A DNA stretch of 63,663 nucleotides, counting the filler, from Olpidium bornovanus S191 (lineage: Eukaryota > Fungi > Olpidiomycota), in assembly GCA_017911155.1 (NCBI GenBank). It is 28 parts of 28 records of this genome, joined end to end, with 100 filler letters (N's around TTAATTAATTAA, not from the genome) between each part and the next. Parts side by side here need not be neighbours in the genome. Positions count along the whole stretch, not along the records: positions 53,465 to 55,958 come from JAEFCI010009557.1; 27 more parts are not named here. The stretch is one strand, 5' to 3'. Within the stretch, counting starts at the first letter, position 1, and every line of letters starts with the position of its first letter. The translations under genes were made by a program, and so were the position numbers. The notes beneath the pieces were generated by a model. The model was not told the DNA's origin. It was given only the letters and a program-made list of their open reading frames with translations, and made no database searches. Shown one piece after another: positions 1 through 63,663 of this stretch.

Positions 1-12434: not shown

Positions 12435-13810
12435 TCAACGCCTCGTCATCATTCCGTCGTAGAACGAGAACAGGATCCCCACAACTCCTGTGGCGACCAT
12501 GATGTCGACGGGAAGCCTGGGGTCGAAGCCGTCAAAGGGGAGCGCGGTTCTGGGTGCGGCGCCGTCGGCGGGGGCAGTTTCGGCGGGGCACGTCGAGGCG
12601 GCGGCGAAGCCGCGGACGTTCCAGGCGACGAGGAGCAGCCTGGACACGCAGAACGAGAGCTCGGAAGCCGCGCGCTGGCGGCCGCGGTCGAAATTCACGA
12701 GCGTGCCGGCCAGCGCCGGCAGGATCAGGAATTCGCCGAGCCAAACGGCCAGCGGGGTCCAGAATACTTCGGCGCTGCAGACGGCGTCGAAGTCGGGAAC
12801 GGGAAACTCGAAGACGTGCGAACGCCCCGTGGTGAGGAAATAGACGGGGCCGACGGTGACCTGTTCTGCGCGGAGAAAGAGGGAGCCGTTAAGCCGCCGG
12901 CGACGCGCCCGAACGGTGTGGGATGCCTCCGGCGGAAAAAAAATAAATGGGACGGGGGGGAGGGAGAAGCTGTGGGCCCGCACGTTGTTGAAAGGGAACG
13001 CGAGACGGCACAACTGCAAAAACTCGAAGAACAGCATCATGTATATGACGTGTCGAACGGTGGATATTTGCTGCGGGAAAAAAAAAAACACAAAAACGGG
13101 CGGGGGAAACGGGTTCAGCGTCTACCGCAGCAAGAAAAAAAAAAACAAAGGCGAAGAGAGCAGCGGAATTCGCCGCGAAAAAATGTTTTTGGCGGGGGGG
13201 TTTTTTTTTTTCTTTCCCCTTCCCACCTTCTGGATCCTGTACAGGCTCGCGAAGATTGGGAGAAAGCCGGGACGCAGGACCCCGGCGTGGCTGTCGTACC
13301 CGAGGGCGCACCGGGGGGCCTCGCACCGGCGGCCCGCGCGGACCGCGCCGGCCTTCGGCGCCGACCCTTGGCTCTCCGTTCGGGCGAAATCCTCGCCAGG
13401 AGGAGGGCACCCGCCGCCGGCCTCGCTGTCGTCGTCGCCGCCGCCGTCGTCGTCGCCGCCGCCGTCGTCGTCGTCGTCGACGACGTCCCGCGGCGCTTCG
13501 GGACCGCTCTCCGCGCTCTCCGGGTCCTCGCTCTCCTCGCCTCCCTCGCGGACCGCGCGGGCCTCGCGCCGCGCGCCGCCGCGCTCGTCCGGCCGCGCGC
13601 GAGACCGCGGCGGCGGCCGCGGGAGCGAATCCGGCGGGCGCGGAACGCCCGGGCGCTGCCGCGATGAGGAGCCGGGCGCGGCCCCGGCGGGCGGCGGCGC
13701 GGCGTCGTAGTGGGTTTTTAGCCGCGCCTTTATGTCATCGCGCTTCCCGCTGGAGTCGATGCCGAGCCGCGTCGCGAGCTCTTTCAGGTTTGTCGGGCGA
13801 AAGGGCGGCC
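12435..13810 (-). CDS. Hypothetical membrane protein with a SAP-like N-terminal helix pair, an acidic low-complexity linker and C-terminal hydrophobic segments; spliced, 5' truncated
   Basis: N-terminal NLKELATRLGIDSSGKRDDIKARLK. C-terminal exons FWTPLAVWLGEFLILPALAGTLVNF and IMVATGVVGILFSFYDGMMTRR*. Confidence 0.55.
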
Positions 13811-13992
13811 GGGGGGAGGCGAGCGGGTGGGGAAGGGTGGGGGGGGGGGGGGGGGGGGGGGGNNNNNNNNNNNNNNNNNNNNNNNNNNNNNNNNNNNNNN
13901 NNNNNNTTAATTAATTAANNNNNNNNNNNNNNNNNNNNNNNNNNNNNNNNNNNNNNNNNNNNAACCCTGAGATTGAGACGGACATCACACAT

Positions 13993-14082
13993 TTTAATGG
14001 GTGGAAAGCCATTGTCCTCATTTTCCGGGCCCACGTTTTCGACAACGGCCCGCAAAGAGTTCTTGAGCAGCTCAAAGAGCAT
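13993..14082 (-). pseudogene. Isolated exon-sized fragment of pyruvate dehydrogenase kinase (PDK/BCKDK family)
   Basis: MLFELLKNSLRAVVENVGPENEDNGFPPIK matches the PDK 'MLFELxKNxxRAxVE' N-box. No other PDK exon was found in the contig. Confidence 0.6.
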
Positions 14083-14324
14083 GGCACTCGCAAAAGATGC
14101 CCGAGCGGTGCTGTGCATTCCCCTCTTTCCTGTTCAAAGCGGCTGTACGGGGAGGGAGAGGGGCGATGCCGGTCACTGGACCCGCCAAGCTTGATGAGGA
14201 ACGCAACGGTGCGAAGGCTGGTATTGCCGCAGCGCTCTCACCCCGCCGTACTTTCTCACCAACAAGCGCGGAAAGTCAAGGCCGCGCCGCAGCGCCGCGC
14301 GTACTACTGCCCCCTGCATCTGCT

Positions 14325-14540
14325 TTTGACGTGCGCATTTTCTTTTTTTTTTGCGACGGCGCATCTTCTTTTGACGGGCCCGTTTTTTTTTTCGGACCCG
14401 TTCTTTTTTTTTTTTTTTTGCGACGTGCGCATCTTTTTTTTTTTTTTTGCGACGGGCGAATCTTCTTTTTTTTGCGACATTTGCGAATCTACTTTTCTTT
14501 TTGCAACGTCCGAATCTTTTTTTTTTTGCGACGTGCACGC
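14325..14540. repeat. Degenerate tandem repeat of about 25-30 bp units (Tn-GCGACGTGCGCATC-Tn and variants)
   Basis: TTTTTTGCGAC/GCAAC recurs at least seven times at short spacing. Confidence 0.75.
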
Positions 14541-15742
14541 GCGCGGAAATTAATTTTTTTTCGATCTTCTATTCGCTACACATCGCCGAGCTTAGCTCCC
14601 TCAGAGATAGCGCCAGGGTTACCCCTGATCTTACACCTGATCACCTCAACTTTGATCCCATTTGATCCGGTTTGGGGTGAAGTGAATACTATCAGTGCAC
14701 GCCGAGCTATAAGGCTCCGGTCACGTGACCCAGTGGTGTCCTCCAAATGGGATCACAGAACGGTTATCAAGTTCCTGTGATCAGATATGTCATCGCCGCG
14801 AAAGCTCTCGTCGAGTATTATAAACCTGCAGAGTCTCAAAATGTTCCACTACGATCTCACCTGCTGGTGGTAAGATCAGTGCGGGGGCTGGTGGGAGGAC
14901 TAAGTGTTGTGGTAAAAACACTTGAATCAATGGCGTTCTCGGGAACCTGTGATCAGATAAACCTGATCTTTGGCTCATTTGAAAGCCCTCGTCGAGTATA
15001 TGCGCCTGCCGGGATTCAAAATTTTACCTTTTGATGTCCTTTGCTGTACTGCGGATAGGTTGGAACGTTTATATTCTTCCACGTCAGGTCTGCGCGGGAC
15101 GCTACAGGTAAAGTGACGGGGGCTAACGAGTACGGCGGGAAGGTATACCCTGGGGTTGTTCGAGTCTGGGGAGTCGGGAGTCTGTGTGGAACAAAGCTAC
15201 GGAATGGGAAGGCCGCTATATATGCCTGTCGATCGAGCAGAGAAGCTGAACGACGGCAGAGCCCGTCCCTTCGTCCGGGCAGTCGCGGGCGCGGGCGCGG
15301 ACGCGGTTCCTCTCCCGCGCGGTCGTGGTTCCCACGCGGGGTTCCGTGTTCGCGCGGTTGCGCGCGGGCAGTCTCTTTGCCAATGGGGAAAAGGTGGTTG
15401 GCGGTGGGGTACCGCGTGTGGCGTTGCTACGGGAGGGGGGGGCTATTTTATTGGTCGAGCCATGGGTCCGTGACTGTCCCGCCTCTGTCTCCGAGTCCTC
15501 CGCCGCCCGCCGCCGCGCCCTCCTTGGCGCCCTCCTTGGCGGCCTTGGGCGGTCGGGGCTGTGGACTGTGCCACAGCACANNNNNNNNNNNNNNNNNNNN
15601 NNNNNNNNNNNNNNNNNNNNNNNNTTAATTAATTAANNNNNNNNNNNNNNNNNNNNNNNNNNNNNNNNNNNNNNNNNNNNCATGCACGAACACAATCCTC
15701 TCTCTCGGGACTGACGCCTGCATCGGGTTCTGCGTGCCGCAG

Positions 15743-17537
15743 AGGAAATTTGGCGATCAGGAGCTTGGACAACATAGTCAAAAAGGAACACTTTGTGCAA
15801 GACTCCGAATTTCTGACGACGCTGCTGATAGCTGTTCGGAGGTAGGTAGGGTCGGCCCGATTCGAATCAGAGCCGCGCGCGCAACCTGGCCAGTTCACTC
15901 CGGAAAGGCTGGGCGATATCCCGCCGCCTTACAAAGAGAACAAATTGCGGAGATTACAATCTCCGCCGGCGCCGCTCTAAAAAAAAACCGCGGACAGGCA
16001 AGACGAAGGCCGTTGGCTCGCGACATACGAAAAAGGCCTAGTAGCCGAATTGGTTGTTCCCCGGTCTTCACAGTAAGATTTTAAGATGCCGTTACGGCGG
16101 ACCCGGGGAGGGCCGGAAAAAAAACGCCTGAACAAGAATGTTACGCCGAATTAATCCTCGGGAGATTTCTGGACTTCGTGATAATTATGCGGGGGAGAAA
16201 GGAAACTCGCAGAGGACAGCGAGTACGCAATATTCAACGTGACGCTATTCCAAAGAGTTGTAAACGAGTTCACGAACCGGTGCAAAGAAGAAAAGTAAGC
16301 GGAAAAAATTGCCCTCCGCTTTCCCCTCCTCCTGATCGGGGTGGACGGGACCTGATCGCACACCGCTGCTTGCTTTCTTTTTTTTTTTTTTTTGGTCCCG
16401 CGCGGTACCCAGATTTGTCATAAGAGATTTCAAATACGACGAGCAACAGTTGGATGCCACAAAGAAGGCGATGCAGGAATTGGGAAAAGATGAAAAGGAG
16501 ATGTGGGTGAGTATTTTCCTGTTTTCTATATACGTGTTGTTCCGACTCGGCGGGAGTTTTGTTTCGAGAAGTGTGCGTGCGCGCATTCGTGTTCGCTTCG
16601 CTCCGGGCCACTTCTGTTTTCAGGCGAGCCGAGCCGAGCCGAACACCCCCCTCTCCTCCCTCCTTCCAGACCTGTCTCCGTTACCACCAATGCCACTACC
16701 ACTGAGATTTTGGCGCCCCCGGCATCACCCTTCCCTCTTCTCCGCGATTTTCTCGACGTTCCCGCGGGTCGCTCGTTCCTCCCTTCAACCTTTTTTTTCT
16801 AACCCCTGTTCTTTCGCCGCTTAGACAACCATCCTCCGCTTGGCCAAAACCAGTTTTGGCGAAGCGTTCTCGTGCTGGGTTCACCTGAAAGCGTTGCGGG
16901 TTTTCGTCGAGGCCCTCCTCCGGTACGGCCTGCCGCCAAATTTCCTCTCGGTTACCATCAAGGTAAAAAAAAAAAAAAAAAAAAAAACAAAAAAAAAGTT
17001 ACGCATTTTTCTATTTTCTCATTTTCTTTATTTTTATTTTTTTTATTTTTTTATATTTTTTTATTTTTTATTTTTTTTATTTTTTTTATTTTTTTATTTT
17101 TTTATTTTTTTATTTTCTTTTATTTTTTTATTTTTTTATTTTCTTTTATTTTTTTTCTTTTTTACTTTTTTATGTTTTTTATTTTTTTTTATTTAGAAAT
17201 CGAGTGGGAGCACGCGCGCGGACGGTTTCCGCCTATTTGCGCCTTTTTTCTTTTTTTCTTTTCGGGCTGTTCCAACAAAAAACGAAAAATAAAATAAAAA
17301 TAGAAATAACCTTGCGCTCCCGTTACTGTGGCTGGCCGACAGCCCAAGCCGAAACACGAGCGGAAGGTGAAGCGCGTGCTGAACAGCGAGTACGGAAAGG
17401 GGCGGGAAAAGGTCGCCACGCACGACACGGGCGGACAGGCGGAGCAGGGTCTCGAGGCGTACGAGTCATACCTCGACAGTAACTACCTGGCATTCGTATT
17501 CTTTCCCATCCACTGGGACATCGATCGCAAAGAATGA
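15743..17537 (+). CDS. VMA5: V-type ATPase subunit C, 3' portion, at least six exons
   Basis: Exons read RGNLAIRSLDNIVKKEHFVQDSEFLTTLLIAV|WLATYEKGLVAELVVPRSS|EYAIFNVTLFQRVVNEF|FVIRDFKY|WVHLKALRVFVEALLRYGLPPNF|PKPKHERKVK...YLAFVFFPIHWDIDRKE*. Confidence 0.93.
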
Positions 17538-19276
17538 GATTATTTAACAGAACGCCTTTTCCTGTCTCGCATACCCCCCTACTCCAAAACCATTCTTACC
17601 GGCCTCCTCCCTCCTCCTTCCTGCCCACGTCGCTTACGACCCCTGCCGCATTCTTCCCCTCTATTTCGCATACCCCCCCCCCCCCGCTTCCCTCTCCCTG
17701 CCCCCCCATCCCCAAGTGCACCCCACTTCTCAAAGCATCTTACAAAAAAAGGGTGGACTGTTTTCCGCTCGGCGGGGAGGCTTGCTTCCTTTCCAGCGTA
17801 CTTTCGGGGCTATCGTGCGCGTCTCCGGAGCAAAAGAGAAAAATGTCTGGCGGGACGCGGCCTGAGAAAGTTTTGCGTATTTTGTTTTGGGTTCACTTTT
17901 TAGTGTTTGCGCTGTCACGGAGCGAAAACGCCGTGCAAAAACAGGACTCAACTAATTATATTTTACACCAAACTTTAGAAAAAAAAAATTAAAGAAATAG
18001 AAAGTTCCTTCGCATTTTCCCAAGGAGATCCGACTTAAGCAGGTTAAAATGATTGTCCTGTTCGTAAACGCTGCCGATATTAAACGCCCCTCGTATCGTA
18101 CTACCAGGCAGCTTCGGGTGGGTGACGCGCGCTAGCCGCTGCACCCCAGCCTCGAAAACCGCCAGCCGTGGTTTGACGGTATTAGTGCTGATCATATCGC
18201 ATCTAAAGTTAGTGCATAAAGTGAGCATTGTCCATAATAAAAACTGGACCTATTTAAATGAAAGTCGGGATGAACGCTCTACATATGCGAATAATTATCA
18301 GTAATGAGAGCTGGGCGCGCGGGTGTCCTGCGCCCAGGGCTCGCTGTAAACCAGACGGTCCCGGATGACAAGTGCGCACTCGCCGGGCAGGTGGGGCATA
18401 TTCATTGCGAACACGTGGGCGGCCACGCCACTGGCAAACAGAAGGGTAGCGAACTGACCAGAGACCACTGACCTTGTGCTGAGCGGACAAACGAACGCGT
18501 TTCTCGACAGAACGTCCGCGGAGCGGGTGGGGGATGTGGGAAACAGCGGTGTTCGTCGTGCCCGTGGGGGAAGCCGGCGGGGGGAGGTTGACGCGAGCGG
18601 TCTTAGTCGCGTTTCCGCGGGAGAAAGGAGGGGCAAGCGGGTGAGGCCCAAAATGGGGGGCCGCGCCCTTCTCCCGTTCCTTTTTTTTTTTTTTTTTTTT
18701 TTTTGGTTTGCCCCAACGTTTCCTGCTTTTTTGATTCTTCTTTACGCCGCCAGAGCCATGAGGCAAGTAAAACTAAATAATTAAATATAAAAAAAAGAAA
18801 GNNNNNNNNNNNNNNNNNNNNNNNNNNNNNNNNNNNNNNNNNNNNTTAATTAATTAANNNNNNNNNNNNNNNNNNNNNNNNNNNNNNNNNNNNNNNNNNN
18901 NCATGGTATCATACCACGACCGTTCGTTCCCGCACGACATCTCAACGCTTGGTGTTGGCCGCCTTCGCCCCGATCTGCTCGCTGTCTGGCGCCGTTCCCC
19001 ATCGCCTGCTTGCGGGCGTCGGCAGGACATCAAACCGCATTAGGGCGCCTTCCTCCGGAAATACTTCACGGCTTTTCGTCCGAGTAGAGCTTGAAGCTTT
19101 AGTAGCGCCCGGAAAAACGTTGCGGTCACGTGATAGTCACGCGCCCTTTAAACAATTTTAACCGCGTCCGGAAGTGCCCAAAAAGTACGGGCATTCTGCG
19201 ATTCGCGCGGAACGCCGACCCCCGGCGAAAGCCACGCAGCGGACGCCCTGGAGGACGCTCACCAATCGTGCACCAG

Positions 19277-21123
19277 ATGGTTTTCGCCGTCAGCCGCCAG
19301 GCGGCGGCGGCTGTCGCAGCGAGGCCCTGTGTCGGGCTGTCTGCCACCGTGCACCCACCGCCGGACTCCATTTCTTCCTGGGCACGCCTGACACGCGGGG
19401 CGTGCCGTCCGCGACCGTTGCACCCCGTGAGCCTCGTGTTGCCCTTCGCCCGTCAGGCGCACAGATCCTCGTTGCTGTCCGCGGTCAACGCCGAAGCGGA
19501 TACTACAACGGAGCGCGAGCAGGTGGAAGCGCCCGGCGGGGCCACTGCTTCCCATTACGCGTCCGCAGCAAGAGCAGCTGTCTGGCCGACGACGAGCCAC
19601 CGGGAAGTTGCGTCAAGCGATGCTTCTGTGCCCTACACTGAGCTCGACCACTGTGACGAAATCTACGTCGGCAATGTCCCATATGAGGCCAAGGGTTCAG
19701 ATATTTACGAATTATTCAGCCGCCACGCGAGCGTCCACGTCGTTAGCCTTCCTGCAGAACCCACAACGGCCCGCCCGCGCGGTTACGCGTTTGTGCGCTT
19801 GAAAGACGCTTCTCAGCTGCTGCGTGTGGTCGAGGAGACTAACGGCGTGAAACTGTTTGGCAGACCCCTGATAGTGAAGCCGAACAGGCGCCCCAAGGTT
19901 AGGGATTCTGCTGAGGATCGCAGGAACCGCACTGTGTCCGTGACAAATCTTCCGAAAGACATCACGGCCGAGGAAGTCGGCCGACATTATCTTTCATTTG
20001 GCGAGATTACGGAGGTCCGCGTGCCAAGGAACTTCAAAACTGGCGAGCCGGCTGGTTACGCTTCCGTCGAGTTTTCCGAATCTTTCGCAGCGGAGAAAGC
20101 TGTGGAGATGACCAATCAGTCGCAATTTTTAGGACGCTTCATTAATGTTCAGCTCGCCCGCAACTGCCCTTTGCACGGCAACGGACTCCCGCGGGAGGCG
20201 ACTCAGCTCTACATACAGAATTTGTCATACCACACGACCCGTAAGCAGCTCCAGACGTTTTACGAGTCGTTCGGCCAGATCGTTTTTGCGTCCGTGGCGG
20301 TGCGCGGCGTAAACAGCCGTTCGTTCGGCTTTGGGTTTGTGAAGTTTGAGAACGCCCACGCGGCTCGAGAAGCCAAGGAAACGACCGACGGGAAGATTTT
20401 CCAGGGACGGCAACTGAAAGTCTCGTACTCGACAGTTGATATCAATGCTCTGTCGAAATCTGACAAGGACGTGGACCAGAAGACGGTCGTGCACGTCAAA
20501 GATCTCGACCCCAGCTGCAAACCGGCAGAACTTGACCGGTTCTTTTCGCGGTTCGGTTTGGTGGAGGACGTTTACATCGATTATCAATCGGTCTCGCCTT
20601 CCGGGTTCGTTCGCTTTTCCTCACGGAAGGAAGCGCAGTGGGCAGTCAACGAAACCACGGGAGTGGAGTTTATGGACAAGCTCATCTTCCCGCGCATTTA
20701 CGTTCCCGAGGACTGGTATGCCGATGCATCCCTGTCCACAGACGGCGCCGCCAGCATCGTAAAGAGCAAGATCGCCGTTGTGCGTGTGTCTGGTCTCCAC
20801 AGCACGCTGACGACCGCCGAATTGGCCGAGCACTTCCGGAGTTTTGGAGAGGTCACCGATGCGTCACTCTCATGGCACGAAGACTCAGGCGAACGGACCT
20901 TGCACGGCATTGTGCACTTCAAGTCTTACAAACATGCGGAGTTGGCGGTGGAGTCCGCCGACCAGAGCAGCTTCCTAGGTCGGATAATCACCGTCCAGCT
21001 CCACATGGATTTGAGTGATTCTGGTTCGAGGTTCTCTTCTCACCCTCGTTCTCACATCATTTATGGCGACCGCAATCACCTCGTGTATGTACGCGGGCTC
21101 CCGTTCACGACGAAGCCCGACGA
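19277..21123 (+). CDS. Intronless multi-RRM protein (five complete RRMs plus the start of a sixth), 3' truncated; possible mitochondrial presequence
   Basis: One open frame with RNP2/RNP1 pairs IYVGNV/RGYAFV, VSVTNL/AGYASV, LYIQNL/FGFGFV, VHVKDL/SGFV, VRVSGL/HGIV, and VYVRGL at the contig edge. Confidence 0.88.
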
Positions 21124-22366
21124 NNNNNNNNNNNNNNNNNNNNNNNNNNNNNNNNNNNNNNNNNNNNTTAATTAATTAANNNNNNNNNNNNNNNNNNNNN
21201 NNNNNNNNNNNNNNNNNNNNNNNAGTAATGCATCTTGCCTTGGGGTTCAGCGCGAAATGGAGAGAGCGCCAAACAGGCAAGAAGCTCGCTTATGCCAGCC
21301 GCCAGTTCACCGAAATGAAGAATCGCGAGAGAAACAGGGCATGTTCATCACATACAGGGGTGTTTGTGCCGCTTGACGCCATCCTTCCGCTAACGACAGT
21401 AAGCCACATGAACGCAGGAATCGGGTACGCCAGGCACGCGTGGCACCTTGCTGCTGCAAATTTTCTGACGACCCTACAAAGTATCTTCGGCCCACGCCGG
21501 GCCTCGGGGAAATTAGCATTTTGCTGGGCCATCAGACCGACTAAATAACGCATGCCGGCTCACGCGCCTTTGCCCTGGGGCGGGAACATCGCCTGGAAAC
21601 AGACAGATGAACTGTTACATGTTACACCGCTTCCTAAATCGCACGTCTTAGAGCACCTCCGGAACCTTTGCGAGTGTTTCCGAGAACCCGCACACAAATA
21701 AATCCTTCGAAATCTATCGGGGGCGTTAGAAATCTTTTTGCCGTTTTATTTGCGCTTCAAGGCATTTCGCCGTTGGCTGAAGGTTCTCGCATGTTGCGCG
21801 TAGCCCAGCAAGCGGTGCGCAGCGCAACACAACAGCCTTCTGCTGCCCGGGGCCGCGGCCGCGTTTTTTAAAAAAGGGGATCCGGGCATTGCCGGACGTG
21901 TTCGCGACTTGTGGGTGATGGTGGCACAAGAAGTACACTTTTCATGTTATTTGGCAACATCCGTCATCTGGCGATGGTCATTGACATAGTATCTAATGCC
22001 AGGATGGCATTGAAGACACTAAGATGTATAATGAAGGTAGCGAATGTGCTTTTGCATGGACTTGGAAGGATTCGCTGCCGGCACGGCTGTCGAAAAAAGG
22101 AAAGAGAAAAGGCACACTAGCGGCCGCCAGCGAAAGGTATAACGGTGAATCCTGCGCAGTTTCGATCTCATCCGCGAGGCTGGCAATTATGTTTGAAACC
22201 TGTGACCTTAGTCACCTCTATGGCTTGTGTGGTCAAGCTCAACTTCTCACCTTCTGCCGAATTTTTCTGTCCGGGCCTCACCCGCTCCTTCTTCGCGGGT
22301 GAGGAGGTCGTGCCGAGTTCTGCCGCAAATCCTGTAGTGAGCAGGTGCCGCTGGCCGTCAAAAAAG

Positions 22367-22425
22367 GTGAGTGCGGTGAGTGAGGTGAGTGCGGTGAGTG
22401 AGGTGAGCGAGGTGAGTGAGGTCAC
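22367..22425. repeat. 9-bp tandem repeat (GTGAGTG[C/A]G) x6-7
   Basis: Direct inspection. Confidence 0.8.
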
Positions 22426-23028
22426 CTTAACTTCCCAAAATTTGCGTTTTCCAGAATTTGAAGGGGGATGTCGGAGGCTGATTTGAACGGCCGGTTAAGA
22501 AGACCGGATTCCAAAACCCGAATCGCAATTTTGTTCGGAATTCCGTCCGAGGTGGAAGGGAAGTAAAACCGCGGCGTTACCTCTGAGGGCGCGAAGGGGC
22601 GGCGAGCACGCGGAGTCGACCCGCGGAAACCGAACCACCAGCAAGGCCCGTCGATGAAATGAGCGGGTTCGCCGTCTCGCCTGCCCTACAAGAAGGAGGA
22701 CAGCGCAGGGACCGGCGGGGGCGGCGGCAATCGGAGGAGCGCCCGCGCGCCCGAGCCCCAAAAACTCTCAGAGTTTAATTTTAATCGGTTCACCCGGCTT
22801 CAGGAGCAGGAGCTCGCAAGACAGAATACTAGCATGGTTAAATGTTGACTTTGGCCTGACGACCCTTGACAGCGAGCTGGGACGGTATCAACCATCCCCC
22901 ACATCTACCATCCCCCACGCCCCNNNNNNNNNNNNNNNNNNNNNNNNNNNNNNNNNNNNNNNNNNNNTTAATTAATTAANNNNNNNNNNNNNNNNNNNNN
23001 NNNNNNNNNNNNNNNNNNNNNNNTTGCC

Positions 23029-23215
23029 GGATTCTTTCCAAACCCGTACAAGTACCAAAGTAATGGATTTTGTGCTGGCACCGGGCCGGATTTTGTTTTT
23101 CCAAAACCGTACAAATATATAAAAAGTGAGTAAGGATTACATGCTGGAACGGGGATTCCATCCAAACCGCACAGTATATAAAACTGTAGTAATTGACCAC
23201 ATGCCAGCACGGGGG
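23029..23215. repeat. Three degenerate tandem units of about 60 bp (GGATT..TCCAAA.CCG.ACA...TGC.GG.ACGGG)
   Basis: The same motif order recurs at about 23029, 23089 and 23153. Confidence 0.65.
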
Positions 23216-23315
23216 GTAAATTTAACGTCGAAAGGAAAGTGGGTCGACTGGTGCCTGCACCAATTTATCTGATCCGGTACATGTCCGAGATGCGCCGGTC
23301 CAAAGTCAGGGGAGA

Positions 23316-23645
23316 TCAGGAGCACTCGGCCTTCACCGTCACGGCGAAAAGGCTTTCGCCGCCAGGCGAGGCAGGATCCAATCTGCCACTTGAGGTAACG
23401 GTGAAACCAACGGCGGTATCGAAACCTACATCCTTGCACCCTGAAGTAGCACGGCACATTCCGCGGCTTTGCGCAACAGCCTCGTTGTTGCCCCGGCCAA
23501 TGGCGACAACATCGCGATTAATAGCGAAGCGGTCGGTCGGGGTGAAGACGACCGTGGAGTCTCCGCAGAACTGTGCGAGGGCAGGACCAGCGGCGGCAAG
23601 CACAGCGGCGCAGACCAGGGCGAGGGACTTGAAGGTAACGGCCAT
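23316..23645 (-). CDS. Small secreted Cys-containing protein, 109 aa, intronless; effector candidate
   Basis: CAAAATG start context, signal peptide MAVTFKSLALVCAAVLAAAGPALA-Q, four Cys in the mature part (C27, C64, C70, C108) and a TGA stop. Confidence 0.8.
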   Translation of the reverse strand: MAVTFKSLALVCAAVLAAAGPALAQFCGDSTVVFTPTDRFAINRDVVAIGRGNNEAVAQSRGMCRATSGCKDVGFDTAVGFTVTSSGRLDPASPGGESLFAVTVKAECS

Positions 23646-25055
23646 TTTGAGTTGGCGTGATGTGTAAGAGTGTGGTGTTTGGAGAAAAGAAGTGTGTGTG
23701 TTGTGAGAAGGAGAAAAATGGGAAGCGCAAACGTCTCGGCGGCAAGCCGCGGGTTTTTTTATGCTCGGCGGGGGTAGGGCCTTGGAGCGGGGCAGCTGCG
23801 GGGAGTTGTCGGTTTAGCCTGCCGGGTGCGCAACTCCGGGAACGTGCCCACGCGGGAAGACCGCGTTCCTTCTAATTTCCGATTTCCGGGCCACCGTGGA
23901 AAATAATATCGAGCGCAGAGGGGCCTTTTCCCCGCGTGCTTTAAATTATCCGGGCTCCCGCGGAAAATAATCCCGCGCGTGGGCAGAACCCCCCTTTTTT
24001 CGTGTTTTTTTTTTTTTTTTTTTTGCGCCCGCCGGAGTGGGGGTGTCGGGGGGAACCACCCCCCTTGGAAACTGATCAGTGAAGAAAAACGCGAACACCG
24101 GGCAGCTCCTCCTTTGGAAGGGCAACAACGGGTCAGGCAAGGGGAGAGCTCCAGGGGCGGCCCCTTCTGGATCGGAACCTCCTCTTCAAAGCTCAGGGGA
24201 CATGGAGCGGGGCAGAAGGGCCCCCCTTGAAAATTGGCCAATGAAAACCCGAATAAACGGCAACATGGGCCTTTTTCCCTTTTCAGGGTTCAACTAAGCA
24301 TCGCTTACAACATGCATCTCACATCTTGAATTTTATGCTATGTTTTTCACGGAAAATACCAGCAATTTGCCACACGCATTTTAGATAATTGTGTGAATGC
24401 CTGCAACTTGTTTTCGGCTGCTTAAAAAAANNNNNNNNNNNNNNNNNNNNNNNNNNNNNNNNNNNNNNNNNNNNTTAATTAATTAANNNNNNNNNNNNNN
24501 NNNNNNNNNNNNNNNNNNNNNNNNNNNNNNACGCCGCGCACCCCTTGCGTCACCTGTGCGCGCCTTTGACCGCAGCTTACGTTCCAGAGAATTTGCCGGC
24601 GACACGGACCGCGCCGGCGCGGTAGCTCCGGCGCGTTATATGTCCTTCATGAACGGGTGCAGTATTGATGCCGTCAAGCCGCCACGCGGGCCAGAGCTCG
24701 CAACCGCGTTTTTTTCCGAGTGTACAACGCGTAACGCCCGCCGTGTCCCGGAAACGGGCCCGGCGGCAACATCCACTTTCCTCGCGGAGCACGCCGAACG
24801 CGCGCACGCCAAATCACGCCGAAACGCACTGCGCCGCCAGCACCCTGTTCCTCGTGGCGGGGGGGAGGGGAGGGGGGGGGCACGGTGGCCTCCTTCCTCC
24901 TCGGGAGGCGCGCAGTTTGGGACGCTCTTCCCCCCGAGCGGTCTCGGGTGCCACGAACCCCCGGCCCTAGCGTAACGGCCAATATCACACGGGCTTCGGG
25001 CGCATTTTTTATTGTCACAGGCGGCGGGGTAAAAGGGGAGAGGGACGCGAGGACG

Positions 25056-25128
<73 letters not shown>

Positions 25129-25325
25129 GCGCGCGCCTCGCACTCTGGAAACCGGGGGCAGAGAAAGAGAGAGCGACAAGAACTTGCGGGAGAGCGAAGG
25201 GAAAAACCAGAAGAAAGCAAAGGAAAGACACGCCGCGACCGCGTCGCTTCCTCCGCGAGCATCGCCCCGGAGAAAGAGCGCGAGCTCGAAGAAGCCGGCG
25301 CAGGACGCGGAGGGCGAAACGCGCC

Positions 25326-27945
25326 ATGGCCATCGAAACAACCACCGCGCCGCCCCTGGCGCCCGCCCTCCCGGCCGCGCCGGCGGGTGCTGCGGCGTCT
25401 TCCCCCGCGGCGCCGCCGCGCGCCGCGTCGTCTTTCGCCACTTCTCTCAAGGACCGCCTCAAGCGCACCAGCAGTTTTGTTGCTACCGGAGGCGGCGGCG
25501 GCGCCGGCTGCACCACCTTGGACCCGACGATCGTTGGTGGCGGCCCCCCGGTCGAAACCGACGTCCCTCCGGCGCAGCCCGCCGGCAAGGACGACGTGTG
25601 GTCCCTCCTCTCCCTTCGCTGCCGGGCTTGGAAATTGCTGGTGAAGACCCTCATCGTCTACTTCAACAACATCGCGGACGTCCAGGATGCCTCCGCTCGC
25701 GGATACGCCAAAGCCGCCGGCGTCCTCGTCTCGCCCCAGAATTTTGCCGGCGGTCACTTTATCGAGGTTCACGATCCCGCCAAACGGCGCGGCGGAGCAC
25801 CTCCCGGCGGAATCCTGGCAAGTTTCGCCTACCTGTATGACGCGGCGGTTCCTGGCAGTTCACGTTTCCCCAACCCCTTTCGACGGCCCCCGAGGCCTGT
25901 ACTCTGGCCGCGTGACGCGGCACGCGGCTGTCGGTGCCCTGCGACCGCTCGAAAAGGATCTTTCTTGCTGTCCACGCGCGGCGCGGCTTGGGGCGGGCGT
26001 TGGAGTAGTGCAAACTCGTATTCGCCCCCGACCAGTTCGCGTCTCTTTATTTTTCCAGAGCGGCGACCGGCACACTGGCCGTTGTGGCGTTCTTACCCCC
26101 CCCCCCTCTATCCCCCCCTCTCTCCCTCCCTCCTCCCTTCCTCGGCTTAGGCGGTGCTCCACGGCCTTCACCACACGACAAAGATGTTCGCGGAAGAAGA
26201 TGCGCGGTGCTCTAACGTGCTTGTGGAAAACGCGATAAATACCCTGGATCGCCTTAAGAAGCAGATGAAGATGCGTGGCGATGAACTTGCCAACGAAAGT
26301 CGTTCGAGCGCCACCCAGATGGAGCGCATGCGCGAACTGACGAAGAAGAGATTTGTTGAGCTCGGCAGGGCCATCGACACGTTCAAATACCAGCCTAGTG
26401 CCGATTGCCTTGATCCCTGGCTGGCGAACCACGGTGAGCATAAAACTGTATTCCCGAGTTTGCGACTCACACGTCGTGGCTTGTCGATCTTTTCTGCCGG
26501 CACTGACGCGTTTCGGAGTGCTGGGAAATCTTGCTATTTCATCGTGTAAATTTTTGAGGCGTTGATACCGCTGCCTTTTCGGTTTTCCCAATGAAGCCGT
26601 TCGCGTCCAGCTCAACAACCAACTCAGCGCGGAGCGCGACTACCATGCCGCTGCGGCTTCGGCTCTGCACGCGTTCGCCGACTTTGAGAAGAACGTGATC
26701 GTTCGTGACGTTCGCGCCGTCATGTCGACCTTCGCGTCCAACTACGGCAGCCCCACGTCGTCCGCGGCGGCAGAGGTGCAGGCCGCGGTGGCGGCCATGC
26801 AGGCATCGGTCGAGAACCTGGCGGAGGACGCGGAGTGGAACGCATTTCTGGCGGGAAACGGCTCCCGTTTAGTTTCGATCCGCGAAACAGTTCCTGCCCT
26901 TGGCGACGTACCGTACGAACACCGTGACGACGAGCTCTGCCGTGCCGTCCGCCACGGGGCTCTCGAGCGCAAGCGCTTTGGGGGGAGGAAGCAGGAAGTT
27001 TGGGTGCTTACCCCCGGAGGCTGGATGCACAGCTGTAGGTTCAACCGACCGCGAACACAGCGGCGTTTCCAGTGATAATAATAATTTCTTACTCTTGCGA
27101 ACTCTACACTTTGTACCGATACCTTTCCAGTCCCGACTGGCGATCTTCTCGCCCATGCGACTCCGGAGAAATCGATTTATGTATGGTGATTTCCGGATGA
27201 TTTCGGTTCCGTTTGTAATGCGCAGCCGTTTTCGACTACTCAATCCGCTGCTGTTCGTCAGGTCGCCGGCTCGCAACTTCACCCCCCGCACGCCGTCTCC
27301 GAGAGTCGCCCTCGCGAGTTTTCCCTGCTGGAAAAGGGCAAGGGCGGAGCGTTTCACCTGTCCGAACACCGCTATCGTCTCCGCGCGGCTAATCACGACG
27401 ACGCCGCTAGCTGGTGGAAAGCCCTGAGTCAATTTGCCCGCACGGCTCCGTTCGCGGAGGCACAGCGTCCTCCCAAGGTTGACGCAGGCGACAACGTCAA
27501 GTCAGAGCAGTGCAAGGAAGTCCCCGCGGCCCATGTTGCGGCCAGCGAAGAAGCCGCCCGGCTCCCGGAAACCACGGAGGAGCCCAAGGTCGAGGAGCTT
27601 GGAGTTCAGGAGAAAAAGACCGAAGAATATGGGCCCGAAACGGATAACGCCCCTCGTGCGACGAAACAGGAAGTCGTCGGATCCTCAGGCAACGACGGCG
27701 GTAACTTTACCGGCGGCACGGGCGGCGCAGCCGCGGCCGATCCTCTTCAACTGCCCACTTCGCCCACAGCCGCACCGCCCGCCGAGGTTGCCGCCACGTT
27801 GACGAATTCCGCACCCGTCGACGCCCCTCCTCAGCTCGCCGTCGGCTCTTCCCGGCCCGTTGACGGCCCATCCGAGCCCGTTGCCGTCCTGCCGACTTCC
27901 GCCGGCGTCGAGCCCACCGCAACAACGGCGGAGCCGGCTCGCTGA
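25326..27945 (+). CDS. SLM1: SLM1/SLM2-like BAR-PH domain protein, multi-exon, apparently complete
   Basis: Helical region LRCRAWKLLVKTLIVYF...DPWLANH...EWNAFL, then PH-like VRHGALERK...VWVLTPGGWMH and PEKSIY, and an Ala/Pro/Glu-rich tail ending TGA at 27945. Confidence 0.72.
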
Positions 27946-28442
27946 CGCCTTCGGGCGCGCACCCGCCGCGGATCTGGTGACGATCGCAGAATCTGCGGTT
28001 CCGCTGCGATTCAGGAAAGCGCGCTTCCTACCCGCGCGCCGGGTTCCCCGCTTATTTTGCACAGGGACGGCCCAAGGGTCTCTTTGTCAATATTTTTTTT
28101 TTCTTCATCTCCGCCACTTCATCTTCCATGCGCAGATCCAACCCATATATTTCCATTTTCTCTATCGGAATTTCTTTGTTGTTGTCGCCGAGTTGTTTTT
28201 GCAGAGCGGTAGATCACCCTGACCGCCGATGTTATTTTCCCCCCTCCCACGCAAAGTCACCTCACGCGAACTTATCCCGTCATCGAGAGCTAATCGCTAA
28301 TCTCCCCTCACCCGCCCCCCCCCCCCCCCCCCCACGCGGCCCNNNNNNNNNNNNNNNNNNNNNNNNNNNNNNNNNNNNNNNNNNNNTTAATTAATTAANN
28401 NNNNNNNNNNNNNNNNNNNNNNNNNNNNNNNNNNNNNNNNNN

Positions 28443-31627
<3,185 letters not shown>

Positions 31628-32073
31628 CCTTAACGGGGCGCTAACTGTTTAGATTTGGAAGAGTTCACCCGCTGCAGGAGCAGAGAAAAAAAAAGAACGA
31701 AAAAAAAAGAATAAGAAAAGAAAGAAGCGACTGGCGTGAAGGCGAAGGGAAAAATCGGGGGCAATTGGGGGGGTGCGCTGGGCGTGCGCGAGTCTCGGGG
31801 ATCCGCCCCCGTAATCCCGCCAGACGCGGTTTTCCAAGGGTGCCGCGAACAATACGGGCAAAAGCGAGACTTCGTGTGGAGCCCTCCTTCTGTTGTCTTC
31901 CCCTCCTCCTCGCCAAAGGGGACCGCATGGCTCCAAGGTTTTGCCCGTCACGAGGTGCGCGTGGTATTCGCCGTCGCTCCCGTTCCACTCGCGTTAACCC
32001 GCCAGCGGCAGGCGGACTCCTCACCTCTGCGGCCTTTTCCCGCCGGCGGCTGTCGCCCTGTCGATCTCCGCAG

Positions 32074-32077
<4 letters not shown>

Positions 32078-32130
<53 letters not shown>
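32078..32130. repeat. (CT)n microsatellite at the contig end
   Basis: Direct inspection. Confidence 0.9.
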
Positions 32131-32279
32131 NNNNNNNNNNNNNNNNNNNNNNNNNNNNNNNNNNNNNNNNNNNNTTAATTAATTAANNNNNNNNNNNNNN
32201 NNNNNNNNNNNNNNNNNNNNNNNNNNNNNNCATGATCTCGCGGTAGGTCAAGGGTTGACCGTGGTTCTTTGATGGTCTC

Positions 32280-32780
32280 AATTGTCAGGTTTGTAAATTG
32301 GCGTTCAGCGATCAGCGCGTCATACCTTTCCACAATGTCATCTGTCCGGAGATTCTAAAGTCGGTACCTTTTGGTGGGAGTCACTATACTCAACAACAAC
32401 GAACTTTTCCACTGCTGGATGTAGTTTGGAACGTCGAAACTTCCAAACGCGAGAGTACGCATACGCACCGACCACTCACAGGTGTGAGAGACCAGATTTA
32501 TAATGGCGGGGGTTGGGCCAATCACCGAGATCGGCAAATTGCCGTTAAACGCGTGTGGATTACAATCGTACACAAAAACAATAGCTTTTTAAAATTTAGG
32601 TTGAAGAGATGGAAGTAGATGTGATTGATGCGAGACTGCTTGCACGTGTTCTTTAATGGTCGTGTTGACTCGTTCGGCTACATCATTTTGTTCTGGCTTA
32701 TCACAAACAATAAGTTGGGATTGTACACCGTGGTCGTCAAAAAATTGTTTGTAATCTCCGCTGTCATACCCAAAGCCACA
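32280..32780 (-). pseudogene. Decayed copia integrase core and downstream region
   Basis: SDCGFGYDSGDYKQFFDDHGVQSQLIVCDKPEQNDVAERVNTTIKE is an eroded SDNGGEY...PEQNGVAER motif. Downstream KRYRL*NLRTDDIVER is also present, with stops and frameshifts. Confidence 0.82.
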
Positions 32781-33462
32781 GTCGGAACTGTAAGATTTTG
32801 AGAGGTTGCCCTGTGATGTTTTTAAGACGTATTGAGGTCTTATGGACCAAGGTGGGTGTAATTGAGAAGCATTCATCGGGGTCCGGCATGCACTCATCGA
32901 AAAGTAGAGGTTACTTTGGTCGATATAAGTGACAATCGCAATAATCACCCCATCTTTTTGACGGACGCCGACGGGCGACGGCCGATGCGGAACGGCCGAC
33001 GTGCGATGACTGACGATGAGCGAAAGCGGGTGGGGGGGTTGCGGTGACGGCACGCAACCGCAAAAAGGATTGTGCGGCGGGAAACGCAAGGGCCGGGATC
33101 GGGCGCCGTGTGAAAGGCGAAAGCAGCGATGATGCGAGGGCGTGGGCTGGACGGCCGAACGGGACGGCAAACGCCGAGCCGGAGGAATTGGAAACACGCA
33201 AGCGGCGGTGAAACAAGAGTGCCCGGGGGGGTGTGTGGCCCTGGCGCGGGCCGCAGAGTACGTCGCGGGTGGCCCGAGGGCGGGAGGGGGCGGGGGGGGA
33301 AATGCGGGCCGGACGGGAGGGGGGCAGGGGAAAAGGGGGCTGGCTCTCCCGCCCTTTTAATTATTATTACTACTTTTTTTTTTTTGTTTCGTCCACCCGC
33401 TAACCCGCTCTCCCTCTCTGTGTCACTCTCTCTCTCTCTGCTTGTGCACACAACATGATTGG

Positions 33463-33465
<3 letters not shown>

Positions 33466-33505
<40 letters not shown>

Positions 33506-33657
33506 ACACACACACAAACACACTCACACTCACACACTCACACACACACAAACACACTCACACTCACACACTCACACACACACACACTCACACAGTCACT
33601 CACACAGTCACTCACTCACACACACACACACACTCACTCACTCACTCACTCACTCAC
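33466..33657. repeat. Compound (CA)n/(CACT)n microsatellite
   Basis: Direct inspection. Confidence 0.92.
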
Positions 33658-33829
33658 CCCGTCCCGGCCCGCCCCCCAAAAACGCTAAAAGCCTTCTTCT
33701 CCCGGGCGAGAAGCTGCGCGAGAGAGAGAGAGAGAGAGCAGCAGTGGTCGCACGGCCGCAGTCGAACGTCTCCTCCCCCCCCCCCCGCCCCGCCCCGCCC
33801 CGCGCAACAGCTGCCGCGCGGCGGCGCGG

Positions 33830-34100
33830 ATGATGTCGTACCGCTCGTCGAGGGGCCCTGGTGCCGGGGGAGGAGGAGGAGGCGGAGGAGGAGGGGGAGC
33901 GGGAGGGGGCCACGGGAGGTATTCTGACGGCGGCAAGGGGCCGGCTTCCGCGCCGCCCGGCTCAATCGGGAGGGAGGAGCTCGAGAAATACAGAGGTACG
34001 GGGCACCCGCCCGGGACGGAACTCGGCCCCGGCCCCTCGAGCGCGGTGAGCCCTCGGCGGCGGCCGCTCTTTGGCCCGTGGGAAAAGGGGCAGGAAGGGG

Positions 34101-34150
<50 letters not shown>

Positions 34151-35454
34151 AAAAACCCGGGGAGGGGGAAACCCAAAATTTTTTTTTTTTTTTTTTTTTT
34201 TTTTGCTCACGTCGCGCGACTCCGCCTCGGAACCCGCGCTTTCCTTTTTTTTTTGGTCTCCCAGGGCTTGGGTTCTCAGAAAAGGACTGGAAATGCACGC
34301 TGTGAGTAAACTTGTGGGGCAGGAAGCGTTTTTTTTTTTTTTGCCGGGAAACCGCCGCTGGCCTCCTGCAGACTTACGCGTGCAGTTAAACTGTTGTTGC
34401 GCGGTTGGTCTCTAGTTGCGGCAACATCAACTGGGCCCGGCGGACGCAGTGGTATGTCGAGGGTTGGGCGCGAAGCCGCGGGTACTATGTCGCGAAAGCG
34501 TTAGATTCCCTGCCTGCCAGGAGAGAGCGCAGTTGGGCGTTCACCTGAAAGCGAATTCGCGGCCCGTCTGTACTTTCGACTTTCAGCAACACCTGCCAGA
34601 CGGCAAAGCCCGGTGCTGAGTCTGCGGAGGGCGCCCGCCAGGGCCGGGGCGGAGGTTTCATGGAGAGGGAAGAAGTCGTAGAATACCGCAAGTCCGCCAG
34701 AGACGACGACGACATTTGGGACGAGTTTGGTCGGCTAAAGAAGAAGAAGAAACAGTCTGGTGATGTCGAAGAGGGCCGCGGCGGGAATAGCGCCGCTGAG
34801 CCCACTCGCAGAATCGAAGCTCCCGACGCGTCGCGTCCTGAAGTGCGGAGGGTCAAGTCTGCGGGAGACGAAGGCGACGGCGAAGACGATGACGACGATG
34901 ACGGGGAGGATGACGGCCGCTGGGCTGCATGGGACGATATCATTTCTGGAGGAGAGGCCGCCGCTGCGGGAGGCAAGGAGGGCGCCGAAGTTGCCGGCAA
35001 CTCCAAGGAACAAAACACGGCGGAAACCCGGAAAAGCCGAGAGGAAAACAGCGGGAGCAGAGGGGGTCCTCCGTCGCCGCGGCGGCGGCTCCGTTCGCGT
35101 TCGAGGACGCCACCACGCCACCGCCGGGATTCGTTGTCTCCGCGCCGACCGCGTCCGCGGACGCGGTCCCCGTCGCCCGGGCGCCGCCGTTACGAGCCCG
35201 AACGCTCCTCGTCTTCTCGGCGCGGCCGGCGCTCCGTTCGATCCAGATCGGCCACACCGCGCTCCAGATCACCTCCCGGAAACGGGGACCGCCACAACGA
35301 CCGCTTCCGCAGACGACCGTCTTCTTCCCCGCGTCGTCCTCGCTCTCCGTCCCCGTTCGGCAGACATAATGCCCGTCACAGAGACCGCACAAGGTCCCGG
35401 TCACCGTACGACCGGAGGGGCAACTACGACCGCTCTTATCCGAGGCGTAGATAG
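33830..35454 (+). CDS. ZRANB2: ZRANB2-like SR-related splicing factor with one RanBP2-type zinc finger and an RS-rich tail; exons 33830-33995, 34280-34301, 34416-34451, 34587-35454
   Basis: The spliced product reads DWKCTLCGNINWARRTQCNTC...GGGFMEREEVVEY...DEFGRLKKKK, then acidic and RS/RP-rich regions. This is collinear with my recollection of human ZRANB2 finger 2 and its linker (NWARRSECNMC...GGGFNERENVEY...DEFGRKKKK). Confidence 0.85.
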
Positions 35455-35833
35455 CGTAATGCCGACGCTCCGGCAACCGTACAAAAGGAAGTGATGTTTT
35501 GTGTTACCGTTACAATTTTCGACGTTTGGCGAGCGTCCTAGGTCGAATGGAGTTCAAAAATGGACGACGGCACCTGCCAAGCCTGCGCGGTTGCGCCGGC
35601 TCCGAGCGATTTGGATAGGAGGAGGAGGTACGGGCGGTTCCTCACTTGCCGACTGGCCGTGTGTTGGGGTTCGCGCAAATTTTTGAACAAGAGCGGGCGT
35701 TGAAGGTGTGCGCGCGGGAGTTGCCGGAGGGCGCGCGCCACGGGCCGACTGGGCGCCGTCATCCGGAAGCGCGCCAACGGGAGGCTTTTTCGACGGGGCT
35801 GCCTGCGTCGACAGCGCGCGGGGGGGGGGGGGG

Positions 35834-35874
<41 letters not shown>

Positions 35875-36181
35875 AGGATCCTGCCGGAGGCGATGTTTAG
35901 CACAGGCGCCGATCTAGAAGTTGTCGACGTGGGACCAAGAGGCAAGTTTGGCTGCTACGCCATGCGGAGAAGCGCCAGTGGGGGGTCACTCTGTCTGTCG
36001 AGGCTCGTGAAGGCGATTCAGCATCAAACTGGATGACACGCCTCGAGCGAACGGCAGACGCATTTTTATCAGGAGAGCAGGNNNNNNNNNNNNNNNNNNN
36101 NNNNNNNNNNNNNNNNNNNNNNNNNTTAATTAATTAANNNNNNNNNNNNNNNNNNNNNNNNNNNNNNNNNNNNNNNNNNNN

Positions 36182-37250
36182 CATGGAGGCGCCTGACTTA
36201 AGCGGACGGCAGTTGCCGGTCCGCATCATTTTATTGGTGAATGCGAAACAGCGTGGAACGCCGGAAGGAGCGGGCGAGTGTGACGCCAAGGAATCGTAAC
36301 GAGCGATTACGTCTTGGGGAATCTCTCGTAAGATGCTGAGCCGAGCTCTGGGGACAGACGTCGAGCACCCGCGCAAGGATATTTAAGCTACTCTTAGACA
36401 GCATTTCTAGAACGTGTTCATGTGCTTTGAATGAATTAAGGCTTCCCACCCGCAACGCATTACAGCGGCATGCGACGTTGCCGAACAGTTTATTGCCACC
36501 ACAGTCAACCGAGAATCTCAAAAATCGAGGATAATGGCATCAGTAGTTAGTAGGACAAACTTTGGCCCTCTGCCACAGTTTTTCAAAGACGGCGGGCTGG
36601 ACTGCGGCCTCAGAGAAAACAGCCCGGCACGACCGACGGCTGTACAATACAGAGACACCAGCGCAGTGCCAATTGCGCTCCTGTCCGTAGGCGTGGTAGA
36701 AAACATTCGACCTGTTTATTTGCGCTGGTTCCGCTGCTTTTTTTCAAGGCAATGCTACAATCTGGTTGGCCTAAATCTTGTCTTCTTGTTTACCGTTCAA
36801 GGACGGCGCGCCAACTTTCCAATGTAGATTAGAAATTACAGTCCGCCATCCCCTAAAATCTGTGCGCGGTCGACGCTCGTTTTTATTTGGCATTCAGGCC
36901 TGTGAAGATTACCGGGAGGAAGCACCTTTGGGGAACATGTTTTAAATCACCCGTCCGTCGTCAGCTGCCGATTATTAACCAAACGTCACCCACGAGTCTG
37001 CCCAACCCCATCGCGGCCGCGCTGAGATTGAGATGTAGAGACTGTTCATATGGTTCAAGAGTCAAAAGAGGAAATGCAGGTGAAGAGGCTGACAACGTGG
37101 TGCCAGAGCCGAATCTTAGTCGTGCTGAGAAAACGTGCCCTTGATCAGGCCATCCCATTTTCGGACCTTGGAAAGGAGAACCATAGGCTGGTTCACAAAG
37201 TCCTCTGTGACACGCAGGCTACAAAAAGGCCTTTTAGCAAAGTAGTATAA
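36182..37250 (-). CDS. Unidentified probable coding exons
   Basis: Protein-like stretches (HEHVLEMLSKSSLNILARVLDV; SCRAVFSEAAVQPAVFEKLWQRAK) lie near plausible splice signals, but no family was recognised. Confidence 0.25.
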
Positions 37251-37939
37251 CTCACATTTTTTTTGCACCCACCAATCTATTTATTCGATAGCAGTTAGAA
37301 AAGAATTCTTCAGCCTTCAAAAAAAGTATAATGGCCAAAAGATGTATACAGTTTGCATCTGTGCACTTCATTAGCGAACACTGGTCGTCAACGCGAAATT
37401 TATGCCTCGCGGGCGGTTATGCTTCAGCGGAGGGAGGACTACAGAAATCCTAGACAACGTTCGTTGTTGACTTCAGTGCGGGAAAGGAGCGGAGCACAAA
37501 ATAGATCTCAGAAAAAAAAAAGGCGCCCCTGGCGCTACCTCTCAGGAAAGAAGCTCGAGATCTCCTCCGAGGCGCGCGCGTGTGTTGTGTGCCCGAGTGT
37601 GCTATTTCGGGCGGGCAGGGAAATTCGGCGGGGGTGTCGGCGGTGATGCGGGACTTCTTTTTTTTTTGGTGGGGGGGGGGATGTTGTTTCCCCCCGCCCG
37701 CATGTGAAGCGCGCGCCGCCCGCCTTCGCTCCGTCCCGCGCTTACCGCGCCGGCCCCCATTCCTCCACACGCAGCCCCTCCCCCGCCCCTAACCGTCCAA
37801 CGTCGTCGGCCTGTACCCCAGTCCTGTCCCTCTCTTCCCCACACCCCCCCATCCACACCCGCCATCCCTTTTCGTCAGGAGCGGGCAGCGACCGCCGATC
37901 GCCCCGAGAGGAGACGTTGCTGAAGTGCGCAAAAACAAC

Positions 37940-38068
37940 ATGGCTGATCTGGCCGCCCCTGGCTCCTTCGTCGACCCGGACGACCCCGGCGACCAGCCCG
38001 CGCCGGCGAGGCCCGGTGACAGCGTGCCTCAGCAGTACTCGGGCGCTTTCATGCAGTTTCTCAAAACG
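37940..38068 (+). CDS. First exon of a short oxysterol-binding protein (Osh4-7/Kes1 type)
   Basis: MADLAAPGSFVDPDD...VPQQYSGAFMQFLKT followed by a GT donor. It resembles the 'W/F..FLK(S/T)IASF.GDLS' N-terminal lid of Kes1-type proteins. Confidence 0.55.
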
Positions 38069-38122
38069 GTCGGTGCCGCTCGCCCCCCGCCCTTTCCCTC
38101 CTCTTTAAATGCCCTCCAACCG

Positions 38123-38157
<35 letters not shown>

Positions 38158-38274
38158 ACCAGCCCCCCCCCCCCNNNNNNNNNNNNNNNNNNNNNNNNNN
38201 NNNNNNNNNNNNNNNNNNTTAATTAATTAANNNNNNNNNNNNNNNNNNNNNNNNNNNNNNNNNNNNNNNNNNNN

Positions 38275-39833
38275 CATGTTCGCCAGCGCGGCGCCGACAT
38301 ACAGCGGCAGCAGGAGGACCGTGAACATCGGGAAAGGCATCTTCGTCACGTGGGCGAGGATGATCTTCGTCTGCGATGGAGGTTCGGAAGTCACGGAACG
38401 GTCGTCAGCCCCGTGAGCCCCCGTGGAGCGCCGGCTCTTCCTTCCAGTCCCCATCCCCCCGGGCTCACCGCTACACGGCCGAACACGATGCCGACAGTCA
38501 GGGTGAACAAGACGAGGTGATTCTCCCGCGCGACGGAGGCTGGGGCAGCCAGCCACGCCCAGGCGGCGAGGACGTAGGACATCATTGGCGTGAGCTCGAG
38601 AAGCGCGGCGCTAAAGGACTGGCCCTTGCGCAAACAGGCCTTGCGCACCGAGTTGAGCGAGCAGGGGATGTGCAGCAAAAATAACAGGCACATCATGGCA
38701 ACAACCAGGACGTCAACGACCTTCGTGGCCTCGGGGATGAAGGCCGGCATGCTCCGGCCGACGAGGGACCGCACGGGTAGGGTCCATATTTGCGGACCTG
38801 GCAAAAACGATGGTCAGCAAAACGTCCCTGTCGGCCGGGGAAACAATTCAGCTGCGCTCACCCCAAATGCCGGACGCGATCATGAGGAGACACGCAATGA
38901 TTATGCCCTCGGTGGGGCCGTTGACGTAGCCAAGGTACAGCACACCGGTGTGGTACTCCTCCCAGGTAGAGAAATAGAAGGGCAAAGTCGCTGGGCCGGG
39001 CCGAAAGGCCCAAACGTGGGTTTCGTGTGAGCCAAGCGGCAAAATGTCCTTGCGCGGGGCGTCCAAAGGGACCACGCGACGGAAGCGGACGACTTCCCGG
39101 CAACCTTTTCCACTTTTTCGCAAAACTTACTCAGCACGAGGATTCCGAGGGAGTACCACGAGGAGCCGAGACCCATGGCCGCAGCCTGGATTAGAGCGCC
39201 GAACTGAGGTTCGAGCGCGCGGGCGAACGGGGAGCGTCAACCAAAGGCCAAACCGCGCCCGACGGGGGGAAACGGGGCCCGCGTGCCCCCGGGGAAGCGA
39301 CCACTCACGGAGCAGTTCAGGGAGTCGCAGCCGTGGTCGAAGAGCTCCCCGAGCGGGCTGCTGGACTTCGTCCGGCGGGCCTGCTTCCCGTCGACGTTGT
39401 CAAATGTGGAATAGAGCCAGAGGCCGACGGCGAAGCTGAAGTACATCCAGCTCGGCGCCGGACCGATAAGGTCGGGGATGAAGACGACTACCGTCGCCAG
39501 GTTGACAAGGACGAACCCGAGGCCGATCAGAGTGATCAGGTTCGGCCTGGTGTTTGCGGCGCGGCGGCCGGGTGGTTGAACGCGTAGAAGGGTGTCAGGC
39601 AGGGGGGCAGGGCGGGCGCAGGGGGGATTTCGCGTGTGGGTGAAGGGAGGAGGGACGAGACGCGCGCGCGCGCGCACTCACGCCATCCACACGGGGAAAA
39701 GGGTTACGGCCCATTCCCAGTAGTGCCTGAGGAAGTACTTGGTGACGAAGGACCTATCGACTGCGGCGTACTTGTACAGCGCAAGGTTCTCGAGCCCCTG
39801 GCGGCTGACGTGGTCCGAATCCACCCACTGCAT
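38275..39833 (-). CDS. EPT1: Choline/ethanolamine phosphotransferase (CDP-alcohol phosphotransferase), multi-exon, 3' truncated
   Basis: [55 protein letters not shown] (family signature), [21 protein letters not shown] and [14 protein letters not shown]. Confidence 0.93.
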
Positions 39834-40519
39834 GGTTCTTCTTGTTTCCCGCCCGTTCGCGGCGGGCGGCCCACCGCTCGTTTTTCTCCCCGCCCGGCCC
39901 AACCTCGTCCTCCCCCCCACCTCTCTACACTCTCTATTATTACTTTCACTACCCTCTCTCTCTCTAACTCTCTCTCTCTCGAGAGAAAGCGCCGTCCAAG
40001 CCGCGGCCGGGGATTGTCCCGCTTCCTGCGTCGTCCACGCCCCTCCTCGTCCTCGTCCTCGTCCTTCCTCCTTCCTCCTCCTACGCGTTCGTCGCCGCCC
40101 GTGCTTTGAGGCAAACGAAAGAGGGGACGAGAGAGGTGAGACCGGGAGAAGCGGGAAGAGAGCGCGCGGCAGCGGCGCCGTGATTCCCGTGTTTGTTGTT
40201 TTTTCTTTTTTTTCCTTTTTTTTTCACCCCAGGAGCCGCGGGACGCCGCTACGCAGCCGCTTCCGGGTTCGCCGCCAAAGCGGCCAGCCTTTCTGCNNNN
40301 NNNNNNNNNNNNNNNNNNNNNNNNNNNNNNNNNNNNNNNNTTAATTAATTAANNNNNNNNNNNNNNNNNNNNNNNNNNNNNNNNNNNNNNNNNNNNAGCC
40401 CGAGCCAAAAAAGACGCGCAAAAAAAAAAAAAAAAAAAAAAAAAAATAAAAAAAAAAAAAAGGAAGAAAGGGGGGCCCCCACCCCCCCCGGCCCCCCCCC
40501 CCCCCCCCCCGCGGGTGCC

Positions 40520-40575
<56 letters not shown>

Positions 40576-40913
40576 GCGTCGAAGCCCCGGCGGATACCGG
40601 CGCGGAGGACAGCGGACTCCCACCGGGCGGGGAAATCGCGCTCGGGCGAGGACGCAGGGCTTTTTGTGCTGCGGTACCTCTTACCGATTTCCTGCTGCAC
40701 CAAAACTCACCCATCGCCGCAATCCTGTTTCTTCCTGGGTGCGGTGCGCGCAGTGCCGACAACTCGCGAAGTCGCGTTGTTGCCTCACGGCTTTTCCTTC
40801 GATCGGCATTTCCGCCCATCGTCAAAACGACCGCTCGAGCGCACGACGCGTATCCCGGTGCGCCGCGTATCCCGCAAGGAAAGCAGGCCAGGACTGCGTG
40901 TGGAGAAGCGTGC

Positions 40914-42432
40914 ATGGAACATGTCGCGGCCGCCTCGTGGACCTGGACGCGGCCACAAAAAGTGCAGTCAAGAAGAAGGCGCGGACGAAGAAAAGACCGG
41001 CGCTTGGCCGGCTTGTGTATGTCAACACTCGCATCCCTCGTTCTTTTCGCGCACGCGAGCGCGGCAGGAGCCGACGACCCGACATTGGACGTGAGCGGCT
41101 TCGGAAGAGTGTACTATCAGGTTGGTGGAGGGCCAAGCGGTTGGCAAATCGTGTGAAATATTACGACGCCGCGACCTGCGATCGCTCACGCCGGCACTTG
41201 CCCAGAGTTTGGAGGACGACAGCTCGTCCTTCTACGTGAGACGACCGGTGAGATAGACTGGAAAATCAATTGTGCCCATCGAAACGGGATCGGCCGTTCA
41301 CCTTGCCGGATCCAAGTTCCTTTTAGGGTACACGACGGCAGTTTCGAATGTCACTTGGGTACTCCCGCCAACGTGCAGCATTACCACCAACCTGACAGCA
41401 TCGGGTGCGACAGCGCTCGCTCAGTGCTCAGCACGTGGAGCCTCTCGGTTCGGGGTGTATGCGGACGGGGACACGTCAAAGTTGGACGCGTTCTACATTA
41501 CCTTTCAGGAAGATCTCGGCTGTTACACTTGGGTTTTCGGCATTGGCGGGAGTGACGGAGCGGCGCCAGGTCAACTCGTGCCGAACAGTCGCTCGTGGGG
41601 TTACATCTGGGCGGTGGACTGGGCAGTGGCCACAGCTTCCGAGAAGAAGAGTATGGCGACTGCACCATCGAAGGTGCGCGGTGCTCGGGCGTGCGACCGG
41701 ATAAATATGCACGGACCTTGCACTCACCTAGCGTGATGCGGGCCACTATCAGATTTCAATGCTCATATCCGACGGATTACACAACCTTGGGGAGGAGCCG
41801 ACCGTCAATGTTTTGCATAACGTCAACGTAAATTTCACCGGAACCACTTGGCTGGAGACAGAATCGTAAGAAGATATCCGCCGTTCCTACCGCCCGACAA
41901 GGAAATGTACGAAAGCTAACTCCGGCCTTCGTAGTATTTGGATGGTGAATTTCACCACCGGTGAGCCAGGGCTATATGCCACAGAGATCAACGGGAAGGG
42001 CATTTCTGTTCTCAATTGCAAAGTCCGCTCCGCGAAGGTAGCCATCCCGGTACTTAAGGTGGGTTGCCGACGCTTTTGTTACCACGGATTATCCGCACAC
42101 AATACGAGGTTGGTGAACCCCCTGGGTGGAAGCATATCTGACACTTAGGTGTTTTACCCTGCTGTCAGTACTTAGCCCCCTACAATGCGATGTACACCAG
42201 TCTTAAATCGACGCCCGCTGCGTCAGGGATCCCGTTTTCAATCGCGATAGATCCTTGTGCGCCCAACGTCAACTACGTAGTCGGCGGCGACTACATAGGG
42301 TCCGAGGCAGGCATGAACCTGGCTACCACTCAGTTGGGGCTACCGCCATCTCTTGAGAACCCGAACGGCACAGTGCTGCTGTCACTAACGCAGCTTGCAT
42401 CGAGTCTGCCTGCGGATGCGAGCCGCACGATC
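40914..42432 (+). CDS. CATSPERE: CatSper channel auxiliary subunit epsilon (delta/epsilon family) homologue, N-terminal extracellular part; exons about 40914 or 41019-41120, 41257-41673, 41753-41865, 41935-42037 (or 42058), 42169-42432; 3' truncated
   Basis: A signal-like N-terminus is followed by collinear motif matches to human CATSPERE as recalled: WVLPPTC..QCSARG / WSVPETC..RCSSPG; GCYTW / TCFLW; IWAVD / VWAYD; PSKISMLISDGLHNLGEEP / PSINSIVLSTQMATLGQKP; EINGKGISVLNC / EIRGNQVTFQDC. All introns are GT-AG and frame-consistent. Confidence 0.78.
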
Positions 42433-42912
42433 NNNNNNNNNNNNNNNNNNNNNNNNNNNNNNNNNNNNNNNNNNNNTTAATTAATTAANNNNNNNNNNNN
42501 NNNNNNNNNNNNNNNNNNNNNNNNNNNNNNNNCATGTCGCTACGCAATTCTCGAGTTTCTGACACAGCTCTCGACTCGCCCAGCTCAAACTGCGTCAGCA
42601 GCTGCAAAGCTCCGTGGTGCCGTGTCGGCGGCTGCGGCAATCATTTCCGTTGCTTTGTCGGCGGCTGCACGGGGGGCTCTCTTTGGCAGCGCGACCCCCA
42701 GTCGCCTCGCGAAGCTCCTTTCCATAGTTGCCACGAGACTTCTCGGTGCCGCCGTCACGGACTGCCAACACAGATCATTCGAAAAGCAGCGGGGGCTATA
42801 TTGCTTCCGTCGGGCCGTTAATGGGATTGTTTCTCGCCATCTTATCAGCGCGTTACATAGTTGGTGTGCTTTCTTGGGAAAGCACCTTACGACCGAAAAT
42901 TTTGTGTCCTGC

Positions 42913-42970
42913 TCGAATACGCCTCGAATACATCTCGAATACGCGTTCGAGGTGTATACATCGAATACAC
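42913..42970. repeat. Four closely spaced TCGAATAC motifs
   Basis: Direct inspection. Confidence 0.6.
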
Positions 42971-43438
42971 CTACGCGCCTGTGCAAAGGTGGGATAATAA
43001 AGTGCCAAGATTTGTCTGACTAAGCAATGGCACAAGTACTGGAGGGAGGTGTGTGTGAGAGAAAGAGAGACCCTTTGAAATTTCCGTGGTTTTCATCCGG
43101 CGGAGGGGAAGGTGCGGGGGGCGGTTGGTGGTAAAACGTGTTTCCGCTCGCAGAAAGGCTGGGCGGCCCCTCCCCCACGCCCGCCCTGCACAGGCCGGTC
43201 GGAGGGGGAGGATGATGGCTAAAGCGGATTTTTTTTCCCCAACCCGCTGCTTCCTTTTCTTTCCCCCCTCCTCCCGTTCTTCCCCTTTTTTCCCTCAAAA
43301 AACAACCGCGTAACGCGCCCACCGCAATTTTTTTTTTCTTTTTCGTTTTTTTCCTTTGTTATTCATTTGTTCCGGAGTCGCCCACACCCCCCCCCCTTCG
43401 CTCTCCTCCTCCCAAACTCCCAACCACCCCGGAGCGCG

Positions 43439-43570
43439 ATGTCGTCTCAGGACATCGCCACGGCGGGAAACGTCCTCAGCCTGATCGGATGCGGGGTGAT
43501 CATCGCCTCGTACGTGGTTGGGCAGAGAAGGCGGAAGCAGGCCGGGCAGAGCGGCGGGATGGCCGCCGGG
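43439..43570 (+). CDS. N-terminus (TM1) of a probable cAMP-receptor-like / Git3-like GPCR, truncated
   Basis: MSSQDIATAGNVLSLIGCGVIIASYVVGQRRRK has a short N-terminus, the 'LS..G...II.SY' TM1 pattern and a basic first loop. Confidence 0.5.
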
Positions 43571-43670
43571 NNNNNNNNNNNNNNNNNNNNNNNNNNNNNN
43601 NNNNNNNNNNNNNNTTAATTAATTAANNNNNNNNNNNNNNNNNNNNNNNNNNNNNNNNNNNNNNNNNNNN

Positions 43671-44075
43671 AGAATAAGTTGTTCACGTGTTACAGCTTTA
43701 TGGATTGAAACAGGCCGGGAGGGCCTGGGCTATAAGGCTGACGGCAGCTCTGGAGAAAATTGGCTTTCGCAGGCTGGACTCTGACCATGGAGCATATATC
43801 AGACACGGCGACGGCGCGTGGAATTTAACTGGGGTGGACGACCTAATCCTGTTCGCGACAAGCGGAAGCCACCGAATGAATAAAGAAAGACCTGTCGCGG
43901 GAGTTTGGCGTCACGGCTGCCGGAGAGCTGAAATCGGCCCTTGGGATCCGTTTCTCGAGGAACTGGGAGTCCCAAACAATCGACATCGATCAGGAGGCAT
44001 ATATCAAAGACCTCGCACGGGCTCACGGCCAGGCCGCTACAAAACCTGTCACAACGCCAGGGGGCTTAGCTGAAA
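43671..44075 (+). pseudogene. Decayed copia reverse-transcriptase fragment
   Basis: LYGLKQAGRAW...GVDDLILFA, then after a frameshift KKDLSREFGVTAAGELKSALGIRF...DQEAYIKDL. Confidence 0.85.
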
Positions 44076-44711
44076 ACACTGTTCCCGACTAATGAGGTAA
44101 GGGTGTAGAGGCTCTGCATCAATGCGAGAGTCTCTGAAAGCAAACGAACGGGACGGCCTTTCGAATTTTCCAGCGCGCCTCCGGTTTGGACTGGGAAAAG
44201 GTTTAGATTAAGGAGTTGGGATTTTGCCGTGATGTTCAGTAGTTGAGACAATCGAACCGGTCAAATTGGTGTGATTCAGATGACGTCTTGAAGACATTTC
44301 CAACGTCGTCCCTGATTCTGATGCCGCACAACACGCTTGCCGCGTAGACCGCAGTCGTTCGCCGCCAGTGCCGGCGCCTGAATTCCACCTGGGCCGCTCC
44401 TGCACTCGTCCTCTCCGCCCTCTCCGAGCCCGTTGCCCTCTGAAATTTTCCGTTTTTTTTTCGGGGTTCCCAGGAGGCCTCGTCCGCCGGAGGGACCGCC
44501 CGTCGTTGCGGGGGGCGCTCGCGAGGCGTCGGCGGCGGGCGAGTTCTGCGCTGCGCCATCCCAGCGGCCGCGCGTCGTGTTCCCACCGGCGGCACGCACG
44601 ACAAACGCCCGCGGCGAGAGCAACGAGCGCAGACACCGAGCGCCGTGACCACCCCCGCAAAACGCGCGCCGATCCCCCCCTTTCCTCCTCCCGGCAAAAC
44701 CACAGCGGCAG

Positions 44712-45480
44712 ATGGACGCACGCCGGCGCGCGAAGCGGCCGCAGGAAGAAGGGCACGAGCCGGTCGCTCCCGGCGCCCCGAAGCCCAAAGCCGCTGCGGC
44801 GGATCTTTCGACGAAGAAGGCGAAAAGGACCAGAGCGCAGAGGCTGCTCGCTGCGGCCCCCTACATCGCGGTGGCCGCTGGCACGGCGTACTTCGCTGAC
44901 CTCCGCAGTGTCTTGCTGGACAAGGAGGCCAGGTTGCACTGGTAAACGGAGAGGAGGGAAGGGGGGCGGGGGTGGGGGTAATGGCGGTAAAATGTCCCCA
45001 AGACACGAGAAGGGATCACGTCGTCCGTGCGACGCCGCGTTCCCGGTTGTCAGAAAAGGGAAGCTTATGCGTCCATGTTGCTTTCCCGCAGGGCCTTTCT
45101 CGCCATCTCAGCCCTTTGTGCCGCGTGTGTGGTTCTTGTATTCGTTTACCTCAGTGTCTTCATTCCCCTTACCACCGGACGAGCAATTGGTACTTTCCGG
45201 TCTCGGCATGCAGTGCTTTCTCCAGCAAAACCCTCGCTGTTACCATCCTGACGTCTTTGTCGAAACGCAGATCTGTCGCGGTACCCGACGACGGCTCCAA
45301 AAGCAATTCCGCTGGCCACGGCGCTGAGCTGCATATCGTTTTTCACCGCTGTCATAGGCCTGTGGCCTGCCTACGGCATATGGACGTCTCTCCTTATCCT
45401 CGTCGGTTAGTGTTCGCTTTTTGCAACGCCCGTGCGATCTGTTCGAAGCTTGTTCCGGCGCTTATCAGGTTTGGCATCTT
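44712..45480 (+). CDS. TMEM128: TMEM128-like small multi-pass membrane protein, spliced (first intron 44942-45091); 3' end approximate
   Basis: YIAVAAGTAYFADLRSVLL...W|AFLAISALCAACVVLVFVYLSVFIPL...AIPLATALSCISFFTAVIGLWPAYGIWTSLLILV parallels the TMEM128 'TYYVDF...LIPITTA...ALWHVWSFFTP' layout. Confidence 0.6.
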
Positions 45481-46562
45481 TGCGGTTCGGGCCGCGAGGA
45501 CAGAATTTCTTGGGTTCGTTTCCTTTATCACTGTATTCTGAAGGTTAGAAGTTCTGGATGTCGGGTTCTTTGTTGTCGTTGGCGCCTTCACACTTTGGGC
45601 GGGCCCAGCCCAGAATCCGGCGGGCTCTGTGCGCCCGTTTTGCGCACCTTCGGCACCCCGCAGAGAACTGTTGCGCGAGCTTGGGCCAGAGTGTATCGGA
45701 AAACGGCGATGTTTTGCCTCCGGTAGATTGAGCGCTTCCTCTTGGCCGCCGTCGCGGAAAGAGCATCTCCTTCCAAGGCCGGTCCGAACAGTGCGCATAT
45801 CTCGATTGCACCCTGGAGATAACCAGGGTAACGCGGACGTGGCCTCGCAAGCGCGCGAGGAACCATCTGGCGTTCACCTACGCAGTCTGCACAGATAAAT
45901 GCATCGCAAATATCAGATGCCGCGCAGCTCGATCCCAGTTTCGCCCCGCTTAGCTCCCGGTTGTTTCAAACAAAAATTCATTTGAGGTCACCCGGTTTCT
46001 GAGGTGGCGCTATTTTGCTTTCAGGCTTGTTTCCAAATATGCGAACCAGGTTCGTTCCGTCGCCGGGAAAGATGGCTAGGTAGCACGGCGCGCTCTCCTC
46101 GGTCCCAGTGGCCTCGTTTCGAGCGGGAAACAGACGCAGAACTGACCGCTCGCGTCTCCGTGGGATGAGAAAGCAGAGCAACCGCCAACTTGTCTCCAGT
46201 CAGCGGTGTGCGCGCGGACGGTCGTGTCGCGCGCTGCCGCAAAAGATCTGCGCCCAAAAAACCAAAGGCGCCGAGAGATACAGCCTTTTGGCGAACGACA
46301 GCGGGACAGTTACGTCGACAATCTGGCGGCATCGCGCCAAAAGGGCGCCGCCTCCGCCGAATTCCGGCAGAGCAGGCCGCCTTCGCGGGCCGCCGCGGCC
46401 CCGACAGCGCGCAAAAGCAATCTGCAGCAATGCGAATTAAAGGCCTGTGCGGATGAAAATCCCGGCCTGATCTCCTCCACCCGGCGCGGGCTGAGTCTAA
46501 ATGGGGCGTGTGAGGCGTCGCGGCGTGCGCGGCACCCAGGGAGGATCCGAAGACCGGCAGGG

Positions 46563-46597
<35 letters not shown>

Positions 46598-46635
46598 CCC
46601 CCCTTTTCCCCCCCCCCCCCCCCTCCCACCCCCCC

Positions 46636-46671
<36 letters not shown>

Positions 46672-46815
46672 ACCCCCCCCCCCCACCCCCCCCCCCCCCC
46701 CCCCCCGCCCGCCACNNNNNNNNNNNNNNNNNNNNNNNNNNNNNNNNNNNNNNNNNNNNTTAATTAATTAANNNNNNNNNNNNNNNNNNNNNNNNNNNNN
46801 NNNNNNNNNNNNNNN

Positions 46816-48246
46816 CCCATGTGCTTGTACTGCCGGATTTTGCTCTTGAGCACCGCCTTGTGCTCGCGGGCCTGCTCTTGCGCCTCGGGGCCAACCTGCT
46901 TGTCTAGCATCGTCCGGAGCTGGAGGTATAGCTTCTCTTGCTCGGATAGCAGACGTTCTTTCTGCTCGAGCTCCTCAGACCGCAAGATAATCCGCCGTTG
47001 CAGCGTTTGCAGGAGTTGGATGTTGTCGAAAAGGGCCGGGTCGGACCCGTCCAGCCGCCTCCACCGGTGGATGTTGACGGTGTTGGCAAGTTCGTCCTCG
47101 AGGGCCTTCTGCCGGGCCTGCTCCCGGAGGAGTTCGCCCTGCAGGTGGCACGCGCTCATCTTCACGAATTTGAGCCGGGAGGTGTTTGCGCCCAGCTCGT
47201 ACTTGCGTTTCCTAAGTTTCGAGATCTCGCTCCGCAGCATCCGCATCGTCGCCATCCGCTCCGCGTACTGCTTCTCGCTCTTGACCATTGTCGACGCGTT
47301 TATCTTGATCTGGTCGTACACCCGCCCCAGCTCCTTCTCCTGTGCCATCAGCTGGCTCGACAGGTTGTCCCTCTCCGAAATCAACAGCTTGAGCGCCATC
47401 TCCTGGCGGCCGCGCTCCACCTCCGACTCCTTGACGAAGTGATTCAACCGCATGGACTCGTTCGCTTGCGCCTTGATGTACGCGTAGGCGAGTTCGGACT
47501 GATGCTTGAGATTTTTGATCTCGTCGTTGATGAGCTCCGTCTCCTCTTTGAGTTTTTCGTGGTACGTGCCTTCTTTCGTCAGAGCCGCCTCTTTCGCGGT
47601 AATGTCCTCCTTGAAACCGCTGATCTGGAAATTCATGATCTTCAACTCGCGTTTCATTTCCAGAATCTCGGCTTGAGCATTCACCAGGTGTTTGCTGTGC
47701 AAGTTGCGGTCGGATTGGACAGCCTCGTACAGGTTGTGCTGGTGCTTCAACTTCGTCTCGGCGTGCACCGTACGTTTTTTGTATTCGAAAAGCTGGGTCT
47801 CCTTAGACCGGATCTGGCCCAGCAGTGCGACCATGTTGGCTTGGATTGCCAGTTTGTCGCGCACGTATCCTTCCCGATCTTCGATGATCCTGCGGCGCTC
47901 CTTCTTGTGTCGCTTCCATTCGGCGCAGATGCGTGCAATATTGATCTCGAAGTTCTGCCTCGTCGTTTCGAGCACCCCGGAGATGGAATGGAGGCGCCGG
48001 GCTTCGACCTGACGGTTCCGCGAGGTGGACTTGACAAGGTCGAGCTCCCGCCGAGCGTCGTCAACGAGCTTCCGCTGGGCTTCGATGGCCCGCCTCTGCT
48101 CCTCGATTTCGCAAACGTACAAGTCCATGCGGTTGCGCAAAGCCTGCCGCTCGCTCTCGGCCTCTTGCTTGTGCTGGTCGAACCCGGCCATCTTCTGCAT
48201 CACCCCTTCACGAATCTTGTTAATCCTCTTGCCCTCCGACTTCTGC
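46816..48246 (-). CDS. CFAP58: CFAP58 (CCDC147)-like axonemal coiled-coil protein; open, intron-free frame across the whole contig, both ends truncated
   Basis: NLYEAVQSDRNLHSKHLVNAQAEI...KEDITAKEAAL and IHRWRRLDGSDP...EKLYLQLRTMLDKQVGPEA are characteristic of the CFAP58 C-terminal half. Confidence 0.85.
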
Positions 48247-48346
48247 NNNNNNNNNNNNNNNNNNNNNNNNNNNNNNNNNNNNNNNNNNNNTTAATTAATT
48301 AANNNNNNNNNNNNNNNNNNNNNNNNNNNNNNNNNNNNNNNNNNNN

Positions 48347-50072
48347 CATGAGAAGAGCGAAGCGGCGTTGCTGTCGTAGTGTATAGCTCAAGTGACCATA
48401 CCGTAAAATAAAACGCCGTCAGATGCAACATATACAGAATCTGATCGGGGGGGGGGAACATAAAATAAAGAGAAACACCGACAGGTTATGAGCCCAACCG
48501 TCGATTCCAAAGACCTTCCCTGACTCCGACGGTGATTGAAGCGCGAGAAGAACGGCCAGGGAGACGCGCTTTACGCCGCCTGATAACGTAGCTCCTCTCT
48601 CGCCCCGCCACGAATTTGCTTTCGACGCCGTCGGACAGCCAAGCGAAAGGAGCGATGGGACCAGCGCAGCGACTCCGACACGCTTCACACCTCCGAACAC
48701 CTCCGTCATGATTTCCAACACTCGCAACAGCGATATGGCAACCCGAAGCAGGGCTTCCTTACCAGAGAAAGAACACGGAGAGAGCGACTACGACTACCGC
48801 CAACGTCTGGCGGCTCGCGTTTGGGGACCGGGCAGAAAACCCAGCGCGCACAGCGTGTCTGAACATGACTCTGCCGGCACCGGTGCCCGTGACACCGCCG
48901 ACACTGAAGCTGCTGGAGACAACCCCCGACGCATCCATATTCACGATTCTTCCGCCCACCTTCCGGAGAATCCACCCCCCGCACCGGCAAAACAGGAACC
49001 GCAGTTCCCCATGCCCGGCGGACTCTATTATTCCGTGCATTGACACAAGTACAGCACCCAAGACGACGTGTTTTACGACGTCCAAGACAAAGACACAACG
49101 CCCTATTTCGACCTTCATGGTACCCGTCCACGTGCTTACACTGATGGTTTCGGCGGGGCAACCGCTGTCGCCGGCCAGGTAGCACCAGTCCCGTTCCCGG
49201 AATCCTCGCACAGTACTCAAGGTGATGTCAGCGACCCAGTCGCTGTCGTCGGCCACGGTACTGACCACGACCAGCCCCCAAATCGACGAGATCGTTCCGA
49301 CTCCTGTGTCGCCGGTCGGCCCGGTGTCACTCGAGAGGAACTCCATTATGATCGAAATCGCGCAGTCAGCACTCTTCCGGCCGTCGGGGTACACTTCCTC
49401 CACCATGACTACCCCGCATATACCGCCTGGAAGCAGCAGAACCAGCTCGAATCTCCGACGATCGAGCAAGATCATCGATATTTCTGCATGTGGATACCCA
49501 TGCAGCACTCCGGCACAAAGTCCGATCTCGCCCAGCTCATGCGCATTAATACTGCCCGACAGCCCGCGTCGCACAGATACGTCGAAACCGTACACCGGTC
49601 GGCGGCTGCCACGGGTCACTACCAACGTCCGACGACGACGATGCCACTCAGGTTCGTCGTGACCGAGACCGCCGCCGCAAGGACCATCGGCAGCGACCGA
49701 ACGCTTCGAGCTCCGATCGACTCCGATAACTCTCTAGAAACCGCACGAGCTGCCCGGGACGCGGGGAAGATTATGTTCCCTGATATCAAGATATATGACA
49801 GTTCGGGAGGACCCCAATGACTCCTCCTCTTCGAAGACAAGATCGACGAATACCAAGACACCCTCCGTCACCCCCAACGCATTCTCATGCGCATCGCCGT
49901 TCAGAAACTCGGTCGAGACGCGCACAACCTTTATAAAGCAAACAAGACGCAGTTCCCTGGTCCTGACGACCCACTGCGCATTCAGAACTGGAACAAACTC
50001 AAAGCCGCGCTCCGTGGCAGGTTTCTGCCAGTGGATTTTGAAATCCGACAATACAGCTCTCTCCTACAATGC
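48347..50072 (+). mobile_element. 5' end of an LTR retrotransposon: LTR tail (to 48483), PBS, and a gypsy-type gag frame (48708-50072) with two in-frame TGA stops
   Basis: ...CCGACA is directly followed by GGTTATGAGCCC. A single frame is broken at 49041-49043 and 49818-49820 and ends WNKLKAALRGRFLPVDFE (Retrotrans_gag-like). Confidence 0.8.
48484..48495 (+). promoter_or_regulatory. Primer-binding site GGTTATGAGCCC (internal initiator-tRNA-Met / half-tRNA type)
   Basis: It directly follows an LTR-terminal CA and is nearly identical to the Drosophila copia PBS GGTTATGGGCCC. Confidence 0.7.
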
Positions 50073-50426
50073 NNNNNNNNNNNNNNNNNNNNNNNNNNNN
50101 NNNNNNNNNNNNNNNNTTAATTAATTAANNNNNNNNNNNNNNNNNNNNNNNNNNNNNNNNNNNNNNNNNNNNGAGCTGAGACCACCCGGAGCGGTGTGGG
50201 TGTGACCTTCCACGGAAGATAGAAAGTCCGGCCCGCCTGTCAATCGGGGAAGGAGTCGACGTTACCATACCCGAGCTGCGCAATGTTTCGGCACGCAAGC
50301 GACAGCAGGCACCCGCCGGACCTGCTGTTCAATTCCTGAGCCAAATCTTGTTTTTGGCGGACGAGGGCGGAACGGCAGGACTTGAACGCGGGGAAGGGCG
50401 GAACCGTATTGCTTTTTGGTTCGCTT

Positions 50427-50465
<39 letters not shown>

Positions 50466-50749
50466 CGCTTCCGTTCGATCGACCGTCGGCACCTTCGACT
50501 TGCCGTCGTGCGAAAAGTCGTGTGACTCATGTTCTGACAGATTCCCGTCCTGCCGTTTAGAGAAACGCTGGCCAGGCGAGTGATGCGGAATATGATGAGC
50601 CGCAGAAAACCGCGTAAGCCGCCAGCGTGGGAGGCGTTGCCAACTCGTGGACGACGACGGCTTCGAGGGTATCTTTACCCAACCAAACCCGAGTGGCGTT
50701 CGCAGCCCGTGTTGACACGAAGTCTTTCGTGCAGAGAGTACACTCCTCC

Positions 50750-51567
50750 ACAAGGCTATGCGGCGTTCACCGCGAAAACACGGTCGGGTCACTTTCATGA
50801 ATCTGTACTCGACGGGAAGGAGAAGGATAAGGAATTATGGTTGATAAGGCTACCAGACAAGGTACAAAATCGACTTCGCTCCGGCGGTAACGGGAGACCT
50901 ATCTGCTCTTTCTCAACCCATTTTCGAATCATCGCCAGCTGGCTGACTCGTCCGTCCGTCCTTCCCCAGCTGCGTCTCGACTCACTTAACGGCGTTACGA
51001 TCAAGATCCCATCGAAGCCCACGACGGCCTCAGATGTCCTGACGACCGTGGAGTCGAACTTGCACGCCTTGAACCACGCACGGTATTCCCTACGGCAAGT
51101 TCCGTCCGAAGCTGCCGGCGAGATGGTCGCCTTGGAGCCCCTTATACCGTCCGCGCGGGGGAAGGTCGTGCGGTCGAGGGCAGGATTTGCGAGGTACTTC
51201 GTATTGTCGAAGGAAGTTGACTTCCCGGATGCCGCGAAAGCGGCGCAAGACGCGCGACACCGGCCGTTCGAAGTGAAACGACAGCCAGAGGGGCTGAAGA
51301 TGCGCTTCAAGCCGTACGGCTTCGACAGTGAGCCGGTGCTAGACGACGAACGGGCAGTAAACGAAGTGTTGGAGCAGACGCCTGGACAGGTACCGAAGGG
51401 TAAATTCTGGCGCTGGTCGAACTCGTCGCAGCGGCCTGCCAGATCTTCATGCGGCTGACTTTGGCTGGGCCACCTGGTTCTCTCCGGTTCTACTTTTTGC
51501 CGATTTGCGCGCGCCGCAGGGAAGACAAGCGAAAAGAAGAAAACGAAGAGAAAGCGCCCTGCGGAAC
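50750..51567 (+). CDS. RPA34: RNA polymerase I subunit RPA34 (A34.5), spliced, partial
   Basis: YTPPQGY...KELWLIRLPDK|LRLDSL...EM..L.PLIP...KRQPEGLKMRFKPYGF, then a Lys-rich start at the contig edge. Confidence 0.8.
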
Positions 51568-51785
51568 NNNNNNNNNNNNNNNNNNNNNNNNNNNNNNNNN
51601 NNNNNNNNNNNTTAATTAATTAANNNNNNNNNNNNNNNNNNNNNNNNNNNNNNNNNNNNNNNNNNNNGAGTCGAAATCGAAGCGGAAATCGAGTGGAAAC
51701 GGGGTTCGAAGCTAAGATAATCGAAGGCGGGGGTCGATGTCCGCCGAGGCCATTTTGGGCGCCGACAGCACGGTACGGGCGCTCC

Positions 51786-52268
51786 ATGCGGGGCGCGTCG
51801 TGCAAGGGCGTGCCGTGCAGGGGCGTGCCGTGCATGGGCATACTGTGCGTGGGCGCGCCGTGCACACAGGGCGTTCGGCGGCATGGGATCTTATGTGTGA
51901 TTCCACGTGGGTGCGCCGGGCGTGCGGGCGTGCCCGCTGCGCGGGCACGCCGAGCGTGTGAGCCCCCCTGCATGAGGCCGCCACGTGCCAAGGGGGGGAT
52001 GGCCACACCAGGCAAGGGGGCGGTGTGGGCCCGCACGCCGCAACGCCGCGCGTGTGTGTGTTGTGTGCGCGAAGTCGGAGAGCACGCTGCTGCGACATGC
52101 GCGCGAAGTCGGAGAGCACGCTGCTGCGACCCCCCCCCCCTTTCCGGCACGGAAAGTACCGTGAGGATAGTGGCGGGGTGAAAGTGATGGCAGGGGTGGT
52201 GTTGTCGTTATTTTCGCCCGGAGGGAGTGTCGTCCGGCGGTGTCGTCCGGCAGGGGCGGCTTCTCCGT

Positions 52269-52306
<38 letters not shown>

Positions 52307-52390
52307 CGTCCGGCGGGGTTTCGTCCGGCGGGGGTTTGTCCGGCGGGGTTTCGTCCGGCGGGGGGTTGTCCGGCGGGGGTTCGCCCGGCA
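51786..52390. repeat. Cluster of short tandem and direct repeats: 15-bp GGGCGTGCCGTGCA-like array (51786-51870), 30-bp duplication (52067-52129) and 15-bp GTCCGGCGGGGTTT-like array (52307-52390)
   Basis: Direct inspection. Confidence 0.75.
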
Positions 52391-52744
52391 GGCGAAGACA
52401 AAATAAGCTTCGCCCCTCGCGGGCATAAAAGGCGTCCGCTCCTCTGCCCGCCGCCCCGAAGCACCAACACAAAAACAAAGGGAGAAAAGGAAGGAAAGGA
52501 TAGGGAAAATAAAGATGGCCGCCGCCACGCTCTCGTCCGCCGTTGCTGTGGCCGCCACGCTCCCGTCCGCTGTTGCTGCGGCTATCGTGGCCGTTCGCGA
52601 GTACTGGCACGTCCCCGAAGCATGGCAGTCCGACAACACGTGCCGTGGTCTGCGCGTCAAATTTGAGGTGCGGACAGAGGCTGGACAAATTCACAAGCAT
52701 TGCCGCACGCAGCGCCACACAAAGCGAAAGCATGGAGGACCGAA

Positions 52745-53169
52745 GGCGGCTCTCCCGGGGTACGTGTGGGCGCGGGTCTCTGACGGTTGGCCGCCAGAGC
52801 AAAGGTCCCAAGCCCACGGCAGTATCCGAGGGCTGCTGGGCGTCCTTCTTGCGGAGGCTTCTTTTAGGCGCGGCTGTGTGTGCGGTCGTGTGCGCGGGCT
52901 GGGGATGGAGCGGATGCTTGGAGGATTGAAGGCGGCTCTCCCGGGGTGCGTGCGGGCGCGGGTCTCTGACGGTTGGGCACCGGAGCAGAGGTCCCAAGCC
53001 CGCAGCATTATCCGGGGGTCGTCGGACGTCCTTCCAGCAGAAGCTTGCGTCCGCTGCCCAGTGACAGCGCGGCGGGTCGACGGCAGCTCTCCCGGGGTGC
53101 GTGCGGGCACGGGTCTCTGACGGTCGGCCACCGGAGCAGAGGTCCCAAGCTTGCAGCATCATCCGGGGG
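52745..53169 (+). repeat. Three copies of a unit of about 88 bp (52745-52832, 52931-53018, 53082-53169) separated by unique 98- and 63-bp segments
   Basis: All three share GGC(G/A)GCTCTCCCGGGGT.CGTG.GGGC.CGGGTCTCTGACGGT.GG...CC.GAGCA.AGGTCCCAAGC. Confidence 0.9.
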
Positions 53170-53464
53170 ACGCTAAATGCCCTTCCTGCCGAAACTTCCG
53201 CCCGCGGCCTTTTGGGTCTTTTTATCTGCACGGTCTCGAATGACCATGCCTGACGTGTTTCCGATTTCTGTCCTTTCGCGCCCCGGGGCAGATCTTGGTC
53301 AACCTCCTCGCCAAAGTGACGGTGCCGGGGGCGTTGGAGGTGTTGCTTGCCGACCGGGAGGGCCNNNNNNNNNNNNNNNNNNNNNNNNNNNNNNNNNNNN
53401 NNNNNNNNTTAATTAATTAANNNNNNNNNNNNNNNNNNNNNNNNNNNNNNNNNNNNNNNNNNNN

Positions 53465-54871
53465 AGGCTGCCGGACGCGCAGGACGCCGCTCCTGCTGTA
53501 GCTCTCGCCCGTCGCGACGCACTTGGACAGGGCCTCGTCCCAGTCCGGCGGGAGGTCGACGGTGTCCCGGAAGTTGAGGTTCATGACGTCGCGCTCGAAG
53601 ATCTCCCTCCAGGAGGGGCTCGTCGACACGTATCGAGCGTTCGCGTCCAACGCGGCCACCGGGACCGGAGCCATTCTCATGAGCTTCAAGAACGCATCCA
53701 CGTCTTGCTGCGCGTGCTCCGTGGTCACATCCACGATGCTCTGCAACCGCTCCACCCTCGTGACGTCAACGGCGTTGATGAGGAATCCGGACACCTCGCC
53801 CGCCTCCACAGGGACCACCGTGAGCCCGGCCGGGCACACGCTGCCGTCCGAAGCCCGCAGGCGCCAAGACTTTTGTGGGTCCGTGGGCGAGCAGTTGCCT
53901 TCTCGCGAGAGCTTGGATAGGAACGCTTGGGCGTCGACAGGTTCCGACGGGCCTGCGCTCATGTGCTGCCGGACCTGAGCCTCGTCAAAGAGCTCGAGTA
54001 TCCTCCCGAAGTCGCCGCCGACTCTCGGCCGTCCGCCCCAGAACCTTTCCAACGCGCGTTTGTTTGCCACCTTGACTTCTCCTCGCGCTGTCGTTGCGAT
54101 GATGAAATGGGGCGTGTTGTCCAGCACAGCCGAGCGGAACGCCATGGCGGACTTGAGCTTCCTCTCCATCTCGATTTGGACAAGCACCGCCCGGAGGACG
54201 CCCGGGACGATATACCACACAGCCACCGAACAGACAAGGGACACTGTGGCGGTGAGGCCACGAAACGACACCACCGCCGGCAGGGACGAATTGCGGTGGG
54301 AGTCGATTATGTGCCCGATGCCGCACAACATGATGAAAGCCGCGAAGAGGATGGCGACGACCTTCTGGAGCGGCGTTGTCGACGGGAAGCTGCGGCCGTA
54401 ATAGACGATCTGAGCGGGGATGGCGAGGTAGCTGACGCCGACCAAAATATCGAATATGCGCAGCCAGTCGATCGCCGGCGCCAGAGAGCTGAGTTCCTCC
54501 GGGACGAGGTCAACCGGCAGGCCAGTCGCCGGGCACAGGTGCAGAAGGCAGGCAACAAGCAGCCGGCTCACTCGGGGCGCCTGGCCTCGCGTGGCAAATC
54601 CGCGGCGAAGTGGGCCCCACGTCGCATCCCGGGGCAGCGTCGACTTCCCAAGAAGGGGCATACCCCGCTGGCCTCCGAGACGACGTCCCTGCCCGCCTCG
54701 GTGGTGTCCGGTAGCGTGCCGCAAGGAGGTGAGCACCGGCGAGCACGAGGACAGTGTGTGGCGGCCGACACTCAGGGCGACAATGCCGCGCTTGCCAAGA
54801 TGACGCAGGACGCGACACCGAGCCAATATCTCGCACAGGGAATCGCGGACCGATCTGAGATACTCGGTCAT
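53465..54871 (-). CDS. Ethylene-receptor-like sensor: ETR1-type three-TM ligand-binding domain (about 54470-54190) followed by PAS/PAC and a second PAS; intronless, 3' truncated; start at 54871 or at the downstream Met (MPLLGK)
   Basis: DILVGVSYLAIP and FAAFIMLCGIGH preserve the spacing of ETR1 D25/Y32/I35/P36 and F58/F61/I62/C65/H69. RGLTATVS..IVP matches K91-T94-S98..P110. Downstream come AVLDNTPHFIIATTARGEV..AN and MAPVPVAALDANARYV..S. Confidence 0.88.
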
Positions 54872-55371
54872 TCGCGAGGGGGGTGGGTGGGGAATGCGTG
54901 CGAGTCAGCAGGGCCGCGGCCGCCCGCAATTTGCCTGCTGAAAGTCCAGCTTCACGCCGCACACGGGCGCTCCCTCACGACGGCTCGGCGTGATGCCGAC
55001 GCAACGCCCCTCCTTCCCGCCTGGCCGCCGCTCCCCGTCCGGCTTCTTCCCTCTGCTCCGCTGCGGGCGGGGGCAGCCGACAGCTTCCCGGAGGGGGGGG
55101 GGAGGTGGGGGGGAGGGGGGAAAAAGGGGGAAGGGGGCGACCGATTTCGCGGGGCGAAGCGGGAACGCGCTCTCGCCGACGGCGGGGCGGGCGCCGTCGT
55201 CGCCCTGCAGCCTTCCTCGCTCACCTTGCACGCTACGTGCCGGTAGCGAGGATCCCGGCCTGACGCCGTTCTTCCATCTCGGGTAAGGATCCCGGGCGGG
55301 GGGTCCCCGTTTCGGGGCGCGGCCGGCCGCCCCCCGCCCGCCCTCGCCCGTGACCCGGGCGCTCGTTCCCC

Positions 55372-55410
<39 letters not shown>

Positions 55411-55436
55411 CCCCCCCCCCCCCCTCCCCCCCCCCT

Positions 55437-55468
<32 letters not shown>

Positions 55469-56436
55469 CCCTGCGCGCGTCGCCGCGCGCAAACCCCGTC
55501 CCTCGGCCACCCCCGCACACGCCCCACCCCCCCGGCCCCCCCAGCGCACACGCCGGCGGCTCCCGCCCATCGGGAACGGGCGCAGAGAAGCCGCACGCGC
55601 GCGCGGCTGGAGCACGTCAGGCGGCGGAGCGGGGCGTCGGGCGTTTGATTGCGTGCTCGGCTGGCAAGAATGAAAAATCGGTCTTTCATCCCTCCTAGTG
55701 TCAGGCCCCCACCCCCCACCGCACCACCGGTGTCCCGTGCGCAGGAGTGTTGGGGGCGCTCCCATCCCCCCATTCAGTCAGTTCCCGTCAGGATAAAAAC
55801 GGCCGGTGCGCATCGAAGCGAAGAGTCCGCTGCGGCCCATGGTTGTACAAGCAAATACATCCCAGTCAGCTCTCGGACCTCCCCACCGTGACAGGCGCTC
55901 TCACGCCACGGCCTCTGGAAAGATTGGGGCCCCATTCCAGCCTACGAAAACAACAACANNNNNNNNNNNNNNNNNNNNNNNNNNNNNNNNNNNNNNNNNN
56001 NNTTAATTAATTAANNNNNNNNNNNNNNNNNNNNNNNNNNNNNNNNNNNNNNNNNNNNAGTTGGCTGATCTGCCACAGAGGGCGGCCCCAATCACCGGTT
56101 AGGCAACGGAGCAGGTTGAACCGGCAGCGCGGCGGCCGAAACCTGGCGTGACTTGAGGCGGAGCGGCCTCTGGCCCATGTCCGTATAAGCTTGGCCATCC
56201 CGTGAGACATACAGGCAAATCTCTTCGCGATCCGGGCTGGGAAGACTGCTTCCGGCGGTTCTCTTTCAAACGAGGCCACGGCGCCGCAGCCCCACAGCGC
56301 CTCGCGAAAGCCGACGCTGCAGCTGCTGGAGGCCCTTTACCACAAATACCGAAGGGGTCACGGCCGCGCCGTCAGAACCTTTCCCTGCCAGCCGTCAAAC
56401 TCTTCCTTGAAGGTTGGACAGCCGACGGTTCATAAA

Positions 56437-57297
56437 TCACGTGACGTCGTGGTTTGTCAAGCGCCAAGACAAGCAGCCGCAACCAGTGTGTCACGTGACA
56501 TTATGGCTGAGCCGCGGCACCAAGAAGCGGTCACACCAAGCGTGCCTACTAGAACTGTCACGTGATGTGACATGCACGCTGTGCTGTGGCACGGCCTTTG
56601 AACCGCGCGGCGCTGTGGCACGGCCTTCGAACCGCGCGGTGCTGTGGAACGGCCTTCAAACCGCCCGCCGAAGGCGCCAGCGGTCGACAGAGGCGGCAGC
56701 GGGCGACAGGCGGCAGCGGTCGACAGGCGGAGGCAGACGAAGGGGCGAGAGGCGGGCAAGGAGGCGGAGACAGAAGCAGGATCGAGGGCAAGACGGCCCC
56801 CGAACCCGGGGGCCGACCAATAAAATAATCCCCCTCGAAGCCCGCCAATCGAAGAGCTCTCTCCCCTTCCCCCCAGCGCCACACGCGGGAGCCCCCCGCC
56901 AACCATCGTTCCCCCCTGGGTAAACGATACTGCCCGCACGCCACCGCACGAAAGCGCGGAGCCCCGCGTGGTAACCGCGACCGCGCGGGAAGGGACCAGA
57001 CGCACCGCGTCGACAGACGCGACGTCGAAGAACGAGCTGGCCGTTGACCTGCCCTCGGCTCGACGTCGACGGGCATAAATAGCCTCCCTTCAGCCCCGTA
57101 GTTCGATTTCGAAGCAAAAATTCTCTTGTACTTCCGACAGCTTCGAAAGCTGAAGTACAACGGTCCCGAACACGCAATAAAAAGTTGTTTGCTTCAACGC
57201 TTCTTGCTTTTCACGTGTTACACGTGACGTCATGATTTCGTGACTGCGCCAAGACAAGCGGCCGTATTGTGTACGCCGCAATGCAGAGTCACGTGAC
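56437..57297. repeat. Repeat-rich segment: six CACGTG motifs, a direct repeat of about 42 bp (56438-56479 / 57221-57263) and a 29-bp unit x3 (56580-56670)
   Basis: CACGTGACGTC.TG.TTT...GCGCCAAGACAAGC.GCCG occurs twice. GCTGTGG.ACGGCCTT..AACCGC.CG.. occurs three times in tandem. Confidence 0.75.
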
Positions 57298-58457
57298 GTC
57301 CGGCTGGCTCGCAGTGTGTCTCGCTGCAACCGGTACGTGACCGATACCCAGTCCCAGGCCGTCGACCGAGACCCAGAACCGGTATTATAGAGCGAGCCAG
57401 CATGGTGGTGCCAAAGTCATATAATTGGCAAATTTTCACCACGCTGTGCCATTCGGAATATTTCCGAGCCAGCCGCCAGTTCCGGCGCTGCAATACTGGA
57501 TATTTGCACGTGGGCGGTATGCAGCTAATATAGACGGGTTGCTGGAGCCGGCAATACCAACGGCGCCGTTGGAAATGATGATCGCGCACCACCATCATTA
57601 GCTCGATCTCTCTGGTGAATCAAAAGCTGCTTGCATTTTCTACCTGATCTGGTTACCTTCGCACCTGCTGGTCCTGCTGGCCCCATGACATTTCGCCGAA
57701 TCGTAATTCACCTACGGCTCGTAATTCACCTACGGCCGCTTCGCGGCCTTGGAGAACATAGAATCGACGTTGGGTTCTGGTTTTCGGACTTCGCGTCTAA
57801 AGTTCCGACGGTAGCTTGGACTGGTAGCGGCTTCTATACAACGCCAGAGCGGGCATCTCTCAGAAAGTCAAGCCAGGCGCGCGCAACGATTGTGGACGTG
57901 ATCACCTTGTTGCGTAAATTGGGCCTCTTCCCACATGATGCCAGCGAACGCTGCGGGCAAAAAGTCGCCGGCAAATCGGCTAATGAGCTGCCTTTGCAGG
58001 TAATATACCCTTCTTCCACGACTCCTCTGGCCGTTGCATTCTGCACTCAGTGACACAAGTCAAGCCTCATGCCCGGCAACAAATGTCCGGCTTCCCCCAA
58101 CTCCGTTTGACATCCTGGCATGTCCGTGCAATTTTTAACAGGCCGCAGTTTCAGCACTGGGGAGAAACAACATGGCAACAGATTGGACCACGGCCACTGA
58201 GTGCGAAATTCGGCTAGCCTTTGGGCTGGGTTCGCGCAATGGAACCAAAAGCGCCGTGGCGTACGCGGGGAACGCAACCCAATTGCAGAATTTCCGAAGT
58301 CCATGACGACAACGCGGCGACCGCCGAATCGTAATCTGTACTCCCGCCCCTCACCCTTCGGGACGCGCTTTGGAAAACTTGACGCGTTCTACACGGTATG
58401 AGTGGTTTGCGCAATAGAACGACGATTGGCCGGGTCAAACTGATGATTGGGCGCCCT

Positions 58458-60286
58458 TCAGCGGCCTTTTACTTCTCGGTAAGCCTGCTTGGTGTATTCA
58501 TACACCTGGAAAAAAAACAAGTATTCAGGCGGACGGAGCCCGAGGGGACCACCTGCATCGTCGGACCTCACAATTCGAATGGCAACGCATCACTTACGGC
58601 CAGAGCACCGCTCACATGGACATTTAGCGACCTAAATCAAGCACATAATGTTACAGGGGCCGGATCCAATGGAGTTCAAAATCCGCTCTTTCCGTCTTTC
58701 ATACCTTGTCACCCCGTATTGCGGAATCTCCAGTGTCTGATCCACCAACTGTAGCAAATGTGGTGGGATGCCGTCCCTTTCCCGGCCTGATGTGCTTAAA
58801 GCGTTAGGTGACATGCCGTCACCGAAAAGACAACACAGGCAGTATTCGTCACTCACCGAGAAGCTGTACCATTTGGTGACAAAGCCGAATTGTCAACCGG
58901 AGGCAAGCATGACCGCAGAAGAGAAACGAAACGCAAAAAAAAAAAAAAAAAATATTGGCGGAAGCCCCAAAAAAGATTCGCAAACCCGGCCACCTTTGCT
59001 GGGAACGGGCAGCATGGCTCCCTGCTACGCACCAAAACACTTTTCGACGGGAACCGGTAATCAGAAAGGCGCATGCTGTTCGTGGTCTGTTCAAGGCCAA
59101 TGATCGTGTAATTTTCGTCTTTCTTAGACATCAAGTAGGTTTCCAGATCCTTCTCCGGAACCTGCAGGATTTCGGTGCCAAATTGAGCAGGAGCGCGGTT
59201 TCCCGGCGTCGTGAGGCATTTTGCCGGGGATAGTCTGAGCGAAACCTTACCTCGGTCAATCGTATCCAGTGCTCCGCATTCATGCTGAGCGCCTTAAACT
59301 GGTCGTCCTCTTTCATCTGAGGCGAGTACGGGAAGGGAATAAGTCACCGGCGAATTCTCGGGCTACGGAACAACATGCTGTTTGTACCAACCTTGAGCGA
59401 TCTGATAACCAGCTCTGAAGCGTTAAAAACTTCGCACGTCCGTGTCAAGCCTGCTCCAGCACAACGCTTCAGTAAATCATCGGAGAGGATGCTTTACCGT
59501 GAGAAATGGCGTTGGCGCCTCACCTCCTATGTTCGGTGCCTGGCAAAGGGGCAACATCGAGTTACAGACTGTCGTCACAAAGGCGTTCCCAAAAGCAGTG
59601 CACCGAGGAAACCTCACTTTATCTATCAAGCTGGCAACCAAAATCAACGGGTTGCAATCTTTCTGATTGGGCGGCCAAAGGGACGCAACGGAGTAGTCAG
59701 CGGAACGCGAAGTACGAGAAGGGTTCGATGAAGCATCGCACGTTTTTCAACCTTTTCCCTGATAGTTGGCCCTTCAACCAAATTCAGGTCGGCCTCGGCG
59801 AGCAGCTCCCAGGGCTCGATTTTCTTTTGAACAAAATCTGCACCGCCCCCCGATGAGACATCTCCTCTCGGGTCACAACGGTTGGATGGCCCCAAACTTT
59901 CCGCAACGGGCTGCACGGCTGCGACTGCCAAGGGACTGTCTTGCTCCCCAGCAGACGGCCCAACCATTCTGGCGGGATTGCGGAACGGGATGAACTTGCT
60001 CGGCCTCGGGTCTACCTTCTCAAAAGCTCGCTGGTACGGGCATGCGCTCTCGTCAGCCGTTGCTACACTTCCTTAAAATAAGCGACCCGGGAACTCTCAC
60101 TCCCCAGCTTTTCACTCCCAACTGACTTCGGCGATCCGCTCATTCTCCGCCGCCCCAATGACAGACATGACCTCGCGGAAGACAGCGTTGACGTTGAAGT
60201 CCTTAACAGGGTCGAACCGATCCACCAGATAGTTTTTCCGAAGCTTCGCCATAGTCTTCTCGGTGTCGCTGTGTGTTTTCAGGAAA
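58458..60286 (-). CDS. TRM3: tRNA (guanosine-18 2'-O)-methyltransferase Trm3/TARBP1, C-terminal SpoU domain, multi-exon, 5' truncated
   Basis: FDPVRDFNVNAVF|FVQKKIEPWE|LILVASLIDK|LTRTCEVF|AEHW|YTIIGLEQTTNS...FPSKSVLV|GRERDGIP...LEIPQYGVTR|SLNVHVSGA|VYEYTKQ...*. Confidence 0.92.
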
Positions 60287-60386
60287 NNNNNNNNNNNNNN
60301 NNNNNNNNNNNNNNNNNNNNNNNNNNNNNNTTAATTAATTAANNNNNNNNNNNNNNNNNNNNNNNNNNNNNNNNNNNNNNNNNNNN

Positions 60387-61389
60387 CATGCCGCACCTTT
60401 GTCCAACAGCCGAAGACCAGTCCGATCAAGGTACAGCTCCATCAGCCCATCGAGGTGAGAATAGGGAATAGGTTTGTACGGTATATGTGCTGGATATTAT
60501 CTGTGCATCAGCTCCGGTTCCGCGTCGTACAATGCACGCATGTTGCAAACCTAACCTGTTTGAAAGCGTACCTCGTACGCCGTCGAAGGAAGCAGCGGAA
60601 GTGGCGATTCCGCGCCCAGTGCTGTCGTCGGAAGGATGAGCTGGTAACCTAGGTATAGGTTCTTCCACGGTTGGCCCGTTGGCACGAAAACAGGTATGCT
60701 GCTTCCTATATTGCTCAGTGCGATCGCGAACGAAGACACAAGCATCTTGGACGTTCCGACATCCAAGTGGCTGGACTGCAGGTTGGGTGTGGAGGAGAAG
60801 ATGTCGGAAATCGAGACTGGCGACACCACGATCAGATGTGGCAGGCCAGTCCAGCGGTGCAGCGGGTGGATGGGAGTCGTCGGGTCTTGCAGCGAGGGAA
60901 GCCTCGTGGGTAGGAAGTCAAAATTAAACCGAGTCCTGCATGCACCGCAGTCGCTGCCGTTCGATGTGCCACGGGCCCAATCCAGGTAAGGGACGTGGTA
61001 ATGGTGGTATGTCACAGCGTACGACGCATCTTCGAGCGCGATCACCTCCTTTTGCGTGAAATAGATTGGGCCCCCGGTGCCTGTGTCGCGCGCGCCTCCG
61101 ACCTTATCAGTTTCGTTGCTGCCTTTTTTGCAGAGAGGTTCGTCCGGACAGCTGCAGTGGCCGTTGTTGTGCAAGCCCCATGATCTGAGGTGGTCCTCAA
61201 TGGACGTGACGAAACGCTCCCTGCGTTGGCGGGCCAGATGAGAACGCTGCGCGGCCGAAGATATCGCACGGCCCGCCTGCGACAACGGGGCCACAGCTGT
61301 ACGTGTCGGTGGACTCACCAACCGCTCGCCGACGTGTAATCGAGGATCTCGAAAGTGGGTTCCCCTTCGGACGTAGAAGTCGTCGCCAT
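60387..61389 (-). CDS. RAB3GAP1: Rab3 GTPase-activating protein catalytic subunit, N-terminal part, spliced, 3' truncated
   Basis: MATTSTSEGEPTFEILDYTSASGW|ERFVTSIEDHLRSWGL compares with human FEITDFTTASEWERFISKVEEVLNDWKL. Later HRWTGLPHLIVVSP...KMLVSSFAIALSNIGSSIPVFV...W..LYLG also fits. Confidence 0.85.
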
Positions 61390-62068
61390 TACCGCGAGGC
61401 AGGCGTCTTTCTTTGACTTGCAGCTGACCGCGCGAGCGGCAGGGAAGGGGCGGGACGTTTGGGCGGAGGATTAAAACCCCGCGTTTTCCCGCGTTATGAA
61501 CTGCGCGGCGGTGTTCCTTGGGCGCTTTGAGCTCCGGCGTGCGAACGCCGTGCGCAAGGAAGAGGTCGCCGGCGCTCCGTTCGCGGTCGGGCGGGTTTGA
61601 CGTGGGGGAAAAAGCGCGGGGTGGGTTGTTGACTGACACCTGGCGGCGGCTCGATTTCGGCCGCCGACGCGCGCTTTTGCTCGCAGGCCGGAAACTGGTG
61701 TGAACGGTGCAATGCGTTCTGCGGGTCACGTGATCATCAAAGTTCTCCTCCTTCGGGAGGGGGAGTAGCCGGTGCAGCCCGGCTCCGTCCTCCCGCGCCA
61801 GAAAAGCAAACGAAAGTGTTGCTCCGGCAAGTGTTGCTCCCTTAACCCTTGTTCACGCGCCGCCACAGCTCCAGGTTTGGTGCATACCTTGGTACCAATT
61901 CCCGATTGGTTCTGAGCCTCTCACCAGCACCACGCGTTACAAAAGGCAGGACTTCCACCCGCTCCATGNNNNNNNNNNNNNNNNNNNNNNNNNNNNNNNN
62001 NNNNNNNNNNNNTTAATTAATTAANNNNNNNNNNNNNNNNNNNNNNNNNNNNNNNNNNNNNNNNNNNN

Positions 62069-63174
62069 CTTGGACAAAGGAACCGGTTCGTCGGCCGCCA
62101 AGGCGCCCTCTTTTTTGTGCGAAACGTCCGGATGAATAACGGACGCCCGGGCGCTTGCACGGAGAACTCCGCCAACGTTCGGGTCCATGTTGAGGACTCG
62201 GCGAAGAAGGATGAGCTCGCATTGCAGCAGGGAGGTTTTCAGTCGAGTGTATGTCTAGGGTGCACCGCGAAACGAAACGAGAAAAAAAAAAAAAAAAAAA
62301 AAAGAGAAAAATTTTTGAGGAGAAATTTTTTTCGGCGGCAAGTTCGCACTAGGAGCCCCGGCACTCTCCACACGCGTGCTCAGGATTTTAATTGCCATCG
62401 GTTTTTACCTCAATTTGAAGACGTCGGTTTTCCGGGTTCAGAAGGCTGAGGTCCTGTCAATAGAGGAGGTTGCGCGGAAAACTTCGCCCCAAAAGCGCTC
62501 CAAGCCGCAGAGCGGCCGCTCCGCGCGGCAGAGTCTGTTCACCCTACCAGTAGCCGATGTTGATCACATCCCGCATCCTTCGACCCGTGGCAGTGGACTT
62601 GCACGCAATGTAGATGCAGGCCGTCGCCACAAGCTGCCAGACGGCGCGAAGACGCACGAACGAACACCGGAGGGGTTCAGGAGGCGGTTTCGTGGCGGGG
62701 CGCTCAGCAGTATCCCGCTTTTTCGGTGGTTGGAGAAACAACACACGTATGGGTCGTTCGGAATCGTCATGTCCGCGGGGCAGGCGGGGTTGTCGCCGTC
62801 AGGCTGCAAGTGCTTCGCGCACTGGTAATAGAGCATGAACGACGTGCCGACGGCCTCGTACGGCCTTTGAGGAGCACGAAAGGGGAACCCGGCGGGTCAG
62901 CAAAAAGAAAAAACCACCCCAGCGTTTCCGGCTCTCGGCCGACAACGCGCGGCCGGGTGAGAAAAAGGGAAACTCACAGCTCCAGCATGTCAGCGGCGAG
63001 ACTGATGAACTGGGGCGGGGTAAGCCGGGGTTCGGGCGGCGGCGGCGGCGGCGGGGATCCGAGCGCGCTCTGGTCCTCGGCCGGCGGGTTGGCGTGCGTT
63101 CCGGCGGCGGCCGGCGCGGCGACAACGCCGTGCCGGCGCCTGGCGCCGTCCTCAGGCTCCCTGTGCGCGGACAT
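62069..63174 (-). CDS. CCNQ: Cyclin Q (FAM58/cyclin M)-like transcriptional cyclin, multi-exon, 3' truncated
   Basis: FISLAADMLEL|PYEAVGTSFMLYY...DPY|LVATACIYIACK...RMRDVINIGY|LLNPENRRLQIE|YTRLKTSLLQCELILLRRVL follows CCNQ (FIMEAGVKL...DPYLIAMSSIYLAGK...RDIINV...DSIVQCELLMLRVL). Cyclin L/K is the alternative call. Confidence 0.65.
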
Positions 63175-63596
63175 TTGGCGGGCGGAGTGCCTTCTCTTTT
63201 TTTTTTTATTATTATTATTATTATTACTATTCTTTTGTTCAACAAAAAAAAACCCGCTTCCAAGAGAAACGCCAACGTCCCCGAATCATCCCCGGCAGCT
63301 TTTCCTCCCCCTGTCTCTTTCTGGCCATCCCCAACCCAGTGTATTAGCACATGTTCAAACGCCCGTTCTAAAGGGAATGTCAGGGTGTCCGTCGGATTCC
63401 GAATAGGACGTAAATAGGACATTATATATAGAATCAATGGTTGACGTGTGCTGTTTCTCCTTCCTTGTCAGACCGAACGCCGACGAAAGCTTTATTTTTC
63501 GGTTCGCACTTTTTTTGCGAAGCCCTTTCCGTCTTTTTTCTCTCTCTCTTTCTTCTCGCACTGGTAAACGCAGCGGAGAGAAACCGCCGCTTTCTT

Positions 63597-63656
<60 letters not shown>

Positions 63657-63663
63657 TACCTTA

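Follow-up and report, generated by a model that had tools for sequence, protein, structure and literature searches.

Gene structure and transcripts

The window analyzed here is a stretch of 63,663 nucleotides (filler included) from the assembly of Olpidium bornovanus S191. The usable piece for this analysis covers positions 40397–42432, and only the N-terminal third of the gene product is encoded within it. The piece very probably contains the 5′ untranslated region and the first six exons of a gene for an epsilon-type member of the CATSPER delta/epsilon family.

The gene is on the + strand, with six exons and five introns in the piece. All the introns are short (85, 69, 79, 69, and 110 nt, a range of 69–110 nt), with GT..AG boundaries and CTAAC or CTCAC-like branch sites. 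The 5′ untranslated region covers at least 40579–40913, as defined by the RNA contig from run X4, which is unbroken from ~40579 to 41117, and a scan for ATG codons finds none before 40914. The coding part of exon 1 (40914–41120, residues 1–69) is connected directly to exon 2 in the RNA contigs (joint 41120/41206), and intron 1 (41121–41205, 85 nt) is absent from the contigs of runs X1, X4, X8, and X11. Exon 2 (41206–41247, residues 70–83) has 42 nt; it is observed in the RNA contigs and fits the family consensus 'slesdgesfyagrp'. The boundaries of introns 2–5 are likewise defined by RNA contigs.

Intron 2 (41248–41316, 69 nt) is followed by exon 3 (41317–41673, residues 84–202, 119 aa), which, to judge from phmmer matches to CATSPERD/E-family proteins and from the alignment, covers the bulk of N-terminal Ig-like domain 1 and the front half of domain 2. 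Intron 3 (41674–41752, 79 nt) separates it from exon 4 (41753–41865, residues 203–239 and two bases of codon 240), which encodes the second half of a CATSPERE_NTD2-like domain, based on Pfam and the family alignment. After intron 4 (41866–41934, 69 nt, with a CTAAC branch-site-like motif), exon 5 (41935–42058, residues 240–281) completes the second N-terminal domain and carries Cys268, which is conserved in the family alignment. Intron 5 (42059–42168, 110 nt) is skipped in a relative, organism B (run X15), as well. Exon 6 (42169–42432, residues 282–369), placed by the alignment and the RNA contigs, is open and is cut at the edge of the piece. It encodes a linker and the first part of what is the beta-propeller region in the relatives, and can be aligned to residue 323 with the family HMM and to residue 355 with the relative P0011.

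The spliced frame has 369 codons without a stop, from the ATG at 40914 to the edge of the piece. In the six-frame ORF list, the + strand of the gene shows short fragments only, in agreement with the initial annotation of this DNA, which had described a spliced gene at this location that is broken up by the ORF track. The gene is indeed present there on the + strand, with its joints visible in RNA contigs. The initial annotation counted five exons, one fewer than the six exons (with five introns) found here; the 42-nt exon 2 is easily missed.

Ordinary DNA, with 51–63% G+C, begins at ~40579. The first ~180 bases of the piece (40397–40575) form a large imperfect palindrome, with ~50 A's, a C/G-rich block, and ~47 T's, located directly upstream of the first base of the transcript contig (~40579). 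This homopolymer palindrome may have arisen in assembly, or it may be a genuine promoter region of low complexity. The RNA contigs end at ~40579 because of the homopolymer runs upstream.

Among the public runs labelled organism A, 48–63% of the sampled words of the stretch are present, as expected for an mRNA that lacks its introns. The Logan RNA contigs of runs X1 and X4 match the prediction at each of the five joints, with 0 mismatches, and contigs from two further studies (X8 and X11) show the same joints without a mismatch, as far as they reach. The comparison with RNA junctions that the initial annotation had proposed therefore gives agreement at all five joints, with 0 mismatches, over four studies. 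The X4 contig is 3561 nt long: it starts ~335 nt ahead of the ATG (40914) and extends 2119 nt beyond the edge of the piece, and with this length the mRNA could encode up to ~1075 residues. In the raw reads of RNA runs X21 and X24, zero reads were found on the stretch in the ~6% of each run that was sampled. Soil metagenomes contain partial matches to it.

Several additional forms were observed. In run X1 (record 3), a 128-nt RNA contig (41218–41345) is unspliced across intron 2, with a depth similar to that of the spliced contig. Retention of this intron would lead to a stop (GTGAGATAG), and the read-through could reflect pre-mRNA, intron retention, or carry-over of DNA in the library. In run X12, guessed to be DNA, the sole contig on the stretch (41475–41802) carries the spliced intron-3 joint; either this run is cDNA, or a processed copy exists as DNA.

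The contigs of organism B are 95–99% alike to the stretch and have the intron-5 joint in common with it. There are eleven differences in exon 6, of which seven are synonymous third-position changes and four are non-synonymous when read in the frame defined here. In a minor contig of organism B (42056–42249; depth of 3.9 versus 9.1), the donor of exon 5 is spliced to an AG that lies within exon 6. With this alternative acceptor 192 nt are skipped rather than 110, and the extra 82 nt would shift the frame.

Could this be a decaying or non-functional copy, from which a transcript is still made? The contig that retains intron 2 and its stop, and the frame-shifting acceptor in exon 6 of organism B, would both fit such a copy, and the 5′ third alone is visible in the piece. 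Nonetheless, 369 codons are open across five correctly spliced introns, and spliced contigs dominate in all four studies. Seven of the eleven differences to the sister organism are synonymous, and the residues conserved in the family are all present. We therefore regard decay as very unlikely.

The spliced product and its family

Exon 1 encodes a basic N-terminal stretch, followed by a signal-like hydrophobic segment (41019–41063) that starts at an in-frame methionine, Met36. Judged by eye, the hydrophobic stretch covers residues 36–50, with small residues (ASAAG) after it. The conserved region begins at residue 62 (41097), and the homologs align from residue 61 or 62. The site of translation initiation is ambiguous between Met1 (40914) and Met36 (41019), and a start at Met1 would put 35 basic residues ahead of the hydrophobic stretch. 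The first ATG (40914) has a T at position –3, and a second ATG seven bases on (40921) has an A at this position. The second ATG opens an out-of-frame ORF that ends at 41094 and overlaps the in-frame Met36, and control of the start codon by leaky scanning is possible.

The overall layout of the product is a putative leader, a first N-terminal domain (NTD1, residues ~62–165), a second N-terminal domain (NTD2, residues ~172–275), and a further ~90 residues. After the signal-like segment there are five Cys residues and five N-x-S/T sequons. Four of the cysteines, Cys103, Cys120, Cys152, and Cys268, are located in conserved columns common to the fungal relatives and the mouse protein.

Searches with single exons against Pfam and the PDB found no significant match. 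The best was exon 4 against PF22843 (CATSPERE_NTD2), with an E value of 0.17 over profile positions 45–70 of 86. The other single-exon matches in these two databases (TIP41, SP1372, an envelope polyprotein, and complement factor B) were dismissed as chance.

A phmmer search with exon 3 through 1.84 billion representative proteins finds 21 matches. Nine of them are proteins of 896–1013 aa, mostly from zoosporic fungi, that are matched at their N-termini. PF22850 (CATSPERD-E_C) is present in all nine of these full-length relatives (E values of 1e-21 to 1e-36), and seven of the nine also pass the cut-off for PF22843, immediately C-terminal to the segment that exon 3 matches. The beta-propeller family PF15020 comes near its cut-off of 27 in two relatives, P0008 (26.1 bits) and P0011 (27.9 bits). 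Further members of the cluster carry CatSper delta/epsilon domains as well. Three of the 21 matches, P0009, P0010, and P0020, are from outside the family (an FN3-repeat protein, a DUF3466 protein, and a coiled-coil protein) and represent generic Ig-like or compositional matches.

The membership of the 369-aa product was assessed by HMM and pairwise scripts together with transitive profile evidence. An HMM was built from the first 400 residues of eleven family proteins, with the product itself excluded. The spliced product scores 218.5 bits against this HMM, in a single alignment of residues 62–323 that runs across all the junctions; the best of 500 shuffled sequences scores 6.7 bits. The best pairwise match is a Cladochytrium protein, KAI8815055.1 (P0003, 1002 aa), named 'cation channel sperm-associated protein subunit delta-domain-containing protein', with 136 bits by blastp and 126 bits by phmmer. 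The two proteins have 31% identity over 282 residues and the same N-terminal architecture. The elements common to the product and the family include the conserved Trp and Cys columns, a VY.DGD..T.DTFY strand, and the GCY.W, W.VD(P), and PS..S......G(E).P motifs.

A feature search of the ESM Atlas with exon 3 returned unnamed and metallopeptidase-like clusters (0.77–0.91), with recognition below the reliable level. These leads were dropped, given that the sequence and profile tests all point to CatSper.

No protein with 50% or higher identity to exon 3 was found among the 1.84 billion representatives. A protein homolog search from P0003 returned P0003 alone, a scan of JGI metagenomes with exon 3 gave no match, and an exact look-up of the 68-aa ORF in exon 5 gave none. 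The product therefore seems to be absent from public protein sets, consistent with the initial view that the gene is probably unannotated.

Relationship to CATSPER-epsilon and proposed role

A profile of the N-terminal regions of the family, with the exon pieces of this gene included (profile A1), matches mouse CATSPER-epsilon in the PDB (7EEB chain H, residues 52–251) with an E value of 8.9e-17. No delta chain was found in this search at E values up to 1, and no beta or gamma chain either. Full-length P0003 matches both the epsilon and the delta chains in the PDB, with 104.9 bits (3e-29) for epsilon and 75.8 bits (2e-20) for delta. An AF2 model of residues 1–340 of P0003 (pLDDT 75) contains two beta-sandwich domains. 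The top match of this model with Foldseek is 7EEB chain H, with an E value of 3.6e-11, and generic tandem Ig structures follow from 6e-7. The AF2 model of exon 3 alone is all-beta; 7EEB chain H ranks first for it too, but the match is not significant (E value of 0.14).

The A1 match to 7EEB chain H, the HMM score, and the domains of the relatives together argue from sequence that the product is the N-terminal third of an epsilon-type CatSper canopy subunit, with two Ig-like domains. The assignment to the epsilon type rather than the delta type is based on the A1 profile, which matches epsilon chains only, and on the scores of P0003. The initial annotation had called the locus a CatSper-epsilon homolog in a fungal-type genome, and this reading holds up in light of the RNA junctions, the Pfam domains of the relatives, the HMM score, and the A1 match. 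The comparison by profile and structure that it had suggested leads to the same chain, 7EEB chain H, both for the A1 profile and for the N-terminal model of the relative P0003.

The order of the N-terminal elements in mouse CATSPER-epsilon (7EEB chain H; 9UBW chain H) is the same as that in the product. Both have a leader (a putative one in the product) and a first Ig-like domain with a W..P..C / C / GCY.W pattern, followed by a second domain with W.(V/Y)DP, PS..S..(L/V)T......G(E/Q).P, and a closing Cys. The C-terminal domain of mouse CATSPER-epsilon is also common to the fungal relatives (E value of 3e-29). The identity between the mouse and fungal proteins is ~18–19% in structural alignments, and no single exon of the gene finds the mouse protein directly. 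In comparison, CATSPER-delta (7EEB chain G) has the beta-propeller, Ig-like, stem, transmembrane, and C-terminal parts in common with epsilon. The relatives match it over residues 304–998 (E value of 2e-20), whereas the N-terminal profile that covers this product does not match it.

The initial annotation had singled out a block of 19 residues, PSKISMLISDGLHNLGEEP (residues 200–218, 41665–41800 on the + strand), which it aligned without gaps to human CATSPERE. The alignments with the relatives and the mouse protein indicate that this block is real. It is split by intron 3 and lies across the junction of exons 3 and 4 (41665–41673 and 41753–41800), and corresponds to the PS..S..(L/V)(T/S)......G(E/Q).P motif of the second N-terminal domain. 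In the profile alignments it is positioned opposite the corresponding block of mouse CATSPER-epsilon, PSLSSRVLTKQMNTLGQRP, with 6 of the 19 residues identical and several conservative pairs. The block by itself is not significant, as a phmmer search of the PDB with exon 4 gives nothing but the chance match to complement factor B. The significance comes from the whole spliced N-terminus rather than from these 19 residues.

Four of the proteins recovered (P0005, P0006, P0014, and P0016) are short, like unspliced ORF calls, and end a few residues after the conserved 'PS'. Their end point coincides with the beginning of intron 3 in the present gene (41665–41680; alignment columns ~170–180), which suggests that the position of this intron is common to several zoosporic fungi.

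Mammalian CATSPER-epsilon is one of four single-pass subunits of the channel, with an ectodomain in the canopy over the CATSPER1–4 pore (7EEB; bioRxiv 10.1101/2024.11.18.624146). In the mouse channel, epsilon is paired with CATSPER2, and its transmembrane helix is in contact with S2 of its pore partner. Assembly of the canopy and of the channel depends on the extracellular domains of epsilon, and the entire channel is missing in its absence (bioRxiv 10.1101/2024.11.18.624146).

By analogy, the two thirds of the fungal protein beyond the piece are predicted to contain a beta-propeller and an Ig-like domain, together with a stem, a single transmembrane helix, and a short tail, because the relatives have ~1000 aa and the transcript contig is at least 3.56 kb long. 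The fungal protein would be a type-I membrane glycoprotein, as judged from the mammalian work. Its ectodomain would join those of beta and gamma in a canopy above the CATSPER1–4 pore, and its transmembrane helix would lie packed against helix S2 in the voltage sensor of one pore subunit. The protein may be needed for assembly of the channel and its delivery to the flagellar membrane. The likely site is the zoospore or gamete flagellum, whose beat would change on Ca2+ entry and thereby steer swimming. A role in a CatSper channel of zoospores or gametes is the function that we infer by comparison with the mammalian subunit. The initial annotation had gone further, to a complete multi-subunit complex in the zoospore flagellum, which this piece by itself does not support. 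Mouse CATSPER-epsilon is a sperm protein; the present gene is from a fungus that forms zoospores or gametes, and is known from its N-terminal third.

Delta is reported to be evolutionarily younger than epsilon (Chung et al. 2017, PMC5362262), and for this reason a single delta/epsilon-type subunit is considered for the fungus. Such a subunit could occupy the delta as well as the epsilon position of the four-part canopy, in an ancestral epsilon-epsilon-beta-gamma arrangement, and its divergent N-terminal domains could suit a fungal cue, such as an attractant for gametes or zoospores. We put this forward tentatively and consider it a good deal less probable than the family assignment.

A true delta/epsilon-family protein could also work outside a CatSper channel, if the pore had been lost or the ectodomain had been reused for adhesion or sensing. 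Two observations would agree with such a change: the N-terminus of the product forms a long branch in the tree, and the one piece of the genome in view shows no second CatSper gene. Against it, the accessory subunits follow the pattern of presence and loss of the pore subunits (PMC5362262), and the gene is expressed and has kept the conserved Cys and motif columns. A function outside the channel is improbable on this evidence, and a CatSper subunit is the preferred reading.

Relatives and placement among fungi

The named relatives are from Cladochytrium, Paraphysoderma, Sorochytrium, Entophlyctis, Physocladia, Chytriomyces, Lobulomyces and other Lobulomycetales, and the metamonad Carpediemonas. 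The nearest relatives are proteins of Chytridiomycota and Blastocladiomycota, and the identity between exon 3 and the fungal relatives is only 29–37%. The Carpediemonas membranifera protein KAG9389845.1 (P0021), named 'Cation channel sperm-associated protein subunit delta/epsilon', has 28% identity over 225 residues (83 bits). It contains CATSPERE_NTD2 and CATSPERD-E_C, and as a metamonad protein it is apart from the fungal group in the tree. In this maximum-likelihood tree of the N-terminal regions, the product is placed among the fungal proteins, with 100/100 support versus the Carpediemonas pair. Its branch is long, without a close relative, and the tree gives no resolution of its place within the fungal group.

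The short introns, the branch sites, the perfect matches in many one-organism runs, and the soil metagenomes all fit a zoosporic fungus and speak against an animal contaminant. The initial annotation had raised the possibility of a contig from an animal contaminant; the nearest relatives belong to Chytridiomycota and Blastocladiomycota, and the DNA is therefore not animal. The broader alternative is an unrelated secreted Ig-like protein that resembles CATSPER-epsilon by chance, or such a contaminant. It takes what support it has from the single exons (an E value of 0.17 in Pfam and chance matches in the PDB), from the wide matching of Ig-like folds, and from the Atlas feature search, which pointed elsewhere. 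These observations are outweighed by the HMM score (218 bits, versus 6.7 bits for shuffles), the CatSper delta/epsilon domains in every full-length relative, and the A1 profile, for which CATSPER-epsilon (E value of 8.9e-17) is the only CatSper match in the PDB. The chytrid and blastoclad relatives, the introns of 69–110 nt, and the 100% identity in one-organism runs from several studies argue against it as well. We assign this alternative next to no probability, and it is already refuted as far as sequence evidence can do so.

CatSper-epsilon has been placed at the root of eukaryotes, with the same early origin as CatSper1–4, beta, and gamma, in a study that screened Allomyces, Thecamonas, and Aurantiochytrium (Chung et al. 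2017, PMC5362262). The supplement of a 2026 atlas of fungal flagellar proteins lists orthogroups for CATSPER1–4, B, D/E, G, T, EFCAB9, and TMEM249 that are specific to flagellated fungi, and the CatSper complex is not kept in all flagellated fungi (PMC13358043). Homologs of CATSPERB, G, and D are expressed in Allomyces transcriptomes. In addition, some of the relatives found here are already named CatSper delta or delta/epsilon proteins at NCBI. The novelty implied by the initial annotation was therefore overstated, given these two publications and the NCBI-named chytrid relatives. With non-animal CatSper-epsilon and the fungal CATSPERD/E orthogroups already published, the present gene adds to a known fungal group.

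What stands out in this gene is the missing annotation and the divergence of the N-terminal domains. It adds a further CatSper subunit of the epsilon type, in this case from an organism that resembles zoosporic fungi, and fits the published view of a canopy that predates animals. A reading of the DNA without tools can recover a real spliced gene that is shattered by the ORF track. The finding by itself opens no new question, and a fungus with many RNA data sets could be a simple system for studying the function of the outer domains of the canopy.

In P0021 and its unnamed close relative P0013, the epsilon-type N-terminal domains and the C-terminal domain are both present, and the NTD1–NTD2 architecture is therefore older than the opisthokonts. 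In another protein, P0028 from Lobulomyces angularis (KAJ3380472.1, 1075 aa), an endoribonuclease L-PSP domain (residues 16–137) is fused to an epsilon-type protein. This fusion most likely represents two adjacent genes that were merged by annotation.

Follow-up and report, generated by a model that had tools for sequence, protein, structure and literature searches.

Our analysis suggests that the contig studied here most probably carries the 5' portion of a nuclear gene from Olpidium bornovanus, or from another zoosporic fungus in the sampled root culture, for a membrane-bound ethylene-receptor-like hybrid histidine kinase. The window (the whole stretch of DNA analysed) is 63,663 nucleotides long, filler included; within it, a 2,494-bp O. 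bornovanus contig encodes BJ554DRAFT_2174 as a minus-strand open reading frame, present at 53465-54871 (-) as the initial annotation had described. The deposit names the product simply a hypothetical protein, and its gene model is faulty. An Arg-rich stretch and then a hydrophobic helix open the protein, and three membrane helices with ETR1-type residues come next; a long helix leaves the third of these and leads to two PAS domains, which are linked by a second long helix. Olpidium lives as an obligate parasite of roots and transmits plant viruses. As it has a transcribed receptor whose predicted binding site is intact, it is well suited for testing whether early-diverging fungi sense plants. 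The features of the piece are as follows.

53465..54661, minus strand: coding sequence up to the piece edge, 399 codons; likely start ATG at 54661-54659
53465..53671, minus strand: PAS domain 2, N-terminal two thirds, cut by the edge (model elements 336-384)
53672..53761, minus strand: long linker helix between the PAS domains (model helix 301-330, pLDDT about 90)
53762..54148, minus strand: PAS domain 1 (PAS_4, TIGR00229, model strands and helices 186-299)
54191..54460, minus strand: ethylene-binding-type domain, three membrane helices (Pfam ETR1_N; profile score, key residues)
54311..54325, minus strand: C-x3-H motif (CGIGH), equivalents of the ETR1 Cu(I) ligands Cys65 and His69
54512..54562, minus strand: extra N-terminal hydrophobic helix LLVACLLHLCPATGLPV (hydropathy, model helix 29-41)
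54662..54854, minus strand: 5' untranslated part of exon 2, residues 6-70 of the initially annotated frame (stop and ATG positions, strain differences)
54855..55224, minus strand: 370-nt intron in the 5' leader, GTGAGC...TCTCAG (joint in X1 and X10 contigs)
55225..55315, minus strand: exon 1 (5' leader), visible part (X1 record 1, X10 record 5)
55376..55468, no strand: upstream homopolymer tracts (T35, C25, T31; read contigs are cut at the tracts)

The start codon differs from the one first proposed. The initial annotation had begun the protein at an ATG at 54871, which falls within the 370-nt GT..AG intron; positions 54855-54871 are intronic, and this start and the first 70 residues of the frame had to be discarded. 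Sequencing-run contigs of X1 and X10 join 54854 directly to 55225, omitting 370 bases that read CT..AC at their ends on the plus strand; the unjoined form is kept in X2 contigs and in the assembly. The GT..AG ends on the strand of the gene argue for splicing, with the run types of X1, X2 and X10 being tool guesses ('RNA?', 'DNA?') and a strain indel conceivable as the source of the joint. The joined run contigs, read with these guessed run types, indicate that O. bornovanus transcribes the gene. The view that the gene has no introns thus holds for the exon, which runs uninterrupted for 1,390 nt (53465-54854), but not for the leader, whose intron is joined out in runs.

In the joined form, an in-frame stop precedes the junction by three codons and the frame first meets an ATG at 54661, which is likely the start codon and corresponds to M71 of the initially annotated frame (the numbering used for residues below, unless model positions are given). 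The stretch 54662-54854 is most likely 5' untranslated sequence: strain differences there comprise five non-synonymous and two synonymous changes, at a GC3 of 0.71. From residue 131 on, five changes are synonymous and three non-synonymous, at a GC3 of 0.83-0.84, and this synonymous bias and high GC3 support coding status downstream of 54661. At its 3' side the coding sequence is truncated by the piece edge inside the second PAS domain, and run contigs reach past 53465 by 314 nt (X1), 917 nt (X2) and 494 nt (X9). For the N-terminus we set aside the deposited model (P0001), whose poly-lysine is translated homopolymer tracts; we also rejected its first junction, which disagrees with the run-supported one, and its second intron (78 nt), which is retained in X1 and X2 contigs. 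An Rfam scan of the piece matched no family.

The initial annotation had recognised an ETR-type binding domain in a fungal gene, and the profile evidence bears this out for a contig deposited as O. bornovanus. Residues 138-227 match Pfam ETR1_N (PF25487) over positions 7-96 of the 97 in the profile, with a score of 51.8 bits (E 1e-13) against a gathering threshold of 27 bits. Three membrane helices are seen both as hydropathy peaks and as model helices 55-91, 97-121 and 127 onward (pLDDT 85-93). The 150 fetched proteins held no plant ETR, and AtETR1 as given in Text S1 of Herivaux 2017 served as reference. Against it, every residue named earlier is correctly placed: D141, Y148, I151 and P152 in helix 1 are equivalent to D25, Y32, I35 and P36; I180, C183 and H187 in helix 2 to I62, C65 and H69; and T207, S211 and P223 in helix 3 to T94, S98 and P110. 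The CGIGH motif (residues 183-187, helix 2) has its Cys65 codon at 54325-54323 and its His69 codon at 54313-54311. The ETR1 spacing is exact inside each helix, but the claim does not extend to the two inter-helix loops, which differ in length from those of ETR1 (by count, +2 residues between TM1 and TM2 and -5 between TM2 and TM3). Among 26 relatives the key ETR1 residues are invariant or almost so, with the equivalents of Y32, I35, C65, G66, H69, T94 and S98 invariant throughout.

As also proposed at the outset, an arginine (R204) occupies the position of K91, and it does so in all 15 clade members. In ETR1, K91 makes a polar bond with D25 and is implicated in receptor output, and C65 is a Cu(I) ligand (PMC11819568). 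Replacement of K91 by Arg is conservative, and the bond with the Asp could be kept. The clade-wide Arg and the unlike lengths of both loops are points against reading the domain as an ETR1-type receptor.

Upstream of these helices, the extra hydrophobic segment that had been noted (LLVACLLHLCPATG) is indeed present, and hydropathy and the AlphaFold model agree on four hydrophobic helices. The model (overall pLDDT 82.6) contains four membrane helices and two PAS folds, and its fold matches are tandem-PAS sensors and plant subfamily-2 receptors; a search of solved structures by sequence matched none. In a comparison of structure models, the extra helix (29-41) lines up with the N-terminal one of ERS2, ETR2 and EIN4, and a homologous segment with an ALPV motif occurs in the metagenomic relative P0002 and in Spizellomyces punctatus SPPG_07928. 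This helix may serve as a signal peptide, or it may be a fourth membrane helix like that of the plant subfamily-2 receptors.

Behind the membrane domain, two PAS domains occupy the position held by GAF in plant receptors, as the initial annotation had it: two PAS folds are found (the second below the sequence cutoff), and neither profile searches nor fold matches of the model gave a GAF domain between the binding domain and the edge. PAS 1 scores 24.5 bits with PAS_4 (cutoff 23.1) and 25.4 bits with TIGR00229 (cutoff 22.9), and has some 40 residues inserted where its N-terminal strands give way to the C-terminal (PAC-like) ones; its fold matches are FixL, DosP and single PAS domains, with target-normalised TM-scores of 0.72-0.75. 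PAS 2 stays under the cutoffs (PAS_8 17.6 bits, PAS 16.2 bits), its fold being backed by matches to tandem-PAS sensors. It aligns with the second PAS domains of the metagenomic proteins P0002 and P0169, in which HisKA comes next. A histidine kinase and receiver past the edge, as first suggested, is the best inference, with P0169 complete through HisKA-HATPase-REC and P0002 continuing into HisKA. Judging from these two relatives of the same layout, HisKA, HATPase_c and a receiver would follow about 50 residues beyond the piece edge. Searches for the 3' continuation gave only distant binding domains in a scan of JGI metagenomes; with the PAS2-HisKA part of P0002 as query, the best 120 of 7,871 matches contained no fragment from Olpidium.

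If the protein works as its parts suggest, the Cys/His pair would hold Cu(I) as in ETR1, with the Asp positioning the His, and the copper ion in the membrane domain would bind ethylene. The resulting change would travel down the spine of helices and PAS domains to the kinase core and alter its autophosphorylation; the phosphoryl group would then pass to the fused receiver and on to a fungal His-phosphotransfer protein and response regulators. For a fungus that depends on roots as a parasite, such a signal would tell how near a root is or what state it is in. Sensing of root ethylene would be plausible in such a parasite.

Comparison with known receptors shows which parts of this scheme have counterparts. 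With Arabidopsis ETR1 the protein shares the ETR1_N domain and ten key residues at the same within-helix spacing, and with the subfamily-2 receptors ETR2, EIN4 and ERS2 the extra N-terminal helix. It differs from the plant receptors in its two PAS domains in place of GAF, in the Arg for K91 and in the +2/-5 loops. The Cys4/Cys6 pair at the N-terminus of ETR1, which forms dimer disulfides, has no counterpart in Olpidium. AzoEtr1 of Azospirillum brasilense and the cyanobacterial SynEtr1 share the order of binding domain, PAS and histidine kinase and the conserved Cys, Asp and His; unlike the Olpidium gene they are bacterial and intronless, and AzoEtr1 has a single PAS domain and retains a Lys (K98) where Olpidium has Arg. 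The first 130 residues of AzoEtr1 bind 14C-ethylene and the protein modulates root colonisation (PMC11819568), which may serve as a functional precedent for a root-associated microbe. The binding domains of Agaricus AbETR1/2 bind ethylene as well; for early-diverging fungal homologs, neither binding nor signalling was on record as of 2022.

In phylogenies, the binding domain branches with chytrid proteins. One tree places it in a 14-row clade with proteins of Fimicolochytrium, Gaertneriomyces and Rhizophlyctis (SH-aLRT 97), and in a second tree the corresponding 16-row clade has a support of 95/90, with the included bacterial rows falling outside (AzoEtr1 is absent from the tree, and the bacterial rows are other sequences). 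The phylogenetic check proposed earlier therefore gave a supported position among chytrid and giant-virus-context sequences, but not with the bacterial rows. Ethylene-receptor-like hybrid histidine kinases of early-diverging fungi have been described (Hérivaux 2017, mBio, PMC5285503) and correspond to group XVIII of Kabbara et al. 2019 (PMC6324907); the Olpidium gene adds a new lineage to this kind of fungal receptor. Olpidium, of the Olpidiomycota and sister to terrestrial fungi, is absent from both surveys, whose species are mostly saprobes, plus the mycorrhizal Rhizophagus. Our literature search found no paper linking Olpidium with ethylene receptors.

The likeness to the type of SPPG_07928 extends along the protein and includes a common motif signature: an N-terminal hydrophobic segment followed by ALPV, three helices with the ETR1 residues, an (L/F)PSTTxxQK loop, a CGIGHxxD motif, Arg at the position of K91, and PAS instead of GAF behind the membrane domain, in relatives with a hybrid-kinase output. 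The named chytrid proteins have a single PAS domain against two in Olpidium, and identity of the Olpidium protein to the chytrid subgroup is just 24-28%. The two chytrid genes that were checked have ordinary fungal neighbours. PAS in place of GAF is normal in the chytrid clade that holds this domain, so the PAS layout, previously called bacterial-style, is nothing peculiar to bacteria. The horizontal origin proposed at the outset, which had been argued from this layout and from a lack of introns, is not borne out on those grounds: the leader has an intron, the layout is that of the chytrid clade, and no bacterial protein is close.

P0002 and P0169 are the only relatives found that share the two-PAS layout. 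P0002 is 33-35% identical to the Olpidium protein over 356 residues and goes on into HisKA and the HATPase N-box; P0169 is 31% identical over the 347 residues to the piece edge. Both have the binding domain, PAS 1 and PAS 2 in the same order, and P0002 also the extra helix; they differ from the Olpidium gene in their GC content (42-46%) and, on locus L001, in tight packing against a neighbour gene. The frame of P0002 ends at an in-frame TGA and continues beyond it, and we rejected this end as an intron boundary on that account. A word-index search with the whole open reading frame returned nothing but its own protein, the relatives coming from an exhaustive search; the ESM Atlas gave generic bacterial PAS clusters only, and the BFVD matches were confined to generic PAS kinases from phages and giant viruses, the binding domain being unmatched.

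Several other readings of the contig have to be weighed against a fungal nuclear gene. Its GC content of 65%, the unbroken 1.4-kb frame and a binding domain followed by PAS, an arrangement often seen in bacteria, would suit a bacterial contaminant carrying a sensor kinase of that kind, yet such a contaminant is very unlikely, almost vanishingly so, because the leader intron, with its GT..AG ends, is spliced out in run contigs. Long T, C and G homopolymer tracts upstream and the position of the domain apart from the bacterial rows tell against it too, as does a search of 1.84 billion representative proteins, which held no close bacterial relative (the best bacterial-type matches cover the binding domain alone, with E-values of about 1e-9 at best). 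It is less easy to dismiss, though still improbable, that the contig comes from another eukaryote of the non-axenic cucumber-root culture, a chytrid or protist, and was misbinned: the contig is merely 2.5 kb, it belongs to a metagenome of zoospore washings binned by composition and similarity, so that its assignment to Olpidium is the depositors' binning, and its clade-mates are chytrids and unidentified metagenomic sequences. Against this, the depositors binned conservatively, the closest protein of a sequenced chytrid has about 35% identity at most, and the sequence recurs across several runs under one organism label and, as a 95-99% identical variant, in soil metagenome contigs, a recurrence that is not proof of source. 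Soil is a habitat that fits Olpidium. A fungal nuclear origin is thus favoured by the leader intron and the deposit, yet has to be held against the short binned contig and the viral-looking nearest relatives. As to function, the ETR1 fold may bind copper and respond to a signal other than ethylene, perhaps copper, the redox state, a different small unsaturated compound, or something sensed by the PAS domains. Two PAS domains lie between membrane domain and kinase, with the gas and redox sensors FixL and DosP among the best fold matches, Arg replaces K91 in a domain with altered loops, and all tested homologs come from outside the zoosporic fungi. We find this doubtful, however, given that the ten other named ETR1 residues are kept, seven equivalents being invariant in the 26 relatives, and that every tested homolog with these residues binds ethylene, be it from plants, cyanobacteria, Azospirillum or Agaricus; moreover, similarity to a heme-PAS fold does not demonstrate a heme site.

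Many clade members, including kin of the nearest relatives, sit on giant-virus-like contigs, so that viruses and zoosporic fungi may have exchanged such genes; P0002 and P0169 themselves are probably of giant-virus origin. The Olpidium gene could accordingly stem from exchange with a giant virus (Nucleocytoviricota), whether captured from it, left by an old integrated element or donated to the viruses by an Olpidium-like host, which we regard as unlikely on balance. In its favour, the two-PAS layout is confined, among the relatives found, to P0002 and P0169. The PAS2-HisKA part of P0002 is 58-64% identical to P0003 and P0168, which lie on compact, intron-free contigs with giant-virus markers: L010 has EsV-1-7 repeats (253.9 bits), KilA-N and DUF5767, and L012 the PBCV-1 minor capsid families P9_TM (59.9 bits) and P8_CR (32.5 bits) and GH46. 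The scaffold of a further member, P0163, is 322 kb long and has DUF5759, DUF5832 and DUF5767. The best tree groups Olpidium with this subgroup (support 78/82), and giant viruses that persistently infect and integrate into zoosporic fungi are documented in the literature. On the other hand, the Olpidium copy is just 31-35% identical to the subgroup proteins, has 65% GC against 41-53% at the virus-like loci and carries a spliced leader intron; alternative tree placements are retained (p-AU 0.40 and 0.38), cellular chytrid copies occur in the same clade, an IMG/VR scan returned no relative, and the viral nature of L001 and L017 is inferred. We therefore continue to prefer an ordinary nuclear gene of Olpidium or another zoosporic fungus; if there was a partner in horizontal transfer, it would be giant viruses rather than bacteria.

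Our literature search returned no paper on kin of this receptor on giant-virus-like contigs, and virus-borne kin would bear on how such sensors spread among eukaryotes. Apart from the Olpidium gene, no cellular member was found to share the two-PAS layout of the virus-context lineage. A more speculative view, to which we give rather little credence, is that ethylene-receptor-like hybrid kinases are cargo of giant viruses akin to those of zoosporic fungi and algae and that this gene is a product of exchange between viruses and the Olpidium lineage. If so, a plant-hormone-type sensor moved between a root parasite and its viruses, and some 'fungal ethylene receptors' might be viral in origin. Among the kin of P0002 and P0169, two proteins (P0003 and P0171) have lost PAS 1 and the equivalents of Cys65, Tyr32 and Pro36.

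Our analysis showed that the ethylene-receptor-type domain recognised in the initial annotation is real and transcribed (as judged from runs whose types are the tool's guesses), and that Olpidiomycota is a new lineage for an already described type of fungal receptor-like kinase, here in a two-PAS variant. Pfam ETR1_N (PF25487) matched residues 138-227, numbered from the ATG at 54871, with 51.8 bits and an E-value of 1e-13, against a cutoff of 27. When ETR1 numbering was anchored to AtETR1 as given in Text S1 of Herivaux et al. 2017 (PMC5285503), every residue initially listed could be matched: equivalents of D25, Y32, I35, P36, I62, C65, H69, T94, S98 and P110 are present, and K91 is replaced by Arg. 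Spacing within the helices is identical to that of ETR1, while loop 1 between helices is two residues longer and loop 2 five residues shorter. With 25 aligned relatives, the columns of Y32, I35, C65, G66, H69, T94 and S98 are invariant and those of D25 and P36 nearly so. The additional segment noticed before is borne out: hydropathy and an AlphaFold model both place an extra hydrophobic helix upstream of the three membrane helices, the model having a mean pLDDT of 82.6.

In the model, the third membrane helix extends as a long helix into the first PAS fold, followed by a second long helix and then the first two thirds of the second PAS fold. Of the tandem PAS domains proposed initially, the first is upheld by both profile (above the cutoffs of Pfam PAS_4 and TIGR00229) and fold, while the second is seen in the model fold but scores below cutoff by sequence. 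A Foldseek search with residues 162-384 matched the tandem-PAS sensors FixL PAS-A/B, DosP and Brucella LOV-PAS-HK, as well as single PAS domains at target-normalised TM-scores of 0.72-0.75. Among the AlphaFold Swiss-Prot models, alignment with the plant subfamily-2 receptors ERS2, ETR2, EIN4 and OsETR3/4 begins at model residue 31, so that the extra helix is part of the match.

The gene lies on a complete contig (53465-55958; 2,494 bp; GC about 65% throughout) of an assembly made from non-axenic zoospores washed off cucumber roots and binned as a metagenome according to tetranucleotide composition and resemblance to fungal proteins. A minus-strand ORF runs from 54871 to the low edge, its sole close database match being 'MAG: hypothetical protein BJ554DRAFT_2174, partial [Olpidium bornovanus]'. 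We checked the gene structure with contigs of four public sequencing runs aligned to this contig. One contig from run X1 (typed 'RNA?') spans 53465-54854 and resumes at 55225-55315, and a contig from run X10 has an identical joint. In principle this joint could be a strain indel rather than splicing, since run types are guessed and run X2 has the unjoined form with the 370 nt retained, but the 370 skipped bases are bounded by CT..AC on the plus strand and read GTGAGC...TCTCAG on the gene strand, as in a canonical intron. The gene is thus joined across an intron in both X1 and X10, and the absence of introns over more than 1.2 kb, initially taken to suggest horizontal acquisition, does not hold as an argument.

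With the intron removed, an in-frame stop lies three codons ahead of the junction, and the earliest in-frame ATG is at 54661-54659 (Met71 of the initial numbering). A variant from soil metagenome X9 (95-99% identical) shows five non-synonymous and two synonymous differences upstream of Met71, and three non-synonymous and five synonymous from residue 131 onward; GC3 is 0.71 upstream of Met71 versus 0.83-0.84 in the domains. These lines of evidence agree that the first 70 codons are noncoding, and therefore that the coding part in the contig is:

53465-54661, minus strand: coding part of the receptor-like kinase gene, 399 codons, uninterrupted

The start codon chosen initially, 54871, falls inside the intron, and Met71 at 54661 is the likely start. 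Run contigs reach past 53465 (X1 by 314 nt, X2 by 917, X9 by 494), so the gene extends beyond the edge. The deposited 578-residue model was rejected at its N-terminus, where T35/C25/T31 tracts are rendered as poly-lysine; its first junction differs from the run-supported joint, and its 78-nt 'intron' is present in the X1 and X2 contigs. The X2 contig lacks two bases at 53639 and has T>C at 53641, within the second PAS domain; the loss, if real, breaks the frame in that strain, or it may instead be an assembly or alignment artefact.

The T35, C25 and T31 tracts lie in the 5' flank at 55376-55468, with a G-rich tract at 55090-55120, and read contigs break here. Upstream, short separate X1 contigs cover 55615-55787 and 55921-55958; their ORFs had no Pfam match, and they may represent additional 5' exons of this gene or the margin of an adjacent transcript. 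The X9 contig matches 55799-55882 and is unlike the sequence past 55882, so the soil variant and the assembly diverge in their upstream flank.

Scanning 1.84 billion representative proteins gave only 333 matches at E <=0.001. One, P0002, covers the whole layout (residues 104-456, E 1.6e-53, identity 35% by phmmer and 33% by BLASTP); the rest match the binding domain alone or PAS alone, at E 7e-16 or weaker. Named matches come from zoosporic fungi and related organisms: Gaertneriomyces, Fimicolochytrium, Rhizophlyctis, Blastocladiella, Amoeboaphelidium and Allomyces, whose AMAG_09825 is a published receptor homolog. In a 104-row binding-domain tree Olpidium falls within a 14-row clade (SH-aLRT 97) in which every named member is a chytrid; support for the enlarged clade in a 40-row tree is 95/90. 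Its signature is an N-terminal hydrophobic segment then ALPV, an (L/F)PxxTxxQ loop, CG[IVL]GHxxD, and Arg at the K91 position (15/15 members), and the published Spizellomyces SPPG_07928 has the identical signature. Members are laid out as ETR1_N-PAS-HisKA-HATPase-REC. PAS in place of GAF, initially read as a bacterial-style layout pointing to horizontal acquisition, is therefore the norm of a clade including chytrids and no sign of recent bacterial origin. A bacterial contaminant, a concern raised initially, is very unlikely because the intron is spliced, and the domain sits inside a supported clade with chytrids. Such homologs, including extra-helix forms, were reported in many early-diverging fungi (Herivaux 2017, PMC5285503; Kabbara 2019, PMC6324907); Olpidium is absent from the species of both studies, and a literature search found no publication connecting it with ethylene receptors.

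Within the clade, the additional first PAS domain occurs only in Olpidium, P0002 and P0169. The 785-residue P0169 aligns to the Olpidium fragment through the latter's last residues (31% identity, E 5e-57) and continues into HisKA (382-458), HATPase_c (506-618) and a receiver (657-772), while P0002 runs into HisKA, an in-frame TGA and then a textbook HATPase N-box. Because these same-layout proteins run into kinase domains, we infer that the Olpidium gene encodes a predicted hybrid kinase, with HisKA starting about 50 codons past the edge. The TGA, at 2238-2240 of the P0002 contig L001, ends the ORF inside the N-box (DSRL*QILLNLMSNAIKFT) and the frame goes on; possible causes are sequencing error, a nonsense mutation of recent date, or recoding of the stop. 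Just upstream (L001 44-595) an ORF encodes the receiver end of a different hybrid kinase, which places kinase genes in tandem there.

Olpidium is an obligate root parasite, and ethylene sensing by its protein is a well-motivated hypothesis. Three membrane helices carry an intact ETR1-type site and lead into a continuous helix-PAS-helix-PAS spine. An Arg-rich stretch ahead of the first hydrophobic helix and an acidic loop behind it fit the positive-inside rule, and hence a topology like that of ETR1, in which the PAS and kinase regions are predicted to be cytosolic. By extension from work on ETR1 and AzoEtr1, the Cys/His pair would hold the Cu(I) that binds ethylene, the Asp would position the His and pair with the basic helix-3 residue (Arg in Olpidium), and the signal would pass along the helical spine to the kinase and a phosphorelay. 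AzoEtr1 of Azospirillum brasilense combines a binding domain, PAS and kinase in that order, and it both binds 14C-ethylene and modulates the colonisation of roots (PMC11819568). Ethylene binding has been shown for Agaricus homologs; in zoosporic fungi it was still to be assayed as of 2022.

Compact contigs that lack introns and bear giant-virus markers (L010, L012, L016, L014 and L002) encode several ETR1_N-type or related hybrid histidine kinases. L010, carrying P0003, encodes a seven-EsV-1-7-repeat protein (253.9 bits), KilA-N, Dam and DUF5767. The PBCV-1 minor capsid families P9_TM (59.9 bits) and P8_CR (32.5 bits) occur on L012, the contig of P0168, together with a GH46 chitosanase and, adjoining P0168, a second kinase. 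The 322-kb scaffold L016 of P0163 (chytrid-type subgroup) has DUF5759, DUF5832 and DUF5767, and P0015 (L014), from the same assembly as P0168, lies among ORFans. These contigs have a GC of 41-53% and resemble giant-virus genomes or integrated viral elements. By contrast, ordinary fungal genes flank the homologs in Rhizophlyctis and Fimicolochytrium, the second of which is spliced. Hybrid kinases are already known from phaeoviruses, and in 2026 giant viruses were described from zoosporic fungi; a literature search found no publication on an ethylene-binding domain in a viral kinase.

The PAS2-HisKA part of P0002 is 58-64% identical to a protein set including P0003 and P0168, and the best tree joins Olpidium with the virus-context subgroup (78/82); alternative placements are, however, not rejected (p-AU 0.40 and 0.38), and we regard gene exchange between a virus and the Olpidium lineage as possible but rather unlikely. 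The virus-context relatives P0003 and P0171 (alignment A2, columns 101-215) are without the first PAS domain and have Cys65 replaced by Ile, Tyr32 by Val and Pro36 by Ser; the fold is retained, though copper or ethylene binding probably is not. P0013, on L002, and the Rhizophlyctis rosea receptor homolog are sisters (100/100). On the same contig (3457-4644), a ribonucleotide reductase small-subunit gene lies in three same-strand pieces beside a NUMOD4/HNH_3 endonuclease gene, a split that could come from introns, or from inteins or homing elements.
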